This document shows, piece by piece, positions 1 to 64,000 of a stretch of DNA of 64,000 nucleotides (positions within the stretch are counted from its first letter, which is position 1; each line of letters starts with the position of its first letter). The DNA is from Eledone cirrhosa (Eukaryota), in NCBI GenBank assembly GCA_964016885.1, contig OZ024745.1, positions 63,550,001-63,614,000 on the forward strand. Reading direction: 5' to 3'. A model generated the notes under the pieces. That model did not search any database. It saw nothing but the letters and a program-made list of their open reading frames with translations, and was not told the DNA's origin. The position numbers were made by a program, and so were the translations under genes.

Positions 1-9
1 GATGAGTAT

Positions 10-78
10 TGACGTACATGGGAGTCGAACACACATCTTTGGTTATCCAGACCACTGTGCTACCATTTACACCAACAC
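10..78 (-). mobile_element. tRNA-like sequence (SINE head or tRNA pseudogene)
   Basis: Reverse strand GTGTTGGTGTAAATGGTAGCAC...TGGTctggataACCA...GTGTTCGACTCCCA: A box/D arm, anticodon-like hairpin and B box; acceptor stem poor. Confidence 0.5.
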
Positions 79-226
79 ATTTTTTCAACAAAATCTTTTT
101 CCATTTCTCCGAGGGTTCTTAACCCCACTATCATGCTAAATAATTTCTTTAATTTCTTTAGTCAAAATACGGCGATAACATTTATAATAATTTCAAACCC
201 GCTCGCCGATTCTAAAATATTATTAC

Positions 227-304
<78 letters not shown>

Positions 305-430
305 CGTATGCCATGGCTATGTCAGGGATTCGTATATATATATAATTGGTGTGGGATGCTTAAAGTGTTCGTATGCTGTAGGCCGTTTGAGCACTCGATG
401 CTCTTACAGAGTAGATTATAATATCACATA

Positions 431-624
431 AGAAACGGAGAATCGGTGGTGCGACAAATTAAAATTTATTAGATATATATATTACAATCGAAATGTCTCT
501 GAAATCGCAAGATCCTCAGATACGTCTCGATTCTTTGAAGCAGAGTTTCCAAATGGTCGGCAGAGAAACGATTGTAATATGTTTAATAAATTTTAATTTG
601 TCGCACCACTGATTCTCCGTTTCT
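431..624. repeat. Fold-back element: ~60 bp inverted arms around a ~78 nt core
   Basis: AGAAACGGAGAATCGGTGGTGCGACAAATTAAAATTTATT (431-470) vs AATAAATTTTAATTTGTCGCACCACTGATTCTCCGTTTCT (585-624); inner ATATTACAATCG/CGATTGTAATAT. Confidence 0.9.
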
Positions 625-651
625 AATTTGATACATATGCATATATATGAT

Positions 652-764
<113 letters not shown>

Positions 765-847
765 TAACGGAGTCATAGACTCGCGTTAGTCCCTGTAAAT
801 TATGTGCTCAAAGGAAAAGGAATCCTAGGTTCTTCAAATATAAGATG

Positions 848-1139
848 TAGAAAAGATAACACACGAGAGAGAGAGTGTGTGTTTATCAATGTACAGGGAA
901 AACCACCAGTGTATGGAATCTATAAACTACGAAAGGTGAGGTAGGCGCATAATAATTAAAAATATAAATCAGAATGAATTTACCCACCTTTATAACAATA
1001 GTTATAAAGGTGGGAAAATTCATTCTGATTTATATTACCTCACCTTTCGTAGTTTATAGATTCCATACACTGGTAGTTTTCCCTCTACATTATTAAACAC
1101 ACACACCCTCTCTCTTTCTCTCGTGTGTTATCTTTTCTA
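848..1139. repeat. Near-perfect ~290 bp palindrome (4 nt loop)
   Basis: Arms 848-996 and 1001-1139 are reverse complements around loop AATA; the left arm has a short extra insertion. Confidence 0.95.
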
Positions 1140-1157
1140 AATATATATATATATATA

Positions 1158-1580
1158 AAATTAGAATTGGTGCTCTGAAATAGCGATATATATATGAATG
1201 TATATACAGTGTATTTTGCAATACACTGTATGCTTAATTAAAAGCATTTTGAAGACCATTCCCATATGTATCGCTTTTTCAGAGCACCAATTCTAATTTT
1301 CAATTTCTGCTGGACCGGCGACCGCTCTGTATAATCAGTTCCTGATTGTTACTGGAATTCTATAAGAATCCAACACACATAATTTTCAGCAGACAGGGAG
1401 AGTAGTGAGCTTTGATAAGTACCAAAAAGTACGAAACAGAGCTCTGTCAACTTATCTCCCCTTGTTTGCTGAAACTTTAAGTAAGCGACATAATCACTAC
1501 TTTAAAACACTAGCGTATGGTCGTCAAAATGCTTTTAATTAAGCATACAGTGTATTGCAAAATACACTATATATACATTC

Positions 1581-1588
<8 letters not shown>
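1158..1588 (+). mobile_element. (TA)n-embedded Penelope-like non-autonomous element with nested inverted repeats and a hammerhead motif
   Basis: IR 1158-1189/1269-1300 and IR ~1190-1259/1517-1588; hammerhead at 1384-1474; (TA)n on both sides. Confidence 0.65.
1384..1474 (+). ncRNA. Minimal type I hammerhead ribozyme (core altered)
   Basis: TTGATAA-GTAC caaaaa GTAC-GAAA-CAGAGCTCTG-TC; palindromic stem III; outer stem TTTCAGCAGACAGGG/CCTTGTTTGCTGAAA. Core CUGAUGA reads UUGAUAA. Confidence 0.7.
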
Positions 1589-1636
<48 letters not shown>

Positions 1637-1680
1637 TATATATATTATATATATATATAATATATATATAATATATATAT

Positions 1681-1770
<90 letters not shown>

Positions 1771-1780
1771 ATATATATAT

Positions 1781-1811
<31 letters not shown>

Positions 1812-1957
1812 ATATATATATTATATATATATATATATAATATATATATCTTATATATATATATATATATAATATATATATAATATATATATAATATATA
1901 TATATATATATTATATATATATTATATATATATTATATATATATATAATATATATAT

Positions 1958-2001
<44 letters not shown>
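1580..2001. repeat. (TA)n microsatellite
   Basis: Direct inspection. Confidence 0.98.
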
Positions 2002-2004
<3 letters not shown>

Positions 2005-2330
2005 TTTCTTTATTTCTTTCTTATATCTCATTCAGTTATTTCTTATATCTCATTCAGTTATTTTGCCTGAGAAAATATGTGTGTCATCAAACGTTGTACA
2101 CAGATATTTTTTCAAGTTCCAATTGAGTTCTAGCACGTGGCCTGAATTCCTTTTAGAGTTCATTGACATGCGTATGTATTGGCGGTAATTTATTTCCTAA
2201 TTTTTGAATCAGTTTGAGTATTTCTTTAGAACTGCTGAACTGGCAACCTAAGAGATACCTCAGGCACTGATGACGATTATCGCTAAATACTGATGTTGGT
2301 TAGATTATCAATATTAGTATTATTGGGGCA

Positions 2331-2457
2331 CCCACTGAAGAATTATAGGAGCCCACTTGAATATATATCTATTGATGGTATACAAGCTCCTACATAAATT
2401 GGTATAATTTCACCCCAATTGTAGGAATCCTATACTGAAACGATACGTCCGTCTGGG
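2331..2457 (+). ncRNA. Type I hammerhead ribozyme with expanded stem II
   Basis: CCCA-CTGAAGA-ATTATAGGA...(~77 nt)...TCCTATACT-GAAACG atacgtc CGTC-TGGG; intact core, 4 bp stem I, 3 bp stem III, GUC cleavage triplet; inside a (TA)n-flanked block ~2002-2630. Confidence 0.6.
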
Positions 2458-2647
2458 AAGAGATATATTCGATATGTCTCATATGAAATAATACAGCCAA
2501 TTTTCCACGCAATACATTTAGTTAGCACCCCGAACGCTTAATTAGGAATATACTCACTTATTTCCTAATGTTTGTTGAGTGAGTTGGAATTTGGCCGGAG
2601 TATCGCTAAAAAGCTTTCTCCGATAATGTATTTATATATATATATAT

Positions 2648-3327
2648 ATTTCATATAAGTAGGCCGAATTTACTTGCAAACCGCCAGAGATTCGATTTTA
2701 CTGATTTCCAATTATATTAATCTCCTAGATTTAATAATTAACCAATTAATTTAATTCGAAAATTCTGTTGATTGGTTAATTATTTGTGTTAGTTTTATAA
2801 CATCTAGTCGAGAGCTTATCATGATGATTAGCGGAAATTAAAATATTTCCTTTCGCTAGCATTTGAATTGACCCGCCAAAAACCGGGGGTTATTTCCCTT
2901 GCCGGAATTAACACGTCATAACTATAGATACGATTAGCAGCCATACGAGCAGCAACATATTTTATCACTCCTGGTTCTAAGCAGAACGAAAACCTGTTGA
3001 TAAACTGAGTCCTCTGTTCAGTCACCAATACCACGATCTTGCCATTCAAGTAAGTCTGATATTTGATTTCGGATTCAGAGAAACACTTTAAACGTATGCC
3101 CGTTTGATTTGTCCAGGTGTATTTTTCTCAACCTGATTAGTTCTATCGTTCCTTTGGTATATATTGTGTGTTAGTTTCGCCTACCACAATGTTCGATTTG
3201 TCAAGCTATTTAAACGTATGTTATAACTCTGAGACCTATCTTATCGAGTGCTTTGCTAACTCATCATTTCATATAAGTAGGCCGAATTTACTTGCAAACC
3301 GCCAGAGATTCGATTTTACTGATTTCC

Positions 3328-3335
<8 letters not shown>
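2648..3335 (+). mobile_element. (TA)n-flanked element with ~68 bp direct terminal repeats and a candidate 67 nt intron
   Basis: TTTCATATAAGTAGGCCGAATTTACTTGCAAACCGCCAGAGATTCGATTTTACTGATTTCCAATTATAT at ~2649 and ~3267; GTAAGT donor at 3050, TTTGATTTGTCCAG acceptor ending 3116. Confidence 0.7.
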
Positions 3336-3358
<23 letters not shown>

Positions 3359-3363
<5 letters not shown>

Positions 3364-4148
3364 ACAGGGAGAAAGAGACAATTATGAGGAAGAACAATTT
3401 TTTTTTTCATTTTTTTTTATGTGTCTCTCTCTCTCTTTTTTCTGGGTTAGAAAATGATTACAACGAAATGTTTTACTTTGTGTGAAGTGTTAAGGTATTA
3501 GTTGATTTATTTATTATTTAACAATGGCATTTATTTATCTATTTATATATTTAATTATTGTCTATTACCGGTTCTGCATTTATATGCATTATCAAATGAT
3601 AGTGTAGTGAATTTGTGTGGTGTCGCACATGTTAAACAGAAGGTGCAGAAAGAATAATGGTATATACAAACAAGGTTTAAGAAGTGAAGAGAAAAAAAGA
3701 AAAAGGAAAAAAACCGTGCATAATGTGGAACGTAAAAAGTCAATGTGGAAGAAAAGTTAATGTTATTTACAAGCAGTCATTGAAGTTAAGCAGTTCAAAA
3801 TGTGTTAATATCGCAAGAGTGTTTAGTTGAACCATGGTTCCGTGAAGGAGGCAAATGGTGGACTGTGATTTGATATGATTTCCCTTTTTAGAGAGTTAAT
3901 ATGCAGGGGAAGCAATTCTTGGTGGGTGATATTTAATTTATTTAAGAAAAAGGATTATGTAGGGTGTGAGGGAGAGCAAGAATTGCTTCCCCCTGCATAT
4001 TAACTGCACCTTAACACTTCACACAAAGTAAAACATTTCGTTTTAATCATTTTCTAACCCAGAAAAAAAACAGAAAAGAGAGAGAGAGACACAAAAAAAG
4101 GAAAAGAAATATTTTTCTTCCCCATAATCGTCTTTCTCCCTGTTTTCA
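3359..4148. mobile_element. (TA)n-embedded element with ~140 bp terminal inverted repeats (MITE-like or inverted Penelope-type end)
   Basis: 3359-3496 vs 4008-4148 reverse complement; internal IR AGTTAATATGCAGGGGAAGCAATTCTT (~3894-3920) vs ~3978-4005. Confidence 0.8.
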
Positions 4149-4197
4149 TATATATATATATATATATATCCTAACTCGTATGCCTCCTCTCCACATT

Positions 4198-4254
<57 letters not shown>

Positions 4255-4256
<2 letters not shown>

Positions 4257-4329
4257 ATAATAATAAATTTGAAGACTAAAATCCAAAGAGGGCTCGATAA
4301 GGATAAATAAACTTTAATCTGTTATTTTA

Positions 4330-4335
<6 letters not shown>
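4255..4335 (+). repeat. Short (TA)n-embedded dispersed repeat, copy 1 (others at ~9998-10148 and 63894-63970)
   Basis: AATTTGAAGACTAAAATCCAAAGAGGGCTCGATAAGGATAAATA is shared by three loci. Confidence 0.85.
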
Positions 4336-4423
<88 letters not shown>

Positions 4424-4431
4424 TATATTAT

Positions 4432-4525
<94 letters not shown>

Positions 4526-4690
4526 ATAATATATATATATTATATATATATTATATATATATATAATATATATATATTATATATATATTATAATATATAT
4601 ATATATTATATATATATTATATATATATATAATATATATATATATTATAATATATATATAATATATATATATATTATATATATAAATATA
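4335..4690. repeat. (TA)n microsatellite
   Basis: Direct inspection. Confidence 0.98.
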
Positions 4691-4741
4691 TAAAGGAGAG
4701 AGAAAGAGAGAAAAAGGGGAGAAAAAAGAGAGATAAAAGGA

Positions 4742-4774
<33 letters not shown>

Positions 4775-4789
4775 TCCTTTAATCACTCC

Positions 4790-5816
4790 TTTTATCTCCC
4801 CTTTTTCCTCTCTTTCTCTCTCCTTTTTCACCTGGCCCTTTCATTAATAAAAGGCCTCGGGCGCACCCCAAATACACCGATGTCCTGTAATTCAGCGCCG
4901 AAACATCGGTTCGGGAAACATTTACAGCTTACGATGGAAACTCCTTTTTTCCTTTCTCCTCCTGTTCCGTCCGAACCACCATCCTAAAGCTTGTTTTTTG
5001 TAACCACACAGCTCCTTTTGTATTTACCGCTGTGACTCTACCTGCTTTGGTCGATCTGTGTTCCCTCCACACTTTCACATCTACCCTCCCTTCTCTCTTC
5101 CCTTCTCCTCCTCACTCTCGTTTTTTTTCTCTCTCTATCCATCCGTTCGGTTTTGATTGTTGACATGTTTACACGTGCCGTGGTGGCCTATCTGTCCGCA
5201 ATCTTTGCGGCACGTTTTTACCACCGTCGTAAAAAAAAATCCTTCTTGATTATCTCCCTTTGCCTTCTTCTCCTCACTTTTGGTTGCCCGTGTCTCTCTC
5301 TCACTTTCTCCTGTCTATCTGAGAGGCAGCACGATTAAACCAGTTCTGAGTCGTAACTGACCACCAGGCTAAAGTCTCCCAGGTTGGCCACAACTTACTT
5401 TCCCCATTTTTCCACGGTTACTTTTTTGCATGTTTCTTTCACCTGTGTCCTCCCACAATGGGACCTGTACACTTTTTTCTCCTATTCCTTTCCTAATTTT
5501 TCCCCTTTTTCCTTCCCCCTCTCTTCCCCCTCCTCATCTTTTTCCCCCCCCTGTTCTTCCTCCATTCCCTCTCTTTCCTTTTCTCTCGCCTTTTTTCTCC
5601 CCTTTTTTTCTCTGTTTCTCTCTCCTTTTCCACCTGGCCCTTTGATTAATAAAAAGCCTCGGGCGCACCCGAAATACACCGATGTCCTGTAATTCAGCGC
5701 CGAAACGTCGGTTCGGGAAACATTTACAGCTGACGCTGGAAACTCCTTTCTTCTTTTCTCCTGTTCCGTCCTAATCACCATCCTAAACCATGTTTTTAGT
5801 TACCACACAGCTCCTT
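4790..5816 (+). mobile_element. Non-coding element with ~230 bp direct repeats (period ~802 bp)
   Basis: CACCTGGCCCTTT...GGGCGCACCC...GCGCCGAAAC...ACCACACAGCTCCTT at ~4829-5017 and ~5631-5816; left end inverted-duplicated across (TA)n at ~4693-4745. Confidence 0.8.
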
Positions 5817-6468
5817 GTGTGTGTGTGTGCCTGTGTTTTTGTGCTACATACTATTTATGTATGTGCATACTATACACACATATATATATATATATATGTG
5901 TGTGCGTGTGTGTGTGTATGCGTGTGTGTGTGTATTTGAGAGCATAGTTGTACTCCTCATTTTTGTATTTTTTTCTGTTATTTGTATTTATAGATTTGTA
6001 ATCATGTAATTATATATTATTACTATTTCATGATAACCCATACCATGCTATTTTCTGATAACATTCTTTATCCTATGATTACATGCTTCATTGTTTACTT
6101 AGTTCATTTTACGAAGTCAGCCGTCCCCCTTCTCCTTCTCCAACACATCCCATTCATATTTTATTAGATTTTGTTTTATTTCATTTATTAATGTAATATT
6201 TTTCTCTTCTATTTTTTTCTTTTTTATTTGTCCATTTTCCTTGCTAATTAAGCCCTTTTAATATGTACTGATCATAAGCTATAGGTTGATAGCATCTAAT
6301 GCATCTAATGTTGAGCACAGTATTGATGATGGGTTGAAGGCTCGCAATATTGTAGAGAAAGATGAATACTAAGCGGTAGAGAGAGTGAGAGTGAAAATGA
6401 AAGAAAAAGAGAGAAAGAAAGAGGAAGAGAGAGATAAATCCATGTGCAAATAAAATATTTTCTCATAG

Positions 6469-6680
6469 TTTTGACCGCACCCATTCAAAGTATTGAACGA
6501 TCACTCAATGACGGACCGAGAACATTTACAAACACACTCGGCCTGTTTGTGATAATAGCAGAATTTCCCATCAATCGTATTGAAGAAGCCGCCGGAAAGA
6601 CACATAAGAATCAACTCAATGGCAAAGAATCAGTGAGAACCAAACGAATGTCTTTCGACTTTCGACGGAAAAGCGAGTAC
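6469..6680 (+). other. Candidate exon or conserved regulatory island
   Basis: TTTTCTCATAG acceptor, open frame (LTAPIQSIERSLNDGPRT...RRKSEY), GTAAGC donor at 6681; CpG-rich relative to surroundings; no recognised homology. Confidence 0.25.
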
Positions 6681-6776
6681 GTAAGCAAATAATAATAAAA
6701 GTCTTAAGACTCGCAGCAGAGCAGGCAAGTTGTATATATCTCTCTCTTTCCCTCTCTCTCTCTCTCTGTATATATG

Positions 6777-6825
<49 letters not shown>

Positions 6826-6827
6826 GT

Positions 6828-6864
<37 letters not shown>

Positions 6865-7049
6865 AATATATATATATACGTATATATATATATATAGATA
6901 GATAGATAGATTAAGATATATATATATATATAGAGAGAGTGAGAGAGTGAGAGAGAGAGAGAGAGATAAATAGTTTCATTATTTCTCAGCTATTCCACCC
7001 ATTAGAACAATTCCGTTTTATGTATCGCGATATCTGACTCTCAACGAAA

Positions 7050-7445
7050 TTTGAACCACTACCATTTGTCTGTGTTTACTCGAAACTTTCTTGATTTATC
7101 TACAATCTTGAACTGAATATGGCACAGTTCAGTACAAAGGTCCGTGCAACAATTTCATCAAGGTCTCATGTGTTCATACCACACCATTGCAGAATGGGGC
7201 GTTCCTAAGCAAATACAATATTTAGTTCATATCAGATTTGTATCCCTGTTCGTTGCAGGCTTTGAATTCTCGCAAATCTTTCATTCTTTATTTTAGTTTC
7301 AATTTCTCGTTGCCGTACTGAGTGAAGGACCGTTTTCAAGGAATTTATTTGTATCTACACCAGTACTTATTTTGTTGGTTACTTATTATATCCATCTTAT
7401 GTAATACGAAGAGTAATGTTGTCATCCGCATATAATAAGAGGATA
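7050..7445 (-). mobile_element. Decayed LINE reverse transcriptase fragment
   Basis: Minus-strand LLYADD motif at ~7420-7438; otherwise heavily disrupted. Confidence 0.45.
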
Positions 7446-7584
7446 TGTAACCTGGATCAAAAGAACCTGGAGAGTGGAATGTTACACGAAACAATCTGTA
7501 ACAATTAAGTCCCGTGAACATGTATGTATGTATGTATGTATGTATGTATGTATATACATGTGTATATATGTGTATATATGCGCG

Positions 7585-7880
7585 GGGACAGAATAATCTG
7601 GCTGGATAACCGATCGTGTGGTTAAACCACTTGGAGTGAAGGACCCCTAGCTTTTGTCAGGGCATTCTTCTAGGAGAAGGCAACCCAGGAAACTGTGATA
7701 ACCCCAACATAAATCCTGCGGCTCAGTAGTTACCGATTATGTTGATCTTTTCTTCTTTTCGGGTTATAACTACTTTCGCTCAGAGAGTGGGATTGGCTCA
7801 GTGCACAGTCTTTTCTAACTTTAAAAAAAATCTTCATGCACAGGCATTGCACGATAGCATTAATTGATAATTATTAATAA
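7585..7880 (+). mobile_element. Dispersed repeat (RTE 5'UTR-like or SINE); inverted copy at 11229-11490
   Basis: GGAGTGAAGGACCCCTAGCTTTTGTCAGGGCATTCTTCTAGGAGAAGGCAAC...GCACGATAGCATTAATT matches the reverse complement at 11229-11490; partial relative at 14760-15060. Confidence 0.75.
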
Positions 7881-7957
7881 TGTTATATCATGCAATGGGC
7901 ATACTCGATAACGTGGGGGCAGCCATCATGTATGTGTGTTTGCTTGGTTGTGTGTGT

Positions 7958-8090
7958 ACACAAGAGGCGGCTAAAAAGCTCGTAGGCTGACTAAAAAGAA
8001 GTAATCCTAGGGCTGTGAATCATGCAGGCATTAATTTCGACTCTTCTTATTAAGAACTGCATTGCTTCGTTCCAGGGACTATGTTGAAAA
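7958..8090 (+). mobile_element. Possible mariner-type terminal fragment
   Basis: TACACAAGAGGCGGCTAAAAAGCTCGTAGGCTGAC loosely resembles mariner TIR starts. Confidence 0.3.
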
Positions 8091-8149
8091 AATTCTATAC
8101 ATCTTCATTTGACCAATCAATAGCAAACTATACTTATAATACAGAGTAA

Positions 8150-9030
8150 CTGGAATATCAAGTCAGAGAATGATGCACCAATGACTGAGACGGATATTTC
8201 ATTCTCCTTTCATGGAATACTATCTCAAACATAAGGTGAATGCACCTACTGCAATTTTCCAGTCATACTAGTCATACATCCCTATGAAACAGAAAGTATG
8301 CAGTATCTAGCCCTGACATATTCCCAACAGATCACACCACCAAATTCAATATACAAAATTTCAAAAACTGTTTAAGACCTAGAGATAGAAAGAAGACAAG
8401 TTTATTTCGTCGAATAAATATAGAGAGTGACTATGAATTTGACTTGATTAACTGCAGAATATCAGTGAGTGGAGGTTAGTACTTGAGAATCTTTAAGCTT
8501 CTGCTAACTCAGAGGTGAGCTTAGTTAACCACATTGATAAAGCCGCCACAGGATTTTTGGAATAAAAATTAGTGCTGTCAATCGTCAAAGGCGTCATCAC
8601 TACACACACCTCTCTATAGTGTTAAAAACTAGAGACAGTGCACCAGTTTAAATAAATGGCGCAGACAATAACTGCACTAACAAAGCTACATTGCATATGG
8701 AAAACTAGAAATATCACCACAGAGACGAAAATAAGTCTCCCGCGTGCATTGTGCTCTCATGCTACCTGTATACATAGGAGATATGGTCTCGCACGTGAGG
8801 GATAGCGAGGAAGATTCAGGTACTAGAAATGAAACGCTACCGTATTACAAGCAAGCAGGATATTAAAATAATCTATAACATTGGTTCCCATGAAGTCGAA
8901 AAAAGAAATCCGAGATAAAATGGCGACGTATCACAAACCATTTGCCTTGCAAAGAGCTTATACTATAAGGGATTGTGGAGAGGGAGAGAATGAGAAATCG
9001 AGAAAGCCTTTAAGCACACAACATGAAGTG
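8150..9030 (+). mobile_element. Decayed, internally deleted RTE-clade LINE
   Basis: Translations WKTRNITTETKISL..., ARKIQVLEMKRYRI and a G.VE..R.R.RE-like segment match the RTE ORF C-terminus. Confidence 0.65.
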
Positions 9031-9933
9031 CACAGGCAAATCATTAGCAGAGTCTTGCGACCTAGCACGCAAACGTAACCCATGCCAAAAACTTATATAT
9101 AACTTGTTATAAGGATACCCCTTCCATTCTAACAGGATACGATACAATAACTATATAGATATATTCATAATTTACATCATCTTCTTTCTCATTCGTCCGA
9201 TGACCTTTTGGCATCGGCTGGTCGTGTCGTTAAAATCAGTGCTTATTTTGTTTTACACTCATATTTGGACTGTATTTTCCGAGAGCAGTTTTCAGTGTTG
9301 CCATTGCAAACTCTGCTGAATTTATTAAAATCCATGTATGGTGAAGTTTTGTTGCAGCATGCTGATGTATCAGTGAGGTTGTTGTTGTACTTAGTCTCAT
9401 ATCAACTTGAATCAAATACTCCTATGATTCGTTACAAACACGTTATTATTTATCAGACAAGGATTTTTCTGAATCACAGATCTAGCCCTATATTATCGAA
9501 CACGTAATCCGGGTTTTATTTTTGTTTTGATTATTAGGATTGATTTGAGCAACACAATGTATATTTATTGTTGTTTCATGCCCCTTTCTTTATGTTTGGC
9601 TGTGATTAGTAGATCGAGCAAACGTATGGAGGCTCTATCATTAGTATAATTTAGCTTAATAAGGTTGTTTCGTAAAATTAGAAAGTGGTGTATTCCCCTA
9701 TATACACAAAAGAATATGTCTCTTAACCTTTTCCGAAAACAATTAAAAACCTTGTTTTCAATAACAAAATATTGCAAAATGAGTACATGAATATCCGAGT
9801 TTCATGATCATAGTTCATTTACTTATCTTTTATGAAAGTCAAGGTTTGTTGCCGGAACATCCGTCCTCTTCCGTACACGCATACACACATACATACACAC
9901 ACTAACACAAACACACACACACATATATATATA

Positions 9934-9997
<64 letters not shown>

Positions 9998-10002
<5 letters not shown>

Positions 10003-10146
10003 TCAAATAACAGATTAAAGTTTAAGCAAAGAATAATCTTTAATCTGTTATTTTAATAAATATTTGCTCTACGGTTCTTATATATTTGATATATATTTAT
10101 CCTTATCGAGCCCTCTTTGGCTTTTAGTCTTCACATTTATTATTAT

Positions 10147-10148
<2 letters not shown>
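9998..10148 (-). repeat. (TA)n-embedded dispersed repeat, copy 2, with terminal hairpin
   Basis: Reverse complement of the 4255 and 63894 sequence; TTTATTCAAATAACAGATTAAAG/CTTTAATCTGTTATTTTAATAAA hairpin. Confidence 0.85.
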
Positions 10149-10213
<65 letters not shown>

Positions 10214-10547
10214 GAGCGAGAGAGATTATATGTATATATATGTGTGTGTGTCTGTGTGTGTGTGTGTGTGTGTGTACATACGTACGCACTTACATATGTA
10301 TGTATCTATGTATGTACGTATGTATGTATCTATGTGTGTGTGTGTGTGTGTGTGTGCGTCAAATACAAGAGTACAAGTTCATTCACACATATTCAAATAC
10401 CTCACATACATTGAACCTTACATCCAGTGAACCTGGTCGTCCTTAACCTGAAGTGTAAATATAATATCAGAGCAGAAAATTCGTTATACAGTATGTTAAC
10501 CTTGTTTGAATGGTAGATAATTATTATTATTTTTTTTTTTTTCGTTT

Positions 10548-10740
10548 GGGTCGGTGAATTGGCAGTATCGGTAGAGGGTCGGACGCCATGCTTTCTAGCA
10601 TAGTTACGTCCCTTTATGGTCTGAGTTCAAATCCCGTCGAGGTTAACTTTGCATTTCATCCTTACGGGGTCGATAAAATAAAGTACCAGTAATGTACTGG
10701 GTTATTTGCTGGCCTTGTGCCAAAAGTAGAAACAATTATA
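10548..10740 (+). mobile_element. tRNA-derived SINE (major family)
   Basis: A box TGGCAGTATCGG, B box GAGTTCAAATCC, body CTTTGCATTTCATCCTTACGGGGTCGATAAAATAAAGTACCAG, tail AGAAACAATTA. Confidence 0.9.
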
Positions 10741-11047
10741 ATTTTTTTCGTTTAAGGTAAGCAATCTTATCCAACATATATGTAATGATGCCTGCACTTC
10801 TTTTTTTATGATGAAAAAGGCCTTTCCTTAGATCAGTCACATTCTCTGAGCAGGTTAGCATCATTGGGTGCCATCATTGTGCATGTTTCATATAGTTTCC
10901 AGAAGTCTCTCTCGCTCTCTTTCTGTGAGGTAATCGTGGGCCAGGGAGCCAAACCAGGGAGTCTTTCCTTGTCACTTCACATTCATACTTATATAAAAAC
11001 ATATATGATGGCTGCCCCCTCGTTATCGAGTATGGCCATATAACATT

Positions 11048-11232
11048 GTGGATTGGCAGTATCGGTAGAGAGTCGGACGCCATGCTTTCCAGCATAGTTA
11101 CGTCCCTTTACGGTCTGAGTTCAAATCCCGCCGAGGTTCACTTTGCCTTTCATCCTTACGGGGTCGATAAAATAAAGTACCAGTAATGTACTGGGTAATT
11201 GCTGGCCTTGTGCCAAATGTAGAAACAATTAT
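11048..11232 (+). mobile_element. tRNA-derived SINE (major family)
   Basis: Near-identical to 10548-10740. Confidence 0.9.
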
Positions 11233-11490
11233 TAATAATTATTAATTAATGCTATCGTGCAATGCCTGAGCGTGAAGATTTTTTTAAAGTGAGGAAAGAC
11301 TGTGCACTGAGCCAATCCCACTCTCTGAGCGACAGTAGCTATAACCCGAAAAGAAGGAAAGGTCAACATCATCGGTAACTACTGAGTTGCCTTCTCCTAG
11401 AAGAATGCCCTGACAAAAGCATGGGGTCCTTCACTCCCAGTAGTTTAACCGCGCGATTGGATATCCATCCCGATCATTTCTATGTCCCCG
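11229..11490 (-). mobile_element. Inverted copy of the 7585-7880 repeat
   Basis: Reverse-complement match; abuts the SINE tail. Confidence 0.75.
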
Positions 11491-12051
11491 TGCATATACA
11501 TATATATATGCATATGTATACTTGCATATACATATGTATATATATACATAGTTACATATATATACATAGTTACACAGTTTGGGATGGCCATTGCATTTTA
11601 TGAGTTCTTCCGCCCTTTTATACCTACATACATACATACATACATACATACATACATACATACATACATACATACATACATACATACATACATACATGCA
11701 TGCATACATACACACATACACACATAAATACATACATCCACCTATACATACATGCAAATATACAAACATACCAATATTAATAAATAACATAAGGTTTACA
11801 CATACACAAATGTAGTTATAAAATATATAGTGTTAACTAACCTGTACTTCGGACACGTTTGGTTCCAACACGGTTATGATCGTACCAGTTTCTCCTAATA
11901 GGACCTTTCGATTTTTTGTAAATCTATAAAAGATAAAAGAGAATTTTAACATATTATTTTCACATTTAATCATTCCCCAGCCATTCAGCAGTAATTATTG
12001 TACATAGCAAAGAGAAAAACGCATAGCAATGCAAAGGAATGATACATGTAT

Positions 12052-12094
<43 letters not shown>

Positions 12095-12114
12095 AATATA
12101 TATATATGATCTCT

Positions 12115-12592
<478 letters not shown>

Positions 12593-13136
12593 CGCATGTC
12601 AGATAGCCGTGACGTTTAGCTGGAATCACTTGAATAAAAAGATATCCACTTGAATATATTTACACCTCCACCAGAGACAGAAAGAGTACTCAATTTCTCT
12701 CCGCGAAGATATCAGTGGATTATAGTTATAATGTATAGCACTTCAGACTCATCTGAGCTGGGTGGTCTAATTTGCATAACAGTACAAACTAAAACATTTT
12801 TTTATTAATTCATTCAAACGGAAATACTCTGCGTTTTTTTATTGTTGGAAATGTTAAGTATTTACTCGTTTTTTAAATGAATACACAATTTGAGCAGCGT
12901 TGTGGAACGTTAACAAATTGGTTACTATCCAGTTCATATCTCTGTATGTATATGAAAAGTGGACTTAATTTGAGTAGATTTTATTTTTCTTAGACCTTCA
13001 TCTGAGGAAGTTTACTCATATTCTTTCTAAGGAGAAATATTTTGAATTTATATATTTATTGTATATACCAAGACAAAATGTTAACATATCATCAGTTTGG
13101 AAAGTTATACAACTCAACAGCTCAAGGCAATTTATT

Positions 13137-13425
13137 CAACGTGCTATCGATTCTCTTTAAATAGCAATTAAATTTTCTTTAAATCAAATCTCACCGTCAT
13201 AAATAAGGAGAGATCACATTAGATAAGAGACTACATTAGTCAGATATAAACTAAAAAAGTTGATATAGCCACGACTGGATTATGTTTGATAAAAGGGTGG
13301 GAAATTTTTCTACGAACCAAACGTTTAAGAATAAAGGCAAAAATAAAATGGGAAAGGATTGTCACGAATGGAACTCCTTTGGTTAGAGATCTGCTCAGTT
13401 AAAGCTGACCTGGGTTAAACAACAA
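13137..13425 (+). repeat. Old dispersed repeat family (AAATAGCAGCCAAAT-type); related copies near 17640-17840, 18485-18660, 19230-19380, 40060-40197, 46630-46825, 57395-57690
   Basis: Recurrent degenerate motifs GCTAGAAATAGCAG, CATTGGATAATGTA, GGTCTGCTC...GACCTGGG(G)CTAAACAAC in both orientations. Confidence 0.5.
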
Positions 13426-13911
13426 AACCATTATTTATTTATTTATTTGAAGAGTAGTTTGCGGATGACAAATATCAACCAACGTTCTACTAACACACTA
13501 TTCCAGTGACCTAGTGACGGGGTCATTTTTTTGTTCTATTGACATTTGGGTCACTAGGAAATTTCTATAGAAAATGAAGCGTCCCCCTCAACATTCCTTC
13601 CTCACTCCACTGCTGACACAAAATAAATAAATAAATATATATAGATCAGCCCACATAAAAGAAAGCAAAGCAAGTAAAGAAAAACATTGAAAGAAAATAA
13701 AAAATAGAGGAAAAATAAATAAAGGAAAAAAAAATACATGGAAAGAAAAAAAGGAAAACACGTTGTTGAGTGACACTAACAAAAGGAACTATACGTGGAA
13801 CCTATCGACATGTGTGTATATGTATATAATGGCTCATACATATATAACTGCACATGTACACGCATAAGCGAAACACAAATAAATACACACATATGTATAT
13901 GTCCCTCCTTC

Positions 13912-14432
<521 letters not shown>

Positions 14433-14435
<3 letters not shown>

Positions 14436-15060
14436 TGGCTGCCAACTCGTTTTCGAGTACGGCCACTACTTTATATCCACGTAGGAGAACCCCTACCGAA
14501 GCGCTGAACGAGTGTGACTTTTTAGTCCAGCCAGCGACTTGAAAACTCTGGTACAAACACTACACTTGTGACAATTATTGACACATAGTGCTGGGCCCAT
14601 GGTACCATGTGAGGACAAGTGCAGAGAGATCTCCAGATATAAAGCAATGCCTGTGCCGTGAAGCTTTTATAGTGAGCAAAGGCACTGCACAAAGCCAGTC
14701 CCACTCTCTTAACCAAGATGATATTTACCATAAAGAAGAACAAGTCAACATATTTGGATACCATCAGGGTTGCAGGTGTTATATCAGAGTTTTCCTTCTC
14801 CTAGAATTCTGCCTTGACAAAGGCTAAGGGGTCATCTTTCCCGGTGATTTTGGATGGCCATTGACTCTTAAGAGCTCCTTTGCCCTTTGACAGGTTTTGT
14901 TTTTAGTCCTGCAGGATGTCCAAAGTCACCCTCCTCACCAAGAAACCTTGGTGGGGCTGCCAGTTTAGTCGCCAACGACCCGACCATGAGACACGTTGTA
15001 CTGGGATACATGTTACCAGTAGCACCAACTGGTGACCTGACAAATGCTAGGGGTCCTTCA
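14433..15060 (-). mobile_element. GC-richer insertion in (TA)n, RTE 5'UTR-like
   Basis: Minus strand GAAGGACCCCTAGCATTTGTCAGG and CTAGGAG-AAGG-like motifs shared with 7585-7880. Confidence 0.5.
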
Positions 15061-15121
15061 TACATACGTTTATACATATATATATATGTATAAATATATA
15101 TGTATAAATATTTGTATACAC

Positions 15122-15168
<47 letters not shown>

Positions 15169-16792
15169 CGAGAATGTGTGTGTGTGTGTGTGTGAGTTTG
15201 TGTGTGTGCGTGTGTGTGTGTGTGTATGAGTGTGTGTGAGTAATATGGAATAATATTATATGTGATTATACACCAACAAAAGTGTATGCTTACATTCATG
15301 CACGTCAGCATTATTATGTAGGGCATGTCGCCTTAGCTATTTTTGGCGTACGTGAAGGCAGTCACAATTGACATTTCTAAGAGTACGAGAGATATCCGAT
15401 AGGGCAATAGGAAGAGAATCAAGACAAACAGACACTAAAATGCATAAAGGAGGGCATACTGACAAAGACTAATATTTATTTGCTGATTATACACTTATTC
15501 ATTTTTTTAGCTCGTTTTACTCACTGAACTACGATCTTCCTGAGACATATATGGGCATATTTCTATTTCTGGATTTCCAGAGGTTTCAGTTGGTAAGAAA
15601 TATGAAACAGACGTGATTACATTTTGAAACCAGTGTTAATGCAAAGATAATTCAAAATTATTGATATATATGATCTTCCATTCCAAATTAGGTTTCGATT
15701 GCTCATTTTCTTCATATTTAGCTACATCTGATGTGTCCTATGTTGGAGAGTTGTCAGTGCTCAGGGGGTAGTTTCGGGGTCTGGCCTATTGTAGCTGGAT
15801 TTGCATATGGGAATGTGTAGACTTACAGGAATGATTGAGATGATGTTAAGACGGCTTTGATCTGACAAGGAATCATATATATATATATATATATTATGAT
15901 GATGATCTAGTTTTCAACCGTCTCGAATTGAGTGGCTGTTACCTGAAGTTGGACTAGCTGCGCGCACCGATATTATCCAGCCATCTTGCTGTATCACCTG
16001 CCGGTTTGTATTATCGGTACAATCTGCCAACCGATAATGAGAATCTGGCTAGGGAGAGATCTTCTATGGATTGTGTTACTGAAAGTCTTTTAGAAAGATT
16101 TAAGGTAATGTTGCTGGAGAGAACCCTGATTATATGCCAATTTGTTGAAATAAATTTGCTTCTCACAGAGTCTCCGCGATGGGCGGGAGAGAGACAAGGA
16201 GGATAGAAAGTATCCTCCAACAGGGTCCTTCGCCGGATTGATTGTATCGGAATTGACTCTTTGTTGTCGGGTTAAAACGGATGACTTTTTGTTTATCACT
16301 CAATTAATTTACGGTGGGATTTAATCTCTGAATGCAACATCCATATCGAATCTACCCAGCTTACCCCACTACACAGATTCTATTCTTTATTTGTTGACCC
16401 GGAAGGATAAAATACATGTTGATTTGGTGGGATTTGAATTCAGAACATAAGGAAACGGAATATAATACCATAAAGTATTTTCGTTTGACTGTCTAAGGCT
16501 TTATAAAAGTAATTTTCGGGGAAAAAAACAAAACTTGCTGGGAGGGGTTTAAAACAACCCATATAGAAAAAAGATGGAAAAGATCGAATGATTGGAGAAA
16601 GAGAGAGAGGGGTTTGAGGTAAACTGCAAAGGAGAAAGGGGAAAGCAAGAGAGAACTGGATAGACTGAGAGCGAGGGTGAGTGAGAAAACTGTGCAAGGG
16701 AGTTAACGGGGGAAAATGTAAACACAGGATTCGTTCACCAACACAGAGTTCTATAGTTGGATGGTGTTAGATAAACACAGGGAGAAAGCTGA

Positions 16793-16853
<61 letters not shown>

Positions 16854-16949
16854 ATTCAAATATCTTTATATTTAATATTTGTGTGTATCTGTGAATGTGC
16901 ATGTGTATGTGGAAGAGAAAAAAAGAGTATGCAAGCAGAAGTAATTGAA

Positions 16950-17015
<66 letters not shown>

Positions 17016-18016
17016 GAATGAAGAATAGATAGAAAGAGAAATAGAACACGGTCACAAAATATAATCATAAAATATAACGACACTCATCAGGTACAAGTAT
17101 CATATCGTAGAAGTCGATATGTGACTGGTGAGGGAATTTGAAATAGCAGGTAAGTAGGATACGTTTGTCTATTGAAAACTAAACCAAGCCCTTCTTGTTT
17201 TTCCTTTCTTTCCCCATTCAGCCTAGTCATCAGGCATTCTTTGTTTATGTGTCATAACAACGGTATAAAAGGCGAAAGTGCTATCTCTTAAAAATCCCCA
17301 AAATCACGCCATATCAGGCCATATCTTATAACCAATCTTAAAACAGCGATAGGGAGTCGCAGTTGGCAAAAGTGATATAGTGTTCAAGACATCACGGTTC
17401 GGATCTTAGCCCCAGTATTGGGTTCTGTTTATGGACAAAATATTTAAATATTTGCCTGAAACCGTCCTGGATTTATATTATAAAACTACTAATTTTAAAT
17501 TGTTTATCCTAATATTAAAAAAAATTAACAATTCTATTTTAGATATTTATCTTAAGTAATGTTCCGAATATCAGGTTACTAATGAAATTATTTGAAATAC
17601 ATAGGTAGTGTATATAATTAGAAATACAGTGCATTTTGTATTTTTTGTTCAGCTCTAAATCTGCCATGACCAAGGAGACCTATGATAGAAAGACGTTCCA
17701 GCTATGACCAGCATTTTCTTTTTTAAAGTATGAAATGTATTCTTCCTTCTTTAAGACCAAGGGCTAACATGAATGTTTCTACATGATCACTCGATCTGCT
17801 ACCATTAGCAGCTAAATCTCTCACAAAATATACCCTACCTATACGTCGATACAATTCATAAGTACAGCTAAATTGTATAAGAAGCGATATCGTAGTGCAA
17901 TTAATAGGTGTATTTGTGCTCAGTTACTCCCACATTATAATTTGTTGAAGTATGGGCTAGATCCAAATATACTTATATATATATATATATATTTATATAC
18001 AGTATATATATATACA

Positions 18017-18082
<66 letters not shown>

Positions 18083-18248
18083 GTGGCTCACTGATATACG
18101 AACAACCACTATTCGCGTAAACATCAAAGCCTTTACATAGTCGATCAGCTTGCAAGACTTGTGATTAGTCCTATGTGCCTCATAAGAAGACAACAGAATG
18201 ATGGCTGGAATGTTTTTTGATCATAGGTCTGACCGACATTTTTCTAAG

Positions 18249-18443
18249 TAATAATTGTTTCTACTTTTGGCACAAAGACCAGCAAATACCTAGTGCATTA
18301 CTGGTACTTTAATTTATTGACTCCGTAAGGATGAAAGGCAAAGTTAACCTCGGCGGGATTTGAACTCAGAATGGCAAGGTCCGTAACTCTATGCATTAAA
18401 GCAGTGCGTCCGACCCTTTACGGATACTGCCAATCTACCGCCT
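18249..18443 (-). mobile_element. tRNA-derived SINE (major family), full length
   Basis: Reverse complement of the 10548 family. Confidence 0.9.
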
Positions 18444-19872
18444 AATAACAATAACTATTAAGGTAAAGGACAAATTTAATTTTGGTTGTCGGTGTTTAAG
18501 GCGAGGTCAGTCTCGATCGATCCGACTGTGATCACAAACATTCTAATCGAAACCATACATTATGTTGGTATATCAGAAACTACGCCGTTAAAAGTAGAAG
18601 ATGTAGCTTGATAAAGACTTAACTGCTATTTTGCTATTTCTAGAAGGTTGAACAACTTCATAAATATTATCTACACAGCCACATCTCCCTCAAATTTCCG
18701 ATATTTGTATTAAAAAGCAGAGCATTAAAGACAGTTCTAAATATATTACGCCTGAAAATGTTACTGGTACATGATCAATGGTTATACGTTGGATTAGGTA
18801 TGCCATGGTGCTAAATATAAATGGCAACATGATCATCAATCTACAACTAATAATTGAAAAAGGAAAGATAGATTTATTGTCGAAAGGCTGCTTATACCCA
18901 AAATGTCCCCGTAGATGAATAAAATTATAGAATATACGAAATGGAATGTAATGAGGAATCAATTCAATTGAAGAATAATTTAGAAGTGGGTAGTCTCTAT
19001 TATATTTCCTCACATATTACACTCTCAACTAATAGAAGTATTTGGTGGGTGTATCTTTATTTTGAAGCAAAAGGCTTAAAATCATCGTTAACACAATTTA
19101 CATCTTTAATGTAGAGCCTTTTCTATTAATCCACTTTAAAAAAGTATAAAGTAAAATTTCGAAAATTTTTCTCTCTTCAAAAACATCAAATATCATATAT
19201 GTATTTGTCAAGTGGATTCATTTTAATATACGTGCTAGAAATAGCAGACACATTTCTCTAAAATTATATTCTTTTGCACTAGAAAATGATACATTGGATA
19301 ATGTAACCCAGAAGATAACACGGAAAGTTTTGTCCCCATGTTTACTCGAACATGTTCTACCTGGGACTAAAAATATTAGCAACTCTAGAAGCTAATACAA
19401 AGTTGGTATGTGAAGAATAAAAGTTAACTTTGCAAAACAATATCTAGAAATAACGTGACCGATGTCTGATATATTAAAAGAAGCACCTTTATTGCAATAT
19501 CACATAAGCAAAACATGTGACCATGAAGAACACGTATGAATCGCACGACAGATGTGTTCATTTAACTGACAATGGGTAGATTTCATTTAATGCTACACTT
19601 TTCAGTGCTTAGCAAAGTTTAAAGTATTTAATCTTTGGATTATTTGGACACAGCCATAAGAAAGAATGGCTTAGAGTATTTATTAATCATCCATATAGAG
19701 CATGAGCTCAATATCAGACAGGGCCATCCCCTTTCTTCCATGTATTATTTTCTGAATATTGAATAATATTGAACAAGGTGGTGTATTAGCATTCGTTAAA
19801 ACTTCAGACAATGATTTGAGATATCTGATATATATATATATATATATATATAGATAGATAGATAGATAGATC

Positions 19873-19905
<33 letters not shown>

Positions 19906-22020
19906 GTCATATTTGCACTAATATAGCGGTCGACCATATCCTTTTTACACACATTGCAGATATAATTATATGTGGAGCCTTGATTGTCCCTGTTCATTGA
20001 CAGAATTTGAATCTCTTGAGAAAATCCAAATCCACAATCCGAAACGACGGAACAAAGACCCCAAGGTATGCATCTCATTCGACATATTAAGAGTCATATT
20101 ATATCAACTGCCCTGGCTTATTACTTTATTTATCGAATCTAAAAAGATGAATTTATAGCCCTAAGCTCTAGCGGCTCTTATATTATACGCCTTTTATATT
20201 TGATGTACAATGCAAATATAAACATTTCAGTTGTTTCAATCATTTCATTGTGATTAATAGGATGTATCGTTGTAAAATGATACATCAATATCATGTAGGT
20301 TGGTGTCATCGATGTGTTTATTTATCGTGATATGTTTAGCTTTCTGTTGGTCGTATTTTTCACTGAATTAGTTAATTACGTACACTCAATTTCCACCATC
20401 ATTTAATCTCTATTTGTATTATTTATTTTCATTTCCATGTTGTGAATGATCGATAGTACATAAACTATGACTGGTTGTGTTTATTGTTTAGGAACAAGAT
20501 ACTTCTCATATATCAGCTCCGACTTACTTGTTGTACATGTAAAAATATATCATATATGTAAATAACTTGAGTACAGATTACATAATTAAATGATAGTCCT
20601 TAGACCTCTTAGTTTTTACTTAAATATTCATATATATATATATAGAGAGAGAGAGATGACCGGTGGGAATTATTTTATTGTTTTAATCTAATATGGTGTA
20701 AATTTAATCTTTGTGCTCATCACATAGATTTTACTTTTGTTTATCAGAAGTTATATTCAATTTTACACTTACCTAATTTCGTTAAGATAGTATTGTCATA
20801 GAATGTTATATCAAAATGTGAAGCCTTATAGCTGTCATAATTTTGTTTTTACCACTGTGTTAGTTTATCTAGAAAACTTATTTAAATTTTAAGTACCGGG
20901 AAAAATGTACTCAGTACTATAGCAGGATATAGTAACATATTCTGGCTGATTCAATATGTTTTATCTTGTAGCTATCATTCTATTGATATATATAAGAAGA
21001 ATCCACCACCGATCCAGCGAGACTGGAGACGCTATATATAAAACACTATATATAAAAAATGTCTAGCATAAAGCATATGACCCCAAATGTGGAAGATATA
21101 TATACTTAATTAAATTTATTTTATAAGGAAATTCTAATCAAGACCGGAATCTAAATGCATTTTGTCTGTAACTAACGATTCTGCCAACCCACCATGCTAC
21201 ATAACTAACACATACTTCGTTAAGGTTTGAAGTTCAGCTGATTTCTGTGAATATACATAGACTTAAGAAGGCTAGTTAACTGTGGTCGAATGTGGTGCTG
21301 CCATAGAGCGTTTTGATGTGAGCGTTTGCTAATGTGGTTTCATGGGGTACAGAACGTTAAGCTTTAAAGAATGTAGTGTATTATTAGGGAAAGGTTGGGT
21401 GACTATTCCTGCCATGTCAAATATCTGCACGGAGGTTCCATTAGCTGATCGTGAAACACGGTATTGTTGTTACACCTCCAGGTCAAGCGGATCAAATAAC
21501 CCTATAAACAAAGATGATGATCAGGTGACCTTTATTCTCTATATACATAACCACTTTTTATGTGTTCTTCCAATTTTAAACGAGGGAGATTTGGGTGTTA
21601 TTTCCAACACTTCAAGCCACCACGTTTGCGTCTTGATTCGAAAAAAGGGACTCAATAGGTTATACTGCTCACCGTATATGGATATCTAAGTCAACTCATC
21701 CAATTTTGCTAAATTAATTGGCAGGATTTTAAATAAGAACGAAATGCCTACACAATTTGGCAGATCTGCAGCTTTTAGTACAGAAAACTTGAAAAGTAGG
21801 ATAGAGAAAAATCAACAAGAAAAGAATAATAATAAAGCAACAAACAATAAAATTAATAAGTAGTTAAAGCATAAATAAAAAACACACATAAATAGATTAA
21901 TTACATTTACTCATTAAGACCAATGGATAGCTTTAGTATATGGTAGAATTGTAGAAATTCATACTAACTACTATCCTGTCATTTAAAAATATTTGGACAG
22001 AATTCACAGAGAGAGAGAGT

Positions 22021-22056
<36 letters not shown>

Positions 22057-22695
22057 TGCACACCCACATACGTGTGTTCACGAAAATAACATACATGTTT
22101 ATACTCTTACAGGTATACAACTATAGACATTCACACATACAGAAAAAAATAACGAAGAAATTGGCAGGTTATACAACTGAGGTATTTTATATGCCATTCT
22201 ATTCTCTCAAAGACAGTAGCACTGAACGCATTCTATAGGCCTTAAATAGTGTCAATAAACGAAAGCTATGGTTTCTTATAATAATTCTCCCGCGTTCTTC
22301 CATTGAATAAAAGAACAAGTACTTCCGGTACTTAACTATCACTGAAAACGAATACTTTAATTGGGTGAAATAGTCGAAACCGCTCAATGGGTCAATGCCG
22401 TTAGTTCACACCTCGTTCTAGATATATTTCATAAGCAGTACAAATACGCCCACATACTCGAACCAATAGTTCTATTTAAAAACTCTCTAAAGCTCTTAAA
22501 CACGTGCAGTAACGTGTGTGCATGCGCACACGCATCCAAACAGATTGGGATATCGTTGTCTGCAGATAGTGCATGCTGAAATGTTTGTTTTTCTTACGTA
22601 TTTTAGACACAAGTAAAGCAAGTAAATATTTTATTAAGACATGGGTATTAGGAGGCCGTATACACACACACACATATATATATTCTTACACACAT

Positions 22696-22751
<56 letters not shown>

Positions 22752-22970
22752 ATTTGTATGTATACACACAAACAGGCGCAACTCCAAATTAACAAGATTG
22801 AGCGACCATGCAGAGTCTACAACGTTGGCTAATGTATTGCATATTAAATGACGAGGCACAATAAAACGCGCCCCAATTTAAAGAACGGAAAATATGTGTA
22901 AGTCAATTGGATGGACATCATTTTTCATAGAAGTTATCTGCATAATAACAAACATATACGATAGTATATA

Positions 22971-23129
22971 CAGTAAAATTCCGTTATAACGAAATTCACG
23001 GGTTATAAAAACATTAGTTGTAAAGAAAAATTCTTTATAATGAGATCGACCGAATCAGACCGAGCGTGTAGCCGGGGTTTAAAAAAAATTCGTTATGCTG
23101 AAAGATTCGTTATAACAGAATTTTACCTG
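22971..23129. mobile_element. Tigger/pogo-like MITE
   Basis: TIR CAGTAAAATTCCGTTATAACGAA / TTCGTTATAACAGAATTTTACCTG, flanked by TA on both sides. Confidence 0.8.
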
Positions 23130-25276
23130 TATATATATTCAAGTGGCAAACATTAAAGATATCAATAAATATTTATGCAGCAAGAAGATGACATTGCTTC
23201 AATAAATAATATTATTTTACACAATTTGTCAAATTCGGGAGACAACTGAGGACGTGTTTTCGTTTTACTCTGAGTGGATATGTGTTTATGAATTGTGGTT
23301 ACTCAATCAAAATTAGAGTATTTATGTACAACACAGCTACGTTTCTAATGAAAACCTGCAAGATGTTTTGAGGTATCTATAATAATAACCATTTATAGAG
23401 TTTAAATTGAAGTCAACAGTTATTAGGATAATACATACATTTTTATGGAGGGGGAAATATAATTGAGTGACGCATTTTCTCAGGAGCAAAATGAACTGAA
23501 ATTGCTACAGTTGAAGGCCGTGATTTGGGCGATAATCAAGGATCAACCTCTAAAAAAAGCCTATCACCATTATATCAGGATTCACCTCCAGAAACACACA
23601 CACACATACACACAATGAGTATAGTAGAATATATTAAGGCAGTACTTTAATGTTTCATATTCTACCAACCTAGGAATGATGAATTATAAAATTAGACCCG
23701 AAAAGATACGAACTCAAAACTTAAATATATTTAACTACATACCATAAAGCATTTTGTTCCTCATTCTATATAGTTTATCGAAGTAAAAAAAGTGTTTCGT
23801 TTTTCTTTCTGCGTGGTTTAGAAAATTATTTCTTATCTTTGAAGTTAATCTTAAGTAAACGAATATTTATTAGGCGTGAGTGATTAGCATAATTGCTTCA
23901 GATTCATGATCTGTAGCTTTGGAATACATCAACAGAACCTATACTCTGTGTTACTGTGCAATTCACGGTAATCCAACATTTCATAGATGTCTTTACATCT
24001 ACGAAACCATTGGTAATGCATGAATATAAAAAATCTCTTAATATGTCCGAAACGTTAAAATAATTGTTCTGCTTTGTCACGCGTTAAACTAATATAATTC
24101 TTCAATGAACTGTGTCGTTTGCTTTCTTATTTCTGTTTAGGTTTTACACATACACACACAGACACACATGCATACACACACACACATGCATACACACACA
24201 CATGTTACATCTATTTGATATTTCGTATTCTCAAACACTGCAGCGTTATACAATGTTATGTAGTTGGTGGCAATGGTAACGGATGTGTTCAGTCCTATGT
24301 TGTATGCCCCATGCACACATACATACAATCACACACACAAACACACATCGACACACACACACAACTCAATTTAAAGATCTATATATTAACCTTTGGCGAC
24401 TGATTAATATGGTCACATATTCTGAAAACCTTTTAATTTTTTTAACAATATCATATTGAATCTATCAACCAGCTCATATGTGTCATTTTAGCTGCCTAGT
24501 CTGTTGCAGGTGCTCAGAGTTAGACTTTAGGTTAGGGAACACATTCAATTTTAGGCTGTCAACTCGATCGAGCCAGATAAGGAGAGCATAACAATGTAAA
24601 GTTTGCTGTACTTTTATGGCTGTCTTTGGAATTATATGTCTACTTATTTGACAGGGAGAAGAAAAACTATGATAAATTCTCTAAGAATTTCTTCCCTGCC
24701 CCACTACCATCATCCTTTTATATATACTGGAGGCTCAGTTCGAAAAAAAAATGTATAAATAATATAGGATAGTAATATAATTGACCTGGACAGAAATGAT
24801 GGTTGTCGTGGTGGTACTGGGGTCGAATGGAAGAATGTGGAAAGTAGACGACATATAAAAACAATAGTTACTGTAGTTCAAGGCTCCAGATAAAGAAAAG
24901 ATCAAGTAAACATAAATATATAACAGAAAAATAAAATAGGGAATGATAGACAGAACAAAGTGAAGGGAGAGATGACAGAAAAAGAAGAGACCTCATGAAA
25001 TAAACGATAAATATGAAAGAAAAAAATGAAATAGGGAGAATATCATTAATGAATGAGGGGCTGGGTGTAATGAAGGGGAAAAGGGAATAAAAATGAAAAT
25101 CAGGCATCCTTGATGTTTAGGGCGAGAAACGATTAAACAATATTAGACGTAGTTAATATAATCGACGCCATGGAGGAACGCTCTCCCCCAGTCACTTAAA
25201 CTGTTAAAAGTAACAATTAAAGCTCTCACAGATATCACACTATCCCAGGAAAAAAGACATAAAACGAAATAATATA

Positions 25277-25402
25277 TAATTGTTTCTACTTTAGGCACAA
25301 GGCCAGCAATTACCCAGTGAATTACTGGTACTTTATTTTATCGACCCCGTAAGGATGAAAGGCAAAGTCAACCTCGGCGGGATTTGAACTCAGATCGTAA
25401 AG
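25277..25402 (-). mobile_element. 5'-truncated SINE (major family)
   Basis: Near-consensus match. Confidence 0.9.
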
Positions 25403-26829
25403 GGAATCATATATAATGTAACCCTGTGTATAATGTGTCTAGGAAAAAGATGGCATGGTCACGGCTGAAAAGACGACTATAGCAAGTCTGTTCAGTCGAA
25501 AGCTAAATAATATCTCACAACAATCGACACCATTTTACCAAATGTAAGTTATAGGAATACTAGAAAATTGTAAGTGTTCCTTCTATAGATCCCTCAGTCA
25601 TATCCTTCCATATTGTTGAACTAATGATACATTTCACAGAATGTAAGAAGTTTTCTTGTAAAATAAAAAAAATAGAATCGCAGTTAGATATAATCTGAAA
25701 ATAAAATTCAGTCATATTCCTCTAATATTCTGCCAGTCCTAACTAAGAGTCTTTATATGAGTATGAAATCGATACCTGTGTGTGACAAGCCCGGAAGATG
25801 AAACATACACCTGACATCGGCGAAATCTGAATTCAGAAATTAAAATCTCACAATTAATTACTACAAGGCTATAGTGATTCTGATAAGGCATTGCTATGAG
25901 TCATATTGCCTCAATAAAGAGCCATTGTAATTGTTTTCTTGTACTTTCTTAGGAGTTGTGAGACGGTCGTGGAGATCTGAGCAAGGAATTAATAATTTTT
26001 TCACATTTAGCTTCCTACAAAAATACCGTTTAAAGAAAGCATAGAACATGTTGACCAATACCTACAGCTGCTATAAGGAATGACGAATCAACATTTAAAA
26101 ATCCTTGTCTTTTGTCTGTTCCCGGATGAAGGGAAAGGATCTAAAACCTTAGATTCTTCCATCCAAACGGTAATTGAACAGATAATCACTAGTTTCGTCG
26201 GCATTTCACGCCTTATATAGCCAAACCATATTTTTATATCATATTATATGACCAACGAAACAAAGGTTGCTTCTATCCTTTTTGAGGGGTTTAGCTGGAT
26301 GTTGTCATTATCTGGTGAGTTACTGCTCGATAGTCCATGTTTAGCTTTCGTACGATCTTTTGTAAAGGGCCCTTTATCGAGAACTATGAATTTAGGTAAT
26401 GCAGGAATCGTAAATTCCATTTGTTTATTTACATTTATTTCTTGCGGTTAGAGAATGGAGTACTGCTCAATCCGTTTGTTCAGCTGTTTCTTTTGTTTTA
26501 AAAACAGATCAGCAATTTCTTGAAATTAATAGTAAAATGGATTCACAAGCTATTGTAGGTGAAAATATATATTATTTCTATATTTATTATATTGGTCATA
26601 TTAAGTACTCCTGTTTTGACACATGCAACTTACTTCAGCTCTCTCTTACACAGACACATATATATGTACATATATAAATTACCATAGCAGTATACATAGT
26701 GAATATAACTTAATAGCTTTCTAAATATTATCTATTTATAAATATTCGTCTATTTGTAATCCCTTTCTATTTTGTTATCATTCATACACTCATATCTCCT
26801 CTCTTATAAAATTATTTAGGTAGGTTTGT

Positions 26830-27058
26830 AAAGACCTTCTTCGGTCACGTATGACCATGGAATTTGCACCTAGAAAGTTTCCCTCCGATACAGTTTGATA
26901 GCAGTGACGTCACAACTCACTTCTACAGCTGAGTAAACTGGATCAGCGTGAAATAAAATGTCTTGCTCAAGGACACAACGCGTCACCCGATCCGAGAATG
27001 AACTCACAACCGTCCATTTGCAAGCCCAATGCTCTAACCACTAAACAATGTGCCTTCA
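26830..27058 (-). mobile_element. Second tRNA-derived SINE family (CORE-like)
   Basis: Minus strand GAAGGCACATTGTTTAGTGGTTAGAGC...GTTGTGTCCTTGAGCAAGACATTTTATTTCACGCTG; matches 28710-28822. Confidence 0.8.
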
Positions 27059-27109
27059 GGTAGGTTATATATATATATATTATATCATTTGTGATTAATA
27101 AAGAAATCG

Positions 27110-27580
27110 TTAGTCCATTGTTCAGATGGTCTCGCCGTCTTCCTTCGAGGAGGAAGGGCAGGCGGTTTTCATCTGCCTGGTGGCCATGGCAAAAGAGGTT
27201 GTGTGGTGGACAACGTTGAATGGGTTAAAGACAGATACTTTCCTCTTCAGATACTTTCCGCTCTGAATATACGTCTGTAGTTTGAGAAATGAAAAAATTG
27301 AGAGAGGGCAGCACTTGTCCTGGTGATCAGGGTGGCCGTGGTCTTTTGTGCGGTTTTCGCCACGAGTAACCCTCAGAGGTTTCCCCCCTATTGGGGAATT
27401 TTTTCATTGTTTCAATTTTCATTTTTATTGGTTATATATATATATGTTTCTATGTCTTTTTTTTTTTTTATATAAATAATAAAAATCTTTACACGCACAA
27501 AACCCACATCGAACCGTCCTGTGCCGTCTGTAATGTTTATCTTGATGTCAGCCCTCGTGGCCAATAAAGAAATCATTATT
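27110..27580 (+). mobile_element. L1/Tx1-like LINE 3' end
   Basis: Remnant EEEGQAVFICLVAMAKEVVWW..., T-rich 3'UTR, terminus GCCCTCGTGGCCAATAAAGAAAT followed by (ATT)n. Confidence 0.55.
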
Positions 27581-27611
27581 ATTGTTTTTGTTGTTGTTAT
27601 TATTATTAGGA

Positions 27612-27827
27612 TTCACACATGTAATATGCATTGTGATACCTTAGGTTTCAAGGCCTAGGTATGGCAGCAACTGCAGTCTGTACATTGCGGTGCAGAATTC
27701 ATGACGCAACAGTGAGAAACTTAGAAATACGTCAACAGGGGCACTGTAAGTGTCTGAAATAACTTTAGTCCCTGCTATACTTAGGCCTTGAAACATAAAT
27801 TAATGTAATACATGTTATATGCGTGGA
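27612..27827. repeat. Imperfect fold-back element
   Basis: GTTTCAAGGCCTAGGTATGGCAG (27645-27667) vs CTGCTATACTTAGGCCTTGAAAC (27772-27794), extendable outward. Confidence 0.75.
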
Positions 27828-27915
27828 GCATATATAATACATTGGTTATGCTGTATTAGATAGAGCACTTTTTACCTTTTTATTCCCACGGACACATTTT
27901 CTTCATACACACACA

Positions 27916-27967
<52 letters not shown>

Positions 27968-27988
27968 CGCACACACATACACACAGAC

Positions 27989-28057
<69 letters not shown>

Positions 28058-28366
28058 GATATATAGATATATGTATATATATATATAGATATAGATATTT
28101 GCATATATTCATATGTATTATATATATATATATATATATATACATATGAAGATAAAATAACGTTACCATAGACGGTTTAGGTTATCTAAAAGTAGGTTAG
28201 AAAAATATGTTTATGCTGATTGTCCCACTTGTAGCTGTTACTCGTCATGTCTGTTTTAATAGTACATGTCAAATCATAAACAGATATTTCTATATTTAGT
28301 ATAATTACGATAGGTCTGGTTGTGCAAAAAGGAAGTTCGGTTTGCAATCACAAATGTCTGAGTTCA

Positions 28367-28448
28367 ATAACATTGAAGGATATGTTGGATAAGGTACCTA
28401 TTTGAGCTTTGCTTTCACCGTGTTCTCCCTCTCTCTCTCTCTCTCTCA

Positions 28449-28490
<42 letters not shown>

Positions 28491-28511
28491 TTGTGGTTAA
28501 TAAAGAAATCG

Positions 28512-28582
<71 letters not shown>

Positions 28583-28645
28583 GTGTGAGGGGACACGGAG
28601 AAAGCAAAGCTCAAACAGGTAACTTATCCAACATATCCTTCAATG

Positions 28646-28649
<4 letters not shown>
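28367..28649. repeat. Compound palindrome including microsatellites
   Basis: Unique ~60 bp arm-(CT)n-(TA)n-[TTGTGGTTAATAAAGAAATCGTT]-(TA)n-(AG)n-reverse-complement arm. Confidence 0.9.
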
Positions 28650-28709
<60 letters not shown>

Positions 28710-28712
<3 letters not shown>

Positions 28713-28822
28713 AGGCGTGTGGCTAGAGAATTGGATTCGCAATCGTAAGGTTGTGAGTTCGATTCCTGGACCAGGCGATGCGTTATGTCCTTGAGCAAGA
28801 CACTTTATTTCACGTTGCTCCT
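28710..28822 (+). mobile_element. tRNA-derived CORE-like SINE, 3'-truncated
   Basis: B box GAGTTCGATTCC followed by TGTCCTTGAGCAAGACACTTTATTTCACG. Confidence 0.8.
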
Positions 28823-28934
28823 TCTACCTGGAGTTGTGACCGATAGATAGTATTAGCAATTGGAAAGACCAACGGAAACATTGTTCCCTCGATCCGATTT
28901 GACGAAAGTCGATCGTTCCTTTATATATATATAT

Positions 28935-29095
28935 TCAATGATATTAAATAAATGGAAACTATATTTATTCTATTATATATATTTCAAGGGTACCAAAACT
29001 TTGGTATACTCTCTTCAGATAAAATACAAAGTTGGTTTTATAAATATTGACATAACCAGGAATAGGCTCTTGACGGTTCAAGTTATTCCTGGATA
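28935..29095 (-). mobile_element. Hammerhead mini-element, copy B
   Basis: Reverse complement of the 12215-12373 monomer; hammerhead at 28967-29025 (CTGAAGA-GAGTATACCAA agtt TTGGTACCCTT-GAAA). Confidence 0.8.
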
Positions 29096-30309
29096 GTAAA
29101 GGAAAGAAGGGAAAGAGAAGAAAAGTCAAATGCTTCAAATTATTAAGATGAGTATGTAAATGAAGTTGAGGCATAGGGTTGAAACAACTTTATTTTTAGA
29201 CGCTAGGTAGATTTAAATAATTATTAATATATATGTATGTGTAGAAGAAAGAAAAAGAAAGAAAGAAGAAAGCAGTTATAAACATTTATATTTGTTGAAT
29301 TACCAACAAATTGCGTATATATATATATAAACATATATATATATTTATATAGCGCATCGCTACCTCACGTATGAGACAAGTAGAGCTTCTGCGAGAAAAG
29401 GCTACCAAACGTACAAACTTGTCTCAATATAGAATCTGTGAGCATTCGTAATTTAGATGATCTATACATTTATAAACGACCAACTAACACATTGAACACT
29501 ATTCTCGAAATCCAATGTCAGAATAAAAGAATTACCGAAATAAGCATTATCATAAGTGGACTATTTTTAAACATTATGATATAAAGTTCAATATGGCTGC
29601 TACTACTCATTTTATTAGCATCTTTATGTTTGGAAAGCAATTTAAACCCTACAACCCAGGGCCATTTGAATTCAACTCTGGAACGAAATTCTATTAGACG
29701 TGTGTTCCTTTTCCCTACCGTTTTGCTACACATTTCTAATTATTACTTTGTGACACGAGTAAATGTAATTATTCTATTTTATTTTGTAACATGCATTTAT
29801 GCAATGTGAACAGATAGGGGATTCGATTGCAATGTGAATATAAAGGGTATTTTATCGACCTTAGAATACAATGCAACTATTTTAAAAGCTATAATGCATG
29901 CTCGCCTGAAAATTGTTTCGGGCTAATAGATATAATGACCTTGCTCCAATTCCCAATTCTCTTTACTCCACCAACGCCTCAAATACAGCAAATCAGCGTT
30001 GTGGTCAATAAGCATTCACACGACGTCACTTGAATTTGGTCATGCGTAAAATATTTAGTTCTTAACGATTCCGTCTAATTTTCTGTGAATAGGTAATATG
30101 TGAAGTGCAGTTTGCAAGGGAACACGCTTGGCGTATTGTTTAGTGTCATTAATCTATAACTCTACTGAACTTGTATTGACCTCGATGGGATTTCAACACA
30201 AAGAATAGTGGGGAATGAAGACACATTTTGTAATTATTTCAGTCCAGTATTTTATTATTTCTAGCAAATTGTTTCTTCTACATACACTACTATTAGTAGC
30301 AATTTGAAA

Positions 30310-30426
30310 TAATTGTTTCTACCTTAGGCACAAGGCCAGCAATTACCCAGTGCATTACTGGTACTTTATTTTATCGACCCCGTAAGGATGAAAGGCAAAG
30401 TCAACCTCGGCGGGATTTGAACTCAG
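30310..30426 (-). mobile_element. 5'-truncated SINE with target-site duplication
   Basis: Consensus match; TAGCAATTTGAAATAAT repeated on both sides (~30297 and ~30427). Confidence 0.9.
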
Positions 30427-30520
30427 TAGCAATTTGAAATAATGAAAATTTCTACTGAAAGTGACATAGATTAGATAAGCTGAAATCATATTACATAAAC
30501 ATACACACACACACACACAA

Positions 30521-30552
<32 letters not shown>

Positions 30553-30571
30553 ATATATGGATATATATATA

Positions 30572-30617
<46 letters not shown>

Positions 30618-30619
<2 letters not shown>

Positions 30620-30887
30620 TATTATGTTGTTAAACAATATTCGATGATTATGTCAAAGAATGAGTTTTACAGTAGATTGGAACCACTCAACGGGAAATAA
30701 TTTTCAGGAGTTATTAATATTAAAATATAAGTATTACTACCTTGATTAAATCTTAACCATTTAACATCTCAGGGTATGTCATGTAACATTATATTTTGTC
30801 TGATGAGGACGTACTGTTGTACATCCGAAATATGTATAATAAAATGTAATTGATCAAAAGAACATCTATTTTATTAATACTTATATT

Positions 30888-30896
<9 letters not shown>
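30618..30896 (+). mobile_element. (TA)n-embedded hammerhead mini-element (related family)
   Basis: 22 bp IR TAATATTAAAATATAAGTATTA (30715-30736)/(30875-30896) enclosing the hammerhead. Confidence 0.75.
30793..30845 (+). ncRNA. Minimal type I hammerhead ribozyme, intact core
   Basis: ATTTTGT-CTGATGA-GGAcGTAC tgtt GTACaTCC-GAAA-TATGTA-TA-ATAAAAT. Confidence 0.85.
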
Positions 30897-30927
<31 letters not shown>

Positions 30928-30938
30928 ATGTGTGTGTG

Positions 30939-31021
<83 letters not shown>

Positions 31022-31056
31022 ATATGTATATATATATATGTATATTTATATATATG

Positions 31057-31090
<34 letters not shown>

Positions 31091-31109
31091 GTATACACAC
31101 ACACATATA

Positions 31110-31196
<87 letters not shown>

Positions 31197-31199
31197 GTG

Positions 31200-31246
<47 letters not shown>

Positions 31247-31380
31247 GTGTATATATATATATGTATATATATATATATGTATATATATATATGTATATAT
31301 ATATATGTATATATATATACTGTATATATATATATATACATATATATGTATATATATATACTGTATATATATATATATAC

Positions 31381-31415
<35 letters not shown>

Positions 31416-31455
31416 TGTATGTATGTATGTATGTATGTATGCACGTATATATATT
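30897..31455. repeat. (TA)n/(TATG)n microsatellite
   Basis: Direct inspection. Confidence 0.97.
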
Positions 31456-33015
31456 GAGTGTGCACATGAGTGTCTGTCCAAGTAGAGAAATGCTTGTTCT
31501 TATATTCCTATATACTTGTGTAAATTATAAAGAGATTAGTATACTTACGTCTCTGAAGCTATAGCAACATCCAAGCCAGTAATACAAAATCAAAATAACT
31601 ATCGAAGTGGCTTTCATGATTTACTATCTGAAAGATAAAAAAAAACAGGATTTTTGTAAATTTTCATTTGAATTGTCCTTTGTTAGATTTAAAGAACATT
31701 TTCTTCTTATTGGAAGACTTAATTCTATGAAACGGATAAATCATTAAGATATTAACATCATATAAGAACTGTAGAATTGATACTAAGAGATAAAATGTTA
31801 GATAAAATCAGTGGTCCCAACTAGTTTCTATAATTAGCGATTGCTCCTTTCCTCAAAACGTACACTTCCAATGGCTGAATAAAAGTCGTAGGAATTTTGG
31901 TCAACTTTTAATAAAATGTTCTTCGTGTATAAACACGCTAAAGCTGTAATATTATTTACCACGATATTATTTACTTCCTCTGCTTTAGAAAATTTATTTC
32001 AAGGTTTTGGATTTTTAAAGAGAAGCCGCCCTAACTAATTTATAGGACGAGTGCGGCTATTTTAATCATTAAAGATTTATTTTTCATTATTTAGTATAAA
32101 ATGGGTTTGTGGGTTTGTATACAGACAGTTTTCAGGAATTATTTAAGTGATTCGGGTTTGAGTAATGGATCTTATAGTTTCCAGTCAACACGAAACCATT
32201 ATTGACTTTCAAATCCCAGTTAAATAAATTCCAGTTAAATAAATTTCATATGAAGAAGATTCTTTTATGGGATTAACCTTGAAATATTGGAAAATTTTGT
32301 TTCCACATTCAGATAGATAATATGCCCTCTCTCTACCATGAACTAGAGGAAAATATGGCTACACATTTTGGAATTGAAGACAACGGAGATATTACTGAAT
32401 GATTATATGATATAAGGCAATCCGACCAACAATAGGGATGAAGACAATGTATTAATGTTTAATATGAAGACAAAAATGATATGATTAATGTGAATATAAA
32501 GCAAATCATTATTGTGCGGTATCTGATGTGAGAAATAAAAAAAATCTGGGGTCACCGTATATAGTGATATGTAACAAAAATCTGTCGATGCTTCACCAAG
32601 TGGAAAACGTTGGCAATGCACCCACGTCTAATTGCTTCAGACTCTCCTTTCTAGACATTAAATCTGGTGTTATTTGCGTAAGGGTTGGAAATATGTGTAT
32701 AAATCCTCCTCACTATGAAATGCAATGTTATATTCTCTCTTAACTGTGGTATATAATTTTCTCCAATTGCTATATACATATATATATGTAAATATATTGT
32801 TGCCTGGTAAACAGTCATGAACACTTGTCATGAAAAATGTAATTATCAACTTGCTGCTGCTGCTTAACGTTAATATATTAATGGAGGGTATATTCACAAG
32901 GATTTAGGGTGTAAATCTTTGAGGCTGTGTTTTGCCATCCATGATTTCTATTCATAATGTGCTACTCACTGCTGCCCTAATTGAAATGCGGTAGCTAATA
33001 TTCAATTATTAAAAT

Positions 33016-33120
33016 ACCGCCGAGGTTGACTTTGCCTTTCATCCTTACGGGGTCGATAAAATAAAGTACCAGTAATGCACTGGGTAATTGCTGGCCTTGT
33101 GCCTAAAGTAGAAACAATTA
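33016..33120 (+). mobile_element. 5'-truncated SINE (major family)
   Basis: Consensus match. Confidence 0.9.
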
Positions 33121-33994
33121 TATATATGCTGTTGGAACACCGTCGGTTCCGACAACGAGGCTTCAAATGATACATTCGACTGAAAAGACACATGTACCCA
33201 TAACATAGTTTTCAGAAAGATTTAGCACGACACAGTATGGGGGTAAGTCTGGCTCTATGGATAAACATTTATTTTTTGTCGACTGGAACAACATGAAATA
33301 AAATAGGGTGATACAAAGTGCTGTAGGAATCGAACTCACAATTTTACAATCGTGAGCTGAATACTCTGACCACTAAAACACATTCCACCACACACACATA
33401 GTCAACGGCTACTATTTTTTTGAGGCGGTAGGTGCTCATTCGTAATATTTTGACTGCTATTTCCAGCAGATCGCGTGCTCCCGTATAGGCTCCTTAGTTT
33501 AGCTATCGATCGTACATACACTTTCAAAGTATTTAGTTACGATTAATCTTAGTTATTGATAATAAATTGTGGATAGATAGACAGATAGATAGACAGATAG
33601 ATAGATAGATAGATAGAGAGGTATGAACGCAGGCTATAATTATAATTTAGTGTAATAAAAGTGGAAGATTTTCATGGGAAAATATAACTAGAGAAACAGA
33701 AATAGCAGCAGGAACAGCAGGTGTGATGACAGGATCAACAGCAGCAGTGAGTGTAACATCAGCAGTAGTTAATGAAACAACAACACTGGTGATAGCAGCA
33801 ATGACCGCTACAACAACACCAGGCGTTGAACCTTGTGATTAGCGAATAAACCATGTGATTGCTGAATAAACACAATGGCAACTGAAGGATTCAAGAAAAT
33901 TGAATCAGAGTGGTTATATTTCAGCAATTTGTTGCTATGAAATTATTCCACCTACTGTTGAAATCAAGCTTTTTTCTTAATTAAGAGGTCCGTA

Positions 33995-34320
33995 CATTAA
34001 CAGTATGACTAGACTGGAGTCTTTAGGTTCTGGGTTTAAATCCTATTGGTGTCAAATTGATTTTTCATCTTTCTGGGGTCGGTAAAATACAATGCCAGTT
34101 AACTACTGTGACAGATTTAATCAACTAAATTCTCTTCTCAAATTTGAGAACTTATACCTGTGTTAGAAAGCATTATTTTCAGTTAAGTATAAAGAGAGGA
34201 AGAGGCATTAGAACATTGAATAGAGTGCTTTGTGGTATTCGTTCCGATTCTCTGCTTTTTGCGTTCAATTCCCACCGAGGTCAACTTCATTCTTTCGAAT
34301 ATACTGGGGTCGATTCTTCC
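33995..34320 (+). mobile_element. Two diverged tandem SINE copies
   Basis: GGTTTAAATCC...TTCATCTTTCTGGGGTCGGTAAAATAC and GCGTTCAATTCCCACCGAGGTCAACTT. Confidence 0.65.
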
Positions 34321-35199
34321 TCTATATCTCTTTTCCTCTTCTTCTATCTCACTTTGTATCCTTCCCTGGAAGAAATCTGTTGTACTCAGGCCTGAAGAGG
34401 GATGAGGTCTGCCAGACTTAAAATGCCCAGGTGCGTGAGAATAGGAATACCTGGAGCTTATAGGAAGCAGTAATTCAGTAATATTTACTGAAAGGTGGTT
34501 CATTAATATTCAGTGCTCAACTTAATGCCTCCCGAAAGCCTGGAAGATGCAGAGAGCAGCCAGTTCTATAGTGTTACTCAACAATCAAAATCATTACCGG
34601 ATTCTCATGTATATGCATAGTAATTTAAAAAGTGATACTTTTTTATTCAGTGCCTCTTGCAGTTGTATAAAATGTTTGCTTTACTTCTTTCAAACTTCAG
34701 AAAAACTTCAATAGTCTGTGAACTTTGTTTTGGAAAATATTTCCCTTTGCAGCATTTCAGCTACGTACAGGTGTAAAATTGTCGTTTAAGTCGTGACCCT
34801 TACATCAATTCACTTTTATCAAGAGTGGCATTGTCGTTAGATTTGCGTGTATCCTTTTTGAGATGATTTTTTTGTTTGTTTGTTTGTATATTCGGAAGCC
34901 ATGGAGCTGAAACAACTGCAGTAAATTTTCAACAGCTCTAACAACTCAATGCCATTACCATAAGTGTAGTAATATAAATGTCTAATATTTAGCAAAAGAC
35001 TACGGATTTGATGGAAACGAGTCCTCAAATCTATATTATTCTGCTAATGAAATTTATATTAGACATGACAAAATAGAAAAGAATTGTATGTTAGACATTA
35101 AGAAACAAACACAGAGTTAGTCATTGTTCTCAAGTAAAATGCGAGAAAATAGAATAAATCGGTCAACAAACAGGAGTGAAACAATACATCCTATCGGTT

Positions 35200-35455
35200 G
35201 ACTGGAAGCTGTGTTACCGATCATATTAAATTTTGATTGCTAGAATAGTATTCTGTAATAACCGAAAGAATACGATCCCGAATACAAGCGGCCGAAATAG
35301 GGTTCCTCCGAAAGGTCTTTTGAAAAACGCTACTCGATAGAATGCGTAGCTCGGAGCTCAGAGAGTCACTCCAGGTAGAACCACTACTTCTCCGAATTGA
35401 GAGATCACAGTTACGATACTATAGGCATGTGGTTAGAATGTCTCACAAAATGACA
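35200..35455 (+). mobile_element. RTE (Expander/Rex3-like) LINE ORF C-terminal fragment
   Basis: ITERIRSRIQAAEIGFLRKVF*KTLLDRMRSSELRESLQVEPLLLRIERSQLRYYRHVVRM. Confidence 0.85.
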
Positions 35456-37624
35456 CTGGAATACGCTACATAAATATGCTCAATAACTTTCTCGGGGATT
35501 ATATTTCGCCACCACTGAATATCTACTTCCCGACAATAGAGTTATTCTAGAAAAATCGCACAATACTGAATCATCTGTTAAATCAACTCCATGGCCTTGA
35601 AAAGTAAGCACGTTGTACAATATGGTCTTAAGTTTTTCCTCATAAGAAAACGTTGAGCTTTTCACGGCTGGAATGCTTATACGAAAGTCTTTCTTAGGTT
35701 AGACCTAGGACTAAGCATCAATAACAATATTAACTATATATTAAGTCAAGGAAGAAATCATCTAATCGGGTGGAAAAAGCTGCTAAATCTTTCTGGAATG
35801 TATTTGATTATAGGCCTGCTTAACCAATAACATAGCAAATCACGTGCAAAATTATTTAGCTAATTGATTTGACATGATAGTTTTTTTCTATAGAGATTTG
35901 TTATTCTATAGAGATTTGTTTTCTTAGAGATTTGTTATGCTGTTGTTATTTAGCGCAAATTCGACCCTGATCGATCAAAGCGTTAATCAAAGTACTGTCG
36001 GCTTTAGGCTTGATGAAACCTTAAGCTATATAAAGCTTGAAGGTCTGTTGTTATCGCCAGAAATTCTCGCAGAAATTGAAAACCAGTGATATTTTAATTA
36101 TAATGAGAGCCCCGTAGATTGCAATGCTCTAAGGAATAACAGGTTTAACTTATGTTTAAATTGAACATTGTATCAAATACATTTAATCAACAAAACAAAC
36201 TTCTTGTTCATGCATAGATTATCTTGGCCAACACTATCCATTCTGTTTATCTATAAGATTGCAGGACTAAATTTGAAGTAAATCTGGCTGCTGTCTTCCA
36301 GTGACTGGGTAGAAGCCCCCTTATTGGCTTGGCTTTCTACTCTTTAAATAAATTATAGAAGCATAGAAGTAGAAGTGGAACGCAGACAGGGTGAATAACA
36401 GGGCATGTTTCATTATACATTACAACATTATTCCCACAAGTCTTTCGCTTACACTCCAAAAAACGTAGATAAATTAAGATACATATGAATTTGGAGAAGA
36501 AAGCTGAGTATTACAGAAGAACGGTTATATAATACTATACACTTGCATCAAATAACCATCTTCTTTTAATTTTACTTAAACATACGACGCTTGTAAACAT
36601 GTACAAGAAATGTTGGTTTATGTTATAAGACCTTGATCTAATTGTACGAAATGCTTAAGATTCACGTTTCGATTGTTCGCTGAGGCGACTTTCTATGAAT
36701 AGCATTAAGTTATTTATAGCGTCAAATAGGAAATTTTCGTCTTTCCTTTTCATATATACACGCACTCACACACACACTCACACACACGCATACACACACA
36801 CACACACATACACACATATATGTATATATATATGTGAGTATTATATACGCAAACACATATGTCTCTATATATGTATATATATACATATATATATATATAT
36901 ATGTATGTATATTCAGATTTATAAATATAATACCATATTCATGTGGAATTAATTATAAATCCTCCACAGTAAAGGTCAAATAAACTCCACCAACAACACC
37001 ACCCCCTCTACTATACAGAGTGTTCTCAATTTCATGAACAGATGGCGTTACTTTAGCAACTATATATCATGGTAAGGCAAGCGGCATCAGCCTTCGTTAT
37101 TTTCCTGCACTTCACGTGCTTTCTCTATCCAACACTTGTGTTCTTGTGGAAGATTCTGGCACCGTTAATTGCAGATGTCATATCTGAAGTAAACGTTGAA
37201 TCAGTCACATATCCATTTTCGGGTGAATACCTGTGTATGTATATACACTTTGATCTAAGTCTAGATGTGGATAGCTGCAATCAAACCAACATCACACAAT
37301 GATTTGCTGCAGAATATGTTCATCAATTAGTTAGAATGGGAGTCAATGCCAAAGCCACTCCTATAGCCGCAAAGATTAATGCTGGGCAGAGAGAAAGCAT
37401 TCTCAATTCGTACACCCATACTGTATGAATGCAACATAGTGCAATCCTGTAAAAGCAGCCACGTGCCAGATAGTAATTTTAAACTCTGTGACGGATAGCG
37501 TCTGCCAGCCAAATATGTTATTGTTGAACCTGAACTCAAGAAGCGAAGAAACACGAGAAACATTGAAAGGGTTTCCATCTAACAATCAAACAATTCCACC
37601 ATTCCAGCACCTTAACAGGAAATG

Positions 37625-37751
37625 TTTTGTTGATCCCAGAAAGACAAAATGGAAAGTTGACTTCGGTGGGATTTGAACTTGGAGCACAAGATGGATTAAA
37701 CACCTTGAAGCATTTCACCTGATGCTCTAATAATTTTGTCAATTCGATGCC

Positions 37752-37752
<1 letters not shown>
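37625..37752 (-). mobile_element. Diverged SINE (major family)
   Basis: GAAAGTTGACTTCGGTGGGATTTGAACT. Confidence 0.7.
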
Positions 37753-37809
<57 letters not shown>

Positions 37810-37818
37810 TAGTTATTG

Positions 37819-37873
<55 letters not shown>

Positions 37874-38339
37874 GTGTGTGCGTGTGTGTGTGTGTGTCGT
37901 TGAGCAAAATTTAAGGTGAAACAATAGATTGAGTAGGTTAGCTAAACCAAAATCAATATAACATCGCGTGAAGCTTTGGTGCAGATATCACGAAAGCATA
38001 CGGCGACTTTGGTTTGATTTGCATTAAATTCTTGTTCTATCCTCTACATAATCATGAACTACAGTAAGCACAGTACTTGAAAAATGAACTGTCCCCAATA
38101 AAATTTGTTCTGAATGTATCCGCTAAAGTTGCCCATGGGTTGCTTTGTCTAAAGTCGTCATTAGTATCATCATCATCATCATCATCATCACCATAAGCAA
38201 CAAATGTATCAGCAACTTCATCAACCCATATATCTACTTTAAACATGTAGGCATCAACATAACTACATGTGTTTGTTGATGCAAGGCTGCGGCCTGTATG
38301 TTTATTAATATGTATATTGTTTATATGTAATTTGTATTT

Positions 38340-38505
<166 letters not shown>

Positions 38506-38591
38506 CATATATATATATATATATATATACTTCGTTAGTTTAAAAGAGGCATGGCTAATAAAAGTATTACAAATTGATGGAGTTATTCATC

Positions 38592-38909
38592 TTAATAGGA
38601 CGACAGGCATCTTGGTTCAATCAGCAGATTGGAACACCTAGAGGTTATCGAAAGCAAGTGCCCTCTTCTAAATATCTTTGAATACTGAGAACATGTACAT
38701 TCACAGGCTATTCCTGCCACTAACAGAGGCGTTTCATCAAATTCACTGCAGGGATAAACAGAGGGCAGCAACAATTTCTCCGACATTATCTTCTTCTCCA
38801 AGTGGTCCTTCAAGATGTTGAAGAGGAAAGACCTAAGGTGTAAATTGTTTTTCCATCCTATCATTTCATTATAGTGCTCGCTCAAAGCAAGGTTGTGATA
38901 CGCATGCAT
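38592..38909 (-). pseudogene. Decayed ORF, possibly Helitron RepHel-like
   Basis: NNLHLRSFLFNILKDHL...LLLPSVYPCS...[14 protein letters not shown] loosely resembles Rep NQ..LR...Y..L.D.L...ILPSSF.GS...GKPDLFIT.TC. Confidence 0.25.
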
Positions 38910-39329
38910 GTGATTTGATATTGAAATCCAACAATTACCAACACAACTAACTTATTTAACTTTATAATATATTTGTCGGTTAATCACACGTTTATCTATG
39001 AAATATATATAATCCCTTTTACTTCCTATCATTCTCTAACTTTCCTGTGTGACTGCATATACGTGTTTGTGTGTGGGTGCGTGAGTTTGTGTGCATGTGT
39101 TGGTCATTCGTTGGTTCCGACGACGTCTGTTCCAGCTATTCGTATAACGGACAAGCCTATTCGAGAGATTAATGTTGCAAGTGTCCGATCATTCAACATA
39201 TATATATATCTTCTTAACGTAGTTCTCAGGGAGATTCAATGTAACACAGTGTTTGACGATATTGGCCCTTTCAATTACAGATACAACGCATTTTTGTCAG
39301 CTGAGTTTGTATGTGTGTGTGTGTGTGTG

Positions 39330-39449
<120 letters not shown>

Positions 39450-40255
39450 GAAATTATTTATTAGAAGAATATTTAATCAGTCCGATTTAAATATCACATA
39501 CGTAGTTTAAAGTAAAAGTAAAACAGCTGATGAATCAACAGAATTGATTTTAGGGGCTCGATTTTTTTTCACCTATAGCAAATATGTCATTGGGAAGTTC
39601 TTGTTGACCACAACACGTCAGTTTTCTTCATCTAGATAGAAGTAGGTTTATTTGTGCTTAGGGTTACAAAAATGTTTTCATTTTCATTTTTGTTTAGACC
39701 CGAGTCAACATTAATTGAGCAGAAATATGTCAAACGTATTCCAACCGTGACAACCCTGACATTTTACATAGTGTATCTATGTTATTTTTGGTTGCTAGAG
39801 TTACTGCGTAGTGCGTAGTTGCTGACTAGTAAATACAAATAGAGTATCGATTTAATAAAGTACAGCTGACAGGTCATAGACGAGCCGAAACACGGGACTT
39901 TGTTTCAATTTTCTTTTGAGATGATTTTCCCTTTTCATCTGTGATGCTAATGCATGTTGAAGAAGCAATCAACACCACAACCTCCCATGGACCTCCTTTA
40001 AATCATATTAGGCCTTTGTTCCTCTTAATAAAAAGCAGATAAGTTGAGCTAAGGATTAAGTCGACAAGCAAGAAACAACAGCCAAATCTTGCTAGCACAA
40101 CACCCCACCATCTTAACGTACTTCTATATATACAAATCGTGAGATATTCAAGAATGAAATGTTTTTGATCAGAGGTTAAGTCGCAACAACAACAACGCAA
40201 TTTAACATTAGTTAAACATTAGAGAGCTAGAGCTCCGGAAAAAATAAATATATTC

Positions 40256-40293
<38 letters not shown>

Positions 40294-40297
40294 CTCT

Positions 40298-40452
40298 CTA
40301 CGTTCTAAATTCAAATTTCACTCAGGTCAACTTTGCTTTCCATCACTCCGAGTGTCGATGAATTATATACCAGTCATTTATTGGTTTCGAATCTTTCCAC
40401 TAATTTATATTACCCGCAGATAGGTGACCTTGCGTTAATTTAAGAAAATATT
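40298..40452 (+). mobile_element. Diverged SINE (major family)
   Basis: AAATTCAAATTTCACTCAGGTCAACTTTGCTTTCCATC...GTCGATGAATTATATACCAG. Confidence 0.7.
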
Positions 40453-41404
40453 ATTTCATGTAAATTGCAATAGATGTACCCTGTATGAGCCATGCATGAA
40501 GGCTGATTTCGATTCCCAATTTAAAAAAGATATGCTAGATCACAAGGTCTCATTTGTCTTCCCGTCGTAATACTTGTGCAGTATCGGCAATCAGCTGATC
40601 TGATATATTGTGTATTTTTTTAAGCAACACTTATTCGATAACTCTCTCCGAATACGTGACAGAAATTATTTGATTTTGATATCAAATTACTACAGATGCG
40701 TATAACAACTTAAAAAAACATTTATTCTTAAATATTTAATTTCGTTTACGCAATAATTTTGTTCTAACGTGTGTGTTTGTGTGTGCATCTATACATATGA
40801 TAAATATATGTACTTGAGTGTAGGTAAATGTATATATATATGAGTGTGTGTGTTTGTGTGTGTTTATATGTATGTGTGAGTGTGTGTGTGTGTGGTATAT
40901 ACATACATATATATATATATATATATACACACACGTATTCATATAAACCTACATATAAACCAACATAAATAAATGAATGAATAAATTCATACATACACAT
41001 ACTCATAATAATAATAACAACAAAAATAACAATAATAATAATTAATAATATTAATAATAAATTATAATAATCGTAATGATACCGGCTTCTAAAATATTTC
41101 CAACCAGATCCAGTCCATATAATTAAAAACTACTACGCCCACTACTACGAGAGCCGGTGAAGGCTGTGACAAAATGTACAGAGGAAACGGTTCTTGCAGT
41201 GAAATCTATGAATGACTTCATAAATTATTGGTCGAAGACCGGCATCTATCACGTGCTACCTTTTGGTTTCAATCACGCGATTTTTCTAAGACGCCTTATT
41301 CTTATTATCATTATCAGATAGCTATTAATTATTTCCACGACCATAATCACCACCATTACCAGTACAATCACTAGCATCTTCACGGTTGCAAACACACACA
41401 CACG

Positions 41405-41480
<76 letters not shown>

Positions 41481-41650
41481 CTCACTCACACTTGGACTCA
41501 CTCACGTGCGCGCGCACGCACACACATACACACACAGGTACGCAGAACATTAATAAGCGTACAAACATTACTTGCTACAAGATTTAAATAAAAATAAAAA
41601 GAGATTTTAAATTAGAAAAAAAACGTTTGTAAAAGTACAACGATGATGAA

Positions 41651-41686
<36 letters not shown>

Positions 41687-43198
41687 CATCATCATCATCG
41701 TTATCATTCCCATGATCATCATCATCATGTTAATATAATGAAGATGGCGATGATGATAGTAGTGGTGTTCGCATGGACCCTAGATTAAGGAAAACTTATA
41801 AGACGCCCTTACCTTTCTTAAAGGAGTTAGTGATATGAGGGAAGATGACTGCATATGGGAAATGGAAACGGGAGCCCTTACACTGCTCACCAGTTGAAAG
41901 TCTTAGATCTTACCGACTTTACCTCTCCACCAACACCACTGCTTCCCCCTACAATCACAACCACTAGCATTAACTCAAACACGAGCATCAATTTCTCCAC
42001 CATTGCCACAACCAGCACTACAAACACAAGCCAACACGACTATCACTATCACTATCACAAACATCAACATTATCAAAAGATAGTAATAACACAGCATCTA
42101 ACACCTCCACCACCATCACAACATACACCAGCATCACAACTATTACAACCGATATTGTTATACCACCACTATGTACCCCCCGCCTCCGCCATTACGACCC
42201 CTATACTACCCTTGCAATCATCAGCATTGCACTAGCCGTACTATGCCACAATCACATAATCAACACTTCGACCACCTCCATCATTATAACAGTACTATAA
42301 TAATTACAACATTCAAACAACAATAGCAATCATAATTTCACTGCTGGAGTTGTTCATGCCTATGTTGCTGCTGAAAATTCTGTTGCTAATTATGATGATG
42401 ATGATGATAATGATAATCGTGGTGGGGGGGGGGGGGTGATGATGATAGAGATGAGGAGTTCATAGAAGCAAAACAACCCGGCAGCGGGCTCTATAACCGG
42501 CACGAGTTGTTTTAGTTTTCAATACAAAACAGTGCAGTTTACGATAACCACTTACTTATGAAGCCAATAAGAATGCCCCTCACTGCGTTTTAAACAAGGT
42601 GCTAGAAATAGCAGTCTAATCTTTCTAAAAGCACTGACTTTTAGAAATATGAGTTGGGGGATGACACAAGAGATAATGAAGATCTTGTTGACGACCGAAT
42701 AACACTGTCACTTCGATTAATGGATCACTTAAAGCTAAACGCACCCCCACCACAGGACCACCACCTCAACCACCATCATTACCACCACTAACAACAAAAG
42801 CAGCAAGAAGAAATGGGAACTTCTAATCAGTGGACAAAACGATGTACTGTAATCGAAAGTTTAAGCTGATGTATGTATATGTGCAATAGATATATATATA
42901 TATATCTTTCTTTCACTCTGTCTCCCTCTCTCACCTTACACACACGCACACACACACACACGCACACATACACACACACACACTCACACGTATAATATAT
43001 ATGCGTATATATGCATGTGATGTGTGTTTGTATATATGTAATGTATGTATGTCTGAGAATGATTGTAAGGAATTGTACTTATATATGTTTAATTATATAC
43101 AAATATTTCTTCAGTTTCACCTACACACATACATATATATATATATATGTATATGTATGTATGCATATATATATACATGTGTATATATATATATATAT

Positions 43199-43241
<43 letters not shown>

Positions 43242-43286
43242 TATATATATGTACATATATATATATATGTATGTATGCATATATAT

Positions 43287-43371
<85 letters not shown>

Positions 43372-43765
43372 CGTGTGAGTGTATATGTGTATATATGTAA
43401 GCATAATTATTGGAACTCTAGTGTGATTAATTACAATATGTATGAATATGTGTGTGAAGGGCTGGCCTTATTAATTTCGTTGGTACAATTTTAGCATTTA
43501 ATTATTCTTAGTTAATGTTACTAAGATTTTGCACTATCAGTGTGTATATGTGTGTGTGTTTCAGCATTGGTCATGAGTTTTTAATTGTCCAGCGTTTTCT
43601 TTCTTGTGTACATAAAAACCATGTATGTATATATATTTATGTATGTGTGTAACTATTTTTTTTTTGTGTGTGTTTGTGAGCGTTTTTATACCTGCATATT
43701 AAAAAAAATAAGCATGTATATGCACCTATTCTTGCGTGAGCATGTGTGTATGTATATATATATAT

Positions 43766-43804
<39 letters not shown>

Positions 43805-44158
43805 TGTTTAGCCCAAATTCTGAATAATTTTCCGTAGCATCACACAACACCCCTGAAACTCTTCATTCTCCGTATTATTCCCCCCCCCCCCCCCCACCCC
43901 ATACACTCTTAGCCCCGAAATCACACTTAAGGAGAATCCCTGAGAGAGATGTCTAAGTTTTTTGTTGTTTTTTTAAATTTCAATATTAGACACAAGAGAT
44001 ATTATTAAGGCACTAGCAATGGTATTAGGATTCATTTTCTCACTTAGGGTAAATTTTACAAATAAAAAGAAAAATAGAAATCTATGACATTAATGTCCCC
44101 TAACAAGGGCACGGGTAGCCTTTAAAGAATGCGAAATACAGGATAATATTAAAAAAGA

Positions 44159-44252
44159 AGACAATGGTGATTATAAGAACAAATGTTTATATGTTTATAT
44201 AGGAAATTGTGACATTCATGCTTGCTTTCTTCCTTATTTGAATTAATAACAA

Positions 44253-44283
<31 letters not shown>

Positions 44284-44359
44284 AATTTCATTTATTAGCC
44301 ACAAGGGCCAACATGTAGGGGACAGGGCGGCCCTTGTGACTAATAAATGAAATCATTAA

Positions 44360-44393
<34 letters not shown>

Positions 44394-44489
44394 GTTATTA
44401 ATTCAAATAAGGAAGAAAGCAAGCATGAATGTCACAACTTCCTATATGTTTCTAGAATATAAACATTTGTTCTCATAATCACCATTGTC

Positions 44490-44490
<1 letters not shown>
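44159..44490. repeat. ~330 bp near-perfect palindrome centred on a LINE 3'-terminus motif
   Basis: Arms 44159-44309 and ~44329-44490; centre TTTCATTTATTAGCCACAAGGGCC...GGCCCTTGTGACTAATAAATGAAA; a third copy of the motif lies at ~44534-44572. Confidence 0.92.
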
Positions 44491-44534
<44 letters not shown>

Positions 44535-44670
44535 TTTCATTTATTAGCCACCAGGGCCGAAATGTAGGGGACAATAATAATAATAATAATAAGTAATGCA
44601 GGTAGTGGCTTGATATTCATTTCAACAAACTTTCCAGTTAAATAACATCAATGACTGAGACTCAAAGAAC

Positions 44671-44712
<42 letters not shown>

Positions 44713-44715
<3 letters not shown>

Positions 44716-44970
44716 TGTTTCTACTTTTGGCACAAGGCCAGCAATGATCCCAGTGAATTTTAATAATTATGATGATTTCTACTCTAGGCACTAGGCCAGC
44801 AATTTGGGGGGAGGGGAAGTCGATTAAAACGACCTCAGTGCATTACTGGTACTTTAGTTCATCGACCCTGTAAAGATGAAAGGTAAAGCTAACCTTGGCT
44901 GGATTTGAACTCAGAACGCAAAGGATCGTAACTATATGCTGCAAAGCATGTTGTCCGGTGCACGACCGAA
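44713..44970 (-). mobile_element. SINE (major family) with duplicated tail
   Basis: Consensus match; TTTCTACT..GGCAC.AGGCCAGCAAT occurs twice. Confidence 0.85.
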
Positions 44971-45484
44971 TGATAATAATAATAAATCCGTCATCGAACG
45001 ACTTGAGGTTGTGACCTTTAAGCCTTTCCTTAATATCAATTATTGGAATATTAAGTGAAGCATGAAAAAAAAACTGACACTTATTACAATAACAATTATG
45101 ACAAGACCAACGCAAAACAAAGAATAGGAGTACAAAAAACTCAATAACAATAGATATCACGGGATCAGTTATATACAATCAAATAGTGTATTATTTCTTT
45201 CATCTGTGTTGATGCTGTTGATTCTATATTTCAATCCTATTCTGCTTTTTCTACCGTCTTTTCATCTGTGTATACATCACACTTAAGACAACGGCTACCG
45301 TATCAGCTGTGTGGTTTGTTTAATGGATATCATGTGATAAAAACTGATTCCAGCACGCAGAAGAATTTGTATCGATAGGAAAAGTTCCGAATAGATGTAC
45401 TTTGCTAATATGTATATATCTACATACAAATATACGAGCAGTCATACATACACACATGCTCCAATACATGTGTGTGCATGTGTG

Positions 45485-45527
<43 letters not shown>

Positions 45528-45743
45528 ATTCAGAACAAAGCATACGCGTGAAAGTAATATGTAAGTGGCTGAGCATTCCACCGGCAATCTGAACGTGCTT
45601 CTCAGGGAGATTCAGCGGGACACAGCCTGATAAGTCTCGCCTTCACGTATTACAGGTGCAACTGGTTTTGGCAAGCGGGGTGGACTGGAGCAAGCTATAT
45701 AAGCATATACATACATATATACATATATATATATACATGTATG

Positions 45744-45844
<101 letters not shown>

Positions 45845-45956
45845 CTATATATATATCTATATATATATCTATATATATATATATGTATGTATATATGTAT
45901 GTATATATGTATATATATATATATATATAAATACATACATATATATAGATACATGC

Positions 45957-46059
<103 letters not shown>

Positions 46060-47677
46060 TATATATAAATATATAATATACATATATATATATATATAGA
46101 CACACACACACCTATATATATAATATACATATAAATATAGACACACACACACACCTACATATATATGTATACACACGCACACACACACACAACAAAGCAA
46201 TAAGAAAGAATTAACATGTAACTTAACTGCTAATAATAACGTTTAAAAGTCAAAAGATTCTTTCATTAATGCTGTTTAATAGGTTAGCATCATTATTCAA
46301 TAGATGGTAATTATTCTCTGCTCTACGAATTAGTTTAACTCGACCGTAATAAATAAAGAGCAGTTTTATCGTGTAAACGAAAAAGTGATAAATTGAAGAA
46401 AAGAACACGTGAGCGGCTTTCTTATTTTGCTGTTGGTAGTTAGTGTGTGATTTCTTACACACACACATGTATACATACATACATACATGTAAGCATATAT
46501 ACATACATACATATATACATACATCCCTCCATCCATCTATACATACATACATACATACATGCATGCATGCATGCATGCATGCATGCATACATACTTACTT
46601 ATACATATACATGCACACAAACTAGTGAGGAACTATATGATCACCAGACCTGCTAGAAATGGTAGCCAAATTACTTTGTCAAGTAGAATATCGATGGACA
46701 CATTGTATTATGTGATGGTGGGTCCTCATGTGCATCGGAAAAGAAGGCATGAGGGAATGTCAGGGCAGGATGCTGTTTACCTACAGGTGTGCTCTATGGG
46801 AGCCTACATGCCGCTAAACAACAGCCAAATCCCGTGCACAATAGAGTGAAAGTTGATTTGAAGATAATGACAAGGAAATGTATATATAATAATGCATACG
46901 ATGGTCAGAGAAACATAAGCGAAGCAGGGTGAAAAAGAAACATAATTATTAATTAAACTACCGGCTAACGGAGTCTGGCGAGTCAGTTTCGATTTCGTTT
47001 GTAGCAATTACAATATAGTTGCATGTCAAGTCGCTAATGACTCCTGGCAGTGGTGTGTGAGGTGGATCAGTAGAGGGAAAGGTATGATAATGGCAATAAC
47101 CCCCTCCCCTCCCAAACCATCCTCCACTCTGGAGTTCATGTGCCTGTGTAAGAAAGAAATCGAAAGCGAGGAAGGCAGAGAAGGAGACTGGAAAGAGATA
47201 GCGAGTGTGAGAGTGAACTAATTGTGAGGGATATGTGCAGAGAGATAGACAACGTGAGGGAGAGTGAGAGAGAGTGCGAGAGAGGTATATATATATGTAT
47301 AGAGAGAGAGTTATGCGGAGTGTGTGAGAGTGAGGAAAATGTACTTGGAGTGAAGTAGAAGTAATGAAAGTGAATTAGCTACTAAAAGTATGAAACGTTA
47401 AATAGAAAATATGCTTACAATGAAATTAATATAATAATATATCAATACAAAGAAGAAGATCAAGGCTAATGTGATCGATATTGTTGTCAAAGGTTCAAGT
47501 ATTAGTCCTAAGAGATACTAATATCTACCTTAAGTAAAATGATCTGGAAATAGAGATAGCCAGAAAGTTGGGGTGGTCTAAAAATAGAAACTATCCTCAT
47601 ACGTGCCATAGATGCAAGTAAATTAGATGCAAGTAGTTTACTAAAATCAAGGGATTTCGTATATATACAAGACATAC

Positions 47678-47870
47678 AATTTTAGGGGAGAGGTAAGTGG
47701 ATTAAATCGACTCCAGTTCATTACTGTACTTTATTCATCGACCCCGTAAAAATGAAAGGCAGAGCCAACCTCGGTGGGATTTGAACTCAGAACGTAAATG
47801 TAAGAACTAATCATCAAATAATGCAAAGCAATGTATTCCCACATACCAACGATATTGTCAATCCAGCCCC
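47678..47870 (-). mobile_element. SINE (major family)
   Basis: CATCGACCCCGTAAAAATGAAAGGCAGAGCCAACCTCGGTGGGATTTGAACTCAGAACG. Confidence 0.85.
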
Positions 47871-47993
47871 TAATAATGATAAACATACTGTTATTGTAAT
47901 GAAGAAAAAAAATATTTCCAGAGAAACTTATTTAGAAATAAAATTTAAAAAAAAACATCGATTTGTTATAGAAATCAAAACATAAATATCTCT

Positions 47994-48060
<67 letters not shown>

Positions 48061-48085
48061 CATGTGTCTGTCTGCCAGATGTATG

Positions 48086-48142
<57 letters not shown>

Positions 48143-48564
48143 ATATGTGTAAGTATGTATGTAAGTATATAAGTATGTATGTAAGTAAGTAAGTACGTAT
48201 GTAAGTATGTATGTATCTATAAGTATGTATGTAAGTATGTATGTAAGTAAGTATGTATGTATGTAAGTAAAAAAAAAGGAGCGAGAAAAGGAAATTATTT
48301 AAGATGGAACTTAATGTAAGTTTGAAGCTTTTACTTACAAATTGTTTATCCTATGATAATGGTGTGTTACACACACACATACACACACAAACATACACAA
48401 ACAAACATACACAAAACACACACACAAACATACACAAAACACACACACAAACTCATATACACATACACATACACATATATATATGTGTGTGTGTGTATGT
48501 ATGTATGCAATTCAAATCTGTATATTTTTGATCGTCAAACTTATTAATTTTATCATTCATCTTA

Positions 48565-48596
<32 letters not shown>

Positions 48597-48626
48597 TGAA
48601 CTCACTCACTCTCTCTTTCTGTATAG

Positions 48627-48673
<47 letters not shown>

Positions 48674-48688
48674 TATATAAATAAAATA

Positions 48689-48760
<72 letters not shown>

Positions 48761-48820
48761 TATATAAATAAAATAATATATATAATATATATATAAATAT
48801 ATATATATATAAATAAAATA

Positions 48821-48873
<53 letters not shown>

Positions 48874-48922
48874 TGTGTTTATATATATATATATATAAAA
48901 GCGTGTGTGATGTATAATATAC

Positions 48923-49017
48923 CTTGATAAATATCTCTTTCTTATGTTTTGGTAGTTTCTCTTTATCTCTTCTCTCGTGGTCTTGTCAGCGGTTTGTAGT
49001 GTACGCTTTACTTAACT
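48923..49017 (-). other. Predicted non-coding first exon (95 nt)
   Basis: Starts at Inr-like CCAGTT 31-33 nt downstream of TATATAAA; ends AAG|GTATAT; contains no ATG. Confidence 0.5.
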
Positions 49018-49150
49018 GGCCACCGGTTGCAAGCTAACCAACTTTATATAGACTCATTTGGCCACTAGCTAGCTATATAGCCAGCGGTGTGATCTTCCTG
49101 TTGAATATTCATGCCATTTTTAATTGAGGGCGGGGTTTGAGGCGGTGCTC
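49017..49150 (-). promoter_or_regulatory. RNA polymerase II core promoter
   Basis: TATATAAA (49043-49050), AP-1-like TGAGTC, ETS CAGGAAG (49094-49100), YY1-like AAAATGGC (49113-49120), GC box GGGCGGGG (49128-49135). Confidence 0.55.
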
Positions 49151-49397
49151 GGATTTAAAAAAAAAATTATAATAAATAGTAAAAGGCTTAAAAAATCAAA
49201 AATAAAGAAAATAATAAATAAAGTAAAAAGAAAGAATATAAAAGCAACAAAACAAAACCGTAAAGCTAAATATATGGGGCGGCGCTACTTGGGTAAAGAA
49301 CAATAAATATTTTATAAAGACACTTTTTCAGTAATGCAATCGAGTGTGAGTGTCAGCGTACGTGAGTGCGTATTTTATGTTTATATACATATACACA

Positions 49398-49456
<59 letters not shown>

Positions 49457-49458
49457 AT

Positions 49459-49550
<92 letters not shown>

Positions 49551-49558
49551 ATGTATAT

Positions 49559-49667
<109 letters not shown>

Positions 49668-49777
49668 CATATATATATATACATATATATACATATATAT
49701 ACATATATATATATATATCGAGACACAATTCGATGCCTGTATACATTATAGTATTGTATCGATCTGTAAATTCCTAT

Positions 49778-49851
<74 letters not shown>

Positions 49852-49929
49852 TATATACATATATTAATATTATTTATTTATTTATAAACATACACATATA
49901 TACATTCACACACGCGGTGCACCGAACCC

Positions 49930-49963
<34 letters not shown>

Positions 49964-50062
49964 TGTATGCACATATACACACATAAACACACACACAGAC
50001 ACACACACACACACACACACTCACAAGCGCGCGCATATATATATATATATGTATATATATAT

Positions 50063-53000
50063 TTATATATATATTAAACGCACGCACACATAAATGTGTC
50101 TCTTAACGAGAATCCGTCCTCCACTCAAAATAAAAATATTTAGGGAAGGGTAAAATTCAGCAACAAGTGAGACTATAATCAGCAAGAGGGCGGTATAGGT
50201 GAGGAGTTGGTGGTTATGAGTGAAGCTGTAGAGGTGGTAGTGGAAGTGGTGAGGGGGCTTATGGTTGTGGTGGTGTAGTTGTGGTGTGGTAGAGGTGCTA
50301 GTGCTGCTTGTGATGGTGGCGTTTGTGGTGGTCGTGATGATGATGTTTATGGTGCTAGTGGTAGTACTTGCAGTTGTGAAGTTTGTAGTTGCTGCTGTTG
50401 TTAGAGGTAGTTGGTGGTGGTGGTGGTGGTGGTGGTGGTGGTGGTGGTGGTGGCACTGGTAGGGTTGATGGTAGTGGTGGTAGTGTGGTGTTACTGACGG
50501 TGGTGGTGGTGGTGGTGGTGGTGGTGGGTGTGGTGGTGGTGGTGTTGGCGGTGGTGGTTGTGGTGGTAGGATTGATGGTGGTGGTGGTAGTGTGGTGTTA
50601 CTGACGGTGGTGGTGGCGGCGGTGGTGGGTGTGGTGGTGGTGGTGTTGGTGGTGGTGGATGTGGTGGTAGGGTTGATGGTGGTGGTGGTGTTGGTGTTAC
50701 TGGCTGTTGTGTTGGCGGTGGTGGTTGTGGTGGTGGTTGTGGTGGTGGTGGTGGTGGTGACACTGGTAGGGTTGATGGTGGTGGTAGTGTTGGTGTTAGT
50801 GACGGTGGTGTTGGCGGTGGTGGTTGTGGTGGTGACGGTGGTGGTGGTGGTGGTGGTGGTGGTGTTGGTACTGGTAGGGTTGATGGTGGTGGTAGTGTTG
50901 GTGTTAGTGGCTGTTGTGTTGGCGGTGGTGGTTGTGGTGGTGACAGTGGTGGTGGTGGTGGTGGTGGTGATGGTGTTGGTGGTGGTGGTGGTGGTGATGG
51001 TGTTGGTGGTGGTGGTGGTGGTGGTGGTGGTGGTGGTGGTGGTAGGGTTGATGGTGGTGGTAGTGTTGGTGTTAGTGGCTGTTGTGTTGGCGGTGGTGGT
51101 TGTGGTGGTGACGGTGGTGGTGGTGGTGGTGGTGATGGTGTTGGTGGTGGTGGTGGTGTTGGTGATGGTGTTGGTGGTGGTGGTGGTGGTGGTGGTGGTG
51201 GTGGTGGTGGTGGTGGTAGGGTTGATGGTGGTGGTAGTGTTGGTGTTACTGACGGTGGTGTCGGTGGTGGTGGTGGTGGTAGTGGTGGTGTTGGTTATGG
51301 TGGTAGTGGTGGTGGTTGTGGTGGTAGTGTTGGTGATAGTGTCCGTGGTGTTGGTGGTGGTGGTGGTGGTGGTGGTGGTGGTGGTACTGGTGGTGGTTGT
51401 GGTGATTGTGTTGGTGATAGTGTCCGTGGTGTTGGCGGTGGTGATTGTGGTGGTGGTGGTGGTGGTGGTGGTGATGGTGGTACTGGTGGTGGTTGTGGTG
51501 GTTGTGTTGGTGATAGTGTCCGTGGTGTTGGCGGTGGTGATTGTGGTGGTGGTGGTGGTGGTGGTGGTGGTGGTGGTGGTGGTAGTAGTGGAGATACTGG
51601 TAGGGTTGATGGTAGTGGTAGTGTTCGTGATAGTGACTGTGGTATTGGTGCTGGACATAGTGGTGGTAGTGTTTGTGGTAGTCATTGTAGTGGTAGTGTT
51701 AGTGGTAGTGGCAGTGGTGGCAGTGGTGCTAATAGGGGTTGTGGTTGTGATGATAGTGTTAATGGTGGTGGTAGTGGTAGTGGCAGTGGTGGCAGTGGTG
51801 TCCATAGTGGTTGTGGTTGTGATGATAGTGGTAATGTTGGTGGTAGTGTTTGTGGTAGTGATTGTAGTGGTAGTGGTAGTGGTAGTGGTAGTGGCAGTGG
51901 TGTCCATAGTGGTTGTGGTTGTGATGATAGTGGTAATGTTGGTGGTAGTGTTTGTGGTAGTCATTGTAGTGGTAGTGGTAGTGGTGGTGGTAGTGGTAGT
52001 AGTGGCAGTGGTGTCCATAGTGGTTGTGGTTGTGATGATAGTGGTAATGTTGGTGGTAGTGTTTTTGGTAGCCATTGTAGTGGTAGTGGTAGTGGTAGTG
52101 GTAGTGGTGGTGGTAGTGGTGGTGGTAGTGGTGTCCATAGTGGTTGTGGTTGTGATGATAGCGGTAATGTTGGTGGTAGTGTTTGTGGTAGTGATTGTAG
52201 TGGTAGTGGTAGTGGTAGTGGTAGTGGTAGTGGTAGTGGTAGTGGCAGTGGTGTCCATAGTGGTTGTGGTTGTGATGATAGTGGTAATGTTGGTGGTAGT
52301 GTTTTTGGTAGTGATTGTAGTGGTAGTGGTAGTGGTAGTGGTGTCCATAGTTGCTGTGGTTGTGATGATAGTGGTAATGTTGGTGGTAGTGTTTGTGGTA
52401 GTCATTGTAGTGGTAGTGGTAGTGGTAGTGGTGGTAGTGGTGTCCATAGTGGTTGTGGTTGTGATGATAGTGGTAATGTTGGCGGTAGTGTTTTTGGTAG
52501 CCATTGTAGTGGTAGTGGTAGTGGTAGTGGTGGTAGTGGTGTCCATAGTGGTTGTGGTTGTGATGATAGTGGTAATGTTGGCGGTAGTGTTTTTGGTAGC
52601 CATTGTAGTGGTAGTGGTAGTGGTAGTGGTAGTGGTGGTGGTAGTGGTGTCCATAGTGGTTGTGGTTGTGATGATAGTGGTAATGTTGGTGGTAGTGTTT
52701 GTGGTAGTGATTGTAGTGGTAGTGGTAGTGGTAGTGGTAGTGGTAGTGGTGGCAGTGGTGTCCATAGTGGTTGTGGTTGTTATGATAGTGGTAATGTTGG
52801 TGGTAGTGTTTGTGGTAGTGATTGTAGTGGTAGTGGTAGTGGTAGTGGTAGTGGCAGTGGTGTCCATAGTGGTTGTGGTTGTTATGATAGTGGTAATGTT
52901 GGTGGTAGTGTTTGTGGTAGTGATTGTAGTGGTAGTGGTAGTGGTAGTGGTAGTGGCAGTGGTGTCCATAGTGGTTGTGGTTGTTATGATAGTGGTAATG

Positions 53001-53413
53001 TTGGTGGTAGTGTTTGTGGTAGTGATTGTAGTGGTAGTGGTAGTGGTAGTGGTAGTGGTAGTGGTGTCCATAGTGGTTGTGGTTGTTATGATAGTGGTAA
53101 TGTTGGTGGTAGTGTTTGTGGTAGTCATTGTAGTGGTAGTGGTAGTGGTAGTCATTGTAGTGGTAGTGGTAGTGGTAGTGGTGTCCATAGTTGCTGTGGT
53201 TGTGATGATAGTGGTAATGCTGGTGGTAGTGTTTGTGGTAGCCATTGTAGTAGTAGTGGTAGTGGTGGTGGTAGTGGTAGTAGTGGCAGTGGTGTCCATA
53301 GTGGTTGTGGTTGTGATGATAGTGGTAATGCTGGTGGTAGTGTTTGTGGTAGTCATTGTAGTGGTAGTGGTAGTGGTAGTGGTAGTGGTAGTGGCAGTGG
53401 TAGTGGTGTCCAT
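50063..53413 (-). CDS. Thr-rich mucin-like ORF (coding status uncertain)
   Basis: 1116-codon ORF of [24 protein letters not shown] units ending in a hydrophobic segment ([18 protein letters not shown]); could equally be a non-coding trinucleotide satellite. Confidence 0.35.
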
Positions 53414-55145
53414 AGTTGCTGTGGTTGTGATGGTAGTGGTAATGTTGGTGGTAGTGTTGTGGTAGTCATTGTAGTGGTAGTGGTAGTGGTAGTGGTGTCC
53501 ATAGTTGCTGTGGTTGTGATGATAGTGGTAGTGTTGGTGGTAGTGTTTGTGGTAGTCATTGTAGTGGTAGTGGTAGTGGTGGTGGTAGTGGTAGTAGTGG
53601 CAGTGGTGTCCATAGTTGCTGTGGTTGTGATGATAGTGGTAATGTTGGTGGTAGTGTTTGTGGTAGTCATTGTAGTGGTAGTGGTAGTGGTAGTGGTAGT
53701 GGTAGTGGTAGTGGTGTCCATTGTGGTTGTGGTTGTGATGATAGTGGTAATGCTGGCGATACTAATGGTGGAGGTATGGTGGAGTTGTTGCCGCTGGTGG
53801 CTGGAACTGTCACTGTTTAGGTTATGGTGATGATGGAGGTGAAGTTGCTGTTGGTGTTGGTAGTGATAACTGATTTGGCTGAGATGGTAGTGGTAGTGAT
53901 GATGGTGATGGAAGTGTTGGTGGTGGTGGTGGTGGTGGTGGTATTGATGATGGTGATGGAACTGTTGGTGGTGGAGATAGGGGTGGTGGTTGTCGTGGTG
54001 ATGGTGGAGGTGGTGGTTGTGGTGGTGGTGGTGGTGGTATTGATGATGGTGATGGAACTGTTGGTGGTGGAGATAGGGGATGGAGGTGGTGGTGGTGGTG
54101 GTGGTGGTGGTGGAAGTGTTGGTGGTGGTGGTGGTGGTATTGATGATGGTGATGGAACTGTTGGTGGTGGAGATAGGGGGGTGGAGGTGGTGGTGGTGGT
54201 GGTGGTGGTGGTGGAACTGTTGGTGGTGGTGGTGGTGTTATTGATGATGGTGATGGAACTGTTGGTGGTGGTGGTGGTGGTATTGATTATGGTGATGGAA
54301 CTGTTGGTGGTGGAGGTGGGGGTGGGGTGGGGAACTGTTGGTGGTGGTGGTGGTGGTGGTATTGATGATGGTGATGGAACTGTTGGTGTTGGAGATAGGG
54401 GTGGTGGTTGTCGTGGTGATGGTGGAGGTGGTGGTGGTGGTGGTGGTGGTGGTGGTGGTGGAACTGTTGGTGGTGGAGATAGGGGTGGTGGAGGTGGTGG
54501 TGGTGGTGGAACTGTTGGTGGTGGAGATAGGGGTAGTGGTTGTCGTGGTGGTGGTGGTGGTGGTGGTGGTGGAAGTGTTGGTGGTGGAGATAGTGGTAGT
54601 GGTGGTGGTGGTGGTGGTAGTAGTGGTGGTAGTAGTGGTGGTAGTGGGGGATAGTGGTTGTGGCGGTGGTGGTGATGGTGGTAGTAGTGGTGGTGAGGTT
54701 TGCGGTTGGAGGTGGGGTGATGATTATGTTGGGGGAATGTGCTGAGGGTGGTCGGCATGGGGGGGGAGGTGTTGATGGTGGTAATGATGATGATGAAGTG
54801 TGAGGTGATTTGTAGGTGTGGCGTTCGTCAATGCTGTACTAGTGGATAGAAAGTGGTGGTTGTGGTGAAGTGCTGTATTTGTGGTGTGGTGGTGGTGGTG
54901 ACGGTCTTAGTGAGCGTGAGGTAGCGGTAATAGTAGTGGTCTAGTTAATGGTAGTGACAGTGGAATAGGGCGTGGGGTTGCTTGGGTAGAAATTTGATTG
55001 TGGCAGCGGTGGTGCTAGTGGTGGTGCTAATGGTTGTGGCGGCGTTGGTGTTGGTGAAATTGTTTAGGGTGGTGGTGATTGAGGGGGCTTTGTTGATATT
55101 AGTCTTGGTGGTGAGGGTGGTGACACGGTGGTATTGGTGGTGCAA
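50200..55145. repeat. (GGT/AGT)n low-complexity block with a higher-order array of 19 units (89-120 bp) at ~51790-53750
   Basis: GTGTCCAT marker counted 19 times; all spacings are multiples of 3 except one of 89 bp. Confidence 0.95.
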
Positions 55146-55450
55146 GGAAGTTTGTAGAAAATGGACATATCATCATGCAGTACTAAGTGCGTATGTATCT
55201 CTCTCTATCTCTCTTTCTTTCTCACACACTCTCTCTCTCTCCCTCTTTGAAGGAAGAAGAGTCCTGGTAATATGTAAGGAGATATTACTGATAGCTACAA
55301 AAACCTGATGAAGGTTGTGGGAAATGACGATAAGGATGATGATGATGATGATGATGAATATGGTGGTGGTTTCGGAGGAAGTGGCAGTGATGGTGATAGT
55401 TACGCTGGTGTTGGTGATGATAAAGATAATGGCAATAATTGTTATTATTG

Positions 55451-56259
55451 AGTCGTGTATTGGCAGAGTTGTTAGAGCATCAGCCCAAATAATTTGCAGT
55501 ATTTAGTTACAGCTCTTTACTCTCTGAAGTCAAATCCCGTCAAGGTCAACTATGCATTTTATCCTGCTGGACTCGATAAAATAAAGTACAAGTTAAGTAC
55601 TGAGTCGATATAATCGACGTTTTCTTACCCGAAATTTCTGACCTTGTGTCAATGTTAGAGATAATTATTACTACTATTGATGAGTGCGATGGATCTGCAA
55701 AGTCGTTAGAGTACCAGCAAATGCTTAGCTCTATTTCTTCCAGCACTCTTCATTCTGAGTTCAAATCCCACCGAGGTCAACTTTGCCTTTCATAATTCCA
55801 GGGTCGATAAAATAAAGTACCAGTATATAACTGGGGTCGATATAAGGGCCTTACCCTACACGCCTAAATTACTGGCCTTATGCCTAAAGTTGAAATCATT
55901 AGAAACACACTGGATTTGCATAGTCTTTAGAGCGTCCGACGAATCTTAGCATTATTTGTTTCGGCTTTTTACGATCTAAATTCAAATCACGTTTGCCTTT
56001 CATCCTTATGGGGTTGATCAAACATAGTGCTGGGCCAACATAATCGACTTCCACCCCCTTTCAAATTACTGGCATTGTGTCTAAATTACAATTTTCTACT
56101 ACTACTACTACTAATACTGGTGCATTATTTTGTCGACCCCGTAAGGATGAAAGGCAAAGCTAACTTCTGCGGGATTTGAACTCAGATCATAAAGAGACGT
56201 AACTCTATGCTGCAAAGCATGTTGTTTGACGCTCTACCTATTCTGCCAGTCCACCGCCC
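55451..56259. mobile_element. Cluster of four SINEs (three + in tandem, one -)
   Basis: Copies at ~55451-55665, 55685-55900, 55905-56092 (+) and 56115-56259 (-). Confidence 0.85.
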
Positions 56260-56261
56260 AA

Positions 56262-56616
56262 TCCATCAGTGCTAGGCAGAGAAGCAGTGATGATAGGGAG
56301 TCCCCTGTTGATTGGCATGGGCTCATGCTTTAATAGTTTCATCTGTCGTCTGTATCTGCAATACTGTTTGCCACTTACTCAGAGCATGCTTGATAAATGT
56401 TTTTAGTGTTGGTGTCACTTTATCCATGGCTAGTGTGTTCAGTATTCATATATGGGGAACATTGTCAAACGCCTTCAGGCAGTCAATCCATACCACTTTG
56501 AGTCTTTTTTTCCCTTTTTCTGCAGTTTTCCGTATTGTCTTTATTTATTAGCAACTGTCTTCACAGCCATATGAGCCTTTGCAGCTTCCTTTCTCTTTTC
56601 TCTGGAAGCAATTTGC
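56262..56616 (-). mobile_element. R4/Dong-clade LINE RT fragment
   Basis: LLPE..., CKGSYGC, VVWIDCLKAFDNVPH, TFIKHALSKWQTVL, GDSLSSLLLCLAL (with frameshifts). Confidence 0.85.
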
Positions 56617-57385
56617 TTATTTTACTACGTGCTTCATCATATGACAATTCCAAATCTTTTTCAGTTCCCATTTTAAATCCTGGTTCCGGTTAATTTTCTC
56701 CTTCTCCTTTCCTTGCACTCTTGTGTCATAAAGGCAAGCGACATCTATAATCAAGTGAGTTCTTTTTTTCCTTGTCAAAAACCACCAGATCGGCCTATTG
56801 TGTTCTAAGTATTTGTTCGTTTGTATCCTGAAATCCTGTAGAAATTTCACTCGATCGTTTTCTATCACAGATCCTACATAGCGAGATAGCCTCCTTGTCA
56901 ATATGGTGTTTCATGCACTCCTACTATGGGATTGATCTTGTGCATGCAGCATTCCCTCTGTGGCTCTCTTAAAGTCCCCTTTCTTTAACCTGTTGCCTGT
57001 CTGCGGATCTCTGAATTCTGTTTTCTTTAAAAAGTTCCTATGAAGAGCCTTTTCATAGGTTCTTCTTGCTCTTTGTTGTTACTTCTTTCTTGGACATCCC
57101 CTGATCTATTGTCCCCTCCTTCAATACAGTCTTAAGCATCGTCTCCTTACTATCAACCACATTTGTGTAAACAACTCTTCTCGATCTGAATACAATCCTC
57201 CACGCTGATTAGACCTCTCCCAACTTCAAATCTCCTTAAGTAGAATGTATCAAGCTTCTTATGAATCATATTGTAGGTATTCATTAATTTCCCTGTCTTT
57301 CTATCCAGTTCTTTTTGTTTGTTTACATTCCAATTAATATATTGCTGATGATAGTGATGAATACTCCAAGCCAGCTCTGTCAAGG
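56617..57385 (-). mobile_element. R4/Dong-clade LINE C-terminal and restriction-like endonuclease fragment
   Basis: ELDRKTGKLM...YLRRFEVGRGLISVEDC; DFRIQTNKYLEHNRPD...IIDVACLYDTRVQGKEKEKI...DLKWELKKIW. Confidence 0.9.
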
Positions 57386-60284
57386 ACTACATTATCCAAT
57401 GTGCTCTTTCAATATTTAAGGCAGTATGGTATCAGGTGTGCGTGATTTAGCTGCGGACTTTAGCACGCCGAGTGATCAGTTAGAGGCTCACTCGTTGATG
57501 AGCATGATAGTCGTGTAAATAAGAATGATAAAAGTAATGGTGGTGGTGACAATATAGTTGGTATCAATTATATTTTTGCTGCTGTTCTTGTCATGTTTCA
57601 CCTCAACTCTAATCGAGCAGTTATATGATCGAATGAATTTCAGCCGCGTCCAACCTGTCTTTTTAGGTCTTTCTGGGTTTACATTATCTAATGTGTGTGC
57701 GGGTGTGTGCATGTGTGTGTGTGTATGTGTATGTGAATATGTATGTGTGTGTGTATGCGTGTATGTGTGTGCGTGTATAAAGAATGAGTTGATGGTGATT
57801 AGGCTTTTATTTCCAGTAAGTCAAACGACCAAGAAGAAACTTTCTCGTTTGCCCCATGATACGACTGGCGGAGGTAAATGGTTTTAATGGAAGTGGAGAG
57901 TTTGAGATGAGGGATGTGTAGGCTGAGCTACAGTATAAGATTTCTTGAAAGAAAAACCATCAGGAAAAACACTATCAAAAAGTGTTTCTAATTGATAAAA
58001 ATAATTCAAACACTAAAATATTAGAATTAGAAACTACAGAATATGAATCAGTGGCATATATGCATTTGTCAATCTAAAAACAAAGCAGTAGTCGTACAAT
58101 ACAAAACATGTCGTAAAAACTGTGTTACAAGACATCGGCGTTGTGAAAATAGCACTGTCAGCAGCTTTGGTCGTCATCATTTGGTCTTTTCAACTATCTG
58201 TTTTCTGTTTGCCATTTTGTTGCAAGTAGGTTCTAAGTAACCATTGCCACTGAACATTCGTCTTTGCATCACAAGTTCAATTAGCCTTCTCTCTTCCCTT
58301 TTAAGGTTTTACAACGCCGAGACTTTGTATTCGTCGAGACACACTATAGCTGGAAAAGTTATAATGACCTCATTCGATCATTGCGTTACTTCTGCCCTCA
58401 GCACATGCTCATAATGTTTTACAAGGATGAGCTAAAGCAACGATTTACGTGCGTGCTAACAGCACTGGCTGTAATCCTACTAATTCTCAGAACTATGCAT
58501 TATCGTGTAAGCATGTGATCAAGCGTTTGTATAGGGCACAGGTTCTACCTGTGTGTGCGCATTGTACTCGATCAAAAATCCAGACACATGATTTCAAATG
58601 ACTTGCCACTGCTAGTAGAGCACACATCCTACAGGTGAGCTAGGGCCTCATCTAGCCCCACTTTCGGGATTATATAAAAACCCTTCAATTATTTACAATC
58701 AGAGTTATATCACGTTCCTCATCACGCTTTAATGGGAAGGTTTTGGGGTTTAGAAGACTGTATTTTGTAAAATAAAGTTTCTAGACTTTGAAAATCTTCA
58801 GGTCAAGTTGCTCCTTTTGTTCCATCATGTAAATTTTAGTGTAATGTTTTAGTTATTCTTGTTGTTGTTGTTGTTGTTGGTGGTGGTGATGATGATGCTG
58901 CTGTTGTTATTGTTGTTGGTGGGTGGTGGTGGTTGTGGTGGTGGTGTCATTGGTGTTTAAACTTTTTTTTTTCAATTCAAATTAATGTTTAGAACGCAGT
59001 TCATATTTTCTTGTCCCTGTTTTATTATTATTGTTTTTGTTCACATGAAAATAAAATGTTATGGCCATGCTCGTTTACGTTACTGCTATTAACTTCGTGG
59101 GGAGCACGCCGTTGAGACAGCCATTTTGCGATATATATATATATTTCTATTCCTTATATATATATATATATATATATATTTCTATTCCTTTCTTTATTTA
59201 ATCGAGTCCCCTTTCAGAGAGAGATTATATATATCTGAGAGACAGTGCAACGTTACTGGGCGTTAGTGATAGATAATATATATGCCACAGTTGTTTTCCT
59301 CCAGCCCCGTGTAACAAATCACTTCGCTTGTCATCGGAGCTCCAGAGTGGGGTAGATATTTCTACTGTATTGTAATATGCTAAGCCATTGAATTTTGGTA
59401 CATATCAGTCGTGGATTAAATTGAGCTGAATACTCGGTATGTATTTGACCTCGCATAAATTTGACCTCAGAACGTAACGAACCAGAACAAGTAGCATTAG
59501 GCATTTTATCTGACGCTCAAAGGCTTCTGGTATTCAATTGACCTAAAGCCTGTAAATCTACCCCATTACCCGGAGTATGATAAGTATCTGATTTTAAACA
59601 TTTTAGTCTTTTGTTTTGACAAATAATCATTTGTAATAAAACGCTTGTAAATATTGCAAATTGCTATTTGTCAAAAATGTGTAAAACAAATTAAACTGTT
59701 TGCAGCGCAATATTTTCTCTATCGCAGGTAAGCTGGTAGGAATTCAAATATTCCGAGGTTATGTTGGTGGTGAAATGTAGGAGAAAAATTCCCATGAGTT
59801 AATCCTGAAGGAAATTAACTTATGGGACCATTTACATTGAACAACAACAATAACAATAAAATAGCATTTTCTTTATTGCTCAGAAAGTTCGTTATATATA
59901 GAAGAAAGGTCTCCCACAAGAGGGATTACAACACATGGGAGGATATACATACAATTGTCCTTAATAAGTGTGGGAAATTCATAATAAAATACATAAAAAC
60001 ATAAATTTGGTACTTAAAACGAAATTAATATATATATGAGAGCCACCTACTCGCATAGAGCTGAGATATATCATTCAAGTCACAATATCTTCTTGGACTT
60101 AATTTCACATTTGACATCTGGAACATGTTCTCCAAAAACACAATATTTGTTACATCTTCCATTAGTGTCTTCATGGGATTAACCAGGTTATTGCTCTATT
60201 TTGGAATTACCATGTATTTCAGCCATTTTCCGTCTGGAATCTCCAGACCCTCGGTCTCGTCTTTGTTTTCTGTCCAGGTTCACT

Positions 60285-60375
60285 TTAATTATGTATACCG
60301 TCATTCTTTGTTTAGTACTTCCCCACAATTCTCTCTCCACATTTTCGCAATCTGCAAATAATAAACGGTTGTTAT
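60285..60375 (-). mobile_element. Decayed Penelope-type GIY-YIG endonuclease remnant
   Basis: Frameshifted TVYYL..., (C)..KCGE.IVG, STKQRMTVY resembles the PLE IY.I.C..CGE.YVG.T...RQRMTVH motif; lies next to a hammerhead-like motif. Confidence 0.45.
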
Positions 60376-60424
60376 AAACAATGTAGATTCCGAGAGGTCA
60401 CGCGCTGGAGTACGAAATCCTCTC

Positions 60425-60655
60425 ATTCAATACACGCGTGTTTCGCTTAGTTCCTACTTTGGTAAAATCTAGAGTCGGTGTTGTGCTGTAAACAGTATTA
60501 GCAACAGTTAAGATCTACAACTCTGAAGTTTACTAATGTTGTTATTGCTAACTTTCTCACCGTCTGCCGAGTCTTTTGCATTGCACCATCCATATGACAG
60601 GTCTTCTAGTAGCTATGCTGCAACACGAGAAGCAACTAAGCCTTCTTAATTTATT
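60425..60655 (-). ncRNA. Degenerate hammerhead with ~180 nt stem II insertion
   Basis: Minus strand: TTAAGAAG-GCTTAGTT...AACTAAGC-GAAA-CACGCGTG-TA; perfect 8 bp stem II, palindromic stem III; 5' core and stem I mutated. Confidence 0.5.
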
Positions 60656-61103
60656 ACAAATCTAGTTCAGCTTTTCTCATCTTCCTATTTGGGTTATTTC
60701 TCTGAGATGACAATAAGTTATTCGGGCATAATTTAGACCATGCAGGTTCAAATAGTCACATGATGTTAAACGCCCTATCCACCCACCACTTATTCTTAAA
60801 GATGTGCACACGTGGTGTCGAGGTAAATGTCGATAGCCGTATCAATATTTTTGAATTTACACATGAGTGTAACGCATCAATAATTCCTATCTTATAGCTT
60901 CATACTCTGTCTTAAAAACATAGCACATCTTTCTATATGCCCGGCCACAGTCGATTATCCAAGACAACCACGCCATCACACGAGACCTTCGAAAGAGGAC
61001 GGCTGTCAGGCCTAATCGATAGAACTAATTGCACTATTGGCGGTTAAATTCAAACAGCTTTATATATATATATGTGAGTGTGGATGTTTGTGTGGGATTT
61101 GGA

Positions 61104-61240
<137 letters not shown>

Positions 61241-61347
61241 GTGTGTGTGTGTGTGTGCGTGCGTGCGTGCGTGTGTGTGTGTGTGTTGAAGTTTCCAGGG
61301 AAAAAGTAAAAGGAATGAAGAGTGCTCTATGTAAGTAAGATAGCTAA

Positions 61348-61564
61348 ATATTTAATGTATAATAAACAACACAGTATAATTACCTAATTACCCGAGGTTT
61401 CCTGAACAGGACGAACACAAGAGACGTCCGCATTCGTTAGTCAGATAAGGCAAACTGATTGTCTTATCTGACGAACGTATGCGGACGTCTCTTTGGTTCG
61501 TCCTGTTCAGGAAACCTCGGGTAATTAGGTAATTATACTGTGTTGTTTATTATACATTAAATAT
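61348..61564. repeat. ~215 bp palindrome whose arms each carry a mutated hammerhead
   Basis: Arms 61348-61452 and ~61459-61564; CTGAACA-GGACG...CGTCC-GCAT(A)CGTT.GTC in both arms. Confidence 0.9.
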
Positions 61565-61708
61565 ATATATATATATACATAAAATAACAACTACACAAAC
61601 GAAGACGGGTGAGTTGCATTACGTTGAGTACACTCCATAATATTACATCGAGATTGACCATACGGAATGACCAGTTCTATCCACTGGTGAACCAACAAAC
61701 CTAAATAA

Positions 61709-61762
<54 letters not shown>

Positions 61763-61766
<4 letters not shown>

Positions 61767-61935
61767 ATGATATTAATAAAAGGAAACTGTATTTATAAAA
61801 CAATATTTATTCTATTATATATATTTCAAGAATACCAAAATGTTGGTACGACTCATCAGATAAAATACAAAGTTTGTTTTATAAATATTGACATATCCAG
61901 AAAGGCGATATTAACGGTTCAAGTTTTTCCTGGAT
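61763..61935 (-). mobile_element. Hammerhead mini-element, copy C (single clean monomer between (TA)n)
   Basis: Hammerhead at 61809-61866: CTGATGA-GTCGTACCAA catt TTGGTATTCTT-GAAA-TATATATA-ATAGAAT. Confidence 0.8.
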
Positions 61936-61946
61936 ATATATATACT

Positions 61947-62037
<91 letters not shown>

Positions 62038-62118
62038 CGAAGGAAGTGTGGTAAAGAACCAGGTGGACCATACAAGCAGCAGAGTAGTCAATACTTAGTA
62101 GTAGAGTTGGTAATAGGA

Positions 62119-62256
62119 AAATGTTCAAGACCCCAACGGCAGAGCTCAAGCCGTCTCGATGGCTATTTCTGGACTCACAAATAGTCAGTGTAGAATATTC
62201 AGTCCAGAAATAGTCGTCGAAATGGCTTGAGCTCTGCCGCCGGGATCTTGAATGTT

Positions 62257-62257
<1 letters not shown>
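62119..62257. repeat. Fold-back element with ~57 bp arms between (TA)n tracts
   Basis: TTCAAGACCCCAACGGCAGAGCTCAAGCCGTCTCGATGGCTATTTCTGGACT / AGTCCAGAAATAGTCGTCGAAATGGCTTGAGCTCTGCCGCCGGGATCTTGAA. Confidence 0.9.
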
Positions 62258-63893
<1,636 letters not shown>

Positions 63894-63970
63894 TAATAAT
63901 AATAAATTTGAAGACTAAAATCCAAAGAGGGCTCGATAAGGATAAATATATATCAAATCTATAAGAACCA
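63894..63970 (+). repeat. (TA)n-associated dispersed repeat, copy 3
   Basis: Identical start to 4255-4310. Confidence 0.85.
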
Positions 63971-64000
63971 TTGGGTTCTGTATGGGCGTGCGGGTTTGTT

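What the first reader, a model, noticed from the sequence alone, without database searches (positions are those of the whole stretch)
30618..30896. Second hammerhead mini-element: same core and stems I/III, different stem II
ATTTTGT-CTGATGA-GGAcGTAC/GTACaTCC-GAAA-TATGTATA-ATAAAAT keeps the core, stem I and stem III of the 12268 family but has a different, still-paired stem II. Structure is therefore conserved despite sequence change. The architecture is also shared: a 22 bp inverted repeat brackets the ribozyme and (TA)n lies on both sides. This is the best candidate for an active ribozyme in the window.
Basis: partly seen in the sequence, partly recalled or inferred. Interest (0 to 1): 0.75.

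Follow-up and report, generated by a model that had tools for sequence, protein, structure and literature searches.

The report
Stub of a Hydra-clade Penelope retrotransposon
This is not a separate mini-element but two cut-short ends of a known kind of jumping gene joined head-to-head in a TA repeat; its hammerhead is predicted to cut only as a pair, and its sister copies mostly stop at one fixed point, likely the RNA's start, and almost never at the ribozyme's cut site.

Summary
The motif, the 22-bp inverted repeat and the (TA)n flanks are real. The "mini-element" is one insertion of an abundant Hydra-clade Penelope-like retrotransposon (PLE): a 159-nt sense arm with a minimal type I hammerhead, joined head-to-head to an inverted arm made of 22 nt of the same end plus a ~96-nt tail. 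The same sequence sits in both pseudo-LTRs of an RT + GIY-YIG element. The 12268 family is a sister PLE family. The junction differs in 30 of 30 copies, so the unit does not move as one piece. Monomeric stem III is unstable (P=0.0007) but self-complementary across 17 motif clusters, the published dimer design; a monomer assay would likely fail. Added here: about a third of arms reaching window 30736 stop exactly there (713 of 2195), against 42 of 2720 at the cut site. So the copied RNA was uncut, and that point may be the transcription start (cap evidence mixed). No RNA data. This scan already noted Hydra-clade stubs and tail hairpins on other DNA of this genome.

The parts
30521..30617 (.). 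Left (TA)n target tract
   Evidence: TRF
30620..30714 (-). ~96-nt 'tail' of the element, inverted; in the parent it follows the pLTR end and precedes the ORF
   Evidence: 628 genome matches with pLTR end and tail colinear, control 0; L091 layout; inverted arm 89.7% to L091
30715..30736 (-).
30736..30894 (+). Sense arm: from the family's fixed 5' boundary (103 nt before the predicted cut) to the tail-less 3' end
   Evidence: 96-97% to both pLTRs of L091; boundary counts
30788..30850 (+). Minimal type I hammerhead: stem I, core 30800-30806, stem II 30807-30826, GAAA 30827-30830, predicted cut between 30838 and 30839
30830..30837 (+). Self-complementary 8-mer stem III/loop (two central U-G pairs), predicted to pair between two molecules
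30891..31440 (.). Right (TA)n target tract
   Evidence: TRF
12168..12459 (+). Sister-family (B) insertion: tailed sense arm 12214-12459 with hammerhead, plus 41-nt inverted tail-less arm 12168-12208
   Evidence: family tied to a PLE ORF
28935..29312 (-). Family B insertion: tail-less arm 28935-29265 (-) with hammerhead, plus inverted tail fragment 29270-29312 (+)
61756..61934 (-). Family B single tail-less arm between (TA)n tracts

Best explanation
The locus is a short insertion of a Hydra-clade Penelope-like retrotransposon, made of two 5'-truncated copies of the element's end joined head-to-head inside (TA)n, and its hammerhead is the element's minimal type I motif, predicted to cut only as a dimer. 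Shown: both arms match the pseudo-LTR and tail of an RT + GIY-YIG element; arms end at two fixed 3' points about 96 nt apart; inverted pairs join one tailed and one tail-less arm; the junction is unique to each copy; arms run through the ribozyme cut site and pile up 103 nt upstream of it. Inferred: the endonuclease nicks both strands of (TA)n; reverse transcription starts internally at two sites on uncut element RNA, one per strand; the two cDNAs are joined at their far ends by microhomology or end-joining; the sense arm here ran to the RNA's 5' end, likely the transcription start. The ribozyme would act, if at all, when two pLTRs pair through stem III. This stub has one sense hammerhead and lacks the upstream TATA-like motif, so it is likely an inert passenger.
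For: Parent: L091 reads pLTR, tail, ORF (three natural frames, 2433-4732), ~2-kb 3' UTR, pLTR, tail; EN-UTR-hammerhead colinear in L092, L093, L095, L096, L098, L099, L105-L107 (output partly cut). Protein motifs RLRWR, SDKT, YRDD, CxCx5C, VY..YIG, CxxC, CxH match the Hydra clade text (PMC8557442 section 11). Atlas hits 0.95 to RT / GIY-YIG clusters. Two 3' ends: 628 tailed matches, 790 forward-strand tail-less matches (reverse count inflated by overlaps); contig ends in runs X1-X4 run into (TA)n at the same two places (one study, kind unknown). Pairing: 32 of 49 anchored arms have an inverted partner and 31 of those 32 pair tail with no tail (5 loci counted from both sides). Junction: 30 distinct strings in 30 copies. 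Dimer design: monomer stem III P=0.0007; 43 of 45 inner stem III positions self-complementary over 17 clusters, 0 of 20000 shuffles; 20 of 22 over 9 distinct strings, 2 of 20000. Uncut template: non-template base before the cut site in 42 of 2720 matches, only about 6 of 30 viewed being truncations; before the -103 point in 713 of 2195, 95 of 100 viewed being true ends. Two-site internal priming, both-strand cutting and use of uncut RNA were shown in vitro for another PLE (PMC11167929, parts 1-2 read).
Against: No cleavage or expression data for this family. Pfam named no RT or GIY-YIG domain in six family-A ORF pieces, PDB gave nothing, Rfam gave no hammerhead match. No copy with an unbroken ORF was seen among the 17 regions fetched (output partly cut). 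The element (~4.9 kb), its tail (~96 nt) and the RWR motif depart from the published <3 kb, 30-40 bp and RWK. No tree against published Hydra RTs was built. The cap signature for the 5' boundary failed one of two controls.
Confidence: 0.9

Rival explanations
1. The 279-bp unit is an independent non-autonomous mini-element (MITE-like or retrozyme-like) that moves as one piece and uses its hammerhead as a monomer.
For: The 40 best BLAST places mostly cover the whole unit at 89-100% with (TA)n flanks, out of 1546 candidates.
Against: Those hits are chosen for full coverage. The arm junction is different in 30 of 30 copies; other loci carry the reverse polarity or far longer arms; the sequence is the pLTR of a coding element; monomer stem III P=0.0007. 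No head-to-tail array of the unit was seen in the loci mapped.
Confidence: 0.04
2. The fixed 5' boundary is not a transcription start but a strong reverse-transcriptase stop, a second RNA processing site, or a preferred annealing point of the two cDNAs; everything else in the best explanation stands.
For: G fraction before the boundary (25 of 68) equals that at ordinary truncations with a template C (12 of 35), p=0.83. T is the commonest base there (55 of 100). Family B has a pyrimidine tract and no TATA at -30. A near-palindrome just inside the boundary collects further junctions.
Against: G:A is 25:4 at the boundary versus 22:30 in the control, p=1e-4. 21 of 40 junctions with untemplated letters end in G, 2 in A (rough automatic classes). 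Single arms joined directly to (TA)n stop at the same base, so a partner arm is not needed. TATA-like motif at -31/-30: 40 hits in 58 related upstream sequences.
Confidence: 0.4
3. The hammerhead is a non-functional relic carried along with the pLTR.
For: Copies almost never end at the cut site. Published minimal PLE hammerheads cleave weakly in vitro (PMC4209133) and were dispensable for insertion in vitro (PMC11167929).
Against: Core, stems and the stem III palindrome are kept with compensating changes across 17 clusters whose other sequence has diverged; families A and B align at only 153 of 267 columns over pLTR and tail yet keep the core.
Confidence: 0.12

Closest known systems
Hydra clade of C-terminal EN+ PLEs (Craig et al. 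2021, PMC8557442; passages, sections 11 and 15, supplement part 2 read), including Hydra-1_Obim
   Same: RT then GIY-YIG, DKT, CxCx5C linker, CxxC and CxH, no CCHH, (TA)n targets, hammerhead near the 3' end, inverted 5'-truncated copy, one-sided tail.
   Different: RWR for RWK; about 4.9 kb with a 2-kb 3' UTR; tail ~96 nt rather than 30-40 bp; hammerhead sequence differs from Hydra-1_Obim and two words of it are absent from the supplement. A fixed 5' end of short copies is not mentioned in the parts read.
Minimal type I hammerheads of metazoan PLEs (Cervera and de la Pena 2014, PMC4209133; parts 1-2 read)
   Same: Long stem II (7 bp), G10.1-C11.1, 2-bp palindromic stem III, mostly solitary copies from truncated PLEs, opposite-strand pairs 100-700 bp apart.
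   Different: Stem I is longer here (12 bp predicted); no unpaired base before stem II; this family is untested.
PAc, Poseidon PLE of Anolis carolinensis (Frangieh et al. 2024, PMC11167929; parts 1-2 read)
   Same: Two internal start sites delimiting the tail, both target strands used, uncut RNA as template.
   Different: Other clade; its tail lies inside the ORF, here it lies just before the ORF; strict tail/no-tail pairing and a fixed 5' end are not reported in the parts read.
Metazoan non-LTR retrozymes (Cervera and de la Pena 2020, PMC7229834; passages read; Li et al. 2026 preprint 10.64898/2026.07.22.740005, part 1 read)
   Same: Short, AT-rich, type I hammerhead, linked to PLEs.
   Different: Retrozymes are head-to-tail arrays with a hammerhead in each unit; this locus is one head-to-head pair with a single sense hammerhead.

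Membership tests
Hydra-clade PLE | Single ORF with RT followed by C-terminal GIY-YIG endonuclease | tested here: met
   YRDD then VY..YIG in natural ORFs of L091, L094, L095; Atlas 0.95 to RT/GIY-YIG clusters; Pfam silent
Hydra-clade PLE | DKG modified to DKT | tested here: met
   SDKT in L044, L071, L091, L096, L099, L107
Hydra-clade PLE | CxCx5C linker; CxxC and CxH around the EN E and N residues; CCHH absent | tested here: met
   CNCRNKTDC, CALC..E, CPH; one C between the GIY and YIG halves
Hydra-clade PLE | N-terminal RWK motif | tested here: inconclusive
   Conservative variant RWR in families A and B
Hydra-clade PLE | (TA)n insertion, pLTR hammerhead, inverted truncated copy, one-sided tail | tested here: met
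Hydra-clade PLE | RT phylogeny with published Hydra families | not tested
   No reference proteins were available to the tools
Minimal type I PLE hammerhead | CUGANGA and GAAA core, stems I and II, NUH site | tested here: met
   AUA triplet
Minimal type I PLE hammerhead | Very short, palindromic stem III | tested here: met
Minimal type I PLE hammerhead | Self-cleavage as a dimer | not testable with these tools
   Needs an in vitro assay
Rfam hammerhead families | Covariance-model match | tested here: not met
   0 matches at E<=10 on 30620-30895
Non-LTR retrozyme | Head-to-tail repeats with a hammerhead in consecutive units | tested here: not met
   One sense hammerhead, head-to-head arms
Independent inverted-repeat mini-element | Fixed internal structure shared by copies | tested here: not met
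   30 distinct junctions in 30 copies

The most novel reading that the evidence does not exclude
The stubs are 'strong-stop' cDNAs: reverse transcription primed at two internal sites in the 5' pLTR runs to the capped 5' end of uncut RNA, with one cDNA from each site per insertion. Thousands of fossil copies would then map the transcription start of each Hydra family and show in vivo that the conserved dimer hammerhead does not trim the template before copying, which pushes its role to another step (3'-end formation, circularisation or turning off spent RNA).
Probability: 0.5. Interest if true: 0.55.

Novelty: new member of a known kind. Interest (0 to 1): 0.3.

Why it matters
The locus itself is ordinary: one of thousands of stubs of a described retrotransposon clade whose hammerheads are catalogued. 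It matters as a correction (test it as a dimer, not a monomer) and because the family's copy ends give countable in vivo evidence on two questions that PMC8557442 calls open: what the PLE hammerhead does and how inverted structures form. Copies read through the cut site, pair tailed with tail-less ends almost without exception, and stop at one 5' base. If that base is the capped start, PLE promoters and templates can be mapped from genome sequence alone.

Tried and rejected
Rfam: whole-window scan returned microsatellite noise in the 150 rows shown of 380; 0 matches on the locus. Pfam and PDB sequence searches did not name the family-A ORF. First guess of the Neptune clade was dropped after reading the Hydra definition. 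Truncation at the ribozyme cut site was tested and not found. Cap-derived G: supported by G:A but not by G fraction against ordinary truncations, and the control is itself confounded because partner arms often end in a G-rich boundary sequence. Sequencing runs: no RNA holder listed; four contig sets of unknown kind from one study gave no information on expression. The dimer paper of Lunse et al. (PMC5785218) is not held; it is known here only from its title and the summary in PMC6765202. Searches for prior print: 'octopus, Penelope, Neptune', 'Penelope-like, Hydra clade, hammerhead', 'octopus, hammerhead ribozyme' returned only Craig 2021 as relevant; 'Penelope-like, non-templated, cap structure, truncated' returned 0; 'Penelope-like elements, tail, inverted, template switch' returned 2 unrelated listings. 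Repbase/Dfam and subscription papers were not searchable, and 58 of 59 parts of the Craig supplement were only word-searched, so the family or the fixed 5' end may be described there.

Full report
Observation. The motif is there as described. On the + strand: CTGATGA 30800-30806, stem II 30807-30826 (3 bp closed by G10.1-C11.1, one C/A mismatch, 4 bp, 4-nt loop), GAAA 30827-30830, an 8-nt stem III/loop 30830-30837, N17 = A30838, and a predicted 12-bp stem I. The core pattern occurs at 4 sites in the window (7 matches against 0.85 expected). The inverted repeat is 22 nt perfect and (TA)n lies on both sides. The 71-mer folds at z = -2.0, the best of the four window copies. Rfam finds nothing on the locus at E<=10.

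The unit is a repeat, but not a fixed one. The window lies in a 3.0-Gb genome; earlier notes of the scan call it octopus-type, which I did not test. The 279-bp query gave 1546 candidates, of which 40 were scored and most cover the whole unit. An exact 33-nt core-stem II pattern matches 1697 times, control 0. In 30 copies both outer ends are shared and flanked by (TA)n, but the middle junction is different in all 30 and spans 17-44 nt. The left 117 nt are an inverted copy of the element's own 3' end plus a continuation: the pLTR end followed directly by that continuation occurs 628 times on one strand, control 0. So the locus is two arms head-to-head: a sense arm 30736-30894 ending at the near 3' end (+55 from the cut site), and an inverted arm 30736-30620 ending at the far 3' end (+151), 96 nt further on.

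The parent. Longer copies extend more than 1.5 kb upstream, and one carries a GIY-YIG fragment. Searching with it gave 150 scored matches at 82-100% identity. In 17 regions fetched around such matches, L091 reads pLTR with hammerhead, tail, ORF in three natural frames (2433-4732), about 2 kb of 3' UTR, pLTR with hammerhead, tail; endonuclease, UTR and hammerhead are colinear in nine further regions visible in the cut output. The finding's sense arm is 96-97% identical to both pLTRs of L091 and the inverted arm 90%. The protein shows RLRWR, SDKT, YRDD, a CxCx5C linker, VY..YIG, CxxC and CxH, and lacks CCHH. That is the text definition of the Hydra clade of PLEs, which also lists (TA)n targeting and hammerheads (PMC8557442 section 11); its supplement lists Hydra-1_Obim with a different hammerhead. 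Pfam and PDB did not name the ORF; the Atlas placed it at 0.95 with RT and GIY-YIG clusters. I built no tree. The 12268 family is a sister family: its tail also runs into an ORF start, and its pieces are 43-57% identical to family A over the main matches. pLTR and tail of the two families align at 153 of 267 columns. That is why they share core, stems and layout.

How the insertion forms. Of 49 anchored arms (44 loci), 32 have an inverted partner within the 3-kb locus and 31 of these pair a tailed with a tail-less end. Inverted truncated copies and one-sided tails are described for PLEs (PMC8557442). For a Poseidon PLE, two internal priming sites that delimit the tail, cutting and extension of both strands, and use of uncut RNA were shown in vitro (PMC11167929). 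I infer the same here: one cDNA per target strand, one from each site, joined at their far ends (1-nt microhomology at 30736 in this copy).

The ribozyme. As a monomer the active fold costs 4.4 kcal/mol over the best fold and the stem III pairs have probability 0.0007. A motif search of all loci then held required stems I and II and A15.1-U16.1 but no palindrome; it gave 129 variants in 17 clusters. Their stem III strings are self-complementary at 43 of 45 inner positions (0 of 20000 shuffles), or 20 of 22 over the 9 distinct strings (2 of 20000). The clusters are related, so this is not 17 independent cases, but the strings change while staying palindromic. This is the published dimer design; a single minimal PLE hammerhead showed no cleavage and dimers weak cleavage (PMC4209133). 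This locus has one sense hammerhead only.

Where arms stop. Among the 49 arms, 20 read past -110, 16 stop at -109 to -92, 13 are scattered from -91 to -6, and none stop at the cut site. Genome-wide, a non-template base precedes the 17-mer starting at -103 in 713 of 2195 matches, and 95 of the first 100 are true ends (one more looks like a substitution by eye). At the cut site the figure is 42 of 2720, and about 6 of 30 viewed are truncations; ends preceded by a chance A are missed by this count. So the templates of these copies were uncut. Family B has a like boundary 124 nt before its cut. The finding's sense arm starts exactly at the family A boundary.

What the boundary is. For a transcription start: it reads pyrimidine-A in read-through copies of both families; a TATA-like motif sits at -31/-30 (40 hits in 58 related sequences, background 60 per 2048 nt); Penelope transcripts start inside the upstream pLTR (PMC2377424 passages); the base before is G 39, T 55, A 6 of 100, and 21 of 40 junctions with untemplated letters end in G against 2 in A. 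An extra G marks capped full-length L1 insertions (PMC11702581 passage). Against: the G fraction equals that at ordinary truncations (25 of 68 versus 12 of 35, p=0.83), though G:A differs (25:4 versus 22:30, p=1e-4), and the control is confounded; family B lacks the TATA motif; Drosophila Penelope uses a TATA-less internal promoter. I put the start-site reading at about 0.55-0.6. There are no RNA data.

Earlier scan notes. I reached the Hydra reading; notes seen report the same for other loci of this genome and add twin tail hairpins. I checked these in part: an ACTC...GAGT-type stem folds at the tail start in 4 of 8 family representatives, not in the two family A representatives or in the finding's own tail, and a similar stem follows the far end in L091, L096 and L110. 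None of the 16 notes shown mentions a fixed 5' end.

Verdict. Real motif, known kind of element, new family member; the locus is a stub. The useful additions are the dimer caveat, the strict tail pairing and the fixed 5' boundary with read-through of the cut site. Interest 0.3.

Noticed in passing
window 50412-54695: A 4.3-kb array of 6-nt units (about 713 copies, 67% match) with stop-free frames over 1000 aa on both strands: Thr-rich and mucin-like on minus (50063-53761), Gly-rich on plus. Coding status not tested.
   Followed up: no
L220:1918-1963 and 2162-2207 (+): Two near-identical type I hammerheads 244 nt apart in the same orientation, a possible retrozyme-type tandem.
   Followed up: no
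L093:6176-7828 (-); L097:5826-7499 (+): Two other PLE ORFs of about 550 aa beside family A copies: one with the CxCx5C linker (Hydra-like, 38-48% to family A pieces), one with a Cx4CxxC linker and a weak RVT_1 hit.
   Followed up: no
L012, L099, L157, L029, L094, L240 and others: At least four more hammerhead-bearing families with two 3' ends, tails of 85-100 nt and, in the few copies seen, apparent fixed 5' ends at a pyrimidine-A step. Small samples.
   Followed up: partly
window 12155-12166 and 12469-12480: A 12-nt direct repeat flanks the family B insertion, a candidate target-site duplication.
   Followed up: no
window 30773-30780 and L091:~2430: A possible splice donor about 38 nt after the 5' boundary and a possible acceptor just before the ORF start, which would put hammerhead and tail in a 5' UTR intron; the donor is not kept in family B. 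By eye only.
   Followed up: no
L198-L247 upstream of the family B boundary: Read-through copies carry an octamer-like motif about 65 nt upstream and a long pyrimidine tract right before the boundary (motif name recalled).
   Followed up: no
window 61400-61512 and 28391-28625: Two long fold-back sequences, the second wrapped around CT/TA/AG microsatellites.
   Followed up: no
L201-L203 (C1:111.93-111.95 Mb): Three near-identical family B insertions about 5 kb apart, likely a local tandem duplication.
   Followed up: no
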